A stretch of 43,639 bases of DNA from a virus (Duplodnaviria; Heunggongvirae; Uroviricota; Caudoviricetes): the IMG/VR virus record IMGVR_UViG_2617270952_000006; one strand, 5' to 3'. How positions within the stretch are numbered: the first letter of the stretch is position 1; every line of letters starts with the position of its first letter. The notes below the pieces were generated by a model. That model worked only from the letters and a program-made list of their open reading frames with translations, made no database searches and was not told the origin of the DNA. The translations under genes and the position numbers were made by a program. This document shows positions 1 through 43,639 of this stretch, one piece after another.

Positions 1-162
1 TGGCAACTGCAGTTCACTTACACCGCTTCTCAACCCGGTACGCACCAGAAAATCATTGATATGGCCATGAATGGCGTTGGATGCCGGGCAACTGCCCGCA
101 TTATGGGCGTTGGCCTCAACACGATTTTACGTCACTTAAAAAACTCAGGCCGCAGTCGGTAA
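1..162 (+). CDS. insA: IS1 InsA, 3' fragment (5' end outside window)
   Basis: Frame 1 from position 1 translates to the InsA C-terminal sequence ending [10 protein letters not shown] then TAA at 160-162. Confidence 0.7.
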
Positions 163-584
163 CCTCGCGCATACAGCCGGGCAGTGACGTCATCGTCTGC
201 GCGGAAATGGACGAACAGTGGGGCTATGTCGGGGCTAAATCGCGCCAGCGCTGGCTGTTTTACGCGTATGACAGTCTCCGGAAGACGGTTGTTGCGCACG
301 TATTCGGTGAACGCACTATGGCGACGCTGGGGCGTCTTATGAGCCTGCTGTCACCCTTTGACGTGGTGATATGGATGACGGATGGCTGGCCGCTGTATGA
401 ATCCCGCCTGAAGGGAAAGCTGCACGTAATCAGCAAGCGATATACGCAGCGAATTGAGCGGCATAACCTGAATCTGAGGCAGCACCTGGCACGGCTGGGA
501 CGGAAGTCGCTGTCGTTCTCAAAATCGGTGGAGCTGCATGACAAAGTCATCGGGTATTATCTGAACATAAAACACTATCAATAA
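81..584 (+). CDS. insB: IS1 transposase InsB reading frame (normally expressed as InsAB' fusion by -1 frameshift)
   Basis: ORF-track 167-aa product contains the InsB sequence (..[41 protein letters not shown]..). Confidence 0.8.
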
Positions 585-601
585 GTTGGAGTCATTACCA
601 G

Positions 602-715
602 CATTTTAAGGATCTCGAAGGTAAAATTGAAGAAAGGCTTCAAAATCGCCAGGCTGAATATCAAAATGAAATTAATCAACCATCTGCGCCAGGTGTTAAT
701 TTTGATGATATTTAA
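602..715 (+). pseudogene. 3' remnant of an ORF apparently truncated by the IS1 insertion
   Basis: Open frame begins directly at the IS1 end with no start codon or RBS and runs 38 codons to TAA at 713-715; a hairpin terminator follows. Confidence 0.35.
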
Positions 716-861
716 AATTATTTTTCCAGTTTTTTGATTTTTCAACAGCTGAATATCGGAAATAGTCAGTGACGAACATCAGTATTTTTACATAATTACG
801 TCTAGGTCATTGTCGGTTTATCTCCTTTTACTTGTGGTAATTGAGGGATAACAACAAAAAA

Positions 862-888
862 GGTGAGTTTTGCGACTCACCTTTTTTA
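862..888. terminator. Bidirectional rho-independent terminator between the truncated ORF and mlaA
   Basis: Perfect hairpin aggtgagt/actcacct (861-868 and 875-882) flanked by an A-run upstream and a T-run downstream. Confidence 0.55.
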
Positions 889-896
889 TTTGTTTC

Positions 897-1652
897 TTAT
901 TCAGAATCAATATCTTTTAAATCATCCTGAATCGCTTGTGCGTTCGGATTTTCCTGCGGTTTGAGTTCGCCGCCATTAGCGATGAAATCATGACGCTGGA
1001 AGTACGCTTCGCGCACCATAATATAAGGATCGGACGACTGACGCAGCAGACCATCGGAATCCAGCAGCTGAGCGCGGGTTTCGATCCCTTCAAGCGTCCA
1101 TTTACCCACAGACATCGGCCAGGTCAGCCAGGAAAGAACCGGGTAAAGACCATCCGCCATATCACCACCGTCATCACGCAGCGTGAAGCTACCGTAGAAC
1201 GGTAACTGAACGTAAGGCCCATAACCCACGCCATAATGACCAAGCGTACTACCGAAGCGGTGAGGTTCAGTCCGTTGCAGTTTCGGGTTCGCCATCCCTG
1301 CAACATCAATAAAACCGCCCATCCCCAAAATGGTGTTCAGGAAAAAGCGGGTAAAGTGGACCATCCCCTGATAAGGGTCGCCCTGCAAGAAGTAGTTAAC
1401 CATCACCGCAGGTTCTTCAAGGTTGCCAGTAAAGTTGCTCAAACCGTTACGCGCCGGTTGCGGAACATAATCACGCCAGGCGACAGCGACCGGTCGAACA
1501 ATATACGGGTCTAATACATTGAAGTTGAAGTTGTACATGGTGCGGTTGAACCCTTCTAACGGGTCAGAACGCCCTTGCTGATCTGTACCGGAACTCGCAC
1601 ACCCCACCAGAAGCGTAGTTCCCAGAGCAAGCGCCGACAGGCGAAGCTTCAT
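897..1652 (-). CDS. mlaA: MlaA (VacJ) outer-membrane lipoprotein, phospholipid asymmetry maintenance
   Basis: 251-aa product with lipoprotein signal (..LLVGCASSG) and sequence recognised as E. coli MlaA/VacJ; synteny with yfdC and argW as in E. coli K-12. Confidence 0.9.
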   Translation of the reverse strand: MKLRLSALALGTTLLVGCASSGTDQQGRSDPLEGFNRTMYNFNFNVLDPYIVRPVAVAWRDYVPQPARNGLSNFTGNLEEPAVMVNYFLQGDPYQGMVHFTRFFLNTILGMGGFIDVAGMANPKLQRTEPHRFGSTLGHYGVGYGPYVQLPFYGSFTLRDDGGDMADGLYPVLSWLTWPMSVGKWTLEGIETRAQLLDSDGLLRQSSDPYIMVREAYFQRHDFIANGGELKPQENPNAQAIQDDLKDIDSE

Positions 1653-1945
1653 AAATGTCTCCCTGTTTTTTTATGGCTTATGCAGTTTGCCATCCATGAC
1701 GGAACGATACCGTATCCGCCTGTTTAGGTGTGGGCGATTGTAACAGCACGTCAACTGATGTCCAGACGCCCTGATTTGCTGATTTGATCATAGCCTGGTA
1801 ATCGCCGCCCTGTAGGCTACTTGATTCTATAGAAACAGAAAAAGGCAAACGCAGCCTTTTCTACATTTTCAGAGTAACTCCCGTCAGTTGCGAGCAAAAA
1901 AGCCGCTACGCTTTAGCTATACGTGCTAATTCAAGAGAAGAGACC

Positions 1946-2878
1946 ATGGACAACGACAAAATTGATCAACACAGCGACGAAATTGAAGTTGAGAGCGAAG
2001 AAAAAGAGCGCGGCAAAAAAATAGAAATAGATGAAGACCGACTCCCCTCCCGGGCGATGGCAATTCATGAGCATATCCGCCAGGATGGTGAAAAAGAGCT
2101 GGAACGCGACGCAATGGCGCTACTGTGGTCAGCCATTGCGGCGGGGCTGTCGATGGGCGCTTCGTTACTGGCAAAAGGGATATTTCAAGTCGAACTGGAA
2201 GGTGTGCCGGGCAGCTTCTTGCTGGAGAATCTCGGTTATACCTTTGGTTTTATTATCGTCATTATGGCCCGCCAGCAATTATTTACCGAAAATACCGTGA
2301 CTGCGGTACTACCCGTCATGCAAAAACCGACAATGAGCAACGTCGGCTTACTTATACGGTTATGGGGCGTCGTGCTGCTGGGTAATATTCTCGGGACAGG
2401 TATTGCGGCGTGGGCATTTGAATATATGCCTATCTTCAATGAAGAAACTCGCGATGCATTTGTCAAAATCGGCATGGATGTGATGAAGAACACCCCCAGC
2501 GAGATGTTTGCCAACGCGATCATTTCCGGCTGGCTGATCGCCACTATGGTTTGGATGTTTCCTGCAGCGGGTGCGGCAAAGATTGTGGTGATTATATTGA
2601 TGACCTGGCTTATTGCCCTGGGTGACACCACCCATATCGTGGTCGGTTCTGTTGAAATCCTCTATCTGGTGTTTAACGGTACGCTGCACTGGAGCGATTT
2701 CATCTGGCCCTTCGCACTACCTACTTTAGCGGGGAACATCTGCGGCGGCACCTTTATCTTCGCGTTAATGAGTCATGCACAGATTCGTAACGACATGAGC
2801 AATAAGCGTAAAGCAGAAGCACGCCAAAAAGCAGAACGTGCGGAAAACATTAAGAAAAATTATAAAAACCCGGCATAA
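1946..2878 (+). CDS. yfdC: Formate/nitrite transporter family inner membrane protein YfdC
   Basis: 310-aa polytopic membrane protein; sequence and position between mlaA and argW match E. coli yfdC. Confidence 0.85.
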   Translation: MDNDKIDQHSDEIEVESEEKERGKKIEIDEDRLPSRAMAIHEHIRQDGEKELERDAMALLWSAIAAGLSMGASLLAKGIFQVELEGVPGSFLLENLGYTFGFIIVIMARQQLFTENTVTAVLPVMQKPTMSNVGLLIRLWGVVLLGNILGTGIAAWAFEYMPIFNEETRDAFVKIGMDVMKNTPSEMFANAIISGWLIATMVWMFPAAGAAKIVVIILMTWLIALGDTTHIVVGSVEILYLVFNGTLHWSDFIWPFALPTLAGNICGGTFIFALMSHAQIRNDMSNKRKAEARQKAERAENIKKNYKNPA

Positions 2879-2953
2879 ATGGCGAGGGTTTAAGCAATCG
2901 AGCGGCAGCGTACTTACCCCGCACTCCATTAGCGGGTATACTCATGCCGCATT

Positions 2954-3028
2954 GTCCTCTTAGTTAAATGGATATAACGAGCCCCTCCTAAGGGCTAATT
3001 GCAGGTTCGATTCCTGCAGGGGACACCA
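2954..3028 (+). tRNA. argW: tRNA-Arg (anticodon CCU)
   Basis: 75-nt sequence gtcctcttagttaaatggatataacgagcccctcctaagggctaattgcaggttcgattcctgcaggggacacca with anticodon loop ctCCTaa and 3' terminal CCA-like end; known integration site for Sf6/CUS-3/KplE1-type prophages. Confidence 0.9.
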
Positions 3029-3189
3029 TTTATCAGTTCGCTCCCATCCGTACCAGTCCGCAAAATCCCCTGAATATCAAGCCTTCCGTAGATTCACAGT
3101 TCGTAATGGTTCGCGTCAGATCGTTGACAGCCGCACTCCATGACGGGTAAAAAGTGGATAAAATAATTTTACCCACCGGATTTTTACCC

Positions 3190-4347
3190 ATGCTCACCGT
3201 TAAGCAGATTGAAGCAGCAAAGCCGAAAGAAAAACCATACCGCCTACTCGATGGTAATGGCCTGTACCTTTATGTCCCTGTGTCAGGGAAAAAGGTATGG
3301 CAGCTTCGCTACAAGATTGACGGTAAGGAGAAAATCCTGACCGTAGGAAAATATCCGCTAATGACTTTGCAGGAGGCAAGAGATAAAGCATGGACCGCGA
3401 GGAAAGACATCTCGGTTGGCATCGATCCGGTAAAAGCGAAAAAGGCTTCGTCTAACAACAATTCCTTTAGTGCAATTTACAAGGAATGGTACGAACACAA
3501 GAAGCAAGTCTGGTCAGTAGGGTATGCGACTGAACTTGCAAAAATGTTTGATGACGACATTTTACCCATCATCGGCGGTCTTGAGATTCAGGATATTGAG
3601 CCGATGCAACTGCTGGAAGTAATCCGCAGATTTGAAGATCGCGGTGCAATGGAGCGAGCCAACAAAGCCCGCAGAAGATGCGGCGAGGTTTTCCGTTACG
3701 CTATTGTCACTGGTAGGGCTAAATATAACCCGGCACCTGACCTTGCAGACGCCATGAAAGGATACCGCAAGAAGAACTTCCCGTTTCTTCCTGCAGACCA
3801 GATCCCTGCATTCAACAAAGCACTGGCAACATTTTCAGGAAGCATCGTATCGCTCATTGCGACCAAAGTTTTACGCTACACAGCCCTAAGAACGAAAGAG
3901 CTTCGTTCCATGCAATGGAAGAACGTCGATTTTGAAAACAGGATTATCACTATCGACGCCAGTGTGATGAAGGGCCGCAAGATTCATGTTGTTCCTATGT
4001 CAGACCAGGTGGTTGAACTTCTCACTACGCTAAGCTCCATCACTAAACCAGTATCAGAGTTTGTTTTTGCCGGGCGCAACGATAAGAAGAAGCCAATCTG
4101 CGAGAACGCGGTATTGCTTGTTATCAAACAAATCGGCTATGAGGGTCTGGAAAGCGGTCACGGATTCAGGCATGAATTCAGCACAATTATGAACGAGCAC
4201 GAATGGCCTGCTGACGCTATTGAAGTGCAACTGGCACATGCCAACGGCGGATCTGTGCGTGGAATTTACAACCATGCTCAGTATCTCGATAAGCGCAGAG
4301 AAATGATGCAGTGGTGGGCGGACTGGCTTGATGAAAAGGGGGAGTGA
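3190..4347 (+). CDS. intS: Tyrosine integrase, P4 family (IntS-like)
   Basis: 385-aa product from ATG 3190 (ORF track extends to 3154 from GTG); N-terminal arm-binding domain and C-terminal catalytic region (..HGFRHEF..LAHANG..RGIYNHAQY); immediately downstream of argW as in E. coli K-12 KplE1/CPS-53. Confidence 0.9.
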   Translation: MLTVKQIEAAKPKEKPYRLLDGNGLYLYVPVSGKKVWQLRYKIDGKEKILTVGKYPLMTLQEARDKAWTARKDISVGIDPVKAKKASSNNNSFSAIYKEWYEHKKQVWSVGYATELAKMFDDDILPIIGGLEIQDIEPMQLLEVIRRFEDRGAMERANKARRRCGEVFRYAIVTGRAKYNPAPDLADAMKGYRKKNFPFLPADQIPAFNKALATFSGSIVSLIATKVLRYTALRTKELRSMQWKNVDFENRIITIDASVMKGRKIHVVPMSDQVVELLTTLSSITKPVSEFVFAGRNDKKKPICENAVLLVIKQIGYEGLESGHGFRHEFSTIMNEHEWPADAIEVQLAHANGGSVRGIYNHAQYLDKRREMMQWWADWLDEKGE

Positions 4348-4438
4348 CCAACCTTAACCACTATCGGATAGTACAAAGCTTTGCAATCCAGACAAGGCTT
4401 TGTTTTGTCTAAGTTTGGTCACATTAGATGTGAAATCT

Positions 4439-6451
4439 TCAAATCAGCCCATAAATAACATTATGCAAATGAAGAGAGCCTGCTTCACCGGAAACATCAA
4501 AATCAATCCTAACTTTGCTTGCTCCAGGAGGAACAATATCTATTAATGCGTAGAAATTCCATGTGGAGCCTGATGGAATTGTAAATGTTGCTTTTCCCTG
4601 AACAGAGTTCCCTTCTTTATCAAAAAACTCAATACCAGAGATTGTTGTCACTTGATTCTTAGCCCAAAAACCTAACTGGAAATATCGTCCTGGTGAGCAG
4701 TCTGAGCACTCCTGATAAAATTTTGCAGATGCTCCTATAGATGGTATTGCTACATACAAAGACCTGGAAAACATAATATCATTTGGAACATCAGAATCCG
4801 TTCCTGCTGTAACAACACCTGAACCAGTTTGTTGAAGGCTCCAGTTAGAGTAGTTTAAAAACTGTCCACTTCCATTTGATAGCGAATTTATGTATGGACT
4901 AACTATGTTCCCTTTATCCCACTGAGTTGTTATAAATCCAGATCGTGGATAGCATCCATATGACATTATTTTTTTACTATTACCTCCAACTACCTGTCTA
5001 GTTGCTGATCCTGTCGCCAAATCCATTTGGTCAAATAAAGGCAATGAGCAATTTGTTAATGAAAGTACTGAATCATCATTTACAACAAACGGAACTGAAC
5101 TATATCCAGAGGGAGTAAGTAGCGTTGTATCTTTAATGCTTATTCTTGTGCTTCCAGATGCAGAGAACGCCACAAAGCTTTGACCTGGCTGAAACTCAAT
5201 ATTTCCACTTGAGTAAACAACGGTTGCGTTATCTTCAATAAAAACAGTAGAATCAAAATAACCTTCTTTCTTACCTGCTGGCATAGAGCAACAGTTAAAA
5301 ATAAATTGACCATTTCTAATTGTCAATGGACCTCCATTATCAACAACCCAACAATTATTAAATGTCATTACCTCGCCTGAGTTTGATGGAGAATTAAATA
5401 TAATTGTGTTGTTTAGACATCTTGATATTGTTACTTTGTCAAATAAAATTCTATATGAATTATCAAGAAACTCAATTCCAGCAGATGATATGAATGAAGA
5501 ATTACTTATTCTTAACTCTGATAATTCACCAGTGCCAATACCTCCAAGTAAAATCTTTTTAGATCCTAGCATCTTAAAAGATATGCCATCTAAAATTGAT
5601 GTTGCATTTATTTCATCCCTATTATCATAAGAAATATTAGAGTTACTTAACCTAATTGCATAATCACCTGATATCCCATTAATCTCAGTTAAAACGCATT
5701 TATTCGATCCTCTTAACCCACCTTTCGCGAAATCAATATCAATTAAAGACGAGAATTCTCCACTACATGGAACAACGCAATCATAACCTAGAGAGTTTAT
5801 TTTATTAATAAATAATGCAATATCCCCAGCGCCGCTGTAACCAGCGTCATATACAGAAAACTCAAGGCTTGGGTTTATTCTCTTCCAATTTACACCGTTA
5901 CCTTCTAAAACCATTACGTTATCAACTGCAATTGACTTGTCTACAGCTACAACAAACCCACCACCAAGTTCGAGTCCGGATACGTATGATTTTAAATATA
6001 ATTTATCAGATATCGACATTCCTTGTATATCTTTAAGGGAGTTAGCGCTCTCTACCATTCCAATGTATTTGTATCCAATATTACTTGATAGTTTTATAGA
6101 TAACTGATCAGGATCATACTTCAGCACATTAGGAAAATAGAACTGCTGCGCACCGTACGCATCATAAACAGCCATAGAATGGCCTTGCACGGTTACGAAT
6201 TTGGCAATCTGTCCGTTATATACCGGGTAACCAGCAGCGTTAATGATGATTGGTTGCGATACAGGAACGTGAGAACCGTCTTCGTTCTCTACATAAACCT
6301 GAATCTGGTTTTCAGGATTTACCGGGTCAGTGTCAATTTTTCCGATATAAATTTTGCCATTGGCATTTGCTTTAAACGAGCGAGCTAAAGTAAATAACTG
6401 ACTTGGTTGTGAAACAACAACGTTGTATAATTGTTCTGGCATAATAAACAT
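4439..6451 (-). CDS. Tailspike protein: P22 gp9-like N-terminal head-binding domain fused to a distinct beta-helix receptor-binding/depolymerase domain
   Basis: N-terminal ~110 aa align with P22 tailspike (..NVVVS.P...F...[34 protein letters not shown]....P.IINAAG...YNGQ......VQGHSMA.YDA.G.Q......NVLKYDPDQ); remainder is N/S/G-rich repeat-like sequence typical of parallel beta-helix; visibly A+T-rich. Confidence 0.85.
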
Positions 6452-6464
6452 TCCGGAGAAAATA

Positions 6465-6965
6465 ATGAGTAAGAGACGTCACGAGGTAGTAACTCGGGAG
6501 CGCCTTATGGAGGTTCTCGATTACAATAAAGAAACAGGAATTTTCACTTGGAAAAAGAAATTAAGCGCCAGAGGTGCTGTTGGGAAAGTTGCTGGCACAA
6601 TTTCTTATGGATATAACGCAATTAATATTGATGGCGTAAGATATTTTGCACATAGACTTGCCTGGCTGTATGTATATGGCGAATGGCCCAAACAAGAGAT
6701 TGACCACATTGATAGAAACAGAAGAAATAACGCAATCTCAAACCTTAGGGATGTCAGCAGAGTCGTAAATGCATTAAATGTCGGACCTCGAAATAGCAAT
6801 GCTGGAATCAAGGGGGTAACTTTCTGTCAAGCCAGAAATCAATGGCAAGCTCAGATAAATGTCTCAGGTAAAAACATAACCCTTGGGAGATTCAACACCA
6901 TTGATGAAGCGGCTATAGCTTATAAGGCAGCAAACATGGTTGCTGACCATCTGTTGAGTAGGTAA
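6465..6965 (+). CDS. HNH endonuclease with C-terminal AP2-like DNA-binding domain (free-standing homing-endonuclease type)
   Basis: Motifs ..[17 protein letters not shown].. (HNH) and ..[40 protein letters not shown].. (AP2-like); ATG 6465 preceded by GGAG RBS; A+T-rich; opposite strand to flanking late genes. Confidence 0.7.
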
Positions 6966-7032
6966 TGTCTGTCATTTAATTTGCTCCAGATGCAAGGAAT
7001 CGCCGCAGCATGGCTACGGTGAATTTTGGGCA

Positions 7033-7056
7033 TAAAAAAACCCAGCCGAAGCTGGG
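7033..7056 (-). terminator. Rho-independent terminator downstream of ant
   Basis: Hairpin cccagc-cgaa-gctggg with a 7-nt T-run on the minus strand immediately 3' of it. Confidence 0.5.
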
Positions 7057-7075
7057 TCGTTGCGTTGGTTATCTG

Positions 7076-8011
7076 TCAGTAGTTATGTACTGAAGGAGGT
7101 AATTCTTTATTCTTAAGTCTCATCCATGCGGAAAGATTCGTTGGTCCGTCTGGCTCATTAATATCAACATCTCGTGTGCGATTGATTAAAACGTCTCTCG
7201 CCATTCCGATAACATACGAGAACTCATGACCGTAGTCGTAGCATCTGCCTGAATAGTTCGATTGAATTTGTTTTAGCGCCGGATACAGTTCGCGGAATAA
7301 TGCCTGTGAGCGGTTGGCATAATCCCATAACCATACAAGGCTGTTTACTTCTTTTGCAGAAAGCTCGTTGGTTTTCTTCTCTTGTTTGCCAATGAACTCA
7401 CCTTCAAGTGGAACTCGAGCTGCAAGTGATAGTGCTTCGGTAAACTGCTCCTCACTGATTTCTTTGTATGAACATCCAAAATGGGATTTCAGTGACGACC
7501 ACATGGTGATCATCGCCTTAGCCTGTTTTTCCTTTGGCAGAGACTGACCGCGACTCATGACGAGTTGTTTAATGGCTTCCTGCTGTTCAGTGGTGATTTT
7601 ACCCGGCAACGCCTTTTTAGCTTTGCGCGGGTTAACTACATGGCCTTTAGTCCAGTAGTCATGCAGCACGCTAAAGCATTCCTCCTGGTACTGAATCAGT
7701 TTATCGCGGATGTCAGCACGAACTTTCTCAGGGTTGATGCTGAACAGCCATCCATTTAACTTCTTCAAAGGAAGGCAGAGTAGCTTACGAAGCTTTCCAT
7801 CAGCAGCAACCATATTCATATGAATACATTTGAACTTATCTAGTTGTTTCATAAGTTTTTGTTGCTGAGTACCCCAGCTCATTCCGAGGTTTTCAACGAT
7901 TGGCTTCATCGCAACATATGCAACTCCGGCAGCCATGGCGGTGATAATTTGCTGACCGTTGAATGGTACGTAAGAGGTGTTCACTGCTTCTAAAATTGCT
8001 ATACTATTCAT
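7076..8011 (-). CDS. ant: Antirepressor Ant (P22 immI-type)
   Basis: Large ORF immediately downstream of arc on the same strand; start taken at ATG 8011 ([17 protein letters not shown]..); ORF track extends to a GTG at 8077 that overlaps the upstream ORF. Confidence 0.7.
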
Positions 8012-8073
8012 GTTGGTTTTTCTCCACGGATTTACTGACAACCGAAGCCCTGACTGTTCCCGCAGTTGGGGCT

Positions 8074-8256
8074 TCACTGTTTTATGTTCACATCTAACAT
8101 TGTTTTTCTAGAATTTAACTCTTTCCCCATCGCTTCAACGCAAAGAGATACACAACTACTACAGATAAATATCTCTGCTTTAGCGCGAATCAACATTGCA
8201 CATTCATGCTGAGGCTTTCCGCAGAAGGAGCACTTAAAGCCATCTTCTTTATTCAT
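8074..8256 (-). CDS. 60-aa protein with ClpX-type C4 zinc-ribbon (ZBD-like) motif
   Basis: [43 protein letters not shown].. parallels the ClpX N-terminal zinc-binding domain (CSFCGK.QHE..LI......IC..CV.LC); start ATG overlaps arc stop (ATGA); preceded by GGGGGTGG RBS. Confidence 0.6.
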
Positions 8257-8405
8257 ATCGCCACCCCCTCTTTCTTCAGGCTGTCTATCAGGCGCTTGAT
8301 AACCTCTGAGTTAAACGACCTGCACTCTTCCTTTGCCCTGCTACCGATAGCATCCTTTAACGACTGCGGCATCCTTACCAAAATCTTACTTATTTCTTTC
8401 TCCAT
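8253..8405 (-). CDS. arc: Arc-like ribbon-helix-helix repressor
   Basis: 50-aa product [50 protein letters not shown]; RHH signature (..RSFNSE..) as in P22 Arc; GGAGGG RBS upstream of ATG 8405. Confidence 0.7.
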   Translation of the reverse strand: MEKEISKILVRMPQSLKDAIGSRAKEECRSFNSEVIKRLIDSLKKEGVAI

Positions 8406-8519
8406 GTTACCCTCCACACAAACAACTCTTTTCGAATACAAAAGATAGCAAAGTGAGTATATCTAGTCAAAATTTTTTTGCATACACTTTGATATCAAAT
8501 TGAATACCAAAGGTGTGTT
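8406..8519. promoter_or_regulatory. Divergent mnt/arc control region (Pant/Pmnt analog) containing a perfect 12-bp palindrome TTTGATATCAAA at 8488-8499
   Basis: Intergenic region between divergently oriented RHH repressor genes; palindrome seen directly; A+T-rich. Confidence 0.4.
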
Positions 8520-8768
8520 ATGGCAAAGGGTGTGTCAATTTCTCCAACTACGGTAAGAATCCCTGAATCTTTACGCGAGGCTCTTGCTGTTAGAGCATCA
8601 AAAAATGGTCGCTCTGTTAACTCCGAGATCGTCATGATTTTGCAAGCCGCGATTGATGAAGATAGGTCGCCAAAGTCAGTTGAGTCATTTGCTCAGCAAG
8701 AAGCTGACAAATTCAAAGAGGCGCTGCTGGAGACGCTGAAAACCATGTATGGTAAGGATGATAAATAA
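8520..8768 (+). CDS. mnt: Mnt-like ribbon-helix-helix repressor
   Basis: 82-aa product with N-terminal RHH (..RIPESLREALAVRASKNGRSVNSEIV..) and C-terminal helical region, divergent from arc as in P22 immI. Confidence 0.75.
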   Translation: MAKGVSISPTTVRIPESLREALAVRASKNGRSVNSEIVMILQAAIDEDRSPKSVESFAQQEADKFKEALLETLKTMYGKDDK

Positions 8769-9304
8769 TGCTGCACACAATTCATTTCTTATGCCCCGTT
8801 AACACCGCCACTGTTGGGCAACTTCAGAACCACTGTCTCACCGCATTATCTCAAGGCGCAACTGAATTAAATATCCATATATCAAGTCAGGGAGGGGAAA
8901 CTGCCGCTGGTTTTACTGCGTATAACTTTCTTAAGTCACTCCCTGTTACCGTTAGAACTCACAACATAAGCAATGTTGAATCCATAGCTAATATCGTTTT
9001 CCTGGCTGGCTCAGAACGTTTCGCAAACCCATTATCAAGATTCCTGTTACATCCTCTATTATGGGGCTTTGCCTCCCCAGCCGCCGACCATGCCAGACTG
9101 AGAGAGTACGGGAAATGCCTCGATAACGATCTTGATCGCTTCGTTGAGACGTTCAATATCGACATCGGAACCCATATTAGGTGGGCATCCCTGATAGCAG
9201 ACTCGACCATTTTGGATGCTAACAAGGCTCTTGAGCATGGCATAATTAATTCCATAAAAACTGCAAGGCTGGCATCCAATCAGGCAAACTGGTGGGTTGT
9301 TTGA
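8768..9304 (+). CDS. ClpP-family (peptidase S14-like) serine peptidase homolog
   Basis: By-eye alignment to E. coli ClpP: IHISSQGGETAAG vs INSPGGVITAG; NVESIANIVFLAGSERFANPLSRFLLHPL vs [31 protein letters not shown] (candidate Ser and His aligned); start ATG overlaps mnt stop (TAATG). Confidence 0.65.
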   Translation: MLHTIHFLCPVNTATVGQLQNHCLTALSQGATELNIHISSQGGETAAGFTAYNFLKSLPVTVRTHNISNVESIANIVFLAGSERFANPLSRFLLHPLLWGFASPAADHARLREYGKCLDNDLDRFVETFNIDIGTHIRWASLIADSTILDANKALEHGIINSIKTARLASNQANWWVV

Positions 9305-9360
9305 TGGGTAAATCATGATTACTCCTTATAAAAAACCCACCTGACGGTGGGGTTCATTTC

Positions 9361-9780
9361 TTAATCTTGCTTCGTGGAAGGTATAAGAGATGCATTTGCC
9401 TCTTTTGGCTTCAATGTATACATCCCACCATTAAATGGATCAACAGCAAGCCAACCAATTAACCCACCAAACACAAGGTTTCCACCAATATACCAACCAT
9501 TAGCATTGGCTTTGATTGGCAGGGTAACTGGTTCGTACCCATCCTTCTCCATAGTGATCTGGTAGCTCTTTTTGCCAAAATAGCTACCATCTGACTTGGC
9601 GAGTGTTACACCTTGTGGAGTCTTACCTTGCGCAACAATCACACCCGATTCATCTTTTACCTTAAAGCTCGCGCCAGAAGGATTGCTGTTCACTTGCACA
9701 AGTTGCGTTTCATCACCAACAATAGTTGCGCACCCAGATAACATGATAACGCCAGCAACGACGCTAATAATCCTCTTCAT
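9361..9780 (-). CDS. Lipoprotein with PEGA-like domain and C-terminal glycine-zipper hydrophobic segment
   Basis: Signal peptide with lipobox (MKRIISVVAGVIMLSGC); PEGA-like stretch (..VQVNSNPSGASFKV..GKTPQGVTL..DGYEP..); C-terminal ..WYIGGNLVFGGLIGWLAV..; A+T-rich. Confidence 0.55.
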   Translation of the reverse strand: MKRIISVVAGVIMLSGCATIVGDETQLVQVNSNPSGASFKVKDESGVIVAQGKTPQGVTLAKSDGSYFGKKSYQITMEKDGYEPVTLPIKANANGWYIGGNLVFGGLIGWLAVDPFNGGMYTLKPKEANASLIPSTKQD

Positions 9781-9897
9781 ATCAATTTCCATATTTAAAA
9801 AACCGGAAACATCCTAATGACAAAACATTCAAATGTGAAGTAGGCAAAAGATGTTTACTTTTTTCATGGTATCCTGCTCAAAACTAAGGAGGTTGGT

Positions 9898-10125
9898 GTG
9901 AAGCGATGGTTCCTCATAATTACTGTTTTCGCGATCATTTACACTATTTTCCCTGCATTAAAAGCACCAATGCAAATAATTTCACTAGCAATAATTTCGA
10001 TTGGTGCTTTCATTGCAGTAGCCGTACTTGTGTTTAAGGTTTTAAAGTTTTTAGTTTGGCTATCAAAAGATGATGGATGCAAAGTTCATCAAGAAAAAGA
10101 AGGCAAAATAACCAAAGTTGACTAA
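9898..10125 (+). CDS. Small predicted 2-TM membrane protein
   Basis: 75-aa product with two hydrophobic helices; GTG start 7 nt after AAGGAGG RBS. Confidence 0.45.
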   Translation: MKRWFLIITVFAIIYTIFPALKAPMQIISLAIISIGAFIAVAVLVFKVLKFLVWLSKDDGCKVHQEKEGKITKVD

Positions 10126-12245
10126 CTGTCACTAGCGAGCCATGTAATAATCCCCGTGCGGGCAATGGTTTTTGCTTCATCTGTTGATAAGGTTTTCTCC
10201 CATCTCTTAAATGCCCCAGATTGCATCAGTTTCCTTTCTATTGCGCGTCTCACTTCTGCTCTGTCTACTGGTGCGTTTTGCAGGCGAAATAGCATTGATT
10301 TAAACTCAGGAGAAGATAGCAGAGCATCAGCAGCCTTTATCCTGCTTGTTTTCCCTGACATCAATGCAGACGTTATCACCCCTGTTGCACCTACACCAGG
10401 GAGACCAGATAAGCTTGTAATACCTTCCGCCGCAGCAGCTTTTGAGGCTATTCCATAAATTTTTGCGAGACTACCCTTTTCTTTCAGAAAGTTATTAACT
10501 TGCTGATCCACAAGACTACTAGCATACTGCTTACCAGTATTGAGTCTATTCATAGCCTTAGCTGCTTGATAAATCGTATCAAGGCGCTTTGATGCATCTG
10601 TGCCAATAGCATCACGGAGAGCCTTCATATTGGCCCCATTGCGTGACATTCCGTTATACCATTTTACAAATCCATCAACTCCTAATTGCTGACCAGGTGA
10701 TTTGGCATAGCTGGTAAATGCTTTATTCATTGAGGTGAGCGCAACTTCCTGCCGCATATCCTTTGGAATCGACTTCATTAATTGCCTAAAGTCGCCACCG
10801 TTTCCTTTTGCCATATTAACAACAGCACTTTCAACTTTTGGAATTGCTGATTGCTGAAGTTTTCTACCCAAGACGGTTACAGCATCATCTTCAATGGATT
10901 TTCGTTTTTTTACCAACTCCTTACCAAGCGTCCATAATTCCCCTGCGCCATATTTTTCTGCGACAGCCTGTTGGTCATCTGTTATGGCTGCATATAACTT
11001 TTTAAGAACACCTGTTTCTTCATCCTTGAATGGACCAGAGCCTTTGCCAATAGCTTGTCCAACCTGCTTTCTAGCGAGATCTAAACGCCCATACGTTGGC
11101 AAGGTGTTTGGATCAAGTCGGTTCAATGTCCGCTTCATTATTGGAGATAATTCATCAATTCCACCTATGTCATCAGCAAAATCCTCTAAAAAATTCAATG
11201 TATTAGTTGCCTCAATCCGGTCTCTTACAGGAACCTTTTCGGCAATTTTGTTGTAGATGTTATCTGACTGATTTTGTAATGATGAAATGGTTTTATCAAA
11301 ATTATCTGCAAGCCTGTCAGAAACCAGTTGCTTATCAAGGCTTCCCCCAAATGAAGTTATCATTTCATCAGCTTTTCTTCCTAATTCAGTAATAAAACGC
11401 TTATGCGCCTCACTAATCTCTGTTCCAGGGAGACTTGCCACTGCATTATCAAGAGCCCTGACAGCAGGATTATTAGAGATCATGCCTGGAGTGGCATAAT
11501 TTTCCAGTTCTAGCTCACGAATAGCATTTATCGCGTTAAAATCAGGATTAACTTCATCGGCGAAATCTTGAATAGCTCGTTGCCCGCCGATAAATTTATT
11601 GTCCATTGCGCCAGCAGCTTTCTTTAACGTTGCTTTAGATGATTTACTACCCATCCCTACGGATGAGCGATAAATATCTCCGGCACTATTTTTAATTTTT
11701 CCTGCAATCTTCCCAAGCGCTGGACCAACAATCTCGGCTACAGGGCCAGCCACAGCGCCAATAGCAGCGCCGGAAGCAACATCGCTATTTGTTCCATTGG
11801 CTACAATAGCCCCTTCTCCAGCACCAAGCCCTGCGGCGGCAGCCAGCCTTGCCGCCCCTTTCGGAACCTGAGAAATAATCCCACCACCACTAACAAATGG
11901 CGCTGCTTGTCCAACGAACTCACCAACATCTTGTGCGGTTGATGGTTTTGCCGCTAACTTCTGCTGTAGAGACTGAATTGCGGCTTGCTCTTCTGGTGTC
12001 ATGTCCTGAAACAGGCCAACACCTTTACCAACATCCATCAATCCACTGAGAACGCCATACATAAAACGGTCGAAGCCGTTAGCATTATTAACAACATTTT
12101 CCTGTCTGGAATTTTCCTCTAGTGAAACCAAAGGAGATTGCTGCTGTTCTGGTTGTGCATCAAGCACAAAGCCATCAGGAAGCTGTGAGTTATCAGGCTG
12201 TTCATCCAGAACAAACCCCTCTGGTAAACCTACATTGGTTGCCAT
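10122..12245 (-). CDS. Ejection (E) protein, P22 gp16-like by position and size
   Basis: 707-aa ORF at the distal end of the virion gene block, following gp20-like and gp7-like genes in P22 order. Confidence 0.7.
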
Positions 12246-13579
12246 TGTCCGTTCCTGTAAATAATTTTCTGACCAGTTTTAGGATTTTTCGCGGTCATAC
12301 CTTCTCGAAATGTTTGACCGCCAGATGTTGCTTGTTGTGTCTGTTGTTGCGCAGGCTGCTGAATATCTTCATACAGCTTGGCTTTTCTGGATTGCAATTG
12401 CTTAGTTAGTCCGCTGGGGAGAGAATCCCCATAAGTTGAAAGATAATCATCCATTTGCTGATTAAACTTTTCTCCTTCAGTATTTGCCATCAGTTTTGAG
12501 GTGTTGATTAAGTCTTGGACTTGCTCATTATTCAGCATCTTGCCGTTAGATAATTGGCTAACATAGTTACCAAGTGTGCCAAATATTCCATCAGTGCGTT
12601 TTACCTGCACTTGCTCACCTTCGCGTACCACAGATTGCGGATCCAGCGATTTCATATAGTTGAAAATCATTCCCAACTGCGCGGCTGGAGTGTTGCGCTT
12701 CCCAAGGGCTTGTAGGTTGTCAGAAGCACTGCGCATTGCAGAATAATTCTTTGAGAACCCATTAATATCACTATTCAGATCTCGAACAAGTTTTGGGTCA
12801 ATCTTTCCGCTTTCCTGTTGTTTCATCCCTAATTCCTGCAACTTCAGGGCTACGTTATCATTATGCATTTGTGCCCGCTGAGCCCTGTCTAGTTGAGCGT
12901 TTTGGATATTTGCCCATCCTCTCGCGTTCTCCATGTCAGCCTGACGAATGCTTTCATCCAATCGCCCTTTCTCAAGTTGGCGACCAACCATCTTATCCTG
13001 ATAATCCAGCATTTTATCCGGACCAACAGCCCCTAGCGTCATAGTAGTCAGCATGTGTGATAGCTGCTCTGGATTCTGAATACCTGTCTGAATCATCCAG
13101 TCAGCATTCGCCCCCACGCGATTTAACCTGTCCTTGTTGTCAGTAATGAATTTACTGTAGGCTTCCGGTCCCTGAGAAAGAGCGACGTTAGCCCTCATGG
13201 CTAAATCGCCCATATCGTTGCGTTGCTGCTCATTAAGACCGGAAAACGCCTGTTGTGCCTGTGCAACAAACGCTGGATTTTCCTGGGCAAACTTAAATAG
13301 TCCCGATGGATCACCAGAAGCCCATGCATCAGCGTGAACCTTATTGAACGCACTAATCGCTTTCTGTTGCTGTTCCTGATTGTAAATATCAGCAACTCCA
13401 GCCAGACCACGTAACGCGGTCAGACCAACGTTATTTGCCCCTGAGCGAGCCAGTTCATTGTTTTCGCGGATCAGACCAAGCGTTGCGTTAATGTCGCTTG
13501 CCTTTGGCGCATTCTCATTTTGCGTACCGATGCCAGCCAGAAAACCACCAGAATTAATACCCTGTTGCCACGTAGCCAT
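12230..13579 (-). CDS. Ejection protein, P22 gp20-like
   Basis: 449-aa ORF between gp7-like and gp16-like genes; Q/N/A-rich composition typical of P22-like internal proteins. Confidence 0.7.
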
Positions 13580-13589
13580 TGATTACCCC

Positions 13590-14282
13590 TTAAAACAACG
13601 AGCCAAGCAGACCAAGACCAGCACCGATACCAGCACCCCACGGAGTTGATAGCTCGAGAGCACTGGCTATGCCACCACCCAAAAGCGCACCGGATGCAGC
13701 ACCACTAACCCCCTGCTGCAATGCTGACGGTCGGTTGGCGTTTGCCGCTGCAAGAGCCGCGCTTTGCTGTGAAATCTGACTCATGTTGTTGGCATATGTT
13801 TGCCCGGCGTTTGCCTGACCTTGCAGTGCGCCAAGACCAATATTTGCCAGATTCTGGTAGTTGTTCATCTGACCAGATAGCCATTGCTGACCAAGCGTTG
13901 GTGCGATTGTTGCTAACTGATTACTGGTTGCGGTGGAACCCAATCCACCTGTTGCTTCCGCTGCCGCCAGACTCTGATAGCGAGCCTGACCAGCAAGATC
14001 TTTGTACTGCTGAGAGTTGTAATACTGGTTAAGCGCCTGACCTTGCCCCTCCAGAGACGATAAGTTTTCGAGGCTTACGACATACTTATCAGCCAGAGGA
14101 GTAAACGGCTTCAGGTTGTTCATGATGGTGTTGAACTGCTGATTTTGCAGGTCTGCTGCATACTTCTGAGCTTCTGCGGCATACTTTGCGCTTTTATCAG
14201 AACTGCCACCTTTCCCACCCTTTTCAGGGCAATAAGGTTCCTCGCCGCGCAGTTTTCTGCCCAGCTTAAATGCATATAACAT
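13590..14282 (-). CDS. Ejection protein, P22 gp7-like
   Basis: 230-aa G/A/Q-rich protein (P22 gp7 is ~229 aa) in conserved position. Confidence 0.7.
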   Translation of the reverse strand: MLYAFKLGRKLRGEEPYCPEKGGKGGSSDKSAKYAAEAQKYAADLQNQQFNTIMNNLKPFTPLADKYVVSLENLSSLEGQGQALNQYYNSQQYKDLAGQARYQSLAAAEATGGLGSTATSNQLATIAPTLGQQWLSGQMNNYQNLANIGLGALQGQANAGQTYANNMSQISQQSAALAAANANRPSALQQGVSGAASGALLGGGIASALELSTPWGAGIGAGLGLLGSLF

Positions 14283-14284
14283 GG

Positions 14285-14740
14285 CTATCTCCCGTGATTC
14301 AGGAAGTCGATTAGTTCTTCGCGTGTGGCGCTGTAAAACGTCACGTCATCCACGCCTTTGAAGTATTTCTTGATGGTTCCTACACGCTTAAGGCCAATCA
14401 TTGCGCAGTACATCTGCCCGTGGCGGAATTTGCGCGCAGCGAACGATGTGACGCACTGAACGGTGGTGTTAGTCAGAATGTATCGCCAGAACGCCAGCCC
14501 GATTTCCTTGCTGAATCCACGAACCTCTGGCAGGTACATGGCGTGGCAATCAAAGGTCAAAGGCTGAATCTCCTGATAGTAAACAATGCCGCCGAACTGC
14601 CCGTGCACGTTCACCTCGAAGTAACGGCATTCAGGCTTGTAGTCGTATCCATCACCGTTGTTGCTCCCGGCGATAATGTCGGGGGGATTTCCCACGGCTT
14701 CTATCAGGTCGATGTTTCGCGTTGGTTTGAACTGAATCAT
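14285..14740 (-). CDS. gp14-like virion assembly/ejection-associated protein (assigned by position)
   Basis: 151-aa ORF between tail needle and gp7-like genes, start overlapping needle stop. Confidence 0.5.
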   Translation of the reverse strand: MIQFKPTRNIDLIEAVGNPPDIIAGSNNGDGYDYKPECRYFEVNVHGQFGGIVYYQEIQPLTFDCHAMYLPEVRGFSKEIGLAFWRYILTNTTVQCVTSFAARKFRHGQMYCAMIGLKRVGTIKKYFKGVDDVTFYSATREELIDFLNHGR

Positions 14741-15588
14741 TACTGCTCCGCGATTATCTTGATGGTTGTGGCAGTAAACGCCGCACCATTCGACTGAATG
14801 GTTAACGTGCTGCCATTTGTGGCAAGAAAGCCGTCTTTATCCACGCTGAAGAACGTAGCTAACAGGATGTTGTCGGTTGTTGTCGCCGCATTACGACTGC
14901 TGACCAACGTGTCAGGAACAGAGCCGGAAAAGGTTAGCTGCATTGACCTGTTGGCGGTTCCGCTGGGCCACGTCCCGACGATCGACAGCTTGAAGAACAA
15001 GGTTTTGTTCTCGTTGAACACAACCATCTTGTTGTTAACGGTGTCGAAGAATGGTGCCAACGTGCCGGATGACGGCGTGAGCGTTTTCAGCAGGCTAACA
15101 AGGTTGGTCGGCGCTGTCGGGATGGTTACAGATACGCCAGAGTAAACAACCTCTGACTTCTTGCGAGTAGTGGCATACTCCAGAGCATCGATGCGCGTTT
15201 CATGGTCTGAAAGCGTATTTTGAATGGCGACAACTTCATCCGTCAGGTAATCAATATCGTTTTCTGCTGTCGTTAATCGTGAATCAAGGCCGACTATCGC
15301 CGCTTCTGCGTTAGTGATCCTTGTTTCGTGGTCCTGAATCTTAGTTTCAGCTGATGCCAGTCGAATTTCGTGATCGACAAGAATCACATCCTGCTCATCG
15401 TTCCTGACTTGTGCGTCATAAGCGCCCTGTCCGGCCTCGTTGGCTTTGTTAGCCACGTTACCAACATCAGTGCCCTGTGCGATAACGTAAAGCAGATACG
15501 ACTGCGAGAAGATATTGCGTGGAAGGACTGATGTGTCGAGCCGTGTAGCCTGAATGATTACCGGCACATTGAGATTCGAATCCGCCAT
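14740..15588 (-). CDS. Tail needle (P22 gp26-like) with C-terminal knob domain
   Basis: N-terminus [62 protein letters not shown] closely parallels P22 gp26; 282 aa with extra C-terminal domain as in Sf6-type needles. Confidence 0.85.
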
Positions 15589-17015
15589 TACTCAATCCTT
15601 ATCTGAGCGCCAGACAGAGTGACAGGTGACTTCGTGATAACGCGCAATTTGAAGCCGACATTTTTCCTGATGCGTCCGACACGCTTCCACAAAACGCGTT
15701 TGTCGTAAACGAACGGTTCATTCTGCTCAATCATCTGCTCACGACCGTAATTGATGCCGTCAGTGGTTGCAGAGAGGAACAGGCGGTCAGCATACTGCGC
15801 AACACCAGTCGATGATTCCACCTCCAGATCAAAGCATCTGGCGTTATCCGCTTTGAACAACGGAGTAAACAGCAGGTGTTCCTGCTGCTTGTCGTACTGG
15901 CTGCTGATATCGAACTGTAATTTCCCGGTCACGGATTCCAGCTTATCGCCGCACGTTATCTGATTGCCTTCGTAAATGAAGTCGATAGCGCGGTACACAT
16001 CGTCATACAGTCCTGTTTTCAGTACGCACCATTGCGGACCATTGGCGCTTGAAGATGCGTCGTACACGAGAACATGGCGCGGAAGGTGGATAATCAGCAA
16101 CTCATGAGCATCAAATCGCAGCGATTCCATCACACCATCAGCCAGCTCATCAGCAGTGTAGGAGCGGAGTATTTTCTCAATGCTCGCGCTGGCGATTGGT
16201 GACACCTGACCGGAGCCGATAATGTATACAGACGGCGCACCCGTTGCCGGATTGCTGATAAACGCATAGGAATCAGCAAACGGCGTTTTGCAGTAAGTTC
16301 CGGCGATGCCTTTTTGCACCATCAGTGATGGCTGTGCGACATACAAAGCAGCACCAACGGTGGTTGCGCCAGTCAGGGAGAAATATTCAATCGTCGATGA
16401 ACCAAAGCAGACGATGAAGTCTCGCCATGTGCCGATACCGATGATGCCGTCCGGCTGCGACTCGGCACGATATTGTGCGCTGTAACGGTCAGGATGCGAT
16501 TCGTCTTCAAGGTCAGTGATAAACCATGAATCAGTGCCGTCTTTTGACCACGCATAACGCCCACGCAAGCGCGTAATGTCACGAACCGAACCTAACTCAT
16601 ACTGAGTGAATCCGCTATCTGCAGGCCAGTTTGAGACGGTTTTAACCGTTCCATCATAGCGATACTCGACCAGTTGACCATTAAAGCCTACAGCCTGAGA
16701 TGTTCGACCATGCGCCATTGATACGCGACCACTTCCGGCAACATCACCGACCTCGCTTTCGCCCTTATACAGCTTGCCACCACACACGCGATAAACAGCA
16801 TTCTGCGCCATGTTGTACTCGACGCCTCGCGATACGCCGTTCACATCAGAACGTTTGGCAATGCCCGGGAATGAGCGAAGATATCCCGATGAATTCAACA
16901 CCTCCTTGGGCGTAGCTAAAAGATTGACTGGAAGTTGGTCTATATAATCAGCATTAACCGAACTTTTCCCCAAGCCCTTCATTAGTGGTAGTTGTTGTAT
17001 TGCCATTGGAATCAA
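15588..17015 (-). CDS. Tail hub protein (P22 gp10-like)
   Basis: 475-aa product matching P22 gp10 along its length (..IQQLP.MKG.GK...[29 protein letters not shown]..); exact start uncertain. Confidence 0.9.
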
Positions 17016-17538
17016 CCTTTATATGAACCCAGTTAGCATCACGCTTTAGCCTACTTGCCCAGGTCTTAGATATCCCGTACTTAGCCGCAATTACTGACAA
17101 GCTTTCTTTTGATGACTTGATTGCAAGAACATCGTCATCACTCAACTTGTGTTTTGGGTGCTTGGTTCCGAAAAACTTGATTGGTTTCTTTAATCCGGTG
17201 GCGTATGCATGTTTTATGTTTTCGCTTTGAGTGCACCACTCAAGATTATTGACGTTATTATTGAGTGGATTGCCATCAATATGATTTACCTGAGGCTTGT
17301 TTTCAGGATTTGGCAGGAATGTCATTGCAACGATTCGATGGGCAAAAGTCCATTTTGCTCCGATATTATAAAGCACCCTTCCCTGATTGATTTTAGGCTT
17401 TAACCAGCGCCCCTTTCTGAGTTGCGTGCTGCCATGCGCAGCCTTAACAACACGTGAGTGAGAATATACCCTGCCATCTTCTGTTACGGCATAAACACCT
17501 TCAAATCCAGGTATATCTTTAGCATTCTCAGAAAGCAT
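16954..17538 (-). CDS. HNH homing endonuclease (free-standing, inserted between gp4 and gp10 genes)
   Basis: 194-aa product with ..IPGFEGVYAVTEDGRVYS.. N-terminal motif and HNH core ..NHIDGNPLNNNVNNLEWCTQSEN..; 3' end overlaps gp10 start by ~60 nt. Confidence 0.75.
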   Translation of the reverse strand: MLSENAKDIPGFEGVYAVTEDGRVYSHSRVVKAAHGSTQLRKGRWLKPKINQGRVLYNIGAKWTFAHRIVAMTFLPNPENKPQVNHIDGNPLNNNVNNLEWCTQSENIKHAYATGLKKPIKFFGTKHPKHKLSDDDVLAIKSSKESLSVIAAKYGISKTWASRLKRDANWVHIKVDSNGNTTTTTNEGLGEKFG

Positions 17539-17687
17539 ATCTACTCCTTAAAGTTTCGATTTTTCATGTACTTATTATATCAAAATTGCCAACATATTCA
17601 CTGGCAGATAGTCGATATAGTCGGCGTTTCGAAAGTCTTTGCCGACACCTTTCATAAGCGGAAGTTGCTGAATAGTCATTTATTCAC

Positions 17688-18170
17688 CTATGCGTTTGGG
17701 ATATCGCCATCAATCAGAGGGAGATCGCGTGGATAATATCGGTCAGATGTGAACACGTCATATTTATTACCCTGTCCTACAGGAAAATCTCCACGTCGTC
17801 GTATTGAAGGAACAACCAGAGTGTCGGTCATCAAGGCATCATATGAGCGTTGGGCGTTACTGAGAACTTGCGGAGTTGGTTCAAGGCTGTAATCAGATAG
17901 CATTCTCAGCAATAACTGATAGCCTACAGCGTGTTTGTATTTTCTTGGAAGACCTGACTCATCATCTGGTAATGGCTGCTCATCTCCAGTTGCGAAAGCG
18001 TAACCAATGTCGCCGGGGTTAATCATCCACTCGGACATCATATCTTCCAGATCAATTACACCATCTTCAATTGATTGCGGCTCAACATCAGTCAGCGATG
18101 CATTAGAAGCAATAGCAAACTTACGAAGCGCAAAAAGGACGATCTCACCCTTTGTCAGTACTGTTGCCAT
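17688..18170 (-). CDS. Head completion / tail adaptor protein (P22 gp4-like)
   Basis: 160-aa product in conserved position after coat gene, similar size to P22 gp4. Confidence 0.8.
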   Translation of the reverse strand: MATVLTKGEIVLFALRKFAIASNASLTDVEPQSIEDGVIDLEDMMSEWMINPGDIGYAFATGDEQPLPDDESGLPRKYKHAVGYQLLLRMLSDYSLEPTPQVLSNAQRSYDALMTDTLVVPSIRRRGDFPVGQGNKYDVFTSDRYYPRDLPLIDGDIPNA

Positions 18171-18330
18171 TGTCTGCCGCCTTACGACCTCGCTTACTGG
18201 TCGGTTTCAATTCATCAACTGAGGCAACAAAGCCCAACTTTTCGAAAAACTGGAAGTCTTTTTCTGCGATAACGGCCTGTACATGCCCGGATTCGTTATC
18301 TGCGGCAAGGAATACACTCATGCGATCCAT
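18145..18330 (-). CDS. Small hypothetical protein between coat and gp4 genes
   Basis: 61-aa ORF filling the coat-gp4 gap on the coding strand; no recognisable motif. Confidence 0.4.
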   Translation of the reverse strand: MDRMSVFLAADNESGHVQAVIAEKDFQFFEKLGFVASVDELKPTSKRGRKAADNGNSTDKG

Positions 18331-18372
18331 ATTGTTTCCTTAAAACATAAAAGGGGCGGAAGCCCCTTGTTA

Positions 18373-19644
18373 TTACGGATTACCGAAGAACTGACCGCCC
18401 ATGTGAGGGTTAAAGCACACATATGCAGGCAGTAAGTCGAAGCGCATTTTTTGCACGTTGGCATCGCCATCTGCGTATTTATGTACGCGGATGGAGAAAC
18501 CTTCATATGTTGCAACAGCAGAATCAATACTGTGCAGTTTCGGCAGTGGGATAGAGCCAAGTCCACAGAAGAACTTGTTATAGAACAGGTTTGGCTTCAT
18601 TGTCTGGCTAGCAGTGCCTACTACAGATACGGCATCGCCTGCCGCTACCTGACGACTTACAGAGTTGTACTGCGGGTTTGTAGTGTCATAAATCGGAACA
18701 CCAGAAAGCGTAACCGTCACATCGCCACTGCTGTCTGAATTAGCATCAGCAGTAACCGTTGCAGTGAAGCTAATTGGTGTGGCTCCGTTATACAACGCCT
18801 GTTTGGTCTGCTGTTGCAGCCAGTAGGTATTGGTGAATTTAACCTGATCACCAGCTTTCAGAAAACCTGTAACGCTGGCTGTCGCTCCGGTCAATGTTAC
18901 AGTGAACTGGTATGAGTCTTTAACTGCGTTATAGGTAACAGTTGGCTGTGTTTTGACTGTCAGTGTTCCGCCAAATGCCCCCTGCGTACGAGAGGCAAGC
19001 CCATTAGACATCAGTGCGCGAATGCCGCCAAAATTGGTTGGGATCTGCGCATTCTCCCATGCAGTACGAACCAATTGATCTGAAGCGTGCAAACCAGTCT
19101 GCGCATCAGCAAGTCGCTGTGCAGACCATGGATCCATTACAGCATAGTTTTCACCTTCATTAACGCCGAGATCTTTCAGGAAAGATGCCGTCTGCGCAAC
19201 ATCAGACCATTTGGTGATTGGAGTATTGGGGCTACCAAGTGACAACGCACCGTTATTCATCATGAAGTGAGCAAGCTCTGTTTCAAGGTCGGTAACGATT
19301 CGCTGGCGAACCGGCGCGAGAATTTCTTCCAGTTGGTTAAGCTTGATCGCTTCCTCCAGTTGCTGATATTCAACAGCAACAGTGATGTAGTTACCTACAC
19401 GCCCCGTTGCTTTACCTGAGTTCAGGTTGTTTTTATTTTGCCCTGAAATATCACCAGTGGGAGTACGGAGGGATGAGAATTGATGCGGACGTTTAAAGCT
19501 AACGCTATCGCCAGTGCTGGAGTTGATTTCACCTGCCAGCAACTGACGGTCTACGGTTTTCGCCAGAACTAAATCTGACATAAAACCAGGAAGGAATTTT
19601 TTCAGAACGATTTGACTGACGTTACTGTCGAGATTGTTAGGCAT
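18373..19644 (-). CDS. Major coat protein (P22/Sf6-type)
   Basis: 423-aa ORF in coat position after the scaffold gene; size matches Sf6-type coat proteins. Confidence 0.85.
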   Translation of the reverse strand: MPNNLDSNVSQIVLKKFLPGFMSDLVLAKTVDRQLLAGEINSSTGDSVSFKRPHQFSSLRTPTGDISGQNKNNLNSGKATGRVGNYITVAVEYQQLEEAIKLNQLEEILAPVRQRIVTDLETELAHFMMNNGALSLGSPNTPITKWSDVAQTASFLKDLGVNEGENYAVMDPWSAQRLADAQTGLHASDQLVRTAWENAQIPTNFGGIRALMSNGLASRTQGAFGGTLTVKTQPTVTYNAVKDSYQFTVTLTGATASVTGFLKAGDQVKFTNTYWLQQQTKQALYNGATPISFTATVTADANSDSSGDVTVTLSGVPIYDTTNPQYNSVSRQVAAGDAVSVVGTASQTMKPNLFYNKFFCGLGSIPLPKLHSIDSAVATYEGFSIRVHKYADGDANVQKMRFDLLPAYVCFNPHMGGQFFGNP

Positions 19645-19655
19645 TTATCTTTTCC

Positions 19656-20540
19656 TTATTCGATTTTTGCGCCGGGGCATAATTTGTTGAATTCGTCTTG
19701 TTTCGCATCAGCACCGCCACCACGTACTTCCGGCTCTGGCTTGATGGCTTTCTTTGGTTTTGGAGCAAGGCTTACCTGTTTGCTAATCTGCCCCAAGAGG
19801 AATGCTGCGCGAATTGGATCTGTCTCAGCGGCTACACGCTGGCGTAATTGCTGGCTCTTACCTAAGCCATAGGCGAGTAGTTCAGAGCCTTCGTCTGCAC
19901 AGTGAATGATGATTTCCTGCTGAATTGGTGGTAGCTCACTAAGAACAATGGCCTCCATTTCCTGATAATCTTTCACAGGAAGTTTGGCTGCCCGTTGTTT
20001 ATGCGCTTCTACCCTTTGCTGGAAACGCTGTTGGTATTCCTGTTGCTGACGTAGTTTTTGTTGCTGCTGCTGTTCGACACGGCCTTTTTTCTCATGCCAA
20101 TCAGTCAATGCCTGTTCAAACGCCTGTTCGTCATAATCACACGACTCAAGAGTCGGTTTTGGTGGAATAGCGTCTGGTTGTGGTTGCTGATGTTCCGCAG
20201 GCTTGGCTAATGCTTCCTCAAGCTGGCGGCGCAACTCACGGTTTTCTTTCTGTGTTTCTTTGAAGCCTTTGCGAAGATCTTTCACCCATTGCGGTGCAGG
20301 TTGCCCGTCAATGTGATCATCATCGTCAGCGTTAAGCTGAATTTCTTCATCACCAATACGCAAGGCGTAATCTTCTGGTGTCTCTTCGGTTTTTTCAGGC
20401 TCAGTTGCCACCTCTTTACCGTTGTCATCCTGGCTTTCATTCTCAGGCTGTGACTCTGTTTGGATGATGGTTTCTTCTGCATTTTCCTGTGTTTCAGACA
20501 GGCCAATAACCTGACCGTCGATGATCAGTTCGTTTTCCAT
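19656..20540 (-). CDS. Scaffolding protein
   Basis: 294-aa highly charged, Q/E-rich helical protein between portal and coat genes. Confidence 0.8.
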   Translation of the reverse strand: MENELIIDGQVIGLSETQENAEETIIQTESQPENESQDDNGKEVATEPEKTEETPEDYALRIGDEEIQLNADDDDHIDGQPAPQWVKDLRKGFKETQKENRELRRQLEEALAKPAEHQQPQPDAIPPKPTLESCDYDEQAFEQALTDWHEKKGRVEQQQQQKLRQQQEYQQRFQQRVEAHKQRAAKLPVKDYQEMEAIVLSELPPIQQEIIIHCADEGSELLAYGLGKSQQLRQRVAAETDPIRAAFLLGQISKQVSLAPKPKKAIKPEPEVRGGGADAKQDEFNKLCPGAKIE

Positions 20541-20553
20541 TGATTACTCCTAG

Positions 20554-22680
20554 TTAACTCGGCATTAAGTCTGCCGGAGACTGTGGTGGTGACTGGAATT
20601 GCTGTTGTTGTGACTCGGAGACATCTTTCAGAAGGCGTATTGCCTCCATCACTGCTTTGTCATCGATGTTTCTGGCTTGGGCCAGTTTATAGACAGTGTT
20701 TGCCTGACTCTCCATCGCATCCTGCTGGGCAGTAAATGCTTTGATTTGAGTTTGAGCAGTTTCGTTAGTTGCTTTTTGCGCTTCTGCCTGCGCTGCTACC
20801 ATTTGCGCCTGAGCGAGAACCATTTCAGGATTTGGCTGGCTTTGTGCTGCCATTTGCGCCTGTTGAACAATCTGCTGCTCTTTCTCATTGCGTGGTTTTG
20901 CAATACCAGATATCAGCAGTTGGTTTCGGTTGTACTCTTTGAAGTCATCAAGGCCTTCGCCATCGATATTGTCCAGAATAATACCCTGAATTGCCGGGCG
21001 CATTGGGTCTGTTGGAAGCATAGAGCTAAGGACATTTGTCAGTACAGAAACCGTTGCATCACGTCGTGCTGTGTAGCTTGGTCCAACATCAACCGTCACA
21101 TCGTATCGACCGACAGAAAGGTCATTTAACGCAACAACAGCCCCTGTTTGCCTGTCAACAACCTGTGCGCTCAGGACAGCGATATCATCACTTCCATCTT
21201 CGTTAACGATGCGCACTTCACGTTCTGAACCGTACACTTCACGCGCCATTGACAGCCATACTTCACCAGCGCGTTTAAGACTTTTCGCCATATTGTCCAG
21301 ATAGATAAACGAAGCCATATCTGCTCTGTTCATCAAGTTGTTAACCGTTTCCTGAGCAATATTACTTGGCATCTGCTGCATGGCCTGACTGCCGCCTGTA
21401 ACCTCCTGAATATCTGCACTGGTTTGCTGTAGTAATGCAGCCAATGCCTGATTCATAACCGCAGGCTGTGTATATCCTGCCGGGGTAGCTCCAGCGATAA
21501 TGTTGCCAGATTTATCTCTCACTTCGCGCAACGGCAAGAACGCTGGGCGTTTCTTGTTGCGAGCCTCCCAGTGCTTCTCAAGTCCACGAATTTGCTCCAT
21601 GCCAACTATAGGAATCTGACCGGGGTCTTGCGCTGCAGTATCAGCCAGCATTGAAACCTGAAGGTTGTACAAACGCTGTGGATCCATTGCTTTTGCAATG
21701 TGCCCTTCGACACGCTCAATGTCATCAATGAACCAGCGTTTTCCATAAACCGGGATGAGTGGGATATGCTCACCAGGAATACGTCGAGGGTTCTCAAGGA
21801 AACCATCACCATCCACTACGGATACATACACACGACGGCGCTTCACTGAGCGCCTTGCCACTTCATGAAATCCAGCTATTGCCAGTTCATCTTCAATATC
21901 TTCAACCTGATCACTGTCGTATGTTGCAATCTCTCCAGTGATTGGATGTCGATAACTGATGACGTCAACAGACTCTTTACGAACTTCGTAATACTTCGCT
22001 ATGTAAATAACATCTGCACCAAACCAGTTATATTCCCAACTGGTCATAGACGTTACATCCAGAGAAGTAGGAGGTTTCTTTCCGTATTCAGCCTCATATT
22101 TTTCAGGTGACAACGAATACATACAGAACGCCCACAACGCGTCAGATTTGTCGTACTTCTTAGCGTCAGGGTCAAACCACACAGAGCGCGACGGGTCGTA
22201 TATTGGTTCAATAGCAATACGCTGACGATCGTCCATGGGGTCGTATTCATTGACCAGCATCGACGTCAAACGGAAGCAACCGAAACCACCAGTAGCAGCG
22301 TCGTCAAATGCATTATCGCAAGCCTCACCGCCATCAGTTTCTTCGTAGTCAGCACGGAACAGACCATTTAATTTATTGGCTAACTCTTCGCTTGCCTCTC
22401 TGTCACCAGGACGAAACTTAACGGTTATTCTGTTATTGCGGTATTCTGCAATGATGCGGTTAAGTTCAGTTGCTACCTTATTGATTTCAAACTTAGGATA
22501 CTTCTCGAACTGCTCATCAAGCTTAGTTCCAGCCGCCGTTGCTCCTTCCCATTGACCTCCGGGGACACGAGCAAACCTCGTAGCTTCAATGCACTTTTCG
22601 CGCACTTCCTTCTGTGGAGAATAGGCGCGGTCAAACCTGAGCATGATCCGCTCATGTTTTTTCTCTAATGTCTCTGCCAT
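20554..22680 (-). CDS. Portal protein (P22 gp1 / Sf6 gp3-like)
   Basis: 708-aa product from ATG 22680 (MAETLEKKHERIMLRFD..), with conserved portal core (..VKRRRVY..GEHIP..PV.G) and Q/A-rich C-terminal barrel region. Confidence 0.9.
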   Translation of the reverse strand: MAETLEKKHERIMLRFDRAYSPQKEVREKCIEATRFARVPGGQWEGATAAGTKLDEQFEKYPKFEINKVATELNRIIAEYRNNRITVKFRPGDREASEELANKLNGLFRADYEETDGGEACDNAFDDAATGGFGCFRLTSMLVNEYDPMDDRQRIAIEPIYDPSRSVWFDPDAKKYDKSDALWAFCMYSLSPEKYEAEYGKKPPTSLDVTSMTSWEYNWFGADVIYIAKYYEVRKESVDVISYRHPITGEIATYDSDQVEDIEDELAIAGFHEVARRSVKRRRVYVSVVDGDGFLENPRRIPGEHIPLIPVYGKRWFIDDIERVEGHIAKAMDPQRLYNLQVSMLADTAAQDPGQIPIVGMEQIRGLEKHWEARNKKRPAFLPLREVRDKSGNIIAGATPAGYTQPAVMNQALAALLQQTSADIQEVTGGSQAMQQMPSNIAQETVNNLMNRADMASFIYLDNMAKSLKRAGEVWLSMAREVYGSEREVRIVNEDGSDDIAVLSAQVVDRQTGAVVALNDLSVGRYDVTVDVGPSYTARRDATVSVLTNVLSSMLPTDPMRPAIQGIILDNIDGEGLDDFKEYNRNQLLISGIAKPRNEKEQQIVQQAQMAAQSQPNPEMVLAQAQMVAAQAEAQKATNETAQTQIKAFTAQQDAMESQANTVYKLAQARNIDDKAVMEAIRLLKDVSESQQQQFQSPPQSPADLMPS

Positions 22681-22682
22681 GT

Positions 22683-24095
22683 TTACCAACCGGAGGATGA
22701 GGGAACGTATATTTCTGCTTCTTCGCGGACCAATGCCGGGCAATGCATACACATCATCAGCGCATCAGCCAGGTTAGGAGATGGAATACCGAGCTTCTGC
22801 TTCATTTCGACCTTAGTCATAAGCTCCAGCTTCCCGTTATTATTGAATTTGCGCTGAATCTGCGTCAGTTCTGCAAACAGCTTCTCCAGCATCTTCTCGC
22901 CTATCGCTTCTTTGTCGAAACTCAGCATGTCGTCTGGGTCTGCATACTCACCGTGGACAACCGCCCGATATGTCAGATACAGCCTGTCAGCCAGCGCGTA
23001 ATAGAATTGCGCTCGCTTATTGCGGAATACATCGCCAATAGTGCGAACGTTGTCGCCCTGCACGACTTCATCAGCCCATGCTCCGGCCTGATACGGCGCA
23101 TCTTCATCGAATGGCGATTCGCTGCCCTTGAACATCGTGGCGGTGATTTTCTTGCCGGAGAACGCTTCCGTTGTCTGTCTGCGTAGTCCGGCACCGACAC
23201 CATCACCATCCCACAGGTAGTGGTCAGCGCCGTCTTCAATCGCCAGCGAAGTAGCCCAGTCAGCGCCCTCGTTGATGTCCATCAGCAGACCTTCGGCAAT
23301 ACGCTTAACTACCGAACCGTGACGCGATGCGTAACCTTTAGCATCTGGACCTGTATCTGACGGGTCATGCGCAGAGACAACGGCGCCTTTCGCCTTCCAT
23401 CCGAGTTTCTTGTGCGCATCGGTTGCGGCTTCAAGCCATTCACGTTTGATAATTGCCATATCACTTGCGCTCACTGGCTCACCAAGCCAGATGTGACGAT
23501 ACAGTGTCGGGGTTCTGCGTTTACACTCTTCCATCTCCAGACGGAGGACTTCAGGAAAGTGCGGGTTGTCGGTGTAGTTCACTGTCAGCAGACAAATATC
23601 ATCGGGAGGATTTACAACGAATCGCTGATAGGTATCGTCGAGTATGTTCTTCGGGTTAAAGCTCACCCATATTTCAGAGAACGGCTTACGGATGGTTGGT
23701 ATCAGGATATCCCATGATTCCTTCGTTACCGCTTCCGCTTCTTCCACCCAGCAGATATCAATGCCTTCGAGCGATTTAATCTTCGTCGGGTTGTTTTTGA
23801 TGCCGTAGAACATGAATTCAGCATTCGTTCCGAGATGACGAATCATTGAACGCTGAATTTCAAACTCAGCCGAATACCCTTCCCGCTCGATGGTGTCTTC
23901 AAGCAACCGAATTACCGAATCGCTGATACTGTTTTGCAGTTCACGAGCGCAGAGTATGCGCACCGGCTGCCGACGCGCCGCTTCAACAAGCAGCCTCGCA
24001 ATTGCCCATGATTTACCGCTACCTCGACCGCCTTTGGCGACTTTGTAGCGATGCGCCTCAATGAACGGTTCAAAGATAGGATTAATCGAGGTCAT
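22683..24095 (-). CDS. Terminase large subunit
   Basis: 470-aa product with Walker A (..KGGRGSGKSWA..) and C-terminal nuclease region; start overlaps TerS stop. Confidence 0.9.
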   Translation of the reverse strand: MTSINPIFEPFIEAHRYKVAKGGRGSGKSWAIARLLVEAARRQPVRILCARELQNSISDSVIRLLEDTIEREGYSAEFEIQRSMIRHLGTNAEFMFYGIKNNPTKIKSLEGIDICWVEEAEAVTKESWDILIPTIRKPFSEIWVSFNPKNILDDTYQRFVVNPPDDICLLTVNYTDNPHFPEVLRLEMEECKRRTPTLYRHIWLGEPVSASDMAIIKREWLEAATDAHKKLGWKAKGAVVSAHDPSDTGPDAKGYASRHGSVVKRIAEGLLMDINEGADWATSLAIEDGADHYLWDGDGVGAGLRRQTTEAFSGKKITATMFKGSESPFDEDAPYQAGAWADEVVQGDNVRTIGDVFRNKRAQFYYALADRLYLTYRAVVHGEYADPDDMLSFDKEAIGEKMLEKLFAELTQIQRKFNNNGKLELMTKVEMKQKLGIPSPNLADALMMCMHCPALVREEAEIYVPSSSGW

Positions 24096-24517
24096 TTTCC
24101 GAATAGAGTGCTCATCGGTGATGTTTCAATCTGAATTGCGCCGCCGTCTTTGCCGACAAGCTCGTTAGTTACTTTGTCGCCATACTTACGGGGATTCATT
24201 CGGGCCAGCGCCCATTTGCGGGTATCAACGCGAAGTCTTGCCTTTGCCACCTCAGCAGCATCTGGAATCGCAGTGTCAGCAATTTCGAATATCTCTTCGA
24301 AAATAGAATCAGCTCGTGCCTCAGTTGCCTTCGCGTACTTGTCTCTAAATTCTTCATGCTCTGACAGCCAGCGAAATACAGTAGCCTTTGCTGGCATGCC
24401 GGGGCGCTTGCAAACCTTAACCAGACTTTCCCCGGAGGCAAGCAGCGCACAGATATCATCAGCCACCTCCGGTAGGTAATCCGAAGGGCGACCGACATTC
24501 TTTTTCTCAGTCGCCAT
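24092..24517 (-). CDS. Terminase small subunit (Sf6 gp1-type)
   Basis: 141-aa product (MATEKKNVGRPSDY.PEVADDIC.LL.SGESL.KVCKRPGMP....) recognised as Sf6-type small terminase. Confidence 0.85.
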   Translation of the reverse strand: MATEKKNVGRPSDYLPEVADDICALLASGESLVKVCKRPGMPAKATVFRWLSEHEEFRDKYAKATEARADSIFEEIFEIADTAIPDAAEVAKARLRVDTRKWALARMNPRKYGDKVTNELVGKDGGAIQIETSPMSTLFGK

Positions 24518-24596
24518 ATTGATTATTTCCCTTCTGCTTGCTTATCCCATTCATCGCGGAATTTGGATGGGTTGTCGAAACCTTGAGTTGCCATGT

Positions 24597-24839
24597 TTAT
24601 GCTCCGGTAGTGAACAGGTCTAACGCTTCCTTCGATTTACGCACCGCTTCGATAGTGCGGGTCGTGATATCTGAATTAGCGCCACCTGACTGGAAGTGAA
24701 TCTTGAATAGCTCAAGCTTCAGCTCGTCAGTGCCAATGAATTGAAATGCTTCTTCTGCGGCTGCGTTCTGGTTCATGACCAGTTTGTAAATCTCTAACTG
24801 GAATTTCTGTTCTTCAGTCATGGGAATAATCTCTGCCAT
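24597..24839 (-). CDS. Hypothetical protein (80 aa) upstream of terminase genes
   Basis: ORF on the late-gene strand; no recognised motif. Confidence 0.5.
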   Translation of the reverse strand: MAEIIPMTEEQKFQLEIYKLVMNQNAAAEEAFQFIGTDELKLELFKIHFQSGGANSDITTRTIEAVRKSKEALDLFTTGA

Positions 24840-24942
24840 TGTTGGCTCCGTTTATCCGTTAAAAGGGATATCAGTTAAGTTATCCCGTGTAGGGTATAAG
24901 CCATTATCAAAGCCACTCTGTAGGGAATGGCTTTTGTAATAA

Positions 24943-25317
24943 CTACTGTTCGCTTAGCTTCTGCTTCAGCAAGTAACCTTCGAGCATCCAGATTTTGTTT
25001 ACAGCATTCTGCCGGGCAATCTTCCGACCAATTTCTGCATCAAAGTTTTCCGGGCTTGCACAGGCACTCTCTCCGGTAACGGTGAAGCCATTCTTCAGTA
25101 CCAATACGCAGAAAGTGAGAAGGTGCAGAGCATCAGGGGTGGCTTCGACATAAGGCTCCGGATTATAAATAAGGTCATCTTCTTTAGCCTGGTGGTCACC
25201 CTGCGCAGCAGTGAAAAAATGCTCACTGCAAATGAGGCCTTCAATTTTCTCGGGTGTTACACGCGGTGCCGTTTTGCCTTTCTCAACGATTTCTTTTTCG
25301 ATTTGCTGGTCGTTCAT
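24943..25317 (-). CDS. Hypothetical protein (124 aa)
   Basis: ORF on the late-gene strand between Rha and terminase genes. Confidence 0.5.
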   Translation of the reverse strand: MNDQQIEKEIVEKGKTAPRVTPEKIEGLICSEHFFTAAQGDHQAKEDDLIYNPEPYVEATPDALHLLTFCVLVLKNGFTVTGESACASPENFDAEIGRKIARQNAVNKIWMLEGYLLKQKLSEQ

Positions 25318-25600
25318 AATTATGCCCCTGTGGAGTGGTTGCTTGATTAGGATGTCTTTCCATCAGTCCGCCACCACAAAGAATCTTTTTTGCCATAAGG
25401 CAGGAGGTTCATCTTTCAGTGGCTGCCAGTGTTATTTCCCCACTTTCTGGCTTGGGTTGCTTCGTGGTACTGCCGTAACTGGTGGTGCACAGATTTAGTT
25501 AAATCTGTTCTCGCCTGAACTATCTTTTACATACCCGGATTGTGGGGATGTAAATCACGGTTTCATTATCAAGCCCACCCGTAGATGGGCTTTGGAATGG

Positions 25601-26119
25601 TCACTTTGGCAGTCCGGGGATCGATATTTGCGCCTGCTGCTCAAGCCTTTCGATTCTTGCTATGAGTTGCAGTTTTTTGACCCTGCCCCAGCGGTTCAGC
25701 AAGCGTCCTGACATACTGGCAACATCCTTTTCCTTCATGAACTCCAGCATTAACTCGTTGTGCTCTCTTTGGTATGAGTGAGCCATCTCCATCAGCCTGT
25801 CACGCATCCAATTAAATGCTTTGATAAACGCCTCTTTGATGGCGGCAGCTTTTTTGCCGGTAAACGACATGATGATGTACATCGCACCGTCTTTGGAAAT
25901 TTCATATTCAACATACTGATTACCCTTGTGTTCATAGGTAACCCGCGAAAAGTTGCTGGTTAGAAATTCATCAGAACAGTCTAGCTTTTCGATTTTCTGA
26001 ATGATGTGGTGATGCTGCTTGTCGAAGTAAGCTGCTACCTTGCGGGAGGTTGTGATCACGCGATCACCAGAAACAACCACCATGTCCCGGAAATCGAGAT
26101 TAGCCAATTGATGATTCAT
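25601..26119 (-). CDS. rha: Rha-family phage regulatory protein
   Basis: Start taken at MNHQLANLDFRDMVVVSGDRVITTSRKVAAYF..; position between lysis and terminase genes as for P22 rha; ORF track extends upstream to 26275. Confidence 0.7.
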   Translation of the reverse strand: MNHQLANLDFRDMVVVSGDRVITTSRKVAAYFDKQHHHIIQKIEKLDCSDEFLTSNFSRVTYEHKGNQYVEYEISKDGAMYIIMSFTGKKAAAIKEAFIKAFNWMRDRLMEMAHSYQREHNELMLEFMKEKDVASMSGRLLNRWGRVKKLQLIARIERLEQQAQISIPGLPK

Positions 26120-26460
26120 AGCGTCTTTACCTTTTAGAAAGTGAGCCTGTCTCACAGAAAAGCCGCCCGAGAGAGGTCGCCACCTATAACGGCATTTCTC
26201 AGGCTCGCTTACTGAAAGGCTCTCGTTAATATGCGCGTGAGATGCGCTGTGAAATACAGATATAAAAAGCCCCACGAATGCGAGGCTAAATCCTGGTATT
26301 TGTAATGACTGGCTCTTATCTCAACGCAGCCCCTTACCGCGCGCCAGATGCTCAATATCAAGCATCAGCAATGAGATGTTTAATCTGGATTCACTCCAGA
26401 AGTGATCACCACCCTGTCTACAGAGCCAGATGTGAAGGATGATGAGTAAAATTATCGCTA

Positions 26461-26898
26461 TCATCGAAGGCATTGCGTCCTGATGTACTCCTGCAGGTAG
26501 TTAACCTGCGCGGTTATCCTGTCGATTCCACTTCTGAGACGGTAATAATTGAGTTCAGCATCTGCTGTAAGTCTTGGGCTTTCTCCATCGCCCATGCTGC
26601 TGGCTCCGGTCGTTGGCTTTGCACAGGTGGCGGCGACTTGCAGGCGCTTACGACCAGCAGAAACATCAGCACGGAGGCTTTCGATAGTCGCGTTAGCATC
26701 AGCAAGCTCCTTTGTGTATCTGGCGTCGAGTTCTGCTACATCACGTTGACGCTTCTGCATATCAGCGATTGTGGATGCGGCTTTGTCGCGCTGGGCTTTG
26801 TAGGCGATGGCGTTATCACGGTAATGATTAACAGCCCATGACAGACAGACGATGATGCAAATAACCAGAGCGGAGATAATCGCAGTTACCCTGCTCAT
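26461..26898 (-). CDS. Rz: Rz i-spanin
   Basis: N-terminal TM anchor ([21 protein letters not shown]) then coiled-coil periplasmic domain; start overlaps endolysin stop (ATGA). Confidence 0.8.
26514..26705 (-). CDS. Rz1: Rz1 o-spanin, embedded in Rz in alternate frame
   Basis: Lipoprotein signal (..[10 protein letters not shown]) followed by proline-rich short mature region, entirely within Rz. Confidence 0.7.
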
Positions 26899-27398
26899 TG
26901 TTGCCCCCACAAACAGACCTCACGCTCAATCTCACGACGAGTCATCAGGCCTTTCCATTGCTTACCGCCAGCGTATGCCCAGCGACGTAGCTGGTCACAT
27001 GCGCCCTTGATATCGCCCTGGTTTATTTTGCGAAGAAGAGTAGATGTTCTGAAATTGCCTGCGCCCACGTTATAGACGAACGAGTAAAGAGCGCCGCGCG
27101 TTGTTTCCGGTATATCGACTTTGATGTACGGGTTAATTTGTCTGGCTACCGTGGCAAGGTCTTTATTCAGGAGGGCTTTGCATTCTGCTTCGGTATACGT
27201 TTTACCGGGAATGATGTCTTTTCCTGTATGCCCGTGACATACAGTCCATACGCCAACAATATCTTTGTATGGTATGTAGCTGACACCTTCCAGACCATCG
27301 TTACCACTTGGCCCAGTGATTAACACAGATGCTATAGCAATAGCCCCGCCACTTATCGCCGCTATTACGCTATTTCGTAGTGCCGGTGACATTGCCAT
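26895..27398 (-). CDS. SAR endolysin (glycoside hydrolase family 24 lysozyme with N-terminal signal-anchor-release domain)
   Basis: Gly/Ala-rich weakly hydrophobic N-terminus (..[19 protein letters not shown]..) then lysozyme catalytic E-8x-D-5x-T pattern (..[23 protein letters not shown]..). Confidence 0.85.
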
Positions 27399-27573
27399 TC
27401 AATCTGTCCTCGCGCTCTTTGCGCTTGTAGTACCAGTTGATGCCAAATGTGCCGACAGTACAAAGAATACCAATGATGACAGCCCAGTCATTCAGGGAGA
27501 GAATGCCACCCATCGCAGTCAGTCCTCCGAAGCTGTAACTGAACCATTCTCTGATTTTGTCCATACGGTACAT
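27370..27573 (-). CDS. Pinholin-type class II holin with dual-start motif
   Basis: 67-aa protein MYRMDKI.. with two TM segments and charged C-terminus; overlaps SAR endolysin start, as in phage 21-type lysis cassettes. Confidence 0.75.
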
Positions 27574-27971
27574 GCTCTACCCCTTCATTGAGGGGATTTG
27601 CTCTATTTAATTAGGAATAAGGTCGATTACTGATAGAACAAATCCAGGCTACTGTGTTTAGTAATCAGATTTGTTCGTGACCGATATGCACGGGCAAAAC
27701 GGCAGGAGGTTGTTAGCGCAACCTCTTGCCACCCGTTTTCACGAAGGTCATGTGTAGAAGGCCGCAGCGTAACTATCACTGATGAATTCAGGATAGCCAG
27801 TGGCTACGGCTCAGTTTGGGTTGTGCTGTTGCTGGGCGGCGATGACGCCTGTACGCATTTGTTGATCCGGTTCTGCTTCCGGTATTCGCTTAATTCAGCA
27901 CAACGGAAAGAGCACTCGGTGCATTTAAGCCAAGCCCCATAAGGGAGAATGCCCTTACCTGTTGTGCAGAT

Positions 27972-28029
27972 ATAAAAAATCCCGAAACCGTTATGCAGGC
28001 TCTAACTATTACCTGCGAACTGTTTCGGG
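27972..28029 (-). terminator. tR'-like late terminator
   Basis: Minus-strand hairpin cccgaaac..gtttcggg followed by T-run; sequence recognised as near-identical to phage lambda tR'. Confidence 0.6.
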
Positions 28030-28164
28030 ATTGCATTTTGCAGACCTCTCAGCCTGCGATGGTTGGAGTTCCAGACGATACGTCGAAGTGACCAACTAGG
28101 CGGAATCGGTAGTAAGCGCCGCCTCTTTTTATCTCACTACCACAACGAGCGAATTAACCCATCG
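27972..28164 (-). ncRNA. 6S-like short late leader transcript (pR' to tR')
   Basis: Interval from predicted pR' start to tR' is ~190 nt and lambda-like in sequence; qut region expected at its 5' end. Confidence 0.45.
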
Positions 28165-28200
28165 TTGGGTCAAATTTACCCAACTTTATTCAAAAAGTCA
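28165..28200 (-). promoter_or_regulatory. Late promoter pR' (-35 TTGACT, 17-nt spacer, -10 TAAATT) with adjacent Q-utilisation region
   Basis: Minus-strand sequence ttgactttttgaataaagttgggtaaatt just downstream of Q; matches lambda pR' architecture. Confidence 0.6.
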
Positions 28201-28243
28201 ATATCATGCCGTTAATATGTTGCCATCCGTGGCAATCATGCTG

Positions 28244-28867
28244 CTAACGTGTGACCGCATTCAAAATGTTGTCTGCGATTGACTCTTCTTTGTGGCATTG
28301 CACCACCAGAGCGTCATACAGCGGCTTAACAGTGCGTGACCAGGTGGGTTGGGTAAGGTTTGGGATTAGCATCGTTACAGCGCGATATGCGGCGCTTGCT
28401 GGCATCCTTGAATAGCCGACGCCTTTGCATCTTCCGCACTCTTTCTCAACAACTCTCCCCCACTGCTCCGTTTTGGCTATATCAACCGCACGGCCTGTAC
28501 CGTGGCAATCTCTGCATCTTGCGCCCGGCGTCGCGGCACTACGGCAATAATCCGCATAAGCGAATGTTGCGAGCACTTGCAGTACCTTTGCCTTAGTATT
28601 TCCTTCAAGCTTTGCCACACCACGGTATTTCCCCGATACCTTGTGTGCAAATTGCATCAGATAGTTGATAGCCTTTTGTTTGTCGTTCTGGCTGAGTTCA
28701 TGCTTACCGCAGAATGCAGCCATTCCGAATCCGGCTTGTGATTGCGCCATCCCCATAGCAGCCATCACATCAGTACCGGAAAGAGAGTCAGAAGCCGTAG
28801 CCCGTGGTGAGTCGCTCATCATCGGGCTTTTTGGCGAATGAAATTTAGCTACGCTTTCGAGTCTCAT
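28244..28867 (-). CDS. Q: Late antiterminator Q (lambda-type)
   Basis: 207-aa product MRLESVAKFHSPKSPMMSDSPRATASDSLSGTDVMAAMGMAQSQAGFGMAAFCGKHELSQNDKQKAINYLMQFAHK.. recognised as lambda Q. Confidence 0.9.
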   Translation of the reverse strand: MRLESVAKFHSPKSPMMSDSPRATASDSLSGTDVMAAMGMAQSQAGFGMAAFCGKHELSQNDKQKAINYLMQFAHKVSGKYRGVAKLEGNTKAKVLQVLATFAYADYCRSAATPGARCRDCHGTGRAVDIAKTEQWGRVVEKECGRCKGVGYSRMPASAAYRAVTMLIPNLTQPTWSRTVKPLYDALVVQCHKEESIADNILNAVTR

Positions 28868-29052
28868 CGTCTTCCTCTCTTGCCCTGTTTGACCATCAGG
28901 ACGCCGTTAACTATTACGTGACGTTCGCCTTTGCTGTCTCGGTTGTACTTGAGCACCGTTCCTCTTGCGCAGGAAAGCATCCTCGCCACTTCGGTCTGAT
29001 TGCCTCGTGTCTGGATAAGAAGCTCTGGTATCGTTTGAATTGTGGCGTTCAT
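28864..29052 (-). CDS. ninH: NinH-like protein
   Basis: 62-aa product with HTH-like ..GNQTEVARMLSCARGTVLKY.. immediately upstream of Q, overlapping stops/starts. Confidence 0.65.
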   Translation of the reverse strand: MNATIQTIPELLIQTRGNQTEVARMLSCARGTVLKYNRDSKGERHVIVNGVLMVKQGKRGRR

Positions 29053-29411
29053 ACGTTCTCCAGTTCGGTGATTTTTATTCCAAGCCTTCCGCCTGGTACT
29101 TTCACGCCACGAATTACGCGAATGTCATCGAATTGCTCGTCGTCTTCCGCAAATCCGGCGTGGATAAGGGAGTCGAGTAAACCTTTAAGAATGTTGTCGA
29201 GGTCGCGGCGGCGGGAGTCTGGAACGTCTGCGATGACTTTGATTCGTAGTCGTGATTTGGTGAAAATGTCTAACTTGAGTTGGCGGATGATTTGCTGAAC
29301 GTCTTTTCGGTATTTCTGGCCTTTATCGCTGATGTAGTATTGGCTTCCCCGTCTTCGCCAGTAGGTGTTCACCGACGGCGGGTATGGAAGCACAAACTGA
29401 TATTCGTTCAT
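29049..29411 (-). CDS. rusA: Holliday junction resolvase RusA
   Basis: 120-aa product MNEYQFVLPYPPSVNTYWRRRG..DVPDSRRRDLDNILKGLLDSL.. matches RusA family. Confidence 0.85.
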   Translation of the reverse strand: MNEYQFVLPYPPSVNTYWRRRGSQYYISDKGQKYRKDVQQIIRQLKLDIFTKSRLRIKVIADVPDSRRRDLDNILKGLLDSLIHAGFAEDDEQFDDIRVIRGVKVPGGRLGIKITELENV

Positions 29412-29698
29412 GACTTAATCTTCCCCTCCTTCAGCAGTATCGCCTGCGTCCTGATCACGCCTTCGAGGTGGTAAAGTCTGGCGTCTTTGTTGTCGAGATT
29501 ATAGGTGCGTCGGTCGATTTCATCGTGACACGCGCTACAAGCCCATGCGCCGATCAGGTCGTCAGGCTTCATTCCCGTTCCGCAAATTCCAGCCATCCGG
29601 TAATGTGCCAGAACTGTAGTTTCAGGATTGCCATTGCATACGCCGTAAATACGTACCTGGCATTCTCTGCCGCGTGCTTCTTTGCGTAGATTAGCCAT
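29408..29698 (-). CDS. DUF1364 (YbcO-like) Cys-rich putative nuclease
   Basis: 96-aa product with conserved Cys/His pattern (..CQVRIYGVCNGNPETTVLAHYR..CSACHDEID..); nin-region position. Confidence 0.6.
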   Translation of the reverse strand: MANLRKEARGRECQVRIYGVCNGNPETTVLAHYRMAGICGTGMKPDDLIGAWACSACHDEIDRRTYNLDNKDARLYHLEGVIRTQAILLKEGKIKS

Positions 29699-30420
29699 TA
29701 AGCAGCCTCCCCTGTTACTTTCAGCATTCCGTTATCGAGCAGCTTTCTGGTCAGCCACTGTTGACCACGCCCGGTGATTTTTGTGGTGAACGATATCTGT
29801 ATCCCGTGATTTGTGTTGACCGCTGTTTCTTTCACTGTGAAATAGCCGCGATCCATATATTCCTGCATTGGCACATTGCGCCGGGAACCTGAAGCAATAA
29901 GGATTTTGTGATCGCGCATCCACGCAAACAGTTTGTTTGGACCAATTCCAACAACCTTTGCAAAGTTTCCAATCAAAATTCCGCTGGCCTCGCCAACGCG
30001 ATCGGCAAACTCAACTTTAGGTGCGGCAATTGCGAGCTGGTTTTCCAGTTGCATTTTCTTCTCGGCAAGATCAGCAGCAAGGCGCAACGCTTCCGGTAGC
30101 GTTTTGGGGATATTAACCGCAGCTTCTTCAAGCTCTCGCCAGCGGTCAACAAGGCGAGCGGTGAATTCCGGCGACAACTGGGCAACAACAACAATACTAT
30201 CTCGCTTACCTTGTTCGCCTTCGAAGACGTAATGCTCGTACTGAACATTGAACCCTAAGTTATTGATTCTTTCGGAAACCTCAATTTGAGGAAGCCGGAT
30301 AACACCATTTTTAGCCAGCGTTTCGATGGTACGTTTCACATTGTCATGACGCTTACCAACCAACTCAGCGATTTCAATGCTTGTCATTTTTATGGCATTG
30401 CCATTTATTAACTCATTCAT
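29698..30420 (-). CDS. Antirepressor-like protein (N-terminal Rha/ORF6N-type DNA-binding domain plus C-terminal KilAC-like domain); Roi-like position
   Basis: N-terminal ..MTSIEIAELVGKRHDNVKRTIETL.. motif; 240 aa; located in nin region. Confidence 0.6.
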   Translation of the reverse strand: MNELINGNAIKMTSIEIAELVGKRHDNVKRTIETLAKNGVIRLPQIEVSERINNLGFNVQYEHYVFEGEQGKRDSIVVVAQLSPEFTARLVDRWRELEEAAVNIPKTLPEALRLAADLAEKKMQLENQLAIAAPKVEFADRVGEASGILIGNFAKVVGIGPNKLFAWMRDHKILIASGSRRNVPMQEYMDRGYFTVKETAVNTNHGIQISFTTKITGRGQQWLTRKLLDNGMLKVTGEAA

Positions 30421-30589
30421 CGTCTTCTTCCTCGTACATTGAGCTATTCGGATCGCTCATCAGTTCTGCGCAGCAGTGCTCACACACGTGAACTTCCAGC
30501 ACATGCAGCTTCTTACCGCAGTTAGCGCACGTTAAAGCTCGCTCGACGCTTTCTTTCTGGTATTGGAGGGATTGGGATGGGCTAAGCAT
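30413..30589 (-). CDS. ninF: NinF-like small Cys-rich protein (58 aa; below ORF-track size cutoff)
   Basis: Translation [58 protein letters not shown]; stop overlaps next gene start. Confidence 0.6.
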   Translation of the reverse strand: MLSPSQSLQYQKESVERALTCANCGKKLHVLEVHVCEHCCAELMSDPNSSMYEEEDDE

Positions 30590-30941
30590 TATTGGCGTCC
30601 TGCATCATGAGAAAGACAATCATGGCGGCGCGGAGGGAATTTTCATGTATAGCTCGCTTAGATTTACAGTCGGCCACACCACGTGCACCCCACTCGTCTT
30701 CATCGAGATTGATAATGCTAATCCTGTACTTCTCAATAATCGGCCATGAGGCGCTAGGATCATTGCAGTAGTCAGGTAAAGGGTTTAATGGCTCAAAAGT
30801 TGTATCAGCATTTCCGTAATACCATTTGTTGGTGTTATTCCCTGATGTTTCCGGTTTACATGCCCAAAGGCCTTTAAAAATTATGTCTCCTACCATTCTG
30901 TTAATTTCAAAATCACTTAACTGTGAATAATCCATTGTCAT
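30582..30941 (-). CDS. NinX-like (DUF2591-type) protein, tentative
   Basis: ~119-aa ORF (start taken at [19 protein letters not shown]..) in nin region; ATGA overlap with ninE stop. Confidence 0.45.
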
Positions 30942-31114
30942 TTCCTCGCACGATATCTTAGCCACCGGATATCCCACAGGTGAGCTGTGTAATTGAAGGT
31001 TTTTACGTCAGATTCTTTTGGGATTGGCTTGCGTTTATTTCTGGAGCGTTTCGTTGGAAGGTATTTGCAGTTTTCGCAGATGATGTCGGTGAAACTTCGT
31101 CGCTGTCGCCTCAT
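30938..31114 (-). CDS. ninE: NinE
   Basis: Product [58 protein letters not shown] recognised as lambda NinE; ORF track extends upstream in-frame. Confidence 0.75.
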
Positions 31115-31638
31115 GCCGCCCTCCTGACGCCCTGCCCGATCGCCATCAATGCCGCTTTGGATACGGTAGTAAACATCCGTCGAGGACTGATGAACGGTCG
31201 CCAAATCAGCAGCATGGAGCCTTTGCTGTTTCCCTTCTTCTCCAGCCCTGTCGATGGTTCGATAAAATTAATCCGTCCATCAGTGATAATGCGAACTTCG
31301 TCGACACTCTCCAGAGCCTTGCTGAACCATCCGACTGACATATCCTCTGGCACAAGCATAACTACCGTCTGTCGCTGTTGTATGCACTGCTCAGCGGCTT
31401 TTTCCACCCACGGCCTGATATTGCTGTACGGTGGGTTATTCCAGATTGCACCGTGGCTTACCCACTCAGAATTGAGCGCGTCGTCGGCCTCAGTTAGCCA
31501 GTGAGCACACAGAGCATTTTTGTCGCTCGCTGCCGAATCCAGCCAGAATCCAAACTCAATATCCAGTGCATCAAAAAGCCAAAGCGGCGTTTGCCAGCAG
31601 TCCTTGTCGTGTGCTGGCGTATTTGATTTGATAGTCAT
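31111..31638 (-). CDS. DNA N6-adenine methyltransferase (phage Dam-type, orphan)
   Basis: ~175-aa product from [23 protein letters not shown].. with NPPY catalytic motif (..[10 protein letters not shown]..); no adjacent restriction endonuclease gene. Confidence 0.8.
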
Positions 31639-32075
31639 GCTGCCCGATCTCCCCATCGCGCTTTCCATTCGAGAGCCAGTCGCGCTTCGTCTGACCACTT
31701 AACGCCACGCTCTGTACCGAATGCCTGTATAAGCTCTAATAGCTCCGCAAATTCGCTTACACGCATCCTGCTGGTTGACTGGCCTATTACCACAAAGCCA
31801 TTCCCGGCAAGGTTAGGAACAACATCCTGCTGCTTTAATGCTGCGGTAAACACACACTTCCAGCTTTCTGCATCCAGCCAGCGACCATGCCATTCAACCT
31901 GACGCGAAACGTCACCAAGGCAAGCCCAAAGCTTTCGATTCTGGTCTAAGCTGCGGTTGCGTTCCTGAATGGTTACTACGATTGGTTTGGTTGGGTCTGG
32001 AAGGATTTGCTGTACTGCGTGAATAGCGTTTTGCTGATGTGCTGGAGATCGAATTTCAAAGGTTAGTTTTTTCAT
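31635..32075 (-). CDS. ninB: NinB recombination protein
   Basis: 146-aa product MKKLTFEIRSPAHQQNAIHAVQQILPDPTKPIVVTIQERNRSLDQNRKLWACLGD.. recognised as lambda NinB. Confidence 0.85.
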   Translation of the reverse strand: MKKLTFEIRSPAHQQNAIHAVQQILPDPTKPIVVTIQERNRSLDQNRKLWACLGDVSRQVEWHGRWLDAESWKCVFTAALKQQDVVPNLAGNGFVVIGQSTSRMRVSEFAELLELIQAFGTERGVKWSDEARLALEWKARWGDRAA

Positions 32076-32090
32076 GACTTCCCTCTCCCC

Positions 32091-32122
32091 CAAATAAAAA
32101 GGCCTGCGATTACCAGCAGGCC
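32091..32122 (-). terminator. tR2-like rho-independent terminator between helicase gene and ninB
   Basis: Minus-strand 7-bp hairpin (ggcctgc/gcaggcc) followed by T-run. Confidence 0.5.
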
Positions 32123-32148
32123 TGTTACAAGCTCAGTGATGTAGATGG

Positions 32149-33525
32149 TCATACGTCCGCCCCTTGTGCATATCGTCTGCCACGCGCAGCAGGTGCATTT
32201 GATGCTGTGCAAATCTGTCTGGCTTCATCCTGGTCACATGCAACAAAGTGTCCGTTGCAGAACCGCTGGTAAACCGTACCAAGCGAGCCAAAACGGTTTT
32301 TCGTCACGATGATTTCAGCAAATGGCGCGGCGCTACTGTTCTCGTCATATACCGCTTCCCGATAGAGCATGATGATTGAGTCTGCGTCCTGCTCAATGCT
32401 TCCTGAATCACGCAAATCTGCGTTTGTCGGGCGTTTGTTTGGTCGCTTCTCAACATCGCGCGAAAGCTGACTTAGGGAGATAACAGGCGTTTTCAAGTCT
32501 TTCGCCATCGCCTTCAGGCTTCCTGAGATGTGAGCAATTGCGAGGTCGTTGCGGTCTGCTTTCGGCTTCTCAATCAGGCCAAGATAATCCGCCATGATGA
32601 GTGAGAGGTTTGGATTTTCCTGTTTGTGCCGTTCTGCGATTGAGCGTATTTCTTCGACCGATAACCGCGAGGCATCGACTACCCATACATCCAAATCTGC
32701 AAGCTGACTCATGCCGTTAGCAACACGTGCCCAGCCCTCGTCATCCATTGATGCAGGATTTCGCAGTACGCTAACCGACATCCTCCCGGCGTTGGCAATG
32801 CTTCGCTCTGCAATCTGCAATGCGCTCATTTCCATTGAGAAAATCAATACTCCGCGCCGGACGTCAGAACCAGGAATAACGCGGCTTGCAACGCCTTCGG
32901 CAATCTTCAGCGCCAGTTCGGTTTTCCCCATACCAGGACGAGCAGCGATTATCACCAGGTCTTCCGCGTTCATCCCTCCGGTGATGGCATCAAGTTCTTC
33001 GATTCCGGTCTTCAGGGTATCTGACTCTTCTCCGTTCCTCAGACGCCTGTCAAGCGTGTCGGTGTAGTCAGTGATGATTTCCCCTAAGCGTACCGGTTTA
33101 ACCTCGTCACGGGGCTTTCTGATGGCTGAGAGACGCTTTACAAGTTCATCCATCGCCTGACTCGATGCGTCGATGGTTCCGCTCTGAATTGGTTCACGCA
33201 TTTCATCCATGATTTCCAGCACCAGACGGCGGTGATAGTTATCCGCGACCATTCCGGCATATCCCTTCAGGTTTGCGGCACTCGGGCAGTTTTTGCTGGT
33301 CATCAGGATTGACGTGAAATGCTCCTCTCCGCACGCCTCGGCAACCATCAGCGCATCGATTAGGTTTCTGTTTCTCGCCTGCTTGCGGATAACCTCGAAG
33401 GCTTTCCGGTAGAGTGGAATTGAAAACGCTTCCGGATCCAGCGTTGCCAGAACGTCGCTGGCGGTTGGTGTTAATCCACCAATCAGCAGGCCACCGATAA
33501 CGCTCGCTTCGATATCCTGTCTCAT
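32149..33525 (-). CDS. Replicative DNA helicase, DnaB family (P22 gene 12-like)
   Basis: 458-aa product with DnaB N-domain and RecA-like core: Walker A ..[12 protein letters not shown].., ..LIFSMEMS.., ..IIMLYRE.. Confidence 0.9.
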
Positions 33526-34469
33526 GCAATCCCCCTGTCTGCAAACTTCCCTTCCCGAACTCCCGTTAACGAGTCTTCCCTCAGCAGGTAATCAAAATCT
33601 GCCGTCCAGCCCGTGTCGTTGTCTCCGAAGTAAAACGGCTTGGCCTGATGCACAAACGCCCTGACATACGCTCTGAAACCGTCCACGTTTGGCGTTTTCA
33701 GTTGCGGAATGATTTTCTTCAGGCGGCGTTTGCGTTTCTCGTTGACCGCAACAGCGTGTGGCAGTCTGTCACCGACTTCGGTGTTGTAGGCGTTCAGGAA
33801 GGATTCGTAGTCGATTCGTTCTGCCTTGCGACGTTCAGGTTTAACCTGCCCATCGCCTCCCCCATTGGGGGGTAGGGGGGTATTATTTATATTCTTGTTA
33901 ATACCTTCTTGTTCATGATGTGCGGTTGTTTGTGCGGCTTCATGTGCGCTTTCATGTGCGGCATGTGCGCTGAAAGCCGCGCCATTACTGGCTTCTCCAT
34001 GTGCGGCATCATGTGCGGTTGTTTGTGCGGCTTCATGTGCGGGTAAATTGTCCATTTTTTGAGCATATTCATGGTAATTTGTGATGGTTATCACACGACC
34101 TTTTTGCTTCTCTCCATCAATGGAGATCATCCCCTCTTTCACAAAAACCTGAAGCATCCGCTCAACCTGATCACGGCTTGCTGGCTTGCCATGTCTGTCG
34201 CATAACTGAAGACCTAAATCAGCTGCTGTCACAACCAGTTGACCGGGTTGCAGATGCCATTCATGACCTTTGAAATTCGCTTTGTATGGCTTTCTGGCGG
34301 CATTCAGGAGAAGGTTTTCCCACAGGGTGCGAAGATAAACATCTTTCGCCCATGACTGTTTCAGAATGCTCCGGTACAACGGAATGTAACCAGTTTTCTG
34401 GTTCTCCATCCTGTTGCTCCTGCGCTCGTGTGCGGCGCTGAAATCGTAGATTTTTGCTGTATTGCTCAT
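33522..34469 (-). CDS. Replication initiator (lambda O / P22 gp18-like) containing the origin iterons
   Basis: 315-aa product upstream of helicase; internal His/Ala-rich repeat encoded by DNA iterons; N-terminal region O-like. Confidence 0.75.
33880..34045. repeat. Replication origin-like iteron array within the initiator gene, with adjacent A+T-rich tract
   Basis: Direct repeats: ~35-bp unit tcatgatgtgcggttgtttgtgcggcttcatgtgcg (33913-33948) repeated at 34007-34041, plus shorter catgtgcgg copies between; A+T-rich 33880-33905. Confidence 0.6.
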
Positions 34470-34471
34470 AA

Positions 34472-34744
34472 CTACCTGCCTTGACGAAAGACCTTAAGAA
34501 CATCGTTAAACTGACTTACGGATATGTCTTCTTTGAGAAGCTTTTCCAGAAATGCGTTTGGAATGAACGTATATCCCTCCTCTTTTGGTAGAGACGGGAG
34601 CAACGCCCTCGCCTCAGCCTTCAGAAGCTCAGTTCTGGCAACTTTCACAAAAGAGATTTGAGTTCTTTCATCAATGGAACGAAGGAAGCGCAAACGCTTA
34701 GCTTCTTTGTGTGTATCAGGTGGATTAAAGCCTTTGTTTCGCAT
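34472..34744 (-). CDS. Hypothetical 90-aa protein inserted between cII and the initiator gene
   Basis: ATG 34744 preceded by GAGG RBS; stop 2 nt before initiator start; ORF-track 193-aa version overlaps cII and is likely overextended. Confidence 0.45.
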   Translation of the reverse strand: MRNKGFNPPDTHKEAKRLRFLRSIDERTQISFVKVARTELLKAEARALLPSLPKEEGYTFIPNAFLEKLLKEDISVSQFNDVLKVFRQGR

Positions 34745-34766
34745 ATAATTACCTCGTTGGATGTTA

Positions 34767-35060
34767 TTAAAATTCCATTTGTATTTGATCAGAACGCTCG
34801 GTTGCCGCCGGGCGTTTTTTATTGGTGAGAATCGAAGCAACTTGTCGTGCCAATCGAGCCATGTCGTCGTCGACGACACCCCATTCAAGAACAGCAAGCA
34901 GCATTGAGAACTTTGGAATCCAATCCCTCTTCCACCTGCTGATCTGCGACTTATCAACTCCCACAGCTTCCGCTGTCTTCTCAGTTCCAAGCATTGCGAT
35001 TTTGTTAAGCAACGCACTCTCGATTCGTAGAGCCTCGTTGCGTTTGTTTGCACGAACCAT
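34767..35060 (-). CDS. cII: Transcriptional activator CII (lambda-type)
   Basis: 97-aa product MVRANKRNEALRIESALLNKIAMLGTEKTAEAVGVDKSQISRWKRDWIPKFSMLLAVLEWGVVDDDMARLARQVA.. recognised as lambda CII. Confidence 0.9.
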   Translation of the reverse strand: MVRANKRNEALRIESALLNKIAMLGTEKTAEAVGVDKSQISRWKRDWIPKFSMLLAVLEWGVVDDDMARLARQVASILTNKKRPAATERSDQIQMEF

Positions 35061-35179
35061 ATGTAAGTATTTCCTTAGATAACAATTGATTGAATGTATG
35101 CAAATAAATGCATACACCATAGGTGTGGTTTAATTTGATGCCCTTTTTCAGGGCTGGGATGTGTAAGAGCGGGAATGTC

Positions 35180-35395
35180 TTAAGCGGCTTTGTGTTCCGG
35201 CGGGAACACGTCATCAAGACTGACTTTTGCGCCTAACTTGTTTAGGCACTCAACAAGAGCACGGCATGTTTTAAGGTCTGGGAAGCGACGACCAGATTCC
35301 CAATGTCCGATAGCTCCCTGTGTGCATCCAACTGCCTTAGCAAGTGTTGTTTGAGAGATATTCAGTGACTCTCGATATTTTCGTAGGTTGCTCAT
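35180..35395 (-). CDS. cro: Cro-like HTH repressor
   Basis: 71-aa product MSNLRKYRESLNISQTTLAKAVGCTQGAIGHWESGRR.. with Cro/C1-type HTH, divergent from cI. Confidence 0.8.
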   Translation of the reverse strand: MSNLRKYRESLNISQTTLAKAVGCTQGAIGHWESGRRFPDLKTCRALVECLNKLGAKVSLDDVFPPEHKAA

Positions 35396-35506
35396 ATGCC
35401 CTCCATAGTAACCATGAAACAATAATACGATATGTACTTTTAGAATGCAAACAAAAAATACATCTTGTGCATGGATGGTTTTAGTACAGAGCGTAATAAT
35501 AAGGGT
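35396..35506. promoter_or_regulatory. OR region: divergent pR/pRM with operator copy at 35422-35440
   Basis: Minus-strand reading gives -35 TTGCAT, 17-nt spacer, -10 TATTAT before cro; 19-bp motif AAAGTACATATCGTATTAT nearly identical to the pL operator copy. Confidence 0.45.
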
Positions 35507-36166
35507 ATGAAAATGAAATGGTATGAACTGGCTAGATCCAGAATGAAAGAGCTCGGCATAACTCAAGAGAAGTTAGCTGAAGAGCTTGGTATGACGCAGG
35601 GTGGAATTGGTCACTGGTTGCGCGGATCTCGTCATCCATCTCTTGACGAGATTGGTGTGGTGTTTAAATACCTTGGTATTGATAACGTCTCATTCAACCA
35701 CGACGGTACATTTTCACCTGTTGGCGAATACTCATCTGCCCCCGTTAAAAAACAATATGAGTACCCTGTTTTTTCTCATGTTCAGGCCGGGATGTTCTCG
35801 CCTGAGCTTAGAACCTTTACCAAAGGTGATGCGGAGAGATGGGTCAGCACAACCAAAAAAGCCAGTGATTGTGCGTTTTGGCTTGAAGTTGAAGGTAATT
35901 CCATGACCGCGCCAACAGGATCCAAGCCAAGCTTTCCTGACGGGATGTTAATTCTCGTTGACCCTGATCAGGCTGTTGAGCCAGGTGATTTCTGCATAGC
36001 CAGACTTGGTGGTGACGAGTTTACCTTTAAGAAACTGATCAGGGATAGCGGTCAGGTGTTCCTCCAGCCACTAAACCCGCAATATCCAATGATTCCATGC
36101 AATGATAGCTGTTCCGTAGTAGGGAAAGTTATCGCCAGCCAGTGGCCTGAAGAGACATTTAGTTAA
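35507..36166 (+). CDS. cI: CI-type prophage repressor (LexA-like, RecA-stimulated autocleavage)
   Basis: N-terminal HTH (..[22 protein letters not shown]..), C-terminal S24 peptidase motifs (..GNSMTAP.. and ..FKKL..); ORF track extends upstream to 35465. Confidence 0.85.
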
Positions 36167-36198
36167 CAGCCTCACCACTCTAAAACACACAACAATAA

Positions 36199-36226
36199 CC
36201 CGACCTTAGCGTCGGGTTTTCTTTTT
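36199..36226 (+). terminator. Rho-independent terminator downstream of cI
   Basis: Hairpin cccgac-cttagc-gtcggg followed by ttttcttttt. Confidence 0.5.
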
Positions 36227-36291
36227 CCAAAATATAAACCCATTAAATACAAAGCGTTATAAAAAACTAATTATATTTAGAACATTTTGTA

Positions 36292-36320
36292 TTGACTCGA
36301 TAAAGTACAAATCGTACTAT
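36292..36320 (+). promoter_or_regulatory. pL promoter with overlapping operator (OL)
   Basis: -35 TTGACT (36292-36297), 17-nt spacer, -10 TACTAT (36315-36320); 19-bp motif AAAGTACAAATCGTACTAT (36302-36320) shared with OR. Confidence 0.5.
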
Positions 36321-36359
36321 TTAGCCATCAGCAGGACGCACTGACCACCATGAAGGTGA

Positions 36360-36390
36360 TGCTCTTAAAAATTAAGCCCTGAAGAAGGGC
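36360..36390 (+). promoter_or_regulatory. nutL site (boxA plus boxB hairpin)
   Basis: tgctcttaaaaattaa followed by gccctgaagaagggc, matching lambda nutL boxA/boxB. Confidence 0.7.
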
Positions 36391-36562
36391 AACCTTCAAA
36401 GCAGAAGGCTTTGGGGTGTGGTGAAGGGTTCATGGATGGGAATATGTCGCACGTAAAGCGGCGAGGCCTGCGGAACTATTGCCGAATTGAAGTCGGCCGA
36501 AGCAGGTCGAAATGGGTCTCCCACCTACCACACCACCAAAGCTAACTGACAGGAGAATCCAG

Positions 36563-36889
36563 ATGGATGCACAAACACGCCGCCGCGAACGTCGCGCAGA
36601 GAAACAGGCTCAATGGAAAGCAGCAAATCCCCTGTTGGTTGGGGTAAGCGCAAAACCAGTTAACCGCCCTATTCTCTCGCTGAATCGCAAACCGAAATCA
36701 CGAGTAGAAAGCGCACTGAATCCGATAGACCTTACAGTGCTGGCTGAATACCACGAACAGATTGAAAGCAACCTGCAACGTATTGAGCGCAAGAATCAGC
36801 GCACATGGTACAGCAAGCCACGCAGTGAAATGGGTGTAACTTGTGTTGGTCGCCAGAAAATGAAATTAGGCAGTAAACCACTTATTTGA
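36563..36889 (+). CDS. N: Antiterminator N (lambda-type)
   Basis: Product MDAQTRRRERRAEKQAQWKAANPLLVGVSAKPVNRPILSLNRKPKSRVESALNPIDLTVLAEYHEQIESNLQRIERKNQRTWYSKP.. recognised as lambda N with arginine-rich motif; AGGAG RBS. Confidence 0.85.
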   Translation: MDAQTRRRERRAEKQAQWKAANPLLVGVSAKPVNRPILSLNRKPKSRVESALNPIDLTVLAEYHEQIESNLQRIERKNQRTWYSKPRSEMGVTCVGRQKMKLGSKPLI

Positions 36890-36897
36890 GGTGAGAT

Positions 36898-37221
36898 ATG
36901 GAAGCATTAGTAGTAGAGCGAAGCGAGGATGGCTACTGGACGCACCCAGAATACGCCAACCTGTTTGGGGATAGAGAGGTAATTTCAGCTGATGAGTTCA
37001 GATCTTTCTGCAAGCAGCATGGCATTGAATCATCAATTGTTGAAATGGAAAACGACAACAATCAAACGGTAATTGACGCGTATTTTGAAGATGGGAATCA
37101 AAACATCAGTGGATGGGAGCCAAGCATGCCAGATGGAGAAGGATGGTTTGTCGGTTCGATTCACGATACAGAAGACGGTCCGATCTGCGTTTGGTTCAGG
37201 AATGTAGATAAGGCCGAATAG
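36898..37221 (+). CDS. Acidic 107-aa hypothetical protein immediately downstream of N
   Basis: Strongly D/E-rich product; GGTGAG RBS; stop codon sits in the loop of a terminator hairpin. Confidence 0.6.
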   Translation: MEALVVERSEDGYWTHPEYANLFGDREVISADEFRSFCKQHGIESSIVEMENDNNQTVIDAYFEDGNQNISGWEPSMPDGEGWFVGSIHDTEDGPICVWFRNVDKAE

Positions 37222-37236
37222 TCGGCCTTTATTTTT
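37212..37236 (+). terminator. Rho-independent terminator (tL1-like)
   Basis: Hairpin ggccga-atag-tcggcc followed by tttattttt. Confidence 0.55.
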
Positions 37237-37355
37237 GGCATAAACAACAGAATAAACACTGCACTGTGTATTCATTCCAACGAGTGAATACACGGAGCAA
37301 TGTCGCTCGTAACTAAACAGGAGCCGACTTGTTCTGATTATTGGAAATCTTCTTT

Positions 37356-37381
37356 GCCCTCCAATGTGAGGGCATTTTTTT
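37356..37381 (+). terminator. Second rho-independent terminator upstream of the 322-aa gene
   Basis: Hairpin gccctc-caatgt-gagggc followed by 8-nt T-run. Confidence 0.55.
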
Positions 37382-37393
37382 GATGGAGGATAT

Positions 37394-38362
37394 ATGAGTG
37401 AAGTAACAGATTTAGTTGTTATTGAAAAAGCAAATGCAATGACTGTATTTCAGTCTGCCGACCAGATTGAAGAAATCCTTCAAAAGGTTGAACGTGAAGT
37501 TATGTCCTTTGTGCCTGATATCACAACGGCAAAGGGCAGAAAGGAGATCGCTTCTCTGGCGTATAAAGTTGCGCAGACGAAAACATATCTCGATGGTCTT
37601 GGCAAAGACCTTGTTGCTGAACTGAAGGAAATTCCAAAGCTAATTGATGCTAACCGCAAGACAGTGCGTGATCGCCTTGATGAGCTGAAAGCCAAGGCGC
37701 GCCAGCCTCTTACTGATTATGAGGAAGAACAGGCGCGGATTAAAGCCGAAGAAGAAGCTAAGGCAGCAGCTGAAGCTCTCGCAAAGCAAATTGAGTCTGA
37801 CCATGAAATAGCTATTTTGATGGATCGCGAATTTGACCGCCAAAGAGAAGAGGCAAGACTCAAAGCGGAGCAGGAAAAGCGAGAGCATGAAGAACGATTA
37901 AAAAGAGAAGCTGAAGAGAAAGCCAGAGCAGAAGCCGAAGCAAAGGCAAAAGCCGAAATTGAAGCAGCAGCAAGGCGAGAAGCAGAAGCTAAGGCCGCAG
38001 CGGAACGTGCAGAGCGTGAACGCATTGAAGCCGAGCAACGAGCACAGCGCGAAGCAAAAGAGGCAGCAGAACGAGCTGAAAGAGAAAAGCAGGCAGCAAT
38101 TGAAGCAGAACGCAGAAAAGCACAGGAGGAGGCTGAACGAATCCGTCGCGAGGCTGAAGCAAAAGAGCAAGCCAGAATAGCAGAAGAAAAAAGAATCAAG
38201 GACGAAGAAGAGCGTAGAGCAAAGGATAAAGCTCACCGGAAAGAAGTAAATAACAAAATACTTGCTGACCTTATCAAGGTTGGCGCATCAGAAGATGTTG
38301 CTAAAAATATCATAACAGCCATCGTAAAAGGCGAAGTATTCGCAACAAAAATAACCTACTAA
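37394..38362 (+). CDS. Hypothetical 322-aa protein with N-terminal globular region and long E/A/K/R-rich coiled-coil-like low-complexity region
   Basis: Central ~150 aa are almost purely E/A/K/R (..EAEEKARAEAEAKAKAEIEAAARREAEAKAAAERAERE..), resembling TolA domain II-type helices; GGAGGA RBS. Confidence 0.65.
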   Translation: MSEVTDLVVIEKANAMTVFQSADQIEEILQKVEREVMSFVPDITTAKGRKEIASLAYKVAQTKTYLDGLGKDLVAELKEIPKLIDANRKTVRDRLDELKAKARQPLTDYEEEQARIKAEEEAKAAAEALAKQIESDHEIAILMDREFDRQREEARLKAEQEKREHEERLKREAEEKARAEAEAKAKAEIEAAARREAEAKAAAERAERERIEAEQRAQREAKEAAERAEREKQAAIEAERRKAQEEAERIRREAEAKEQARIAEEKRIKDEEERRAKDKAHRKEVNNKILADLIKVGASEDVAKNIITAIVKGEVFATKITY

Positions 38363-38386
38363 TAAAACCAACATAAGGAACCACCC

Positions 38387-38518
38387 ATGATTTACGCAAT
38401 CGCGGGAGGCGCTCGCATGGGTGCCTTCCAACTAAATGAATCTTTACTTGAACGAATCACCCGTAAATTGCGTGACGGATGGAAAAGAGTTGAGGTCTTA
38501 TTATGCGCAATGAAATAG
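38387..38518 (+). CDS. cIII: CIII-like protease inhibitor (43 aa; below ORF-track size cutoff)
   Basis: Translation MIYAIAGGARMGAFQLNESLLERITRKLRDGWKRVEVLLCAMK shares the ESLLERITRKLRDGWKR core with lambda CIII; AAGGAA RBS. Confidence 0.7.
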   Translation: MIYAIAGGARMGAFQLNESLLERITRKLRDGWKRVEVLLCAMK

Positions 38519-38655
38519 CCATCAATCACCAGATGCTTCGTGCAGCACAAAACAAAGCAGTAATAGCCAGATTTATTGGTGATTCAAAAATGTGGCTTGA
38601 AGCAAATAAAGCGATGAAATCAGCTATCAACCTTCCGTGGTATCGCAGGAAATGA
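38503..38655 (+). CDS. kil: Kil-like host cell-division inhibitor (50 aa)
   Basis: Translation MRNEIAINHQMLRAAQNKAVIARFIGDSKMWLEANKAMKSAINLPWYRRK; core ..IA.FIGD.KM..EA.. resembles lambda Kil; overlaps cIII 3' end. Confidence 0.6.
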   Translation: MRNEIAINHQMLRAAQNKAVIARFIGDSKMWLEANKAMKSAINLPWYRRK

Positions 38656-38822
38656 GTTTTACAGATAACTGGTCAGACGAAGAATTCATTCGTCAGATGA
38701 AAGAATTAATCGGTAACGAAGGAGATATTCATGTCACTTGCAACCACAGTGAAGGAGAGCAAGTTACAGAGACGCATGTACACGCAGCAGGCGTTAATGT
38801 ATCGCCAGAAGGGAGATCGTGA
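38652..38822 (+). CDS. Candidate small acidic protein (56 aa), frame A
   Basis: ATG overlaps kil stop (ATGA); MSFTDNWSDEEFIRQMKELIGNEGDIH..; overlaps alternative frame B by ~90 nt, so only one may be real. Confidence 0.3.
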   Translation: MSFTDNWSDEEFIRQMKELIGNEGDIHVTCNHSEGEQVTETHVHAAGVNVSPEGRS

Positions 38823-38901
38823 AGGTGTTCGCGTATTTTTAAATGCGGCAAAGACTGAAGTATTAAATCAGCGTTATTTCCTTGGGCCATGTCCATTCTG
38901 A
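38731..38901 (+). CDS. Candidate small basic protein (56 aa), frame B (Arf-like position before erf)
   Basis: ATG 38731 with GGAG RBS 6 nt upstream; MSLATTVKESKLQRRMYTQQALMYRQKGDREGVRVFLNAAK..; ends 10 nt before erf. Confidence 0.3.
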   Translation: MSLATTVKESKLQRRMYTQQALMYRQKGDREGVRVFLNAAKTEVLNQRYFLGPCPF

Positions 38902-38911
38902 GAACAATCAT

Positions 38912-39517
38912 ATGAGCAAAGAATTTTACGCAAGACTGGCAGCTATTCAGGAGAATCTGAACGCGCCAAAGAATCAGTACAACTCATTCGGCAAATATAA
39001 ATACAGAAGCTGCGAAGACATTCTTGAAAGCGTTAAGCCGTTACTGAATGGCCTGTTTTTATCAATCAGCGATGAAGTTGTGTTGATTGGTGATCGGTAT
39101 TACGTGAAAGCCACGGCAACTATTACCGATGGCGAAAACAGTCATACGGCAACCGCTCTTGCACGAGAGGAAGAAAGCAAGAAAGGAATGGATTCTGCAC
39201 AAGTTACGGGAGCTACAAGCTCTTATGCACGCAAGTATTGCCTCAATGGTTTATTCGGCATTGATGATGCGAAAGATGCAGATACCGACGAGCATAAACA
39301 TCAGCAGAACGCAGCAGCAAAGCAATCAAAACCATCACCTACGCCTGAACAGGTTCTAAAAGCATTCACTGACGCAGCAATGCAGAAAAACACCGTGGAA
39401 GAGCTTAAACAGGCGTTCGCCAAAGCGTGGAAGATGCTCGAAGGCACACCGGAGCAGCACAAAGCGCAGGACGTTTACAACATCAGACGAGACGAATTAG
39501 AAGGGGCAACTGCTTAA
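38912..39517 (+). CDS. erf: Erf single-strand annealing recombinase (P22 Erf-like)
   Basis: Product MSKEFYARLAAIQENLNAPKNQYNSFGKYKYRSCEDILESVKPLLNGLFLSISDEVVLIGDRYYVKATATITDGENSH.. recognised as P22 Erf. Confidence 0.9.
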   Translation: MSKEFYARLAAIQENLNAPKNQYNSFGKYKYRSCEDILESVKPLLNGLFLSISDEVVLIGDRYYVKATATITDGENSHTATALAREEESKKGMDSAQVTGATSSYARKYCLNGLFGIDDAKDADTDEHKHQQNAAAKQSKPSPTPEQVLKAFTDAAMQKNTVEELKQAFAKAWKMLEGTPEQHKAQDVYNIRRDELEGATA

Positions 39518-39900
39518 TGGCACATTCGATTACAGTAAGACTAAACAAGCCCGCAAGAGAGTTTCAGGCCGGGGAAAATATCGGATTCAACATCCGTGCT
39601 GGCGTTCAGTATTACGATCGCCAGACAAAAAAGAAAGAATGGACAAACTACAGCGCCGTTGTATTTGCCAAGCCGGGAGCGCAAGCGGATTACTACCGTA
39701 GTGTTCTTGTTGAAGGTGGCATTGTGGAAATTACCGGAGAAAACATCAGGGTAGATGTTTATCAGGGGCAAAATGGTCAATCAATCACTCTTGAATTACT
39801 GAATGCAAAGATTGGATTTGCAACTTCAGGAAACAGCCAACAGCAGCAAAGTAGCAATCATCAAAATCATCCTGAATACGACGATTCAATCCCCTTCTAG
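39517..39900 (+). CDS. Phage SSB-like protein with acidic C-terminal tip
   Basis: 127-aa product from ATG overlapping erf stop; ends ..PEYDDSIPF, the hallmark SSB C-terminal motif; Q/S-rich linker before it. Confidence 0.65.
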   Translation: MAHSITVRLNKPAREFQAGENIGFNIRAGVQYYDRQTKKKEWTNYSAVVFAKPGAQADYYRSVLVEGGIVEITGENIRVDVYQGQNGQSITLELLNAKIGFATSGNSQQQQSSNHQNHPEYDDSIPF

Positions 39901-39923
39901 ATTAGCAAAATAAGGATTCCATT

Positions 39924-40217
39924 ATGCCAGCGCCTCTGTATGGTGCGGATGACCCGCGCCGCTGTTCCGGCAATTCCGTATCGGAGGTGCTGGATAAATT
40001 CAGAAAAAACTACGATCGGATAATGTCGCTACCGCAGGAAACGAAAGAGGAAAAGGAATTTCGCCACTGCATATGGCTTGCAGAGAAAGAAGAGCGCGAG
40101 CGAATTTACCAGACATCAATCCGACCATTCCGCAAAGCCACATATACCCACTTCCCTGAAATTGACCCGCGCCTGCGTAATTACCGCTCACGTTATGGCG
40201 CTATCAGTAATGACTGA
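39924..40217 (+). CDS. Hypothetical protein (97 aa)
   Basis: ORF with AAGGA RBS 6 nt upstream of ATG. Confidence 0.5.
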
Positions 40218-40395
40218 GGAATTTACCATGAGAGGACTTGCATACAATCCCGGCATTCTTCCGGCAGAAATGATTATTCGCCAACGCGTAAAGCCAATGC
40301 CATCGAGAGAGGAATTGCTTAAGAGAAATTCTTTTCCATCAGTGAATCAAAACAAATATCTGAATGCGATGTGGCGCAAAGGAGGCAACCAGTGA
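40210..40395 (+). CDS. Hypothetical protein (61 aa)
   Basis: ATG overlaps upstream stop (ATGA); ORF track lists a longer in-frame version from 40078. Confidence 0.4.
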
Positions 40396-41054
40396 GCAAG
40401 ATTAACTATCAGGCACTACGTGATGCGGCAGAAAAGGCAACACAGGGTGAATGGGTCGCATTTATTTCGCCGGGCAAATACGGCACGTACGCCGTACACA
40501 CACCAGGTGATAATCATCACGGAGATATTGTCGACTGGCCAGGATTCGACGAACAGAAAAACGCAGAGAACAACGCTCGTTATATCGCAGCTTTCAACCC
40601 TGAAGTAGTGCAGGCGCTGCTGGATGAACGGGAAAGAAACCAGCAATACATCAAATCACGCGACAAGGAGAACGAGGAAATTGCGCTAACGGTAGGGAAG
40701 CTGCGTGTTGAGCTGGAAGCCGCAGAGAAGCGCAACGCAAAATTACAAAGCGAGAATGCATACATCCGCAACCGGTTCAAAGAACTGGACCTGTTAATCG
40801 GGAAAAACATTCTGGTCATGCAGGCTGCCATTATCGAATGGCAGGCAACTGGCGACGCTAAGAGCGGACTGGCATGGATTTATAACACACTGTTTGGCCC
40901 TGGCGAATTACCGGACGAATCTGAGAAAGATGCTCAGGCCTACTTTAATCGCAAATATGCACCGATTGACGAAAAGCTTATGGAGCTTCACAAGTGGTTT
41001 TGGGAACAAAGTGAAGCCGAGCGCGCTGCTGGTATTCGCATCAAAGGAGAGTGA
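40392..41054 (+). CDS. Ead/Ea22-like family protein
   Basis: Start assigned to GTG 40392 (6 nt after GGAGG RBS; ORF track starts 40371); coiled-coil-containing product of a type common in lambdoid early-left regions. Confidence 0.55.
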
Positions 41055-41055
41055 T

Positions 41056-41622
41056 ATGAGCGCTATAACCAAAGAACGTATCGAATTATTCATTAAAAAT
41101 CCGCTTGATAACGGACTTACCCGTGGCGAACAAATGGAACTGGCACGAATTGCACTGGCATCACTGGCAGCAGTATCGGATGAACGAGCAGCCTATGAAT
41201 TATTTATGGAGAAGCGTTTCGGGGAATCTGTAGATCGCCGCAGGGCGAAAAATGGCGATAGAGAATACATGGCATGGGATATGGCGCTTGGCTGGATTAT
41301 CTGGTGTCACCGCGCCGCCATGCTTCAGACTGGAAACTTTCGGGAAAATAAGGATTCGTCAACCAATAATTTTCGGGAAACCTCGGAAACGTCAACCAAC
41401 TCTCCGGTAACTCCGGATAGTTGGATAAGCTGTAGTGAGCGGATGCCAGAGGACGGTCAGCACGTAATTATTTTATGTGATGGCGCATTCGTTCTTTATG
41501 CGCAATATCGAGACGGTGAGTTTTTTGATGTCGTCCGCAATGGTGAGGAGTTCTTCGAAACGCAGAGCCGCAATGTAACCGACTGGATGCCTCTACCAGA
41601 ACCGCCGCAGGAGGTGAAGTGA
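41056..41622 (+). CDS. DUF551-domain phage protein
   Basis: C-terminal region ..WISCSERMPEDGQHVIILCDGAFVLYAQYRDGEFFDVVRNGEEFFETQSRNVTDWMPLPEPP.. fits DUF551; AAGGAGA RBS; contains short internal tandem repeat. Confidence 0.6.
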   Translation: MSAITKERIELFIKNPLDNGLTRGEQMELARIALASLAAVSDERAAYELFMEKRFGESVDRRRAKNGDREYMAWDMALGWIIWCHRAAMLQTGNFRENKDSSTNNFRETSETSTNSPVTPDSWISCSERMPEDGQHVIILCDGAFVLYAQYRDGEFFDVVRNGEEFFETQSRNVTDWMPLPEPPQEVK

Positions 41623-41900
41623 TGGACTCCTTCGCGAAATATACGATCATTGACTGGATAGCATTCCTTCAGGTTTTGCTCATCTGGTTTTATATGGCTT
41701 ACAGGAGTGGGCAGTGGATTGTCAACATGGCCTGTAGCAGGGGATGGCGTTGGTGGAACCGAAAGAATAAAAAAGCACTGGCATTGGATTCGTTTTACGA
41801 AGCATTCAATCTTAACAGCCTTCAGCCTGGTTCTGTCATTGTAGTCACCACTCAAAGCGGCATGACCATTCAGATTCATAAACCAAAAGAGGAAAAATGA
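41622..41900 (+). CDS. Hypothetical small membrane protein (92 aa)
   Basis: ATG overlaps DUF551 stop; one hydrophobic helix (..IIDWIAFLQVLLIWFYMAY..). Confidence 0.45.
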   Translation: MDSFAKYTIIDWIAFLQVLLIWFYMAYRSGQWIVNMACSRGWRWWNRKNKKALALDSFYEAFNLNSLQPGSVIVVTTQSGMTIQIHKPKEEK

Positions 41901-41986
41901 TGTGGCCTATATGTGTTAATTGCGGACGGATGTGCCTATCTGGATGGTGCCGAAAGTGCGACAAATGCACGAAGCAAAGACAATAA
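41897..41986 (+). CDS. Candidate 29-aa Cys-rich mini-ORF (zinc-ribbon-like)
   Basis: MMWPICVNCGRMCLSGWCRKCDKCTKQRQ; ATG overlaps upstream stop; followed by hairpin/T-tract. Confidence 0.3.
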   Translation: MMWPICVNCGRMCLSGWCRKCDKCTKQRQ

Positions 41987-42028
41987 CAATCCTCGCACTC
42001 GCGGGGATTTCTTTTATATGGGGATAAT

Positions 42029-42829
42029 ATGACCATCCACTTTCACGGCAGCCCAATATGGGGTGATGAGCATGCCCCTACAGATATGCTGATTAAAGCC
42101 CTTTACCGTGATGGTGGGGCTTTTGTTTCATTTGCCAGACCAGAGCAGATGAAAAAGATTGCCATGTTCCCTTGTGATATACGCCTTGATAACGGTGCTT
42201 TTAGCGACTGGATGAAAGCATTAAAGAAAGGCACTCCGGTAGACTGGAGTAAGAGACGAGCAAAATTCTACGACTTTGTTGGGACGTGGTTCAGCAGAAT
42301 TGAATGGTTTCTTATACCTGACGTTATCGAAGGGACAGAGGCAGAAAACGACGAGCAGATTGAGTTGGTTCCTGATTGGCTAAAATCAAAAGCGGTTCCG
42401 GTCTGGCATACCGACGAATCAATTGAACGTCTTTTACGCCTTTCTGGCAAATTTGAATGGGTGGCGATTGGATGCTGCGGCCCACACAGGCACATACGCT
42501 CTAAATGGTGGGAACAGAGAATGGATGAAGTTTTTACTGAGATTTATATCAATCGTAATTTGAAAGTGAAAATTCATGGTCTTCGAATGCTCGACGTGAG
42601 AGTTCTTGGTATGTATCCGTTCGCCAGTGCGGATTCTACTAATGTTGCTGTTAACGTACCGAAGACAGAGAAGCGATTTCCTGAGATTACCGACAAACTG
42701 GCACGTACAGCTGTACTTCGCGCAGCTATTGAAAAGGTGCACCCACCATCGATATCAGCATGGGTAGACAGAAAGAGGAGAGAGCCGGCGCAAGCCGGTT
42801 TTTTATTTGAATTCACCGACGCCGCTTAA
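42029..42829 (+). CDS. Hypothetical 266-aa protein (moron-like cassette)
   Basis: Stand-alone ORF bounded on both sides by hairpin/T-tract elements; no motif confidently recognised. Confidence 0.6.
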   Translation: MTIHFHGSPIWGDEHAPTDMLIKALYRDGGAFVSFARPEQMKKIAMFPCDIRLDNGAFSDWMKALKKGTPVDWSKRRAKFYDFVGTWFSRIEWFLIPDVIEGTEAENDEQIELVPDWLKSKAVPVWHTDESIERLLRLSGKFEWVAIGCCGPHRHIRSKWWEQRMDEVFTEIYINRNLKVKIHGLRMLDVRVLGMYPFASADSTNVAVNVPKTEKRFPEITDKLARTAVLRAAIEKVHPPSISAWVDRKRREPAQAGFLFEFTDAA

Positions 42830-42886
42830 TGCGGATTTCTTTTATCTGAACTCGCTACGGCGGGTTTTGTTTTATGGAGATGATAA

Positions 42887-43054
42887 ATGCACTTCCGAGT
42901 CACAGGTGAATGGAATGGAGAGCCATTCAACAGGGTTATCGAAGCAGAGGACATCAACGACTGCTATAACCACTGGATGATATGGGCGCAGATAGCGCAT
43001 GCAGACGTAACCAATATTCGAATTGAAGAACTGAAAGAACACCAAGACGCCTGA
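42887..43054 (+). CDS. Candidate 55-aa protein (below ORF-track cutoff)
   Basis: ATG 42887 preceded by GGAG; MHFRVTGEWNGEPFNRVIEAEDINDCYNHWMIWAQIAHADVTNIRIEELKEHQDA. Confidence 0.35.
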   Translation: MHFRVTGEWNGEPFNRVIEAEDINDCYNHWMIWAQIAHADVTNIRIEELKEHQDA

Positions 43055-43078
43055 TGGCGGTTTTTTTGGGGGTAGTAG

Positions 43079-43294
43079 ATGGCTGCAATTCACATTGTAT
43101 CAATAACATGCAATGCAATTCAGATAGTTGCTTGCATTATCTTTGTTTTCTCAATCCTTCGCTCCCGACGATATTCTCCAGCAATTAACCGACATCCTGC
43201 ACAAGTTGAAGCCGTCAGGATGGCTATAGAGCTACGAAATGAGATGAATAAGGCATTAATGGAGATGGAGAAACCATTCACTGACAAACATTAA
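43079..43294 (+). CDS. Hypothetical small membrane protein (71 aa)
   Basis: N-terminal hydrophobic helix (..IVSITCNAIQIVACIIFVFSIL..). Confidence 0.4.
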   Translation: MAAIHIVSITCNAIQIVACIIFVFSILRSRRYSPAINRHPAQVEAVRMAIELRNEMNKALMEMEKPFTDKH

Positions 43295-43372
43295 GAGTGG
43301 AAATAAAGAAATCACACCGCCTCACACTCGATGAGGCATTTTCATTTATCAAGATATCCAGACCTACCATCG

Positions 43373-43394
43373 CCGCATCAATGCGGTTTTTTTA
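43373..43394 (+). terminator. Rho-independent terminator upstream of excisionase gene
   Basis: Hairpin ccgcat-ca-atgcgg followed by 7-nt T-run. Confidence 0.5.
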
Positions 43395-43438
43395 TTGCCT
43401 GATTTGCAGGTTTGATTCCCTATTTGGAGATAGCACTC

Positions 43439-43639
43439 ATGCAACACGAACTACAGCCTGATTCACTGGTTGATTTGAAATTCATCATGGCCGATACTGG
43501 CTTCGGTAAAACCTTCATCTATGACCGGATTAAGTCCGGCGACCTGCCTAAAGCCAAAGTTATCCACGGACGAGCAAGATGGTTATATCGTGACCATTGT
43601 GAATTCAAAAATAAGCTCTTAAGCCGCGCCAATGGGTAA
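43439..43639 (+). CDS. torI: Excisionase / recombination directionality factor, AlpA-TorI family
   Basis: 66-aa product MQHELQPDSLVDLKFIMADTGFGKTFIYDRIKSGDLPKAKVIHGRARWLYRDHCEFKNKLLSRANG recognised as TorI-like (KplE1 excisionase); stop at window end. Confidence 0.8.
   Translation: MQHELQPDSLVDLKFIMADTGFGKTFIYDRIKSGDLPKAKVIHGRARWLYRDHCEFKNKLLSRANG

Follow-up and report, generated by a model that had tools for sequence, protein, structure and literature searches.

The best explanation for the organisation of the gp4-gp10 region analysed here, and the one we favour with good confidence, is that a free-standing HNH homing-endonuclease cassette of the I-HmuI type has inserted inside gp10, an essential phage tail/head-completion gene, after its codon 31. 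The window, by which we mean the whole 43,639-nt stretch of DNA (IMG/VR record IMGVR_UViG_2617270952_000006), is a prophage, with an integrase gene at 3154-4347 and host genes at 1-2900. The features of the locus are the following:

17688..18170 (-): gp4 (head-tail adaptor, P22_Tail-4), intact; Pfam PF11650, E=6.7e-73
17679..17572 (-): gp10 stub, the native 5′ end; ATG at 17679, native codons 1-31 at 17679-17587, followed by ILI and a pair of TAA stops
17586-16914 (-): 673-bp insert that relatives with an empty site lack; comprises distal leader, HNH gene and duplicated gp10 codons 1-31
17574..17582 (-): extended -10 promoter-like motif TGATATAAT (TGnTATAAT), read from the sequence
17539..17566 (-): proximal leader AATCGAAAC...AAGGAGTAGAT; Shine-Dalgarno AAGGAG at 17549-17544, 5 nt before the HNH ATG
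16954..17538 (-): HNH endonuclease gene, 194 aa, ATG start; ORF and Pfam
16954..17006 (-): two-frame overlap of 53 nt; HNH aa 177-194 and gp10 codons 1-18
16887..17006 (-): replacement gp10 5′ segment, codons 1-40; cassette-borne, fused in frame to native-type gp10
15588..17006 (-): functional gp10, 472 aa, 1419 nt, ATG at 17006; Pfam PF11134, E=4e-298

The cassette lies within the gp10 coding sequence

The initial annotation of this DNA had the HNH gene splitting the gp4-gp10 junction. The native junction is in fact intact (17688/17679): the gp4 stop codon is followed by 8 nt and the gp10 ATG, as in Sf6, and the gp4 side is 99.1% identical to Sf6 up to 17588. The alignment with Sf6 that had been proposed as a check does locate the insertion site, and alignment with empty-site gp10 genes puts it after gp10 codon 31, with the exact insert junction ambiguous by 1-2 nt at GC(A/T). 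The region measures 1201 nt here vs. 528 nt in Sf6, HK620 and other empty-site phages. As initially described, the HNH gene is on the same (-) strand as gp4 (PF11650) and gp10 (PF11134).

Upstream of the HNH gene, the gp10 stub matches gp10 nt 1-93 of Sf6, 611R6 and HF4s base for base, and it retains the native GGTG ribosome-binding site. PGAP labels the equivalent 93 bp 'packaged DNA stabilization protein, incomplete, missing C-terminus', and the stub is a pseudogene, or codes at most for a 34-aa peptide. The working gp10, on the other side of the HNH gene, aligns with native gp10 from Met1 (17006) and equals Sf6 gene 8 in length (472 aa). Its codons 1-40 differ from Sf6 at 46 of 120 nt (38%), with 23 codons changed synonymously and 8 nonsynonymously, vs. 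only 2 of 120 nt in codons 41-80. In the stub the native sequence spanning the insertion point is interrupted, and the replacement copy departs from it at many positions. Both the 34-codon stub and the diverged copy of codons 1-40 had been overlooked in the initial annotation.

We found no cassette-free source of the replacement gp10 start. A tblastn search of 50,697 phage records with the 54-aa peptide gave nothing above 85% except Salmonella phage UPF_BP1, and a degenerate DNA pattern for the replacement peptide matched IMG/VR contigs only beside the HNH gene (28/28), with no cassette-free gp10 start of the replacement type found in that collection. A protein search with the short replacement peptide returned 19 short fragments only and was uninformative. 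The locus has the defining feature of gene-end replacement, i.e. a cassette copy that restores full-length gp10 and a native end left behind as a pseudogene.

We propose a mobile unit of about 700 bp (17586-16887). It begins with a leader that has TGnTATAAT and a strong ribosome-binding site and continues with the HNH gene, whose final codons also contain the Shine-Dalgarno-like sequence and ATG of gp10; the rewritten gp10 codons 1-40 complete it. The HNH enzyme would recognise native gp10 codons ~25-40 (...CTGCCAGTGAATATGYTGGCWACNCCCAAAGAAATCCT...) in cassette-free relatives, a target suggested by the insertion position and the rewriting pattern, and would nick or cut there. Against this, I-HmuI nicks DNA, and homing initiated by nicks is less efficient than from double-strand breaks. 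Repair off a cassette-bearing genome would then copy the cassette in, with the stub as left homology arm and the gp10 sequence past codon 40 as right one. The occupied allele would be immune, since its stub holds a broken target and its replacement copy a rewritten one. Retention of the stub would also keep gp4 intact, because gp4 overlaps the first 41 nt of gp10 in P22-type genomes. Finally, the essential gp10 survives because the cassette supplies a replacement 5′ end, rather than through a special coupling mechanism.

The HNH protein resembles I-HmuI

The 194-aa ORF at 16954-17538 is ATG-started and encodes an HNH endonuclease, as initially annotated, with two Pfam domains above their curated cut-offs: NUMOD4 (PF07463) at aa 7-53 (E=1.3e-8, 35.3 bits vs. 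23.4) and HNH_3 (PF13392) at aa 65-107 (E=1.9e-10, 40.6 bits vs. 24.8). The HNH beta-beta-alpha-metal motif reads N85 H86 ... N98 ... N107; all four residues are invariant in an alignment of 52 homologues and align with the DH...N...N of I-HmuI. I-HmuI (1u3e) was the sole PDB match by sequence (E=1e-8). An AF2 model of the protein (pLDDT 87) has a three-helix C-terminal domain at aa 134-165 (helices 134-142, 147-154 and 158-165), and in a Foldseek search 1u3e_M was its only match at E<0.001 (E=8e-7, 190 columns). The TM-score of the model against 1u3e was only 0.43-0.48, which we attribute to its being an elongated multi-domain protein modelled without DNA. Together, the domain matches and the model indicate a real I-HmuI-like NUMOD4/HNH_3 endonuclease gene, with predicted activity.

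The last 19-20 aa fall outside the family. The phrog_59 profile covers aa 1-176 only, aa 185-194 are predicted to be disordered (pLDDT <50), and paralogous proteins stop at W(R/V)H(V/L)*, where the ORF studied here reads through. This tail, encoded in the overlap with gp10, is unconstrained.

We considered an intron- or intein-borne endonuclease and rejected it: neither a group I intron nor any other Rfam family was found in 16700-17900 at E≤1, HNH and gp10 are read in different frames, and gp10 is restored by duplication. No second NUMOD4-type gene was found in the window by tblastn; a weak match to a second NUMOD4-type HNH (E=0.02) sits in the tailspike gene and was discarded as spurious. 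The initial annotation had counted the gene studied here as the second HNH gene, and the implied first one is probably an unrelated 96-aa ORF at 29408..29698(-) that matches phrog_131.

A conserved leader and its possible role in lysogens

Five cassette lineages, with 69-83% identity between their HNH proteins, have an invariant TGnTATAATAA block. The proximal leader is conserved in all five as well, and is common to paralogous HNH genes at the gp10/gp26 junction. A scan for the sigma-70 consensus that required a -35 hexamer called no promoter in the cassette leader; the conserved match of TGnTATAAT to the consensus is what suggests a putative promoter function.

One possible explanation, which we regard with some doubt, is that the endonuclease is kept mainly to damage co-infecting or superinfecting cassette-free P22-like phages, with homing a by-product of marker exclusion; the enzyme may have a promoter of its own that is active in the lysogen. 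This would agree with the conservation of the TGnTATAAT motif in all five lineages, in a late operon that otherwise needs no promoter at this point, and with the window being a prophage. The I-HmuI family is also said, from the work of Goodrich-Blair and Shub in 1996, to provide the classic endonucleases that favour flanking markers in mixed infection. However, promoter activity is only putative, and the paralogues at the gp10/gp26 junction lack the motif. Competition and homing are in any case compatible explanations, because both use one mechanism.

A broader and still tentative proposal is that the locus represents a previously undescribed class of phage element, a self-contained 'gene-end replacement' homing cassette that invades the interior of an essential gene and also acts as a weapon expressed in lysogens. 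Such an element would combine promoter, leader, HNH gene and a rewritten 5′ segment with its own start, would involve no intron, intein or gene splitting, and would have kept this architecture in P22-like phages that infect several groups of hosts. Expressed in lysogens through an extended -10 promoter of its own, it would cut incoming cassette-free gp10 and force recombination there.

Distribution and diversity of the cassette

UPF_BP1, 28 IMG/VR contigs and 18 of the 915 E. coli genomes that contain the region have the cassette at this same site, at least 98% identical. UPF_BP1, whose database entry is a complete phage genome and names a Salmonella host, was the one isolated phage with the cassette (two records) among 86 matching phage records. 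The exact junction pattern gave 0 matches in one-genome-per-species genome contigs, the cassette being too rare to appear among species representatives. Occupied sites always had the identical junction and carried the stub (39 occupied sequences, some of them redundant), and the cassette occurred with three unrelated gp4 types. The site is empty in Sf6, HK620, 611R6, HF4s, As3 and 19 further alleles, where the target region is highly conserved.

Presence in a minority of homologous phages (18/915 E. coli genomes) and the precisely defined empty sites agree with the initial description of a mobile-type endonuclease. The possibility raised alongside it, that the HNH ORF is present throughout the lineage with no disrupted target, does not hold: the ORF is sporadic and a target is disrupted. 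Occupancy of about 2% of the E. coli prophages with the region could reflect weak drive, a cost, or mostly passive inheritance.

Orthologous cassettes are present in more distant P22-like phages, with HNH proteins 83, 82, 72 and 69% identical at the amino acid level. They share the layout of stub (cut at about codon 26 in lineage L127), TGnTATAAT, leader, HNH gene, an HNH/gp10 overlap of around 50 nt (29-53 nt when the called gene starts are used) and a full-length gp10 preceded by a Shine-Dalgarno-like sequence of its own. This sharing of a layout between orthologues at 69-83% identity indicates that the architecture is old. The insertion had been called recent; this is true of the spread of the E. 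coli/Salmonella version (copies at least 98% identical), but not of the architecture.

Paralogous NUMOD4-HNH genes occur at the gp10/gp26 junction in P22-like phages, e.g. in phage HZ41 and a prophage of E. coli K56-43-un. Like the cassette gene, they lie in the same operon and are sporadically distributed; their proteins are 43-55% identical to the cassette HNH, with the first 46 aa nearly identical in the 55% group, and they have the proximal leader ATCGAAACT.AAGGAGTAGATATG as in the cassette. Unlike the cassette, they are inserted cleanly in the intergenic space, after the gp10 stop and before the gp26 ATG, with a stop codon that overlaps the gp26 start (TAATG), and they have neither the TGnTATAAT motif nor the C-terminal extension. 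We looked for gene-end duplication by these paralogues and found none.

Among 34 occupied alleles, nucleotide diversity was 0.036 in the stub, 0.002-0.012 in the cassette and 0.047-0.078 in downstream gp10, i.e. about 10-fold lower in the cassette than in either flank, with sharp steps at both borders. The replacement gp10 5′ segment shares the low values (0.002-0.012 vs. 0.047-0.078 just downstream), and on the left, polymorphism of the native type extends to a point 6 nt short of the junction. Between UPF_BP1 and Salmonella phage As3, identity is 100.0% over 3595 nt, ending exactly at the left junction; past this point UPF_BP1 identity is 83% to As3, 85.8% to the best Salmonella phage and 95-96.5% to HK620 and E. 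coli prophages. Such a breakpoint fits the observation that nuclease genes tend to sit at genetic-exchange boundaries between phages (PMC10448857). Since P22-like phages are mosaic anyway, ordinary recombination could also account for the breakpoint in UPF_BP1 and for some of the diversity pattern.

We consider it unlikely that the cassette is a passive mosaic module, formed by a one-time illegitimate recombination and now carried as a passenger by homologous recombination in its flanks, with an HNH enzyme that no longer drives its spread. It is true that P22-like late operons are mosaic, that gp10 downstream of the cassette is patchy (1-9 mismatches per 60 nt vs. different relatives), that only 18 of 915 genomes are occupied, and that the homing role is a prediction and one allele has a frameshifted HNH. 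However, the HNH ORF is intact in 37 of 38 alleles, with 12 synonymous vs. 6 nonsynonymous polymorphisms, and both enzyme and layout have been kept across 69-83% divergence. The 10-fold fall in diversity, stepped at the borders and with flank polymorphism to within 6 nt, would moreover require numerous crossovers exactly where the heterology lies, which is what one expects of conversion initiated by a break.

Translation of gp10 starts within the HNH ORF

The 3′ end of the HNH gene had been said to overlap the gp10 start by about 60 nt. There is indeed an overlap, but it measures 53 nt from the gp10 ATG at 17006 to the HNH stop. This ATG is invariant in 38/38 alleles and aligns with the native Met1, showing that the gp10 start is not mis-assigned, and PGAP gives the same 1419-nt gp10 in E. 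coli prophages. A TTG at 17015, giving a 62-nt overlap, is not the start, since it is CTG in five alleles. The Shine-Dalgarno-like sequence AAAGG (17020-17016) lies 9 nt upstream of the ATG, and gp10 has such a sequence of its own in every cassette lineage. The overlap results from the HNH frame having no stop codon before it enters the replacement gp10 start. Polymorphisms in the overlap spare gp10 rather than HNH, 2/3 being synonymous in gp10 and 3/3 nonsynonymous in HNH.

From this layout, gp10 translation must begin inside the HNH ORF, as had been suggested. The coupling proposed together with it fared less well. No significant RNA structure was found around the gp10 start, the fold being no better than shuffles (z=0.05), and coupling through the unmasking of a structure by HNH translation was therefore dropped. 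The Shine-Dalgarno-like sequence of gp10, the distance of 53 nt and the lack of structure together suggest that gp10 initiation is probably independent of HNH termination and does not occur by termination-reinitiation.

These data make it highly improbable that the HNH gene simply inserted in the space between gp4 and gp10 and that translation of gp10 is coupled to the HNH ORF. The order gp4-HNH-gp10 on one strand is in keeping with it, but the native gp10 start and 31 codons are found upstream of the HNH gene, and a gp10 start 53 nt upstream of the HNH stop is too far away for termination-reinitiation. In the variant adopted by the depositor of UPF_BP1, gp10 begins at a Met further downstream and does not overlap the HNH gene; that record annotates a 1311-nt gp10 beginning after the HNH stop. 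This is at odds with the alignment of gp10 from Met1 (17006) at the same 472-aa length, with the invariance of the ATG and with the synonymous nature in gp10 of 2/3 overlap changes.

We give next to no credence to a gene in pieces, in which the 34-aa stub peptide and the downstream protein would assemble into gp10 like the HEG-split nrdA of Aeh1: the stub does keep its ATG and ribosome-binding site, has a mostly intact protein sequence across alleles and overlaps gp4 in P22-type genomes, but the downstream gene encodes all 472 residues, making a stub that duplicates residues 1-31 redundant rather than complementary, and the stub is frameshifted in one allele, has a missense change in one and is cut at about codon 26 in L127. 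This variation of the stub looks like native gp10 polymorphism brought in via recombination.

Relation to known mobile elements

To our knowledge, the free-standing homing endonuclease genes of phages have been thought to be confined to intergenic spots, to be carried by introns or inteins, or to split their host gene. The gp10 locus, in a phage group that has been studied well, would be a fourth solution, in which the element brings along a spare and presumably target-immune gene start. We found no description of this locus in the literature on UPF_BP1 and on HNH or homing endonucleases of P22-like phages. With a size of 700 bp, empty targets in Sf6, HK620 and P22 and a sequenced carrier in UPF_BP1, the cassette offers a compact, testable model for intron-less homing into coding sequence, for the building of a new translation start inside another ORF, and for the part of endonucleases in placing mosaic boundaries between phages of Salmonella and of E. 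coli. Its annotation is currently inconsistent, gp10 being truncated in the UPF_BP1 record and the stub appearing in PGAP as a partial pseudogene only; recognising the cassette pattern would avoid mis-calling an essential gene.

I-HmuI, the HNH nicking homing endonuclease of Bacillus phage SPO1 (PDB 1U3E), has the same order of NUMOD4 beta-sheet domain, HNH motif and helical DNA-binding domain as the cassette HNH, and a similar core size (about 175 aa), at about 25% identity. It differs in having Asp before the catalytic His, where the cassette subfamily has an invariant Asn (N85), and does not have the extra, unconstrained tail of 19-20 aa. I-HmuI is encoded in a group I intron of the DNA polymerase gene, whereas no intron accompanies the cassette HNH, whose host gene stays complete thanks to a rewritten duplicate of its 5′ end.

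The free-standing T4-type endonucleases SegF, SegG and MobE carry out 'intronless homing' with co-conversion of flanks, and their ORFs overlap neighbouring ones (PMC2988022). They share with the cassette a free-standing gene in an operon and a presumed target in the neighbouring essential gene of endonuclease-less relatives. However, they usually lie between genes, overlapping the upstream ORF, while the cassette lies inside a coding sequence and supplies the part of the gene that it replaces. An endonuclease gene within an essential coding region, without intron or intein, is also seen in Aeh1 nrdA/mobE and T4 gene 60/mobA (PMC2988022). There, two complementary polypeptides reassemble, whereas gp10 is complete here and its displaced 5′ end redundant.

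The same logic as in the gp10 cassette is found in fungal mitochondria, where an endonuclease ORF reportedly displaces and duplicates a gene end in Allomyces atp6 (ascribed to Paquin et al., 1994) and in Ophiostoma rps3 (ascribed to Sethuraman et al., 2009). In these cases the mobile ORF brings a foreign or duplicated terminal segment, the full-length gene is restored and the native end becomes a pseudogene. The fungal elements act at the 3′ end, encode LAGLIDADG or GIY-YIG enzymes, are often fused in frame and reside in organelle genomes; the gp10 cassette acts at the 5′ end of its target, encodes an HNH enzyme, overlaps gp10 out of frame by 53 nt and resides in an enterobacterial temperate phage, with the new translation start embedded in the endonuclease ORF itself.

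Insertion of an endonuclease cassette within gp10

The genes around the insertion are all encoded on the minus strand:

17688..18170 (-), gp4 (PF11650), upstream of the HNH gene
17679 to 17572 (-), gp10 stub with a second gp10 start (ATG 17679), 8 nt past the gp4 stop
17586-16914 (-), 673 bp without counterpart in empty relatives (alignment A1); homology returns inside gp10
16954..17538 (-), HNH endonuclease ORF, 194 aa, ATG start (Pfam)
from ATG 17006 (-), gp10 with its working start (PF11134, E=4e-298), downstream of the HNH gene

The initial annotation had proposed a mobile HNH endonuclease gene inserted between gp4 and gp10. The 194-aa ORF is real, with its HNH family and strand as claimed. 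However, aligning the junction with cassette-free Sf6, vB_EcoP-611R6 and HF4s (alignment A1) placed the insertion after gp10 codon 31: the 93 nt of the stub are native gp10 codons 1-31 and precede the insert, which is therefore intragenic. The stub ATG retains its native GGTG ribosome-binding site, and its reading frame continues after 31 codons through ILI to two TAA stops. The 673 bp of extra DNA hold a leader, the HNH gene and a diverged second copy of the gp10 start (61/93 nt identical to the stub). Divergence extends 27 nt past the duplicated part of gp10. In the working gp10, 46 of the 120 nt that make up codons 1-40 differ from Sf6 (23 synonymous and 8 nonsynonymous codon changes), vs. 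2 of 120 nt in codons 41-80; the mobile unit therefore measures about 700 bp (17586-16887). It replaces gp10 codons 1-40, leaving the native start as a stub.

An inverted repeat, TGCCAGTGAATATGTTGGCA (17587-17606, minus strand), followed by ATTTTGATAT, spans the left junction. A scan rated it terminator-like; its stem is weak, at 3 G-C pairs, and the adjacent T-run is present in the occupied allele only.

The HNH protein belongs to the NUMOD4-HNH type

NUMOD4 (aa 7-53) and HNH_3 (aa 65-107) domains were both detected above curated Pfam cut-offs. The SPO1 homing endonuclease I-HmuI (1u3e) was the only PDB relative, both by sequence (E=1e-8) and by fold (Foldseek E=8e-7 over 190 columns, querying with an AlphaFold2 model of pLDDT 87 built from 52 homologues). 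The HNH motif residues N85, H86, N98 and N107 are invariant among these homologues. The part of the gene encoding HNH only shows 12 synonymous vs. 6 nonsynonymous polymorphisms, a ratio that points to purifying selection acting on the enzyme.

In the nin region, an ORF of 96 aa (29408-29698, minus strand) matches phrog_131 'HNH endonuclease' (E=6e-49). This ORF, which is not related to the NUMOD4 type, was probably the first HNH gene implied when the present one was initially called the second.

gp10 starts inside the HNH ORF

The ORF listing starts gp10 at TTG 17015, which is CTG in 5 of 38 related alleles compared. ATG 17006, on the other hand, is invariant in all 38, aligns with the native Met1 and yields a 472-aa gp10, the length of Sf6 gene 8; the same 1419-nt gp10 is called in E. 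coli prophages by the NCBI pipeline (PGAP). The overlap between the HNH 3′ end and gp10, first put at about 60 nt, is thus real and measures 53 nt (17006-16954), and the invariant, Met1-aligned ATG rules out a mis-assigned gp10 start as its source.

With the HNH stop 53 nt downstream of the gp10 start, coupling of gp10 to HNH by termination-reinitiation is unlikely. AAAGG is found 9 nt before ATG 17006 (GGAG or GAGGTG in diverged cassettes), and RNA structure around the gp10 start is unremarkable (z=0.05). The simplest reading is therefore independent initiation of gp10 inside the HNH ORF. The proposal that a mobile endonuclease entered an essential operon, with gp10 initiating inside it, is partly supported; coupled translation is unlikely and the site is intragenic.

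Related HNH proteins stop at W(R/V)H(V/L)*, matching WVHI here, and the present protein is 19-20 residues longer. The PHROG profile match ends at residue 176, the tail is modelled at pLDDT below 50, and the three polymorphisms in the overlap all alter the HNH protein, two of them being silent in gp10. In these respects the C-terminal HNH tail from the overlap looks like read-through sequence under no constraint.

The record of Salmonella phage UPF_BP1 (KX776161, 3283-4593) shortens gp10 to avoid the overlap: it is annotated as 1311 nt from a downstream Met past the HNH stop, while the full 1419-nt gene begins about 108 nt further upstream, within the HNH ORF. The stub is absent from this annotation.

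Distribution and signs of movement

UPF_BP1 is the only one of 50,697 phage records to carry the cassette (98.6% identical); 86 phage records match its flanks. The insert is present in 18 of the complete E. coli genomes, the gp4-gp10 region in 915, and the cassette in 28 IMG/VR contigs. Contig 2617270968_000007 from IMG/VR differs from the window by 1 nt over the 768-nt cassette region compared. In 39/39 occupied sequences examined (some redundant) the left junction was identical and the 31-codon stub present, and the HNH ORF was intact in all except E. coli ES5 (L007, 1863-2446), where a 1-nt deletion splits it into two ORFs. In E. coli LD39-1 (L013, 1511-1604) a 1-nt insertion frameshifts the stub, and one further stub allele has a missense change. 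The ES5 and LD39-1 changes point to decay of individual alleles. Three unrelated gp4 types precede the cassette: Sf6-like (483 nt), CUS-3-like (462 nt) and P22-like (501 nt). Of these, P22-type gp4 extends 41 nt into gp10, so that retention of the stub also leaves gp4 whole.

Among 34 occupied alleles, nucleotide diversity was 0.036 in the stub, 0.004 in the leader, 0.0055 in HNH, 0.012 in the overlap, 0.002 in the remaining replacement segment and 0.047-0.078 in gp10 just downstream. Polymorphisms of the native type come as close as 6 nt to the left junction and about 17 nt to the right border. A near-uniform cassette therefore sits in many backgrounds, with crossovers at its edges. UPF_BP1 and Salmonella phage As3 (empty site) are 100.0% identical over 3595 nt ending exactly at the left junction, and 83% identical to its right. 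On that right side UPF_BP1 is closest to HK620 (95.2%) and to E. coli prophages (95-96.5%), with Salmonella phages matching at 85.8% at best. This breakpoint agrees with the observation that boundaries of genetic exchange between phages coincide with the location of nuclease genes (PMC10448857).

Diverged cassettes and paralogues

Searching with the protein gave HNH relatives at 83, 82, 72 and 69% identity (192-203 aa), on contigs of more distant P22-like (pro)phages. Each shares the same order: gp4, gp10 stub, TGnTATAAT, leader, HNH gene, overlap and full-length gp10. Their stubs have 26-31 codons ending ...LPVNML, their leaders read AATCGAAAC...GGAGTAGAT, their overlaps span 47-53 nt (by called gene starts in three lineages) and their full-length gp10 reads ...LP(V/T)N(L/C)LATPKEVLN. 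Since relatives this diverged keep the layout, the architecture is old. The TGnTATAATAA, AATCGAAAC and GGAGTAGA blocks are invariant in five cassette lineages (alignment A4). The first is a perfect extended -10 consensus and may act as a promoter; it was not among the calls of a promoter scan that requires a -35 hexamer. In one diverged cassette lineage (Logan contig ERR14928264, L127:3560-5353), gp10 has 597 aa instead of 472, the stub ends at about codon 26 and the gene caller begins the HNH ORF 9 codons early, within the leader.

Other P22-like phages carry two paralogous NUMOD4-HNH groups, 55% and 43% identical, as clean insertions in the gap from the gp10 stop to the gp26 ATG:

L043:2477-3040, IMG/VR
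L062:2477-3028
35629-36165, phage HZ41 (OM022251)
L010:3835-4201, E. coli K56-43-un

They have the proximal leader in common with the cassette and end in a stop that overlaps the gp26 start (TAATG); they have neither a gene-end duplication nor a C-terminal tail. Prophage K56-43-un carries both types. The first 46 aa of the present HNH are near-identical to the 55% group (17401-17538 vs. L043:2501-2640, 87% nucleotide identity) and the remainder about 45% identical, which suggests domain exchange or recombination between endonuclease genes with different targets.

The surrounding prophage

The integrase adjoins the host chromosome; the window is therefore an integrated P22/Sf6-like prophage beside host genes:

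1-3100, left end, host chromosome (IS1 transposase fragment, MlaA, formate/nitrite-transporter homologue)
3154-4347, integrase, adjoining host genes
8768-9304 (+), ClpP-like protease ORF (PF00574, E=5e-12), near the antirepressor/tailspike end
42029-42829 (+), 266-aa ORF, PHROG family for queuine tRNA-ribosyltransferase (E=5e-102)

The last two are accessory genes of the prophage.

A possible mechanism and its relation to known systems

As read from the sequence, the cassette entered gp10 after codon 31, supplies codons 1-40, makes the native start redundant and has gp10 start inside the HNH ORF. Conservation of the presumed target, GACTATATCGACTATCTGCCAGTGAATATGYTGGCWACNCCCAAAGAAATCCTNAACAGCAGC, is high across 19 empty alleles. 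In carriers, the insertion interrupts it in the stub, and the replacement segment has a rewritten version. We propose that the enzyme would nick or cut conserved native gp10 around codons 25-40 in cassette-free phages. Repair would then copy the cassette in, the stub and downstream gp10 of the cassette-bearing genome serving as homology arms, and the rewritten segment would render the carrier immune. The arrangement probably began when a broken gp10 end was joined illegitimately to DNA from a phage whose endonuclease gene stood directly upstream of a diverged gp10; no ancestor of this kind was found in the phage records or IMG/VR. The anatomical and comparative evidence is strong; cleavage, homing and promoter activity are predicted.

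A search of the literature on P22-like phages, HNH homing endonucleases and UPF_BP1 found no description of this locus; PGAP annotates its pieces without interpreting them. Free-standing endonuclease genes of the T4 type are usually intergenic, and those within genes split the host gene into two polypeptides (PMC2988022, section 17). I-HmuI is intron-borne, whereas the cassette has no intron (Rfam families, 16700-17900). The closest logic known to us is that of fungal mitochondrial insertions, Allomyces atp6 and Ophiostoma rps3 (the work of Sethuraman et al. 2009), in which an endonuclease ORF reportedly inserts into a coding sequence and brings a copy of the displaced 3′ end. Here the same principle serves the 5′ end and requires a new translation start inside the endonuclease ORF; the enzyme is of the HNH type and the setting is a temperate enterobacterial phage.

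Follow-up and report, generated by a model that had tools for sequence, protein, structure and literature searches.

The gene between ninB and ninE in this 43,639-nucleotide stretch of viral DNA (the window) is very probably the well-known orphan Dam of lambdoid phages, a single-domain, SAM-dependent N6-adenine methyltransferase with a reported GATC target, which would act in the lytic phase to top up the methylation of phage DNA. In all likelihood it is also a mobile cassette, occupying a variable slot that follows ninB. Such a gene is already known, characterized and named, and is extremely common. It carries little weight as a discovery: an NCBI equivalog model names the gene, its product has a REBASE name, and a protein identical to it was reportedly cloned in 2001. 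A full-text search of the literature combining Dam methyltransferase, ninB and phage returned no papers.

The open reading frame runs on the minus strand from an ATG at 31638 to a TGA at 31111-31113, with 175 codons specifying 175 aa. The protein matches two family profiles over their full length. One is PF05869 ('DNA N-6-adenine-methyltransferase (Dam)'; E 6.4e-65, 218.4 bits against a cutoff of 28.1), where residues 4-169 cover profile positions 1-167 of 169; the other is TIGR01712, an equivalog model of NCBIfam ('phage N-6-adenine-methyltransferase'; E 9.7e-80, 265.9 bits against a cutoff of 97.05), where residues 2-168 cover positions 1-165 of 165. With scores this far over the cutoffs, the identity of the gene is far beyond chance. 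In PHROGs it matches phrog_111, 'DNA methyltransferase' (E 8.6e-88); in PADLOC, 'orphan methyltransferase' models score best (E 4e-19 and 4e-17). The sequence-only reading had placed an N6-adenine methyltransferase with an NPPY motif at 31111-31638, coupled through ATGA overlaps to ninB and ninE within the nin region. The profile matches, together with NPPY at residues 68-71, bear out the enzyme; the coordinates are correct, with the strand, minus, being absent from that claim; and both neighbors are genuine NinB and NinE (Table 1). The coupling, too, is confirmed on both sides by the junction sequence: the ATGA at 31635-31638 is common to the ninB stop and the dam start, and that at 31111-31114 to the dam stop and the ninE start. 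From ninB to Q, 6 of the 9 junctions show the same 4-bp ATGA overlap, such tight gene packing being a hallmark of lambdoid nin regions (PMC8022706). Two in-frame alternative starts lie upstream on the same strand (within 31639-31698), an ATG at 31668 and a GTG at 31698, which would add 10 or 20 codons and reach into the end of ninB. The ATG at 31638 is favored as the start, since the family profiles align from residue 2 and the annotation of the phage VT2-Sakai agrees.

The dam product of VT2-Sakai is identical to the protein encoded here at all 175 of 175 positions (tblastn). The VT2-Sakai gene is annotated as dam, and the annotation note links it to 933W L0094, HP1 Orf13 and T1 M.T1. By this identity the protein corresponds to M.EcoVT2Dam, as it is named in REBASE. 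A methylome study (PMC6602927) calls M.EcoVT2Dam an orphan methyltransferase and gives 5'-GATC-3' as its known target, with Radlinska & Bujnicki 2001 as the source; hence, the GATC m6A specificity of the dam product is a reported one, with a secondary citation and the sequence identity as its basis. Among complete E. coli genomes, 1566 of 5426 (~29%) contain DNA at least 95% identical to the gene, as do 244 phage records, from lambda-like, HK97-like and P22-like phages as well as Stx-converting ones. The E. coli copies are uniformly annotated as 'phage N-6-adenine-methyltransferase' and are placed between NinB and NinE.

Table 1. Coordinates of dam, its motifs and boundaries, and the neighboring genes and candidate regulatory elements in the window
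Feature	Position	Strand	Remarks
dam	31111..31638	-	175-aa phage N6-adenine DNA methyltransferase, PF05869/TIGR01712; protein identical to M.EcoVT2Dam
ninB	31635..32075	-	orf-family recombination mediator; PF05772, E 1.1e-54
ninE	30938..31114	-	PF05322, E 3.4e-42
Motif X-like WQTP, residues 15-18	31585..31596	-	resembles the conserved Thr-Pro of gamma-class N6-adenine methyltransferases
Motif I-like LDSAAS, residues 33-38	31525..31542	-	end of first strand; degenerate yet conserved putative SAM-binding loop
Motif IV NPPY, residues 68-71	31426..31437	-	catalytic loop after the strand at residues 64-68; invariant in alignment A1
Upstream cassette boundary GGGCAGCATGA	31635..31645	-	ninB/dam junction
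Downstream cassette boundary GGGCGGCATGA	31111..31121	-	dam/ninE junction
Terminator-like hairpin and T-run	32100..32123	-	between the replicative helicase gene and ninB; tR2-like position
pR-like promoter	35422..35451	-	upstream of cro; sigma-70-like consensus match
cI-like repressor	35471-36166	+	
cII	34767-35120	-	

Of 120 homologues retrieved, 117 have the NPPY signature, and it does not vary in alignment A1, which comprises 71 homologues that are 59-87% identical to the query. In the same alignment, the WQTP motif is at least 90% conserved, while in the LDSAAS loop D34 and A36 are invariant, with L33 and A37 reaching 90% conservation or more. An AlphaFold model of the dam product built from these 71 homologues is confident (pLDDT 90.2, pTM 0.87) and presents a single alpha/beta domain with the predicted class I SAM-dependent methyltransferase (Rossmann-like) fold. 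Here, the putative SAM-binding loop, conserved as LD[SA]AAS, comes after the first strand (31-36 in the model), with NPPY following the strand at residues 64-68; the loop is non-canonical, as GxGxG is absent from it. The order of a TP-motif, LDxAAS and NPPY is what we take to be the motif order of gamma-class methyltransferases, and from this order LDSAAS is the putative motif I. Together, the model and the motif order predict a minimal dam product, reduced to a gamma-class-like catalytic domain and having no domain set apart for target recognition. A search of the PDB with the dam sequence (phmmer, E up to 10) recovered no related methyltransferase chain and one with the 71-sequence profile found nothing related to the dam product; the matches that did appear (SdiA and designed proteins) are noise, with E above 0.2. 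With neither search turning up a related PDB chain, the very widespread PF05869 family is one without a solved structure. As a guess, the element that reads GATC in an enzyme lacking a recognition domain might be the conserved loop at 120-140 (G121, F125, K139 and G140).

Most of the window is a nearly whole P22-like prophage. At the left end are host genes, namely IS1 (81-584), mlaA and a formate/nitrite-transporter gene, followed by tRNA-Arg(CCT) at 2954-3028. The integrase gene (3190-4347) points away from this tRNA and toward the tailspike gene, the two being convergent. From left to right, the minus strand carries the tailspike, then the virion, terminase and lysis genes, and then Q, the nin chain, a DnaB-type helicase, an O-like protein, cII and cro, while the plus strand carries the early-left region with cI, N, erf, an abc2-like gene and others. 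Past ninE, the nin chain includes NinX, NinF, a Rha/KilAC antirepressor-like protein, YbcO, RusA, NinH and Q. This region reaches the right edge, where the ORF that ends exactly there (within 43439-43639) is, from its translation, probably the excisionase; the window would thus hold almost the whole prophage, save for the right attachment site.

Scans of the non-virion ORFs of this prophage with Pfam, PHROGs, PADLOC and NCBIfam found no restriction endonuclease, nor did PADLOC, PHROGs and NCBIfam uncover a hidden one among the unannotated prophage ORFs. An adjacent cognate endonuclease, as in Type II restriction-modification, is absent, both neighbors, NinB and NinE, overlapping dam by 4 bp. 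With no endonuclease among the non-virion ORFs scanned, 'orphan', as the gene had been called from the sequence, is the correct term. The nuclease-type matches in these scans are YbcO, RusA and an HNH_3+AP2 ORF on the plus strand (6465-6965) between the tailspike and the P22-type antirepressor genes. PADLOC labels the latter a 'homing endonuclease', and it is a free-standing homing-endonuclease-like gene and no restriction enzyme.

Several other ORFs of the prophage, all on the plus strand, are worth recording. A small Arc-like ORF (8520-8768) is directly followed by a 178-aa ClpP-like protease ORF (8768-9304), which scores 46.6 bits against a cutoff of 20.2 for Pfam CLP_protease and far under every NCBIfam cutoff; the two lie in the immI-like region beside ant, an unusual site for a ClpP-like gene. 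A 322-aa ORF (37394-38362) between N and erf in the early-left operon matches nothing in Pfam, NCBIfam or PADLOC and, in PHROGs, only the function-unknown phrog_1376 and phrog_21365. In the distal early-left region, a 266-aa ORF (42029-42829) matches phrog_887, 'queuine tRNA-ribosyltransferase' (E 5e-102), and has no match in Pfam (E 0.001), NCBIfam (E 0.01), PADLOC or the PDB sequences (E up to 1). It may be a DpdA-like transglycosylase and hence a second candidate DNA-modification gene in the prophage.

The mobility of dam is suggested by its edges. The cassette is flanked by an 11-bp near-repeat, GGGC[A/G]GCATGA, in the form of GGGCAGCATGA on the ninB side and GGGCGGCATGA on the ninE side, and the AGGAGG Shine-Dalgarno sequence for ninE precedes the latter boundary. 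Comparison of phage sequences shows that the cargo in the slot behind ninB varies: CUS-3, the phage with the best overall match, has none, being without dam and having GGGCGGCATGA at its direct ninB/ninE junction; lambda (L003 1582-2624) has NinC (annotated as PAPS reductase) and NinD; and the prophage here has dam. This arrangement fits an exchange of the dam cassette at gene boundaries via short homology. Distant homologues that are 80%, 68% and 66% identical occur in Pectobacterium, Yersinia and Providencia prophages. All are in early operons, either in the stretch that separates the replication genes from Q or as the last gene of the recombination operon, and they follow a DUF1367 gene, close an exonuclease operon or follow replication genes. 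None of the three loci has an endonuclease partner beside the gene and at none is ninB adjacent, implying that early timing and orphan status are the conserved features, and the linkage to ninB is local to the lambdoid phages of E. coli. A conserved functional coupling of NinB and dam, as might be read from the ATGA overlap, is rejected on account of these homologues without an adjoining NinB. In the Providencia prophage, the early operon that holds the dam homologue also includes, ~1 kb further downstream, a Lar-type restriction-alleviation gene (L009 4448-4633), which suggests an anti-restriction theme in the early region of that prophage.

The likely timing of dam expression emerges from the candidate regulatory elements around it, with all promoter and terminator calls being consensus matches only. 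The hairpin ahead of ninB has an 8-bp stem with 6 GC pairs and a TTTTATTT tail, and by analogy with lambda may function as a terminator. In the interval 28000-36500, the sigma-70-like sites on the minus strand are the pR-like site and one at 28173-28201 downstream of Q, with no others, and a sigma-70 consensus scan detected no promoter-like site inside the nin chain. As the only minus-strand site before the one downstream of Q, the pR-like site is the presumed promoter of dam. Its position upstream of cro, along with the strong terminator-like hairpin just upstream of ninB, suggests, again following the lambda model, that dam is a delayed-early gene, one that cI would shut off in the lysogen and that would need N-type antitermination.

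We therefore envisage dam as being silent in the repressed prophage, with its product made after induction or infection, once N-type antitermination would carry pR transcription past the terminator upstream of ninB. The phage Dam would then raise the GATC methylation of fast-replicating phage DNA left under-methylated by the host Dam. The virion DNA of P22 and lambda is under-methylated by host Dam, possibly as replication outruns methylation (PMC8022706), and this makes the topping up of GATC methylation by a phage enzyme the simplest mechanism. What the phage gains from thus duplicating a host activity is not settled (PMC7556043). One candidate is that full methylation would shield its DNA, in a new host, against GATC-directed restriction of the methylation-sensitive kind; another is that it would keep MutH or SeqA from acting where phage DNA is un- or hemi-methylated. 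The whole window has 94 GATC sites versus 203 expected under a Markov model or 169 from mononucleotide composition, an observed-to-expected ratio of 0.46; GATC is thus ~2-fold under-represented, on a par with CTAG and GGCC. In the prophage part (3029-43639) there are 86 sites in 40.6 kb, a density similar to that of the dam-less phages P22 and L, with 62 and 73 sites (PMC8022706). Hence, the carriage of a phage dam has come without a relaxation of GATC avoidance. GATC frequency was dropped as a test of function, since base composition cannot keep pace with the movement of the cassette from phage to phage.

Beside the protection of phage DNA, the sequence-only reading had proposed altered host gene regulation in lysogens, and it is this latter role that proves the weaker one. 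A prophage-expressed Dam that adds to the host Dam and thereby changes host gene expression or stabilizes lysogeny is quite unlikely. In its favor, the product of the identical Phi24B dam was detected immunologically in lysogen cultures, with its authors raising a role in the lysogen, and host Dam is, in work cited by the same paper, required for stable lysogeny of 933W (PMC3342100). However, in that study the qPCR profile of dam (CM2) falls among those of genes linked to the lytic cycle (PMC3342100), which suggests that the signal in lysogen cultures comes from spontaneously induced cells. The presumed cI-repressed pR operon, the terminator-like hairpin and a nin chain without a promoter-like site also speak against expression in the lysogen. 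Moreover, GATC is already methylated by the host Dam, and the methylomes of strains carrying copies of M.EcoVT2Dam show no extra motif (PMC6602927). Given this timing and the prior modification of GATC, regulation in lysogens is improbable, and methylation of phage DNA in the lytic phase is the more likely role; for the same reason, a comparison of lysogen and cured methylomes is uninformative in a dam+ host.

A different selected role for the same early expression, in place of anti-restriction, is conceivable, though unlikely: the phage Dam might blind the GATC-reading host machinery by removing hemi- and unmethylated GATC, thereby preventing MutH incision and SeqA binding and suppressing the mismatch-repair rejection of diverged phage recombination, in the same early operon as the recombination functions NinB/Orf, Erf and RusA. 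If true, this would promote the mosaicism of lambdoid phages; against its operon link, the association of dam with ninB is not kept in the distant homologues. That the real substrate is something else, with relaxed or non-GATC DNA specificity or RNA as the target, is very unlikely. It has a precedent in another prophage 'DNA adenine methyltransferase', of the MT-A70 type, which needs a partner subunit and, when bound to it, acts as a 16S rRNA methyltransferase, this being its preferred substrate (PMC10810198). We considered whether that enzyme, the prophage methyltransferase from the Koudelka lab, might be this gene and rejected the identification, as it is an MT-A70/DPPW enzyme whose gene occupies another site in its prophage. 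Weak PADLOC matches to Type II methyltransferases (E 4e-7 and 1e-5) would agree with the gene being the methyltransferase half of a prophage restriction-modification or other defense system; yet the orphan methyltransferase models score better, the scanned prophage ORFs include no endonuclease partner, the overlaps with ninB and ninE leave no gap for another gene, and 0 of the 3 distant loci have a partner, making this reading extremely unlikely.

In terms of its relationship to known adenine methyltransferases, the phage enzyme shares with the alpha-class enzymes E. coli Dam, T4 Dam and DpnM (Pfam MethyltransfD12) the reported target GATC, the SAM-dependent N6-adenine chemistry and a [DN]PP[YF]-type motif. 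E. coli Dam and T4 Dam are also orphans like the gene here, DpnM being the exception. However, PF05869 is the sole Pfam match of the dam product at E 0.01 or better, the PDB, which contains all three of these enzymes, offered no methyltransferase match to phmmer at E up to 10, and the dam product lacks the insert that alpha-class enzymes carry between motifs I and IV as their target-recognition domain. Therefore, the earlier label 'Dam-type' stands for name and target but not for ancestry, as the sequence searches reveal no homology to E. coli Dam; 'Dam', as applied to the phage enzyme, would denote a convergent specificity. The predicted fold is instead closest to the gamma-class enzymes M.TaqI, M.BseCI, MmeI, CamA and the Type I HsdM, to which the protein is 11-17% identical. 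These are 382-751 aa long, with a separate target-recognition domain or specificity subunit, whereas the dam product would be the catalytic domain alone. The MT-A70-type M.EcoPA8orf6770P and PhiBZS1_p32 are likewise prophage-borne orphans annotated as GATC Dam-like, but belong to a different family with a DPPW motif and occupy another prophage position (PMC10810198; PMC7556043); the dam product has NPPY in place of DPPW and no MT-A70 Pfam match.

Within its own family, the gene has both remote and near-identical relatives. The Dam proteins of phage T1 and Haemophilus phage HP1, the founding members of PF05869/TIGR01712, are only about 30-37% identical to the protein here, and T1-like phage genomes and the dam of Pasteurella phage F108 yield tblastn matches at ~31-37% identity; the T1-like phages differ in being virulent and in having dam in another genomic context. 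The closest counterpart is M.EcoVT2Dam of VT2-Sakai, which shows the same ninB-dam-ninE order with the same overlaps as here and has been reported at 98-100% protein identity in Phi24B, Min27, Stx2-converting phage II, HK97 and others. It is the carrier that differs, being a P22-like (Lederbergvirus-type) prophage at tRNA-Arg(CCT) in the present case and an Stx-converting phage in that of VT2-Sakai.

Follow-up and report, generated by a model that had tools for sequence, protein, structure and literature searches.

The window analyzed here (the whole 43,639-nt stretch of DNA from a virus of the Caudoviricetes) carries, by PHROG matches, a cI-like repressor (positions 35465-36163), an N-like antiterminator (36512-36886), and an Erf-like annealing protein (38882-39514), with CII-like, O-like, and DnaB-like genes matched on the opposite strand. 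The cI-like, N-like, CII-like, and Erf-like genes identify the + strand from ~36.3 kb as the pL (early-left) operon, and the elements described below sit at the far end of this lambdoid operon, just 5′ of torI. Ahead of torI, the + strand encodes a 28-aa ORF (41901-41987), whose TAA stop codon (41985-41987) directly adjoins the first hairpin element; the DpdA-like ORF266 (42029-42829); ORF55 (42887-43054), a homologue of lambda orf55 (PHROG 676); and ORF71 (71 aa; 43079-43294; PHROG 15342, of unknown function). These are followed on the same strand by a relic of a P22-type xis gene (~codons 2 to 22; 60 nt; 43309-43368), a pI-like promoter (43394-43432) with a cII-box-like sequence at 43395-43407, which was assigned from homology to the annotated HK620 and Sf6 sequences, and torI itself (43439-43639), an excisionase or recombination directionality factor. 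The product of lambda orf55 has been proposed, by modelling, to be a T7 Gp2-like RNA polymerase modulator (PMC8614690); in Sf6 and HK620 just the last ~60 nt of orf55 remain, 5′ of the element called E5 below.

Hairpin and T-run elements at the end of the pL operon

Six elements composed of a hairpin and a T-run lie on the + strand between 41988 and 43396 (E1, E2, E3, E4, E5, and E7). E1 (41988-42017) has a 9-pair stem, AATCCTCGC-ACTC-GCGGGGATT, followed by the tail TCTTTTAT, and folds at -13.1 kcal/mol (z -5.5 against shuffles). The 11 pairs of E2 (42779-42808), followed by T6, make it the strongest of the elements (-16.6 kcal/mol, z -4.1). E4 (42848-42875) consists of the 8-pair hairpin GAACTCGC-TACG-GCGGGTTT with TGTTTTAT, leading into the ribosome-binding site GGAG (-11.0 kcal/mol, z -2.8). 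The remaining three hairpins are weak. E3 (42820-42845), a 4-bp hairpin (CGCCGC-TTAAT-GCGG) joined to the right-hand copy of GGATTTCTTTTAT, is the weakest and folds no better than shuffles (-6.8 kcal/mol, z -1.3), and E7 (43371-43396; CCGCAT-CAAT-GCGG followed by T7ATT) forms 6 pairs at -8.3 kcal/mol (z -2.1). E5 (43048-43067; CGCC-TGAT-GGCG followed by T7) has 4 G-C pairs and a mismatch in the window; its energy is -11.3 kcal/mol (z -2.0), and in longer context shuffles fold equally well (z -0.6). This is a property of the window copy, which reads GACGCC (within 43043-43060) where lambda and most relatives have GCCGCC and so loses one stem pair relative to the 8-pair lambda-type E5; the same C-to-A stem variant was found in 9 of 92 sampled contexts. 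All six hairpins still form when folded with longer flanks.

Every stem is followed by at least 5 T within 8 nt on its 3′ side, always on the strand of pL transcription, and the region from 38000 to 43639 contains 12 terminator-like sites against 5.7 ± 2.0 in shuffles. G+C-rich stems of about 5 or more pairs with a loop of 3 to 8 nt were found in E1, E2, E4, E7, and the lambda-type E5; E3, with its 4 pairs, and the mismatched E5 of the window are exceptions to this stem rule for intrinsic terminators. Judged by their sequence, the elements qualify as candidate Rho-independent (intrinsic) terminators. One further terminator-like hit, E6 (43319-43337), was set aside as coding-sequence debris because it lies inside the xis relic. 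No Rfam family matched 40500-43639 at an E value of ≤1, and the searchable literature yielded no experimental 3′-end or termination data for this phage, for lambda t3 to t5, or for HK022 tL4; a literature search on KplE1/torI termination likewise returned nothing mentioning torI.

The initial annotation had listed five of these elements, all of which were recovered within 1 to 2 nt of where it had placed them, and had overlooked the good hairpin E4. Its ranking is turned around by the folding energies: the element at ~42785 that it called weaker (E2) is the strongest, and the one at ~42821 that it called clear (E3) is the weakest. The sequence relatedness that it described among the elements is real. 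The 13-nt GGATTTCTTTTAT has exactly two copies in the 43.6-kb window (42005-42017 and 42833-42845), against an expected count of 0.09 and with two matches in 0 of 100 shuffles, and a repeat search joined 42786-42805, 42823-42842, 43048-43067, and 43374-43393, which belong to E2, E3, E5, and E7, into one family. Most of this relatedness can be put down to chimeras and duplications at the joints, with E3 combining an E7-like stem and the tail of E1, and E7 having an E5-like 3′ half.

Three elements correspond to predicted lambda terminators

Between ea8.5 and xis, lambda carries, in this order, TAA-CAATCCTCGCACTCGCGGGGATTTATTTTAT (E1), CTGAACTCGCTACGGCGGGTTTTGTTTTATGGAG (E4), orf55, GCCGCCTGATGGCGGTTTTTT (E5), the cII box TTGCGTGTAATTGC, and xis. 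E1, E4, and E5 of the window match these intergenic hairpins with 1 to 2 bases differing, so that their likeness to lambda t3 to t5 and HK022 tL4 is one of the same sequences in the same order at the same position. Bloch et al. (2014, PMC4195576, Table 4) list the lambda counterparts as t3, t4, and t5, respectively, which are terminators predicted by ARNold; two predictors call them terminators in that study, and record X51962 (HK022 int-xis) labels the E1 homologue "tL4 terminator". In lambda, Sf6, and HK620, E5 stands directly 5′ of the pI/cII box. By sequence, E1, E4, and E5 are parts of a conserved lambda backbone, ea8.5-E1-E4-orf55-E5-pI-xis, that has already been described at the level of predictions. 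The window differs from lambda in having two added blocks, at E1 and at E5, in the additional hairpins E2, E3, and E7, and in the torI-type rather than lambda-type xis downstream.

The backbone elements are highly conserved. The 68-nt E1-E4 block shows 97% column identity over 37 variants, and the TAA 5′ of CAATCC, before E1, is present in nearly all variants seen, with a few TGA. Reading this TAA as a stop codon in every case was rejected, the annotated upstream gene of lambda and Sf6 ending 16 to 27 nt earlier. Across the 37 variants, 97.5% of cells are paired; the stem changes are all one-sided (U-G/U-A), double changes number 0, and there is no excess relative to shuffles. Because double changes are missing from the stems, the conservation could stem from a recent common ancestor instead of from selection for the structure.

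Two blocks added relative to lambda

The first block is an 828-nt insertion (42018-42845, + strand) relative to lambda, HK022, and Sf6, comprising ORF266, E2, and E3 and bounded by the exact 13-nt repeat GGATTTCTTTTAT. In lambda, HK022, Sf6, and most other loci, 42017 is joined straight to 42846, so that the E1 tail abuts E4 (CTGAACTCGC). ORF266 matches PHROG 887 ("queuine tRNA-ribosyltransferase", E value of 5e-102), and tblastn aligns it at 58% identity with the DpdA region of Salmonella phage 7-11; searches of Pfam, NCBIfam, and PDB sequences returned no match, and the name is taken solely from PHROG 887 and from annotations in databases. The examined ~32 to 43.6 kb of the window showed no preQ0-synthesis genes, and in this respect ORF266 is like the "DpdA-only" group of phages described by Hutinet et al. 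(2019, PMC6884629). Its G+C content is not deviant (0.461 versus 0.467 for the window). HK106 has the same ORF266 cassette, 98.3% identical to the window over 41800-43066 and ending at the E5 T-run.

Distant homologues of ORF266 are conserved only up to ~aa 248, and the frame then crosses E2 (aa 251 to 260) to a TAA stop in the E3 loop, so the last ~18 residues look like terminator DNA into which the reading frame has run on. E2 is probably the terminator of the cassette itself. By its sequence E3 is a chimera, its stem resembling E7 (ACC..CGCCGC.T.AATGCGG) and its tail being that of E1. Four different left partners were found attached to the same ATTTCTTTTAT tail; among those of the E1-type tail elsewhere are a different hairpin in one related locus (L033) and no hairpin in another (L031). 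A breakpoint at window position 42737 in a further relative (L039) was discarded as a recombination joint and results from an IS3-family insertion into the ORF266 homologue. That element (L039 1630-2790) has its orfA/orfB on the opposite strand, occupies the place of the 5′ part of the homologue, and leaves just its last ~90 nt.

The second block (43068-43370, + strand) is an insertion relative to lambda, Sf6, and HK620 and comprises ORF71 and the xis relic. The N-terminal half of ORF71 is hydrophobic (AAIHIVSITCNAIQIVACIIFVFSIL), and its G+C content is 0.398 against 0.467 for the window; the product may, from its sequence, be a small membrane protein. In two relatives (L107 and L148), the relic sequence runs on as an intact ORF, which encodes a protein with 93% identity to P22 Xis. 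The same relic and a decayed E7 precede torI in the KplE1 prophage of Escherichia coli K-12 (yfdT-torI spacer), and the dead 5′ end of a P22-type xis gene upstream of torI was noted at window 43309-43368 and at L205 1510-1600. This arrangement implies that the integration module was replaced long ago. The second block is flanked by E5 and the E5-like E7, whose 3′ arm and T-run match E5 and continue into the cII-box-like TTGCCTGATTTGC, a region annotated as pI in HK620 and Sf6. Both blocks are thus flanked by a duplicated piece of terminator, GGATTTCTTTTAT in one case and GCGG plus the T-run in the other. "Insertion" is meant relative to lambda: by sequence, each difference could have arisen by insertion or by deletion between the repeats.

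Homology breaks cluster at the elements

The window was compared by local BLAST with loci sampled from viral sequences (80 contigs retrieved via ORF55 and ~120 via a 19-mer in E1, plus Sf6, HK620, HK022, and lambda), and the ends of homology (HSP ends) were tallied. The ends cluster at 41982-4, directly 5′ of E1; at 42017-20, where the E1 tail ends; at 42833/42840, in the E3 tail and at the E4 start; at 42862-89, from the 3′ arm of E4 through the ribosome-binding site and ATG; at 43066-9, where the E5 T-run ends; at 43302-18, at the start of the xis relic; and at 43372-92, at E7. Out of 69 distinct junction classes, 46 fall within ±10 nt of E1, E2, E3/E4, E5, or E7, which together span 12.4% of the region (binomial, 1e-25), with the qualification that break-end counts near ORF55 and E1 are inflated by the anchoring of the sample on ORF55 or the E1 19-mer. 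An unanchored megablast search of 5426 complete E. coli genomes returned pieces that end at the same coordinates; 3050 of these genomes have some piece, and only 6 have ≥80% of 41900-43639.

What changes at these positions is the gene content, as the initial annotation had anticipated for related phages. At least 9 unrelated sequences, the 28-aa ORF being one, occur 5′ of E1 among relatives, and at least 6 different genes occur 3′ of E4-GGAG. The T-run of E5 has at least 5 partners on its 3′ side: torI-type and lambda-type pI/xis, an HK022-type ORF, ORF71, and another ORF. The HK022-type ORF lies 3′ of E4 in some phages and 3′ of E5 in others. TAA-E1-E4-GGAG (~68 nt) and the orf55 3′ end with E5 are near-invariant while the flanking genes vary among phages, and ORF266 and ORF71 each come and go as a unit with hairpin elements at its borders. 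The annotation's picture of a stack of cassettes separated by terminator-like units is in part supported, by the ORF266 and ORF71 blocks; E1, E4, and E5 belong to the lambda backbone and are not carried by cassettes.

Joints are found as well at gene boundaries that lack a hairpin, such as 41894 and 41022-41058, so exchange does not require hairpins. Conserved patches of 30 to 55 nt amid unrelated sequence were observed in many relatives at 41022-41058, 41137-41173, 41397-41450, and 41582-41618; these lie where genes overlap or close by, and within a DUF551 domain gene, and are counterparts, without hairpins, of the joints described here.

Discussion

The reading that we favor, at a probability of roughly 0.7, is that the elements are the intergenic terminator-type punctuation of the exo-xis operon and that their conserved blocks serve gene exchange. 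On their sequence, they would be Rho-independent terminator-type hairpins placed between one stop codon and the next ribosome-binding site. Read-through of terminators by N-modified polymerase is established lambda biology. By homology to lambda, the hairpins would stop or attenuate leftward transcription ahead of torI/int when no N-like antiterminator acts, and N-modified polymerase would pass them, so that inserted genes lacking promoters would be made as early lytic genes. Given such read-through, ORF266 and ORF71 would be early lytic genes and not morons expressed in the lysogen.

Since the conserved blocks are non-coding and common to many phages, they may provide short homologies at which neighboring genes are swapped in register, with a recombinase that could be supplied either by the host or by the phage itself, as its Erf-like annealing protein. 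The minimal pairing segment of Red-beta is quoted as 23 to 27 bp, a length that the 68-nt E1-E4 block exceeds, and Erf-type recombinases accept diverged substrates (De Paepe et al. 2014, PMC3945230). Relaxed homologous recombination of this Rad52-like kind offers a mechanism for exchange where homology is brief or imperfect, and an Erf-like protein of the same family is encoded in the window. The 13-nt and GCGG-plus-T-run joints differ in being shorter than the minimal pairing length, which implies microhomology events; these would fall in the hairpin 3′ arm or T-run and would yield the chimeric E3 and E7.

Joints at overlapping gene boundaries without hairpins (41894 and 41022-41058), at the ribosome-binding site and start codon (42872-42889), and inside orf55 (43003/43007 in Sf6 and HK620) are what would be expected if the hairpins were passive and random illegitimate recombination, as in the Hendrix model, were followed by selection that keeps the joints that spare genes, in which case joints would turn up in any intergenic sequence available. 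We nevertheless consider this explanation unlikely, since the same near-invariant intergenic block stands beside many unrelated neighbors, duplicated terminator pieces (GGATTTCTTTTAT and the E5/E7 pair) flank both insertions, and E3 joins the stem of one element to the tail of another. The duplicated pieces, the chimeric E3, and the invariant blocks indicate crossovers within shared sequence. The opposite extreme, in which the terminator hairpins of the exo-xis operon are true recombination hotspots and folded DNA, T-rich DNA, or transcription that stalls or terminates directs crossovers into the 3′ arm and T-run, strikes us as improbable. Were it correct, crossovers mediated by annealing proteins or microhomology would be actively targeted to terminators, and terminators would form a generic "cassette linker" by which genes without promoters, the DpdA-like ORF among them, move between phages of the lambda and P22 types.

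Two other roles for the hairpins bear on what the elements are. They might mainly be intercistronic stabilizers of mRNA or processing barriers that set gene dosage in the pL operon rather than terminators, and their location at cistron 3′ ends in an antiterminated operon, where termination is overridden during lytic growth, agrees with this, as does the weakness of several of them as terminators. The T-run directly after each hairpin, however, is the hallmark of an intrinsic terminator and would be unneeded for 3′ protection, and two predictors score the lambda orthologues as terminators; we therefore give a mainly stabilizing role little weight, noting that stabilizer and terminator functions are not mutually exclusive. 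The combinatorial array of ORF-plus-hairpin units also recalls integron cassettes, in which the elements would be recognition sites for a dedicated structure-specific recombination system, as attC sites are. This is very hard to reconcile with hairpins of 15 to 26 nt (against ~57 to 141 nt for attC), with joints that scatter over stem, tail, and ribosome-binding site instead of sharing a single cleavage point, and with the recombination genes seen, which are the Erf-like protein and the torI/int module, with no IntI-type integrase among them, and we give it next to no credence. Prophage anti-sRNAs (Tree et al. 2014) were also considered and dismissed, being located downstream of PR′ and not at these elements.

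The initial annotation regarded the genes between the elements as morons. As Juhala and Hendrix define it, a moron is an additional gene, equipped with a promoter and a terminator of its own, that separates two genes found side by side in related phages (PMC3594210, PMC3029335). ORF266 and ORF71 resemble morons as additional genes that separate sequences lying next to each other in lambda, Sf6, and HK620, and ORF266 also has a strong terminator-like hairpin of its own, E2, which follows the conserved part of the gene; the sole hairpin available to ORF71 is E7, beyond the xis relic. They differ in lacking promoters of their own, and ORF266, unlike the lower-G+C ORF71, also differs in its unremarkable G+C content. 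The distance from T-run to ATG is 11 nt for both genes, which leaves no space for a promoter, and a scan for sigma-70-like promoters found no site in 41.9 to 43.4 kb, so the term fails in its strict sense and both genes would depend on read-through from pL.

The joints also fit the "boundary sequences" or linkers that reportedly lie at the module junctions of lambdoid phages, as Susskind and Botstein are said to have proposed in 1978 and Clark et al. to have described for HK620 in 2001. The Sf6 record AF547987 annotates two such features, bsq2 and bsq3. The elements of the window share with boundary sequences that they are short conserved stretches that join unrelated modules and have been proposed as substrates of homologous exchange, and the same short conserved joints were indeed found between non-homologous modules in different phages. 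They differ in that Sf6 bsq2 spans the pI-torI segment and not hairpins, whereas the conserved joints here are whole intergenic terminator blocks.

That mosaic joints fall in conserved sequence between genes is textbook knowledge for lambdoid phages. With three of the elements already tabulated as predicted terminators of lambda, the finding is known in kind and opens no new question. It does explain the related hairpins noticed at the outset as the predicted intergenic terminators of lambda, partly duplicated and recombined where extra genes entered, and it provides a clean, well-sampled case of mosaic joints located in shared non-coding punctuation. The stand-alone DpdA-like DNA-modification gene is further shown to travel as a promoter-less unit, which would depend on pL.

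Follow-up and report, generated by a model that had tools for sequence, protein, structure and literature searches.

What is encoded by the gene next to xis in this prophage, and does it serve the lysogen or the phage? The window, that is the whole stretch of 43,639 nucleotides that was analysed, is an HK620/CUS-3/P22-like prophage of E. coli with an excisionase of the TorI/KplE1 type, which bears out the P22-like and KplE1-type setting given in the initial annotation. Near its xis end lies a 266-aa ORF, whose strand, ATG start and length had been given correctly (Table 1). No family had been recognised for it, and a role in lysogenic conversion or defence had been suggested from its position. 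The ORF had also been called the largest one without a family in the early region. That description does not hold, as a 322-aa ORF of the same operon is bigger and equally without a Pfam or PADLOC match. This longer ORF, in the early-left operon, matches solely PHROGs of unknown function (1376, 21365 and 17211).

Table 1. Features in and around the 266-aa ORF (window positions), and the motif residues compared with two relatives (residue numbers)
Feature	Position	Strand	Remark
N-like antiterminator	36512..36889	+	head of the early-left operon containing the 266-aa ORF
322-aa ORF	37394-38362	+	early-left operon
29-codon Cys-rich ORF	41897-41986	+	MMWPICVNCGRMCLSGWCRKCDKCTKQRQ
Upstream terminator-like hairpin AATCCTCGC-ACTC-GCGGGGATT + T-run	41988..42019 (hairpin 41988-42009)	+	left edge of the cassette
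Left copy of 16-nt direct repeat, GGATTTCTTTTATATG	42005..42020	+	repeat family D3
Shine-Dalgarno-like GGGGA	42021..42025	+	4-8 nt 5' of the ATG of the ORF; read from the sequence
266-aa ORF, solo DpdA-type (TGT-superfamily) transglycosylase, predicted	42029..42829	+	ATG start
D54	42188-42190	+	family-invariant
D98	42320-42322	+	family-invariant
H127	42407-42409	+	family-invariant
G148	42470-42472	+	family-invariant
H183	42575-42577	+	family-invariant
D202-S203	42632-42637	+	family-invariant
Terminator-like hairpin GCCGGC-GCAA-GCCGGT + T6	42779..42810 (hairpin 42779-42804)	+	within the final 15 codons of the ORF
Right copy of 16-nt direct repeat, GGATTTCTTTTATCTG	42833..42848	+	4 nt past the stop codon of the ORF
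Second 3' hairpin + T-run	42848..42877 (hairpin 42848-42867)	+	followed by RBS/ATG of the phrog_676 gene
Small phrog_676 gene	42887-43054	+	next downstream of the ORF
Motif residues, window ORF	D54, D98, H127, G148, H183, D202		spacings 44 / 29 / 21 / 35 / 19
Motif residues, CAjan DpdA	D63, D105, H132, G153, H187, D206		spacings 42 / 27 / 21 / 34 / 19
Motif residues, E. coli Tgt	D89, D143, Q187, G213, M244, D264		spacings 54 / 44 / 26 / 31 / 20

From the N-like antiterminator onwards, the genes on the + strand follow in the order N-like, Erf, SSB, Abc2, Ea22-like, DUF551-like, DUF4752, Cys-rich ORF, 266-aa ORF, phrog_676 and xis. The region is the PL early-left operon according to the annotation of PL and N in the syntenic part of the lambdoid phage HK106, in which the protein HK106_029 is 97.7% identical to the 266-aa ORF. 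The small Cys-rich ORF overlaps the DUF4752 stop codon and has a zinc-ribbon-like CxxC...CxxCxxC pattern. It is HK106_030 in the HK106 annotation and has no Pfam match.

The ribosome binding site behind a hairpin, and the further hairpin following the ORF, were both found as initially described. The upstream hairpin begins right behind the Cys-rich ORF and can be aligned with the sequence at the downstream edge of the cassette. On both sides, the ORF is flanked by a copy of a 16-nt direct repeat, GGATTTCTTTTAT(A/C)TG, and the two copies are 15/16 identical. The first of the two 3' hairpins is located inside the gene, where it codes for the disordered C-terminal tail ...PAQAGFLFEF (pLDDT < 50). 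Terminator-like sites are enriched in this part of the prophage, with 19 observed between positions 36000 and 43639 vs 8.5 +/- 2.8 in shuffles. A tail resembling 'PAxAGF(L/F)' is also found in homologues at just 43-46% identity (P0110, P0111 and P0119 of alignment A1). The shared tail hints at a conserved terminator or recombination boundary that forms part of the gene's 3' end.

A crude consensus scan of the + strand upstream of the ORF detected no sigma-70-like promoter. Polymerase modified by N is known to read through hairpins of this type. Since the gene has no promoter of its own and is preceded by a terminator-like hairpin within the N-antiterminated PL operon, it is expected to be expressed upon infection or prophage induction and not in the lysogen.

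The 266-aa ORF has no match in Pfam, NCBIfam or PADLOC at a threshold as lax as E<=10, and this accounts for the "hypothetical protein" label carried by every listed E. coli copy in RefSeq and by the HK106 copy in GenBank. When 61 members of the family were scanned against Pfam, chance matches alone were obtained, and PF01702 was found in 0/61. These negative scans are uninformative, because the validated DpdA of phage CAjan is missed by Pfam as well (the E. coli Tgt control scores 560 bits). The missing family match reflects a gap in Pfam and NCBIfam, neither of which recognises CAjan DpdA. The earlier statement that the protein has no family is thus true of Pfam, NCBIfam and PADLOC but not of the PHROGs: PHROG 887, "queuine tRNA-ribosyltransferase", matches the ORF over its whole length with E = 5e-102 and matches CAjan DpdA too (8e-96). 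In an hhalign comparison with CAjan DpdA, the profile of the 61-sequence family gave 98.9% probability and E=2.2e-17, and the catalytic motifs were aligned. Among the characterised relatives, the 266-aa protein is closest to Salmonella phage 7-11 gp032, with 58% identity over the full length, and to Pantoea phage MED16 gp38, with 43% (E = 1e-69). The former has been classed as a DpdA of group 3 by Hutinet 2019 (PMC6884629), and the MED16 DpdA has been matched to TGT 2ASH at 99.2% by HHpred (PMC8306585).

Sequence searches of the PDB (phmmer and two profiles of rising diversity) gave nothing, or chance matches to GCN4 coiled coils, and a search of the PDB with the CAjan DpdA sequence also gave nothing. 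No HMM-to-sequence search linked the family to TGT or to any PDB chain, and hhalign against the single E. coli Tgt sequence returned a probability of 0.5%. Foldseek found generic TIM barrels in the PDB (TM <= 0.52), which are non-specific and support the fold class alone. The predicted structure is a TIM barrel, (beta/alpha)8, as in TGT and DpdA. Judged by its sequence, the 266-aa ORF is a solo phage DpdA and a previously unannotated member of a known enzyme family.

The catalytic residues agree with this assignment. Seven residues (D54, D98, H127, G148, H183, D202 and S203) are invariant across the 61 family sequences, and the window copy has retained all seven. They follow one another in the order and at nearly the spacing seen in CAjan DpdA, and E. 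coli Tgt has a colinear arrangement (Table 1). The stretch D54-N-G-A-F58 fits the general acid/base motif D-x-G-x-F/Y (Asp95/Phe99 of the bacterial enzyme bDpdA, D89 of E. coli Tgt). D54 shares an hhalign column with D63 of CAjan DpdA (LDSGAFS) and is situated at the end of beta3 in the predicted structure. D202 (SADST) shares a column with CAjan D206 (SCDSS), is situated at the end of beta8, and takes the place of the nucleophilic Asp (Asp256 of bDpdA, D264 of E. coli Tgt). Residues 147-209 of CAjan DpdA align with positions 200-259 of the PADLOC bDpdA model, which puts D206 on Asp256 and the GGM loop on G206-G207-M208. In bDpdA, Asp256 and Asp95 have been proposed to be the nucleophile and the general acid/base, respectively, and alanine mutants of both lost guanine exchange (PMC10164549). 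D98 and H127 are candidates for the Asp that reads the base edge (Asp130 in bDpdA, D143 in Tgt) and for the His/Gln that follows beta5 (His181 in bDpdA), since in the predicted structure beta4 ends at D98 and beta5 at H127. H127 is aligned with CAjan H132, but D98 is set by hhalign three residues off CAjan D105.

The protein has no Cys after D202. Its only Cys residues, 49, 149 and 150, are not conserved, so the Zn site of TGT and bDpdA is absent. The site is equally absent from CAjan DpdA, which has no CxCxxC, and from Cap10. As the validated CAjan enzyme functions without it, the Zn site is not a defining feature of the phage DpdAs. In the pocket loop, which makes contact with the 7-substituent, the window copy reads GCCG and the family consensus GSSG, vs GGM in the DpdAs that insert preQ0, and because of this difference the identity of the inserted base is not predictable.

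With 2230 homologues at E<=1e-5, 1746 clusters at 50% identity, and a dN/dS of 0.04-0.07 vs relatives that are 83-87% identical, the ORF is a real gene. It is present in 82/5426 complete E. coli genomes, always on the chromosome and at 95-99.8% identity (one copy is slightly below), whereas a 2-kb query across the gene (41600-43639) has matches in 3077/5426. The full-length gene lies between abc2 and xis in 30/30 E. coli-type loci where it was recovered; phrog_676 follows at a constant offset of +858 in 23/30 of them, and the upstream neighbours differ. In L090 (E. coli 30821_1#330, 2929-3084), what is left of the gene is a 3' piece of approximately 84 nt, joined to a truncated DUF2737 gene. 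This prophage is without the entire ea region, the 266-aa gene included, and keeps the hairpin-bearing 3' stretch. It is a deletion derivative, in which the remnant marks the deletion junction. These observations support the view that the gene is an accessory, swappable cassette of the xis-proximal early-left region, in agreement with what was initially said of genes in this slot. Being such a cassette, it is not the housekeeping early protein of all relatives that had been named as the finding to look for against an accessory role.

Some copies appear to have decayed. In H21 (NZ_CP121087.1) and H22 (NZ_AP045057.1), the aligned length of the gene is 800 instead of 801 nt and the annotation splits it into two hypothetical proteins. 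Both copies are probably inactivated by a 1-nt frameshift. Split copies account for 2/12 of those sampled.

Where would such an enzyme obtain its base? The CAjan proteins FolE, QueD, QueE, QueC and YhhQ and the VUT protein of PEAT2, used as tblastn queries, have no counterpart in the window. Because the prophage has neither synthesis nor uptake genes, the base would come from the queuosine pathway of the host. The 7-deazaguanine precursor is accessible by this route, as queC is found in 5425/5426 E. coli genomes. Other DpdAs, when expressed alone in E. coli, put host preQ0 or preQ1 into DNA (PMC10516641).

The neighbourhoods of relatives were surveyed in 136 loci. A gene of the VUT/YhhQ family, which includes the preQ0 transporter of E. 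coli, is coupled to the homologue in 36/136. In 24 viral loci, with relatives at 57-87% identity, the VUT/YhhQ gene abuts the start codon of the homologue with a gap of 0-3 nt. The same VUT-DpdA arrangement occurs in 12 genomes of Solirubrobacterales (Actinomycetota), and hence in another phylum (L110, L115, L117, L118, L120, L124, L125, L127, L130, L131, L133 and L137). A C-terminal fusion to a DNA methyltransferase is found in nine loci (L006/L007, 5540-7383; L044; L046-L048; L093-L095), eight of the Dam type (PF05869-type) and one of the D12 type (Rosenbergiella, L095), which points to at least two independent fusion events. PADLOC assigns the fusion partner domain to the orphan methyltransferases (E = 7e-31), and eight more loci have a separate methyltransferase <=300 nt away. 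In L006, L007 and L044, a translationally coupled VUT (PF02592) gene stands before the fusion, which makes the locus a compact module for uptake and two DNA modifications. Genes of the que pathway are near the homologue in two loci. QueE abuts it in L128 (2148-3149), and FolE-QueD-QueE are found ~3 kb downstream in L122 (Paraburkholderia sp. HD33-4, 8629-10471). These two loci tie the ~250-aa clade to the preQ0 pathway independently of the phage data. The E. coli clade (31 loci, >= 97% identity) has no VUT, methyltransferase or que partners. The tight coupling of VUT to DpdA in more than one phylum, and the recurrence of fusions with DNA methyltransferases of two classes, speak circumstantially for a clade that acts on DNA with a scavenged base. 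Both lines of evidence are new.

From these data, a possible course of events can be outlined. The product of the gene would be a minimal TIM-barrel DpdA of the tRNA-guanine transglycosylase superfamily, devoid of the Zn site. After infection or prophage induction, the gene would be transcribed from PL with the recombination genes erf, ssb and abc2. The enzyme would then excise guanine at a limited number of DNA sites by double displacement, with D202 as the nucleophile, paired with H183 in the manner of the D248/H226 pair of Cap10. D54 would serve in general acid/base catalysis, with F58 stacked on the base and D98 and H127 recognising the base edge. The place of the guanine would be taken by a 7-deazaguanine from the host queuosine pathway, either preQ0 or its amide ADG. 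The process would leave sparse dADG/dPreQ0 marks on the replicating phage DNA, and these may serve as an accessory anti-restriction or self-marking device, like the orphan DNA methyltransferases to which the family is often fused. Most likely, the gene is an accessory one for DNA modification (counter-defence), drawing on the precursor of its host, and not a new defence system. The more detailed picture of a stand-alone, PL-expressed phage DpdA that puts host 7-deazaguanine sparsely into phage DNA for anti-restriction or self-marking is probably correct. The data show the family and fold of the protein, its conserved catalytic residues, the place of the gene in the operon, the lack of precursor genes in the window, queC in practically every host and the links to neighbouring genes. 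That DNA and not RNA or protein is the substrate, which base is inserted, when the gene is expressed and how the phage benefits are inferred from these.

The DNA of the relatives raises the question of how broad the marking is. Phage 7-11 has 50 dADG per 1e6 nt (PMC6884629), and MED16 has 354 dADG per 1e6 nt with traces of dPreQ0 and no detectable restriction protection (PMC8306585). Possibly, ADG is inserted directly, by analogy with these phages. There is some chance, although not a large one, that the enzyme is a DpdA-family member for narrow, site-specific ADG marking, acting as a mimic of the Dpd self-mark or as a regulatory or packaging signal, and not for broad anti-restriction. In the tested solo-DpdA phages the mark is dADG and not dPreQ0, at ~50-354 per 1e6 nt. 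This amounts to ~9 sites per 90-kb genome of 7-11, akin to the low rate that has been reported for bDpdA (<0.1% of G). The difference in the pocket loop from the preQ0-inserting DpdAs, the frequent fusion to orphan DNA methyltransferases, which are mimics of self-marks, and the missing protection in MED16 fit narrow marking as well, and ADG is an intermediate of the QueC reaction, queC being universal in E. coli. The dADG could, however, form after insertion or in sample work-up. A related proposal makes the Zn-less, ~250-aa solo clade, with GCCG/GSSG vs GGM/GGL, a functionally distinct DpdA subfamily that inserts ADG directly as an orphan mark. The source of ADG would be the QueC reaction of the host or import by the coupled VUT transporter, and the base would be placed at few specific DNA sites, where it might be an orphan epigenetic mark beside those of orphan methyltransferases, mimicking for example the dADG self-mark of bacterial Dpd. 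Hutinet et al. have noted that the singleton DpdA group may have diverged functionally (PMC6884629). The distinct subfamily is a tentative and rather doubtful idea, but if true, it would explain the sparse dADG in solo-DpdA phages that have no DpdC-like enzyme.

Other functions fit the data less well. One is that the target is RNA and the protein a phage tRNA-guanine transglycosylase, which would bias translation by changing the queuosine status of tRNAs, either those of the host or those of the phage. This is very unlikely: the protein has neither the Zn subdomain nor the C-terminal insertions that hold the tRNA, no Cys follows D202, and its length is 266 vs 375 aa. The protein has no match to the TGT model of Pfam, its PHROG also contains a proven DNA enzyme, relatives became fused independently to DNA methyltransferases of two classes, the DNA of relatives is modified, and E. 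coli already has Tgt. The initial suggestion of a lysogenic-conversion or defence factor, either Cap10-like with a protein-linked 7-deazaguanine or marking host DNA for exclusion, finds as little favour and is hardly probable. No PADLOC match exists at E<=10, the window lacks a Cap9/QueC-like gene, a CD-NTase, DpdB and the dpdC-K genes, and the gene has no promoter of its own and stands behind a terminator-like hairpin inside the PL operon. Its homologues are phage DNA-modifying enzymes with a counter-defence role, and they are found in the virulent phages 7-11, MED16 and PEAT2, in which protection of a lysogen makes no sense. It is highly improbable that the ORF encodes a TIM-barrel enzyme of some other family or is a functionless remnant in decay, given the hhalign probability for CAjan DpdA with its aligned motifs, the intact invariant residues, a dN/dS of 0.04-0.2 and the conservation across 82 genomes.

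Assignment to DpdA corrects the "hypothetical protein" label of the E. coli copies in RefSeq and of the HK106 copy in GenBank. It also indicates that single-gene cassettes for 7-deazaguanine modification of DNA circulate among temperate coliphages, both P22-like and lambdoid, and that such enzymes are not confined to virulent phages with complete biosynthetic clusters. Among the papers searched, none dealt with a DpdA of HK106 or of other lambdoid phages. The puzzle of the solo DpdAs is why the mark is dADG, why it is sparse and which benefit it brings. A copy in the tractable lambdoid phage HK106 makes this question testable, and que and yhhQ mutants of E. coli K-12 exist.

Comparison with the known systems places the window gene among the phage enzymes. 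Canonical TGT (PF01702) and archaeosine TGT were considered and rejected, as the protein has no match to the Pfam model, hhalign to Tgt gave 0.5%, and there is no CxCxxC...H Zn subdomain. TGT has a Zn subdomain and tRNA-binding elements, whereas the window protein has neither and is ~110 residues shorter. bDpdA (PDB 7ui4; PMC10164549) is a protein of 413 aa with a Zn site and Ins8, which works with the DpdB ATPase and is encoded in a dpdA-K island; the window gene is without all of these. Membership in the bacterial Dpd restriction-modification system was rejected on account of the missing Zn site, the length of 266 vs 413 aa, the negative PADLOC DpdA scan (E<=10) and the phage early neighbours. 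Cap10 of type IV CBASS (PDB 9ntn; bioRxiv 10.1101/2025.04.06.647259) acts with the QueC-like Cap9 and a CD-NTase on a protein-linked base. It was rejected as well, since the window has no QueC-like ORF, PADLOC is negative, and the neighbours are erf, ssb, abc2, an ea22-like gene and xis.

CAjan DpdA1, the validated dPreQ0 insertase, belongs to the same PHROG 887, has colinear motifs with near-identical spacing and is likewise missing the Zn motif. The two proteins are ~19% identical, with 306 vs 266 aa and a GGM vs a GCCG loop. The CAjan gene lies within a folE-queD-yhhQ-queC-queE cluster, ~32% of G being modified, whereas the window gene is solo; deletion of CAjan dpdA abolishes dPreQ0 in the phage DNA (PMC6884629). 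The DNA of 7-11 and MED16 has been analysed, and its low-level dADG is correlated with the presence of the solo gene, whereas the window copy is known from its sequence. Both 7-11 gp032 and MED16 gp38 share with the window protein the minimal build of ~250 aa, PHROG 887 and a genome devoid of preQ0 synthesis genes. These two phages are virulent, whereas the window copy, like that of the lambdoid phage HK106, is carried by a temperate P22-like prophage in the PL operon, near xis and int.
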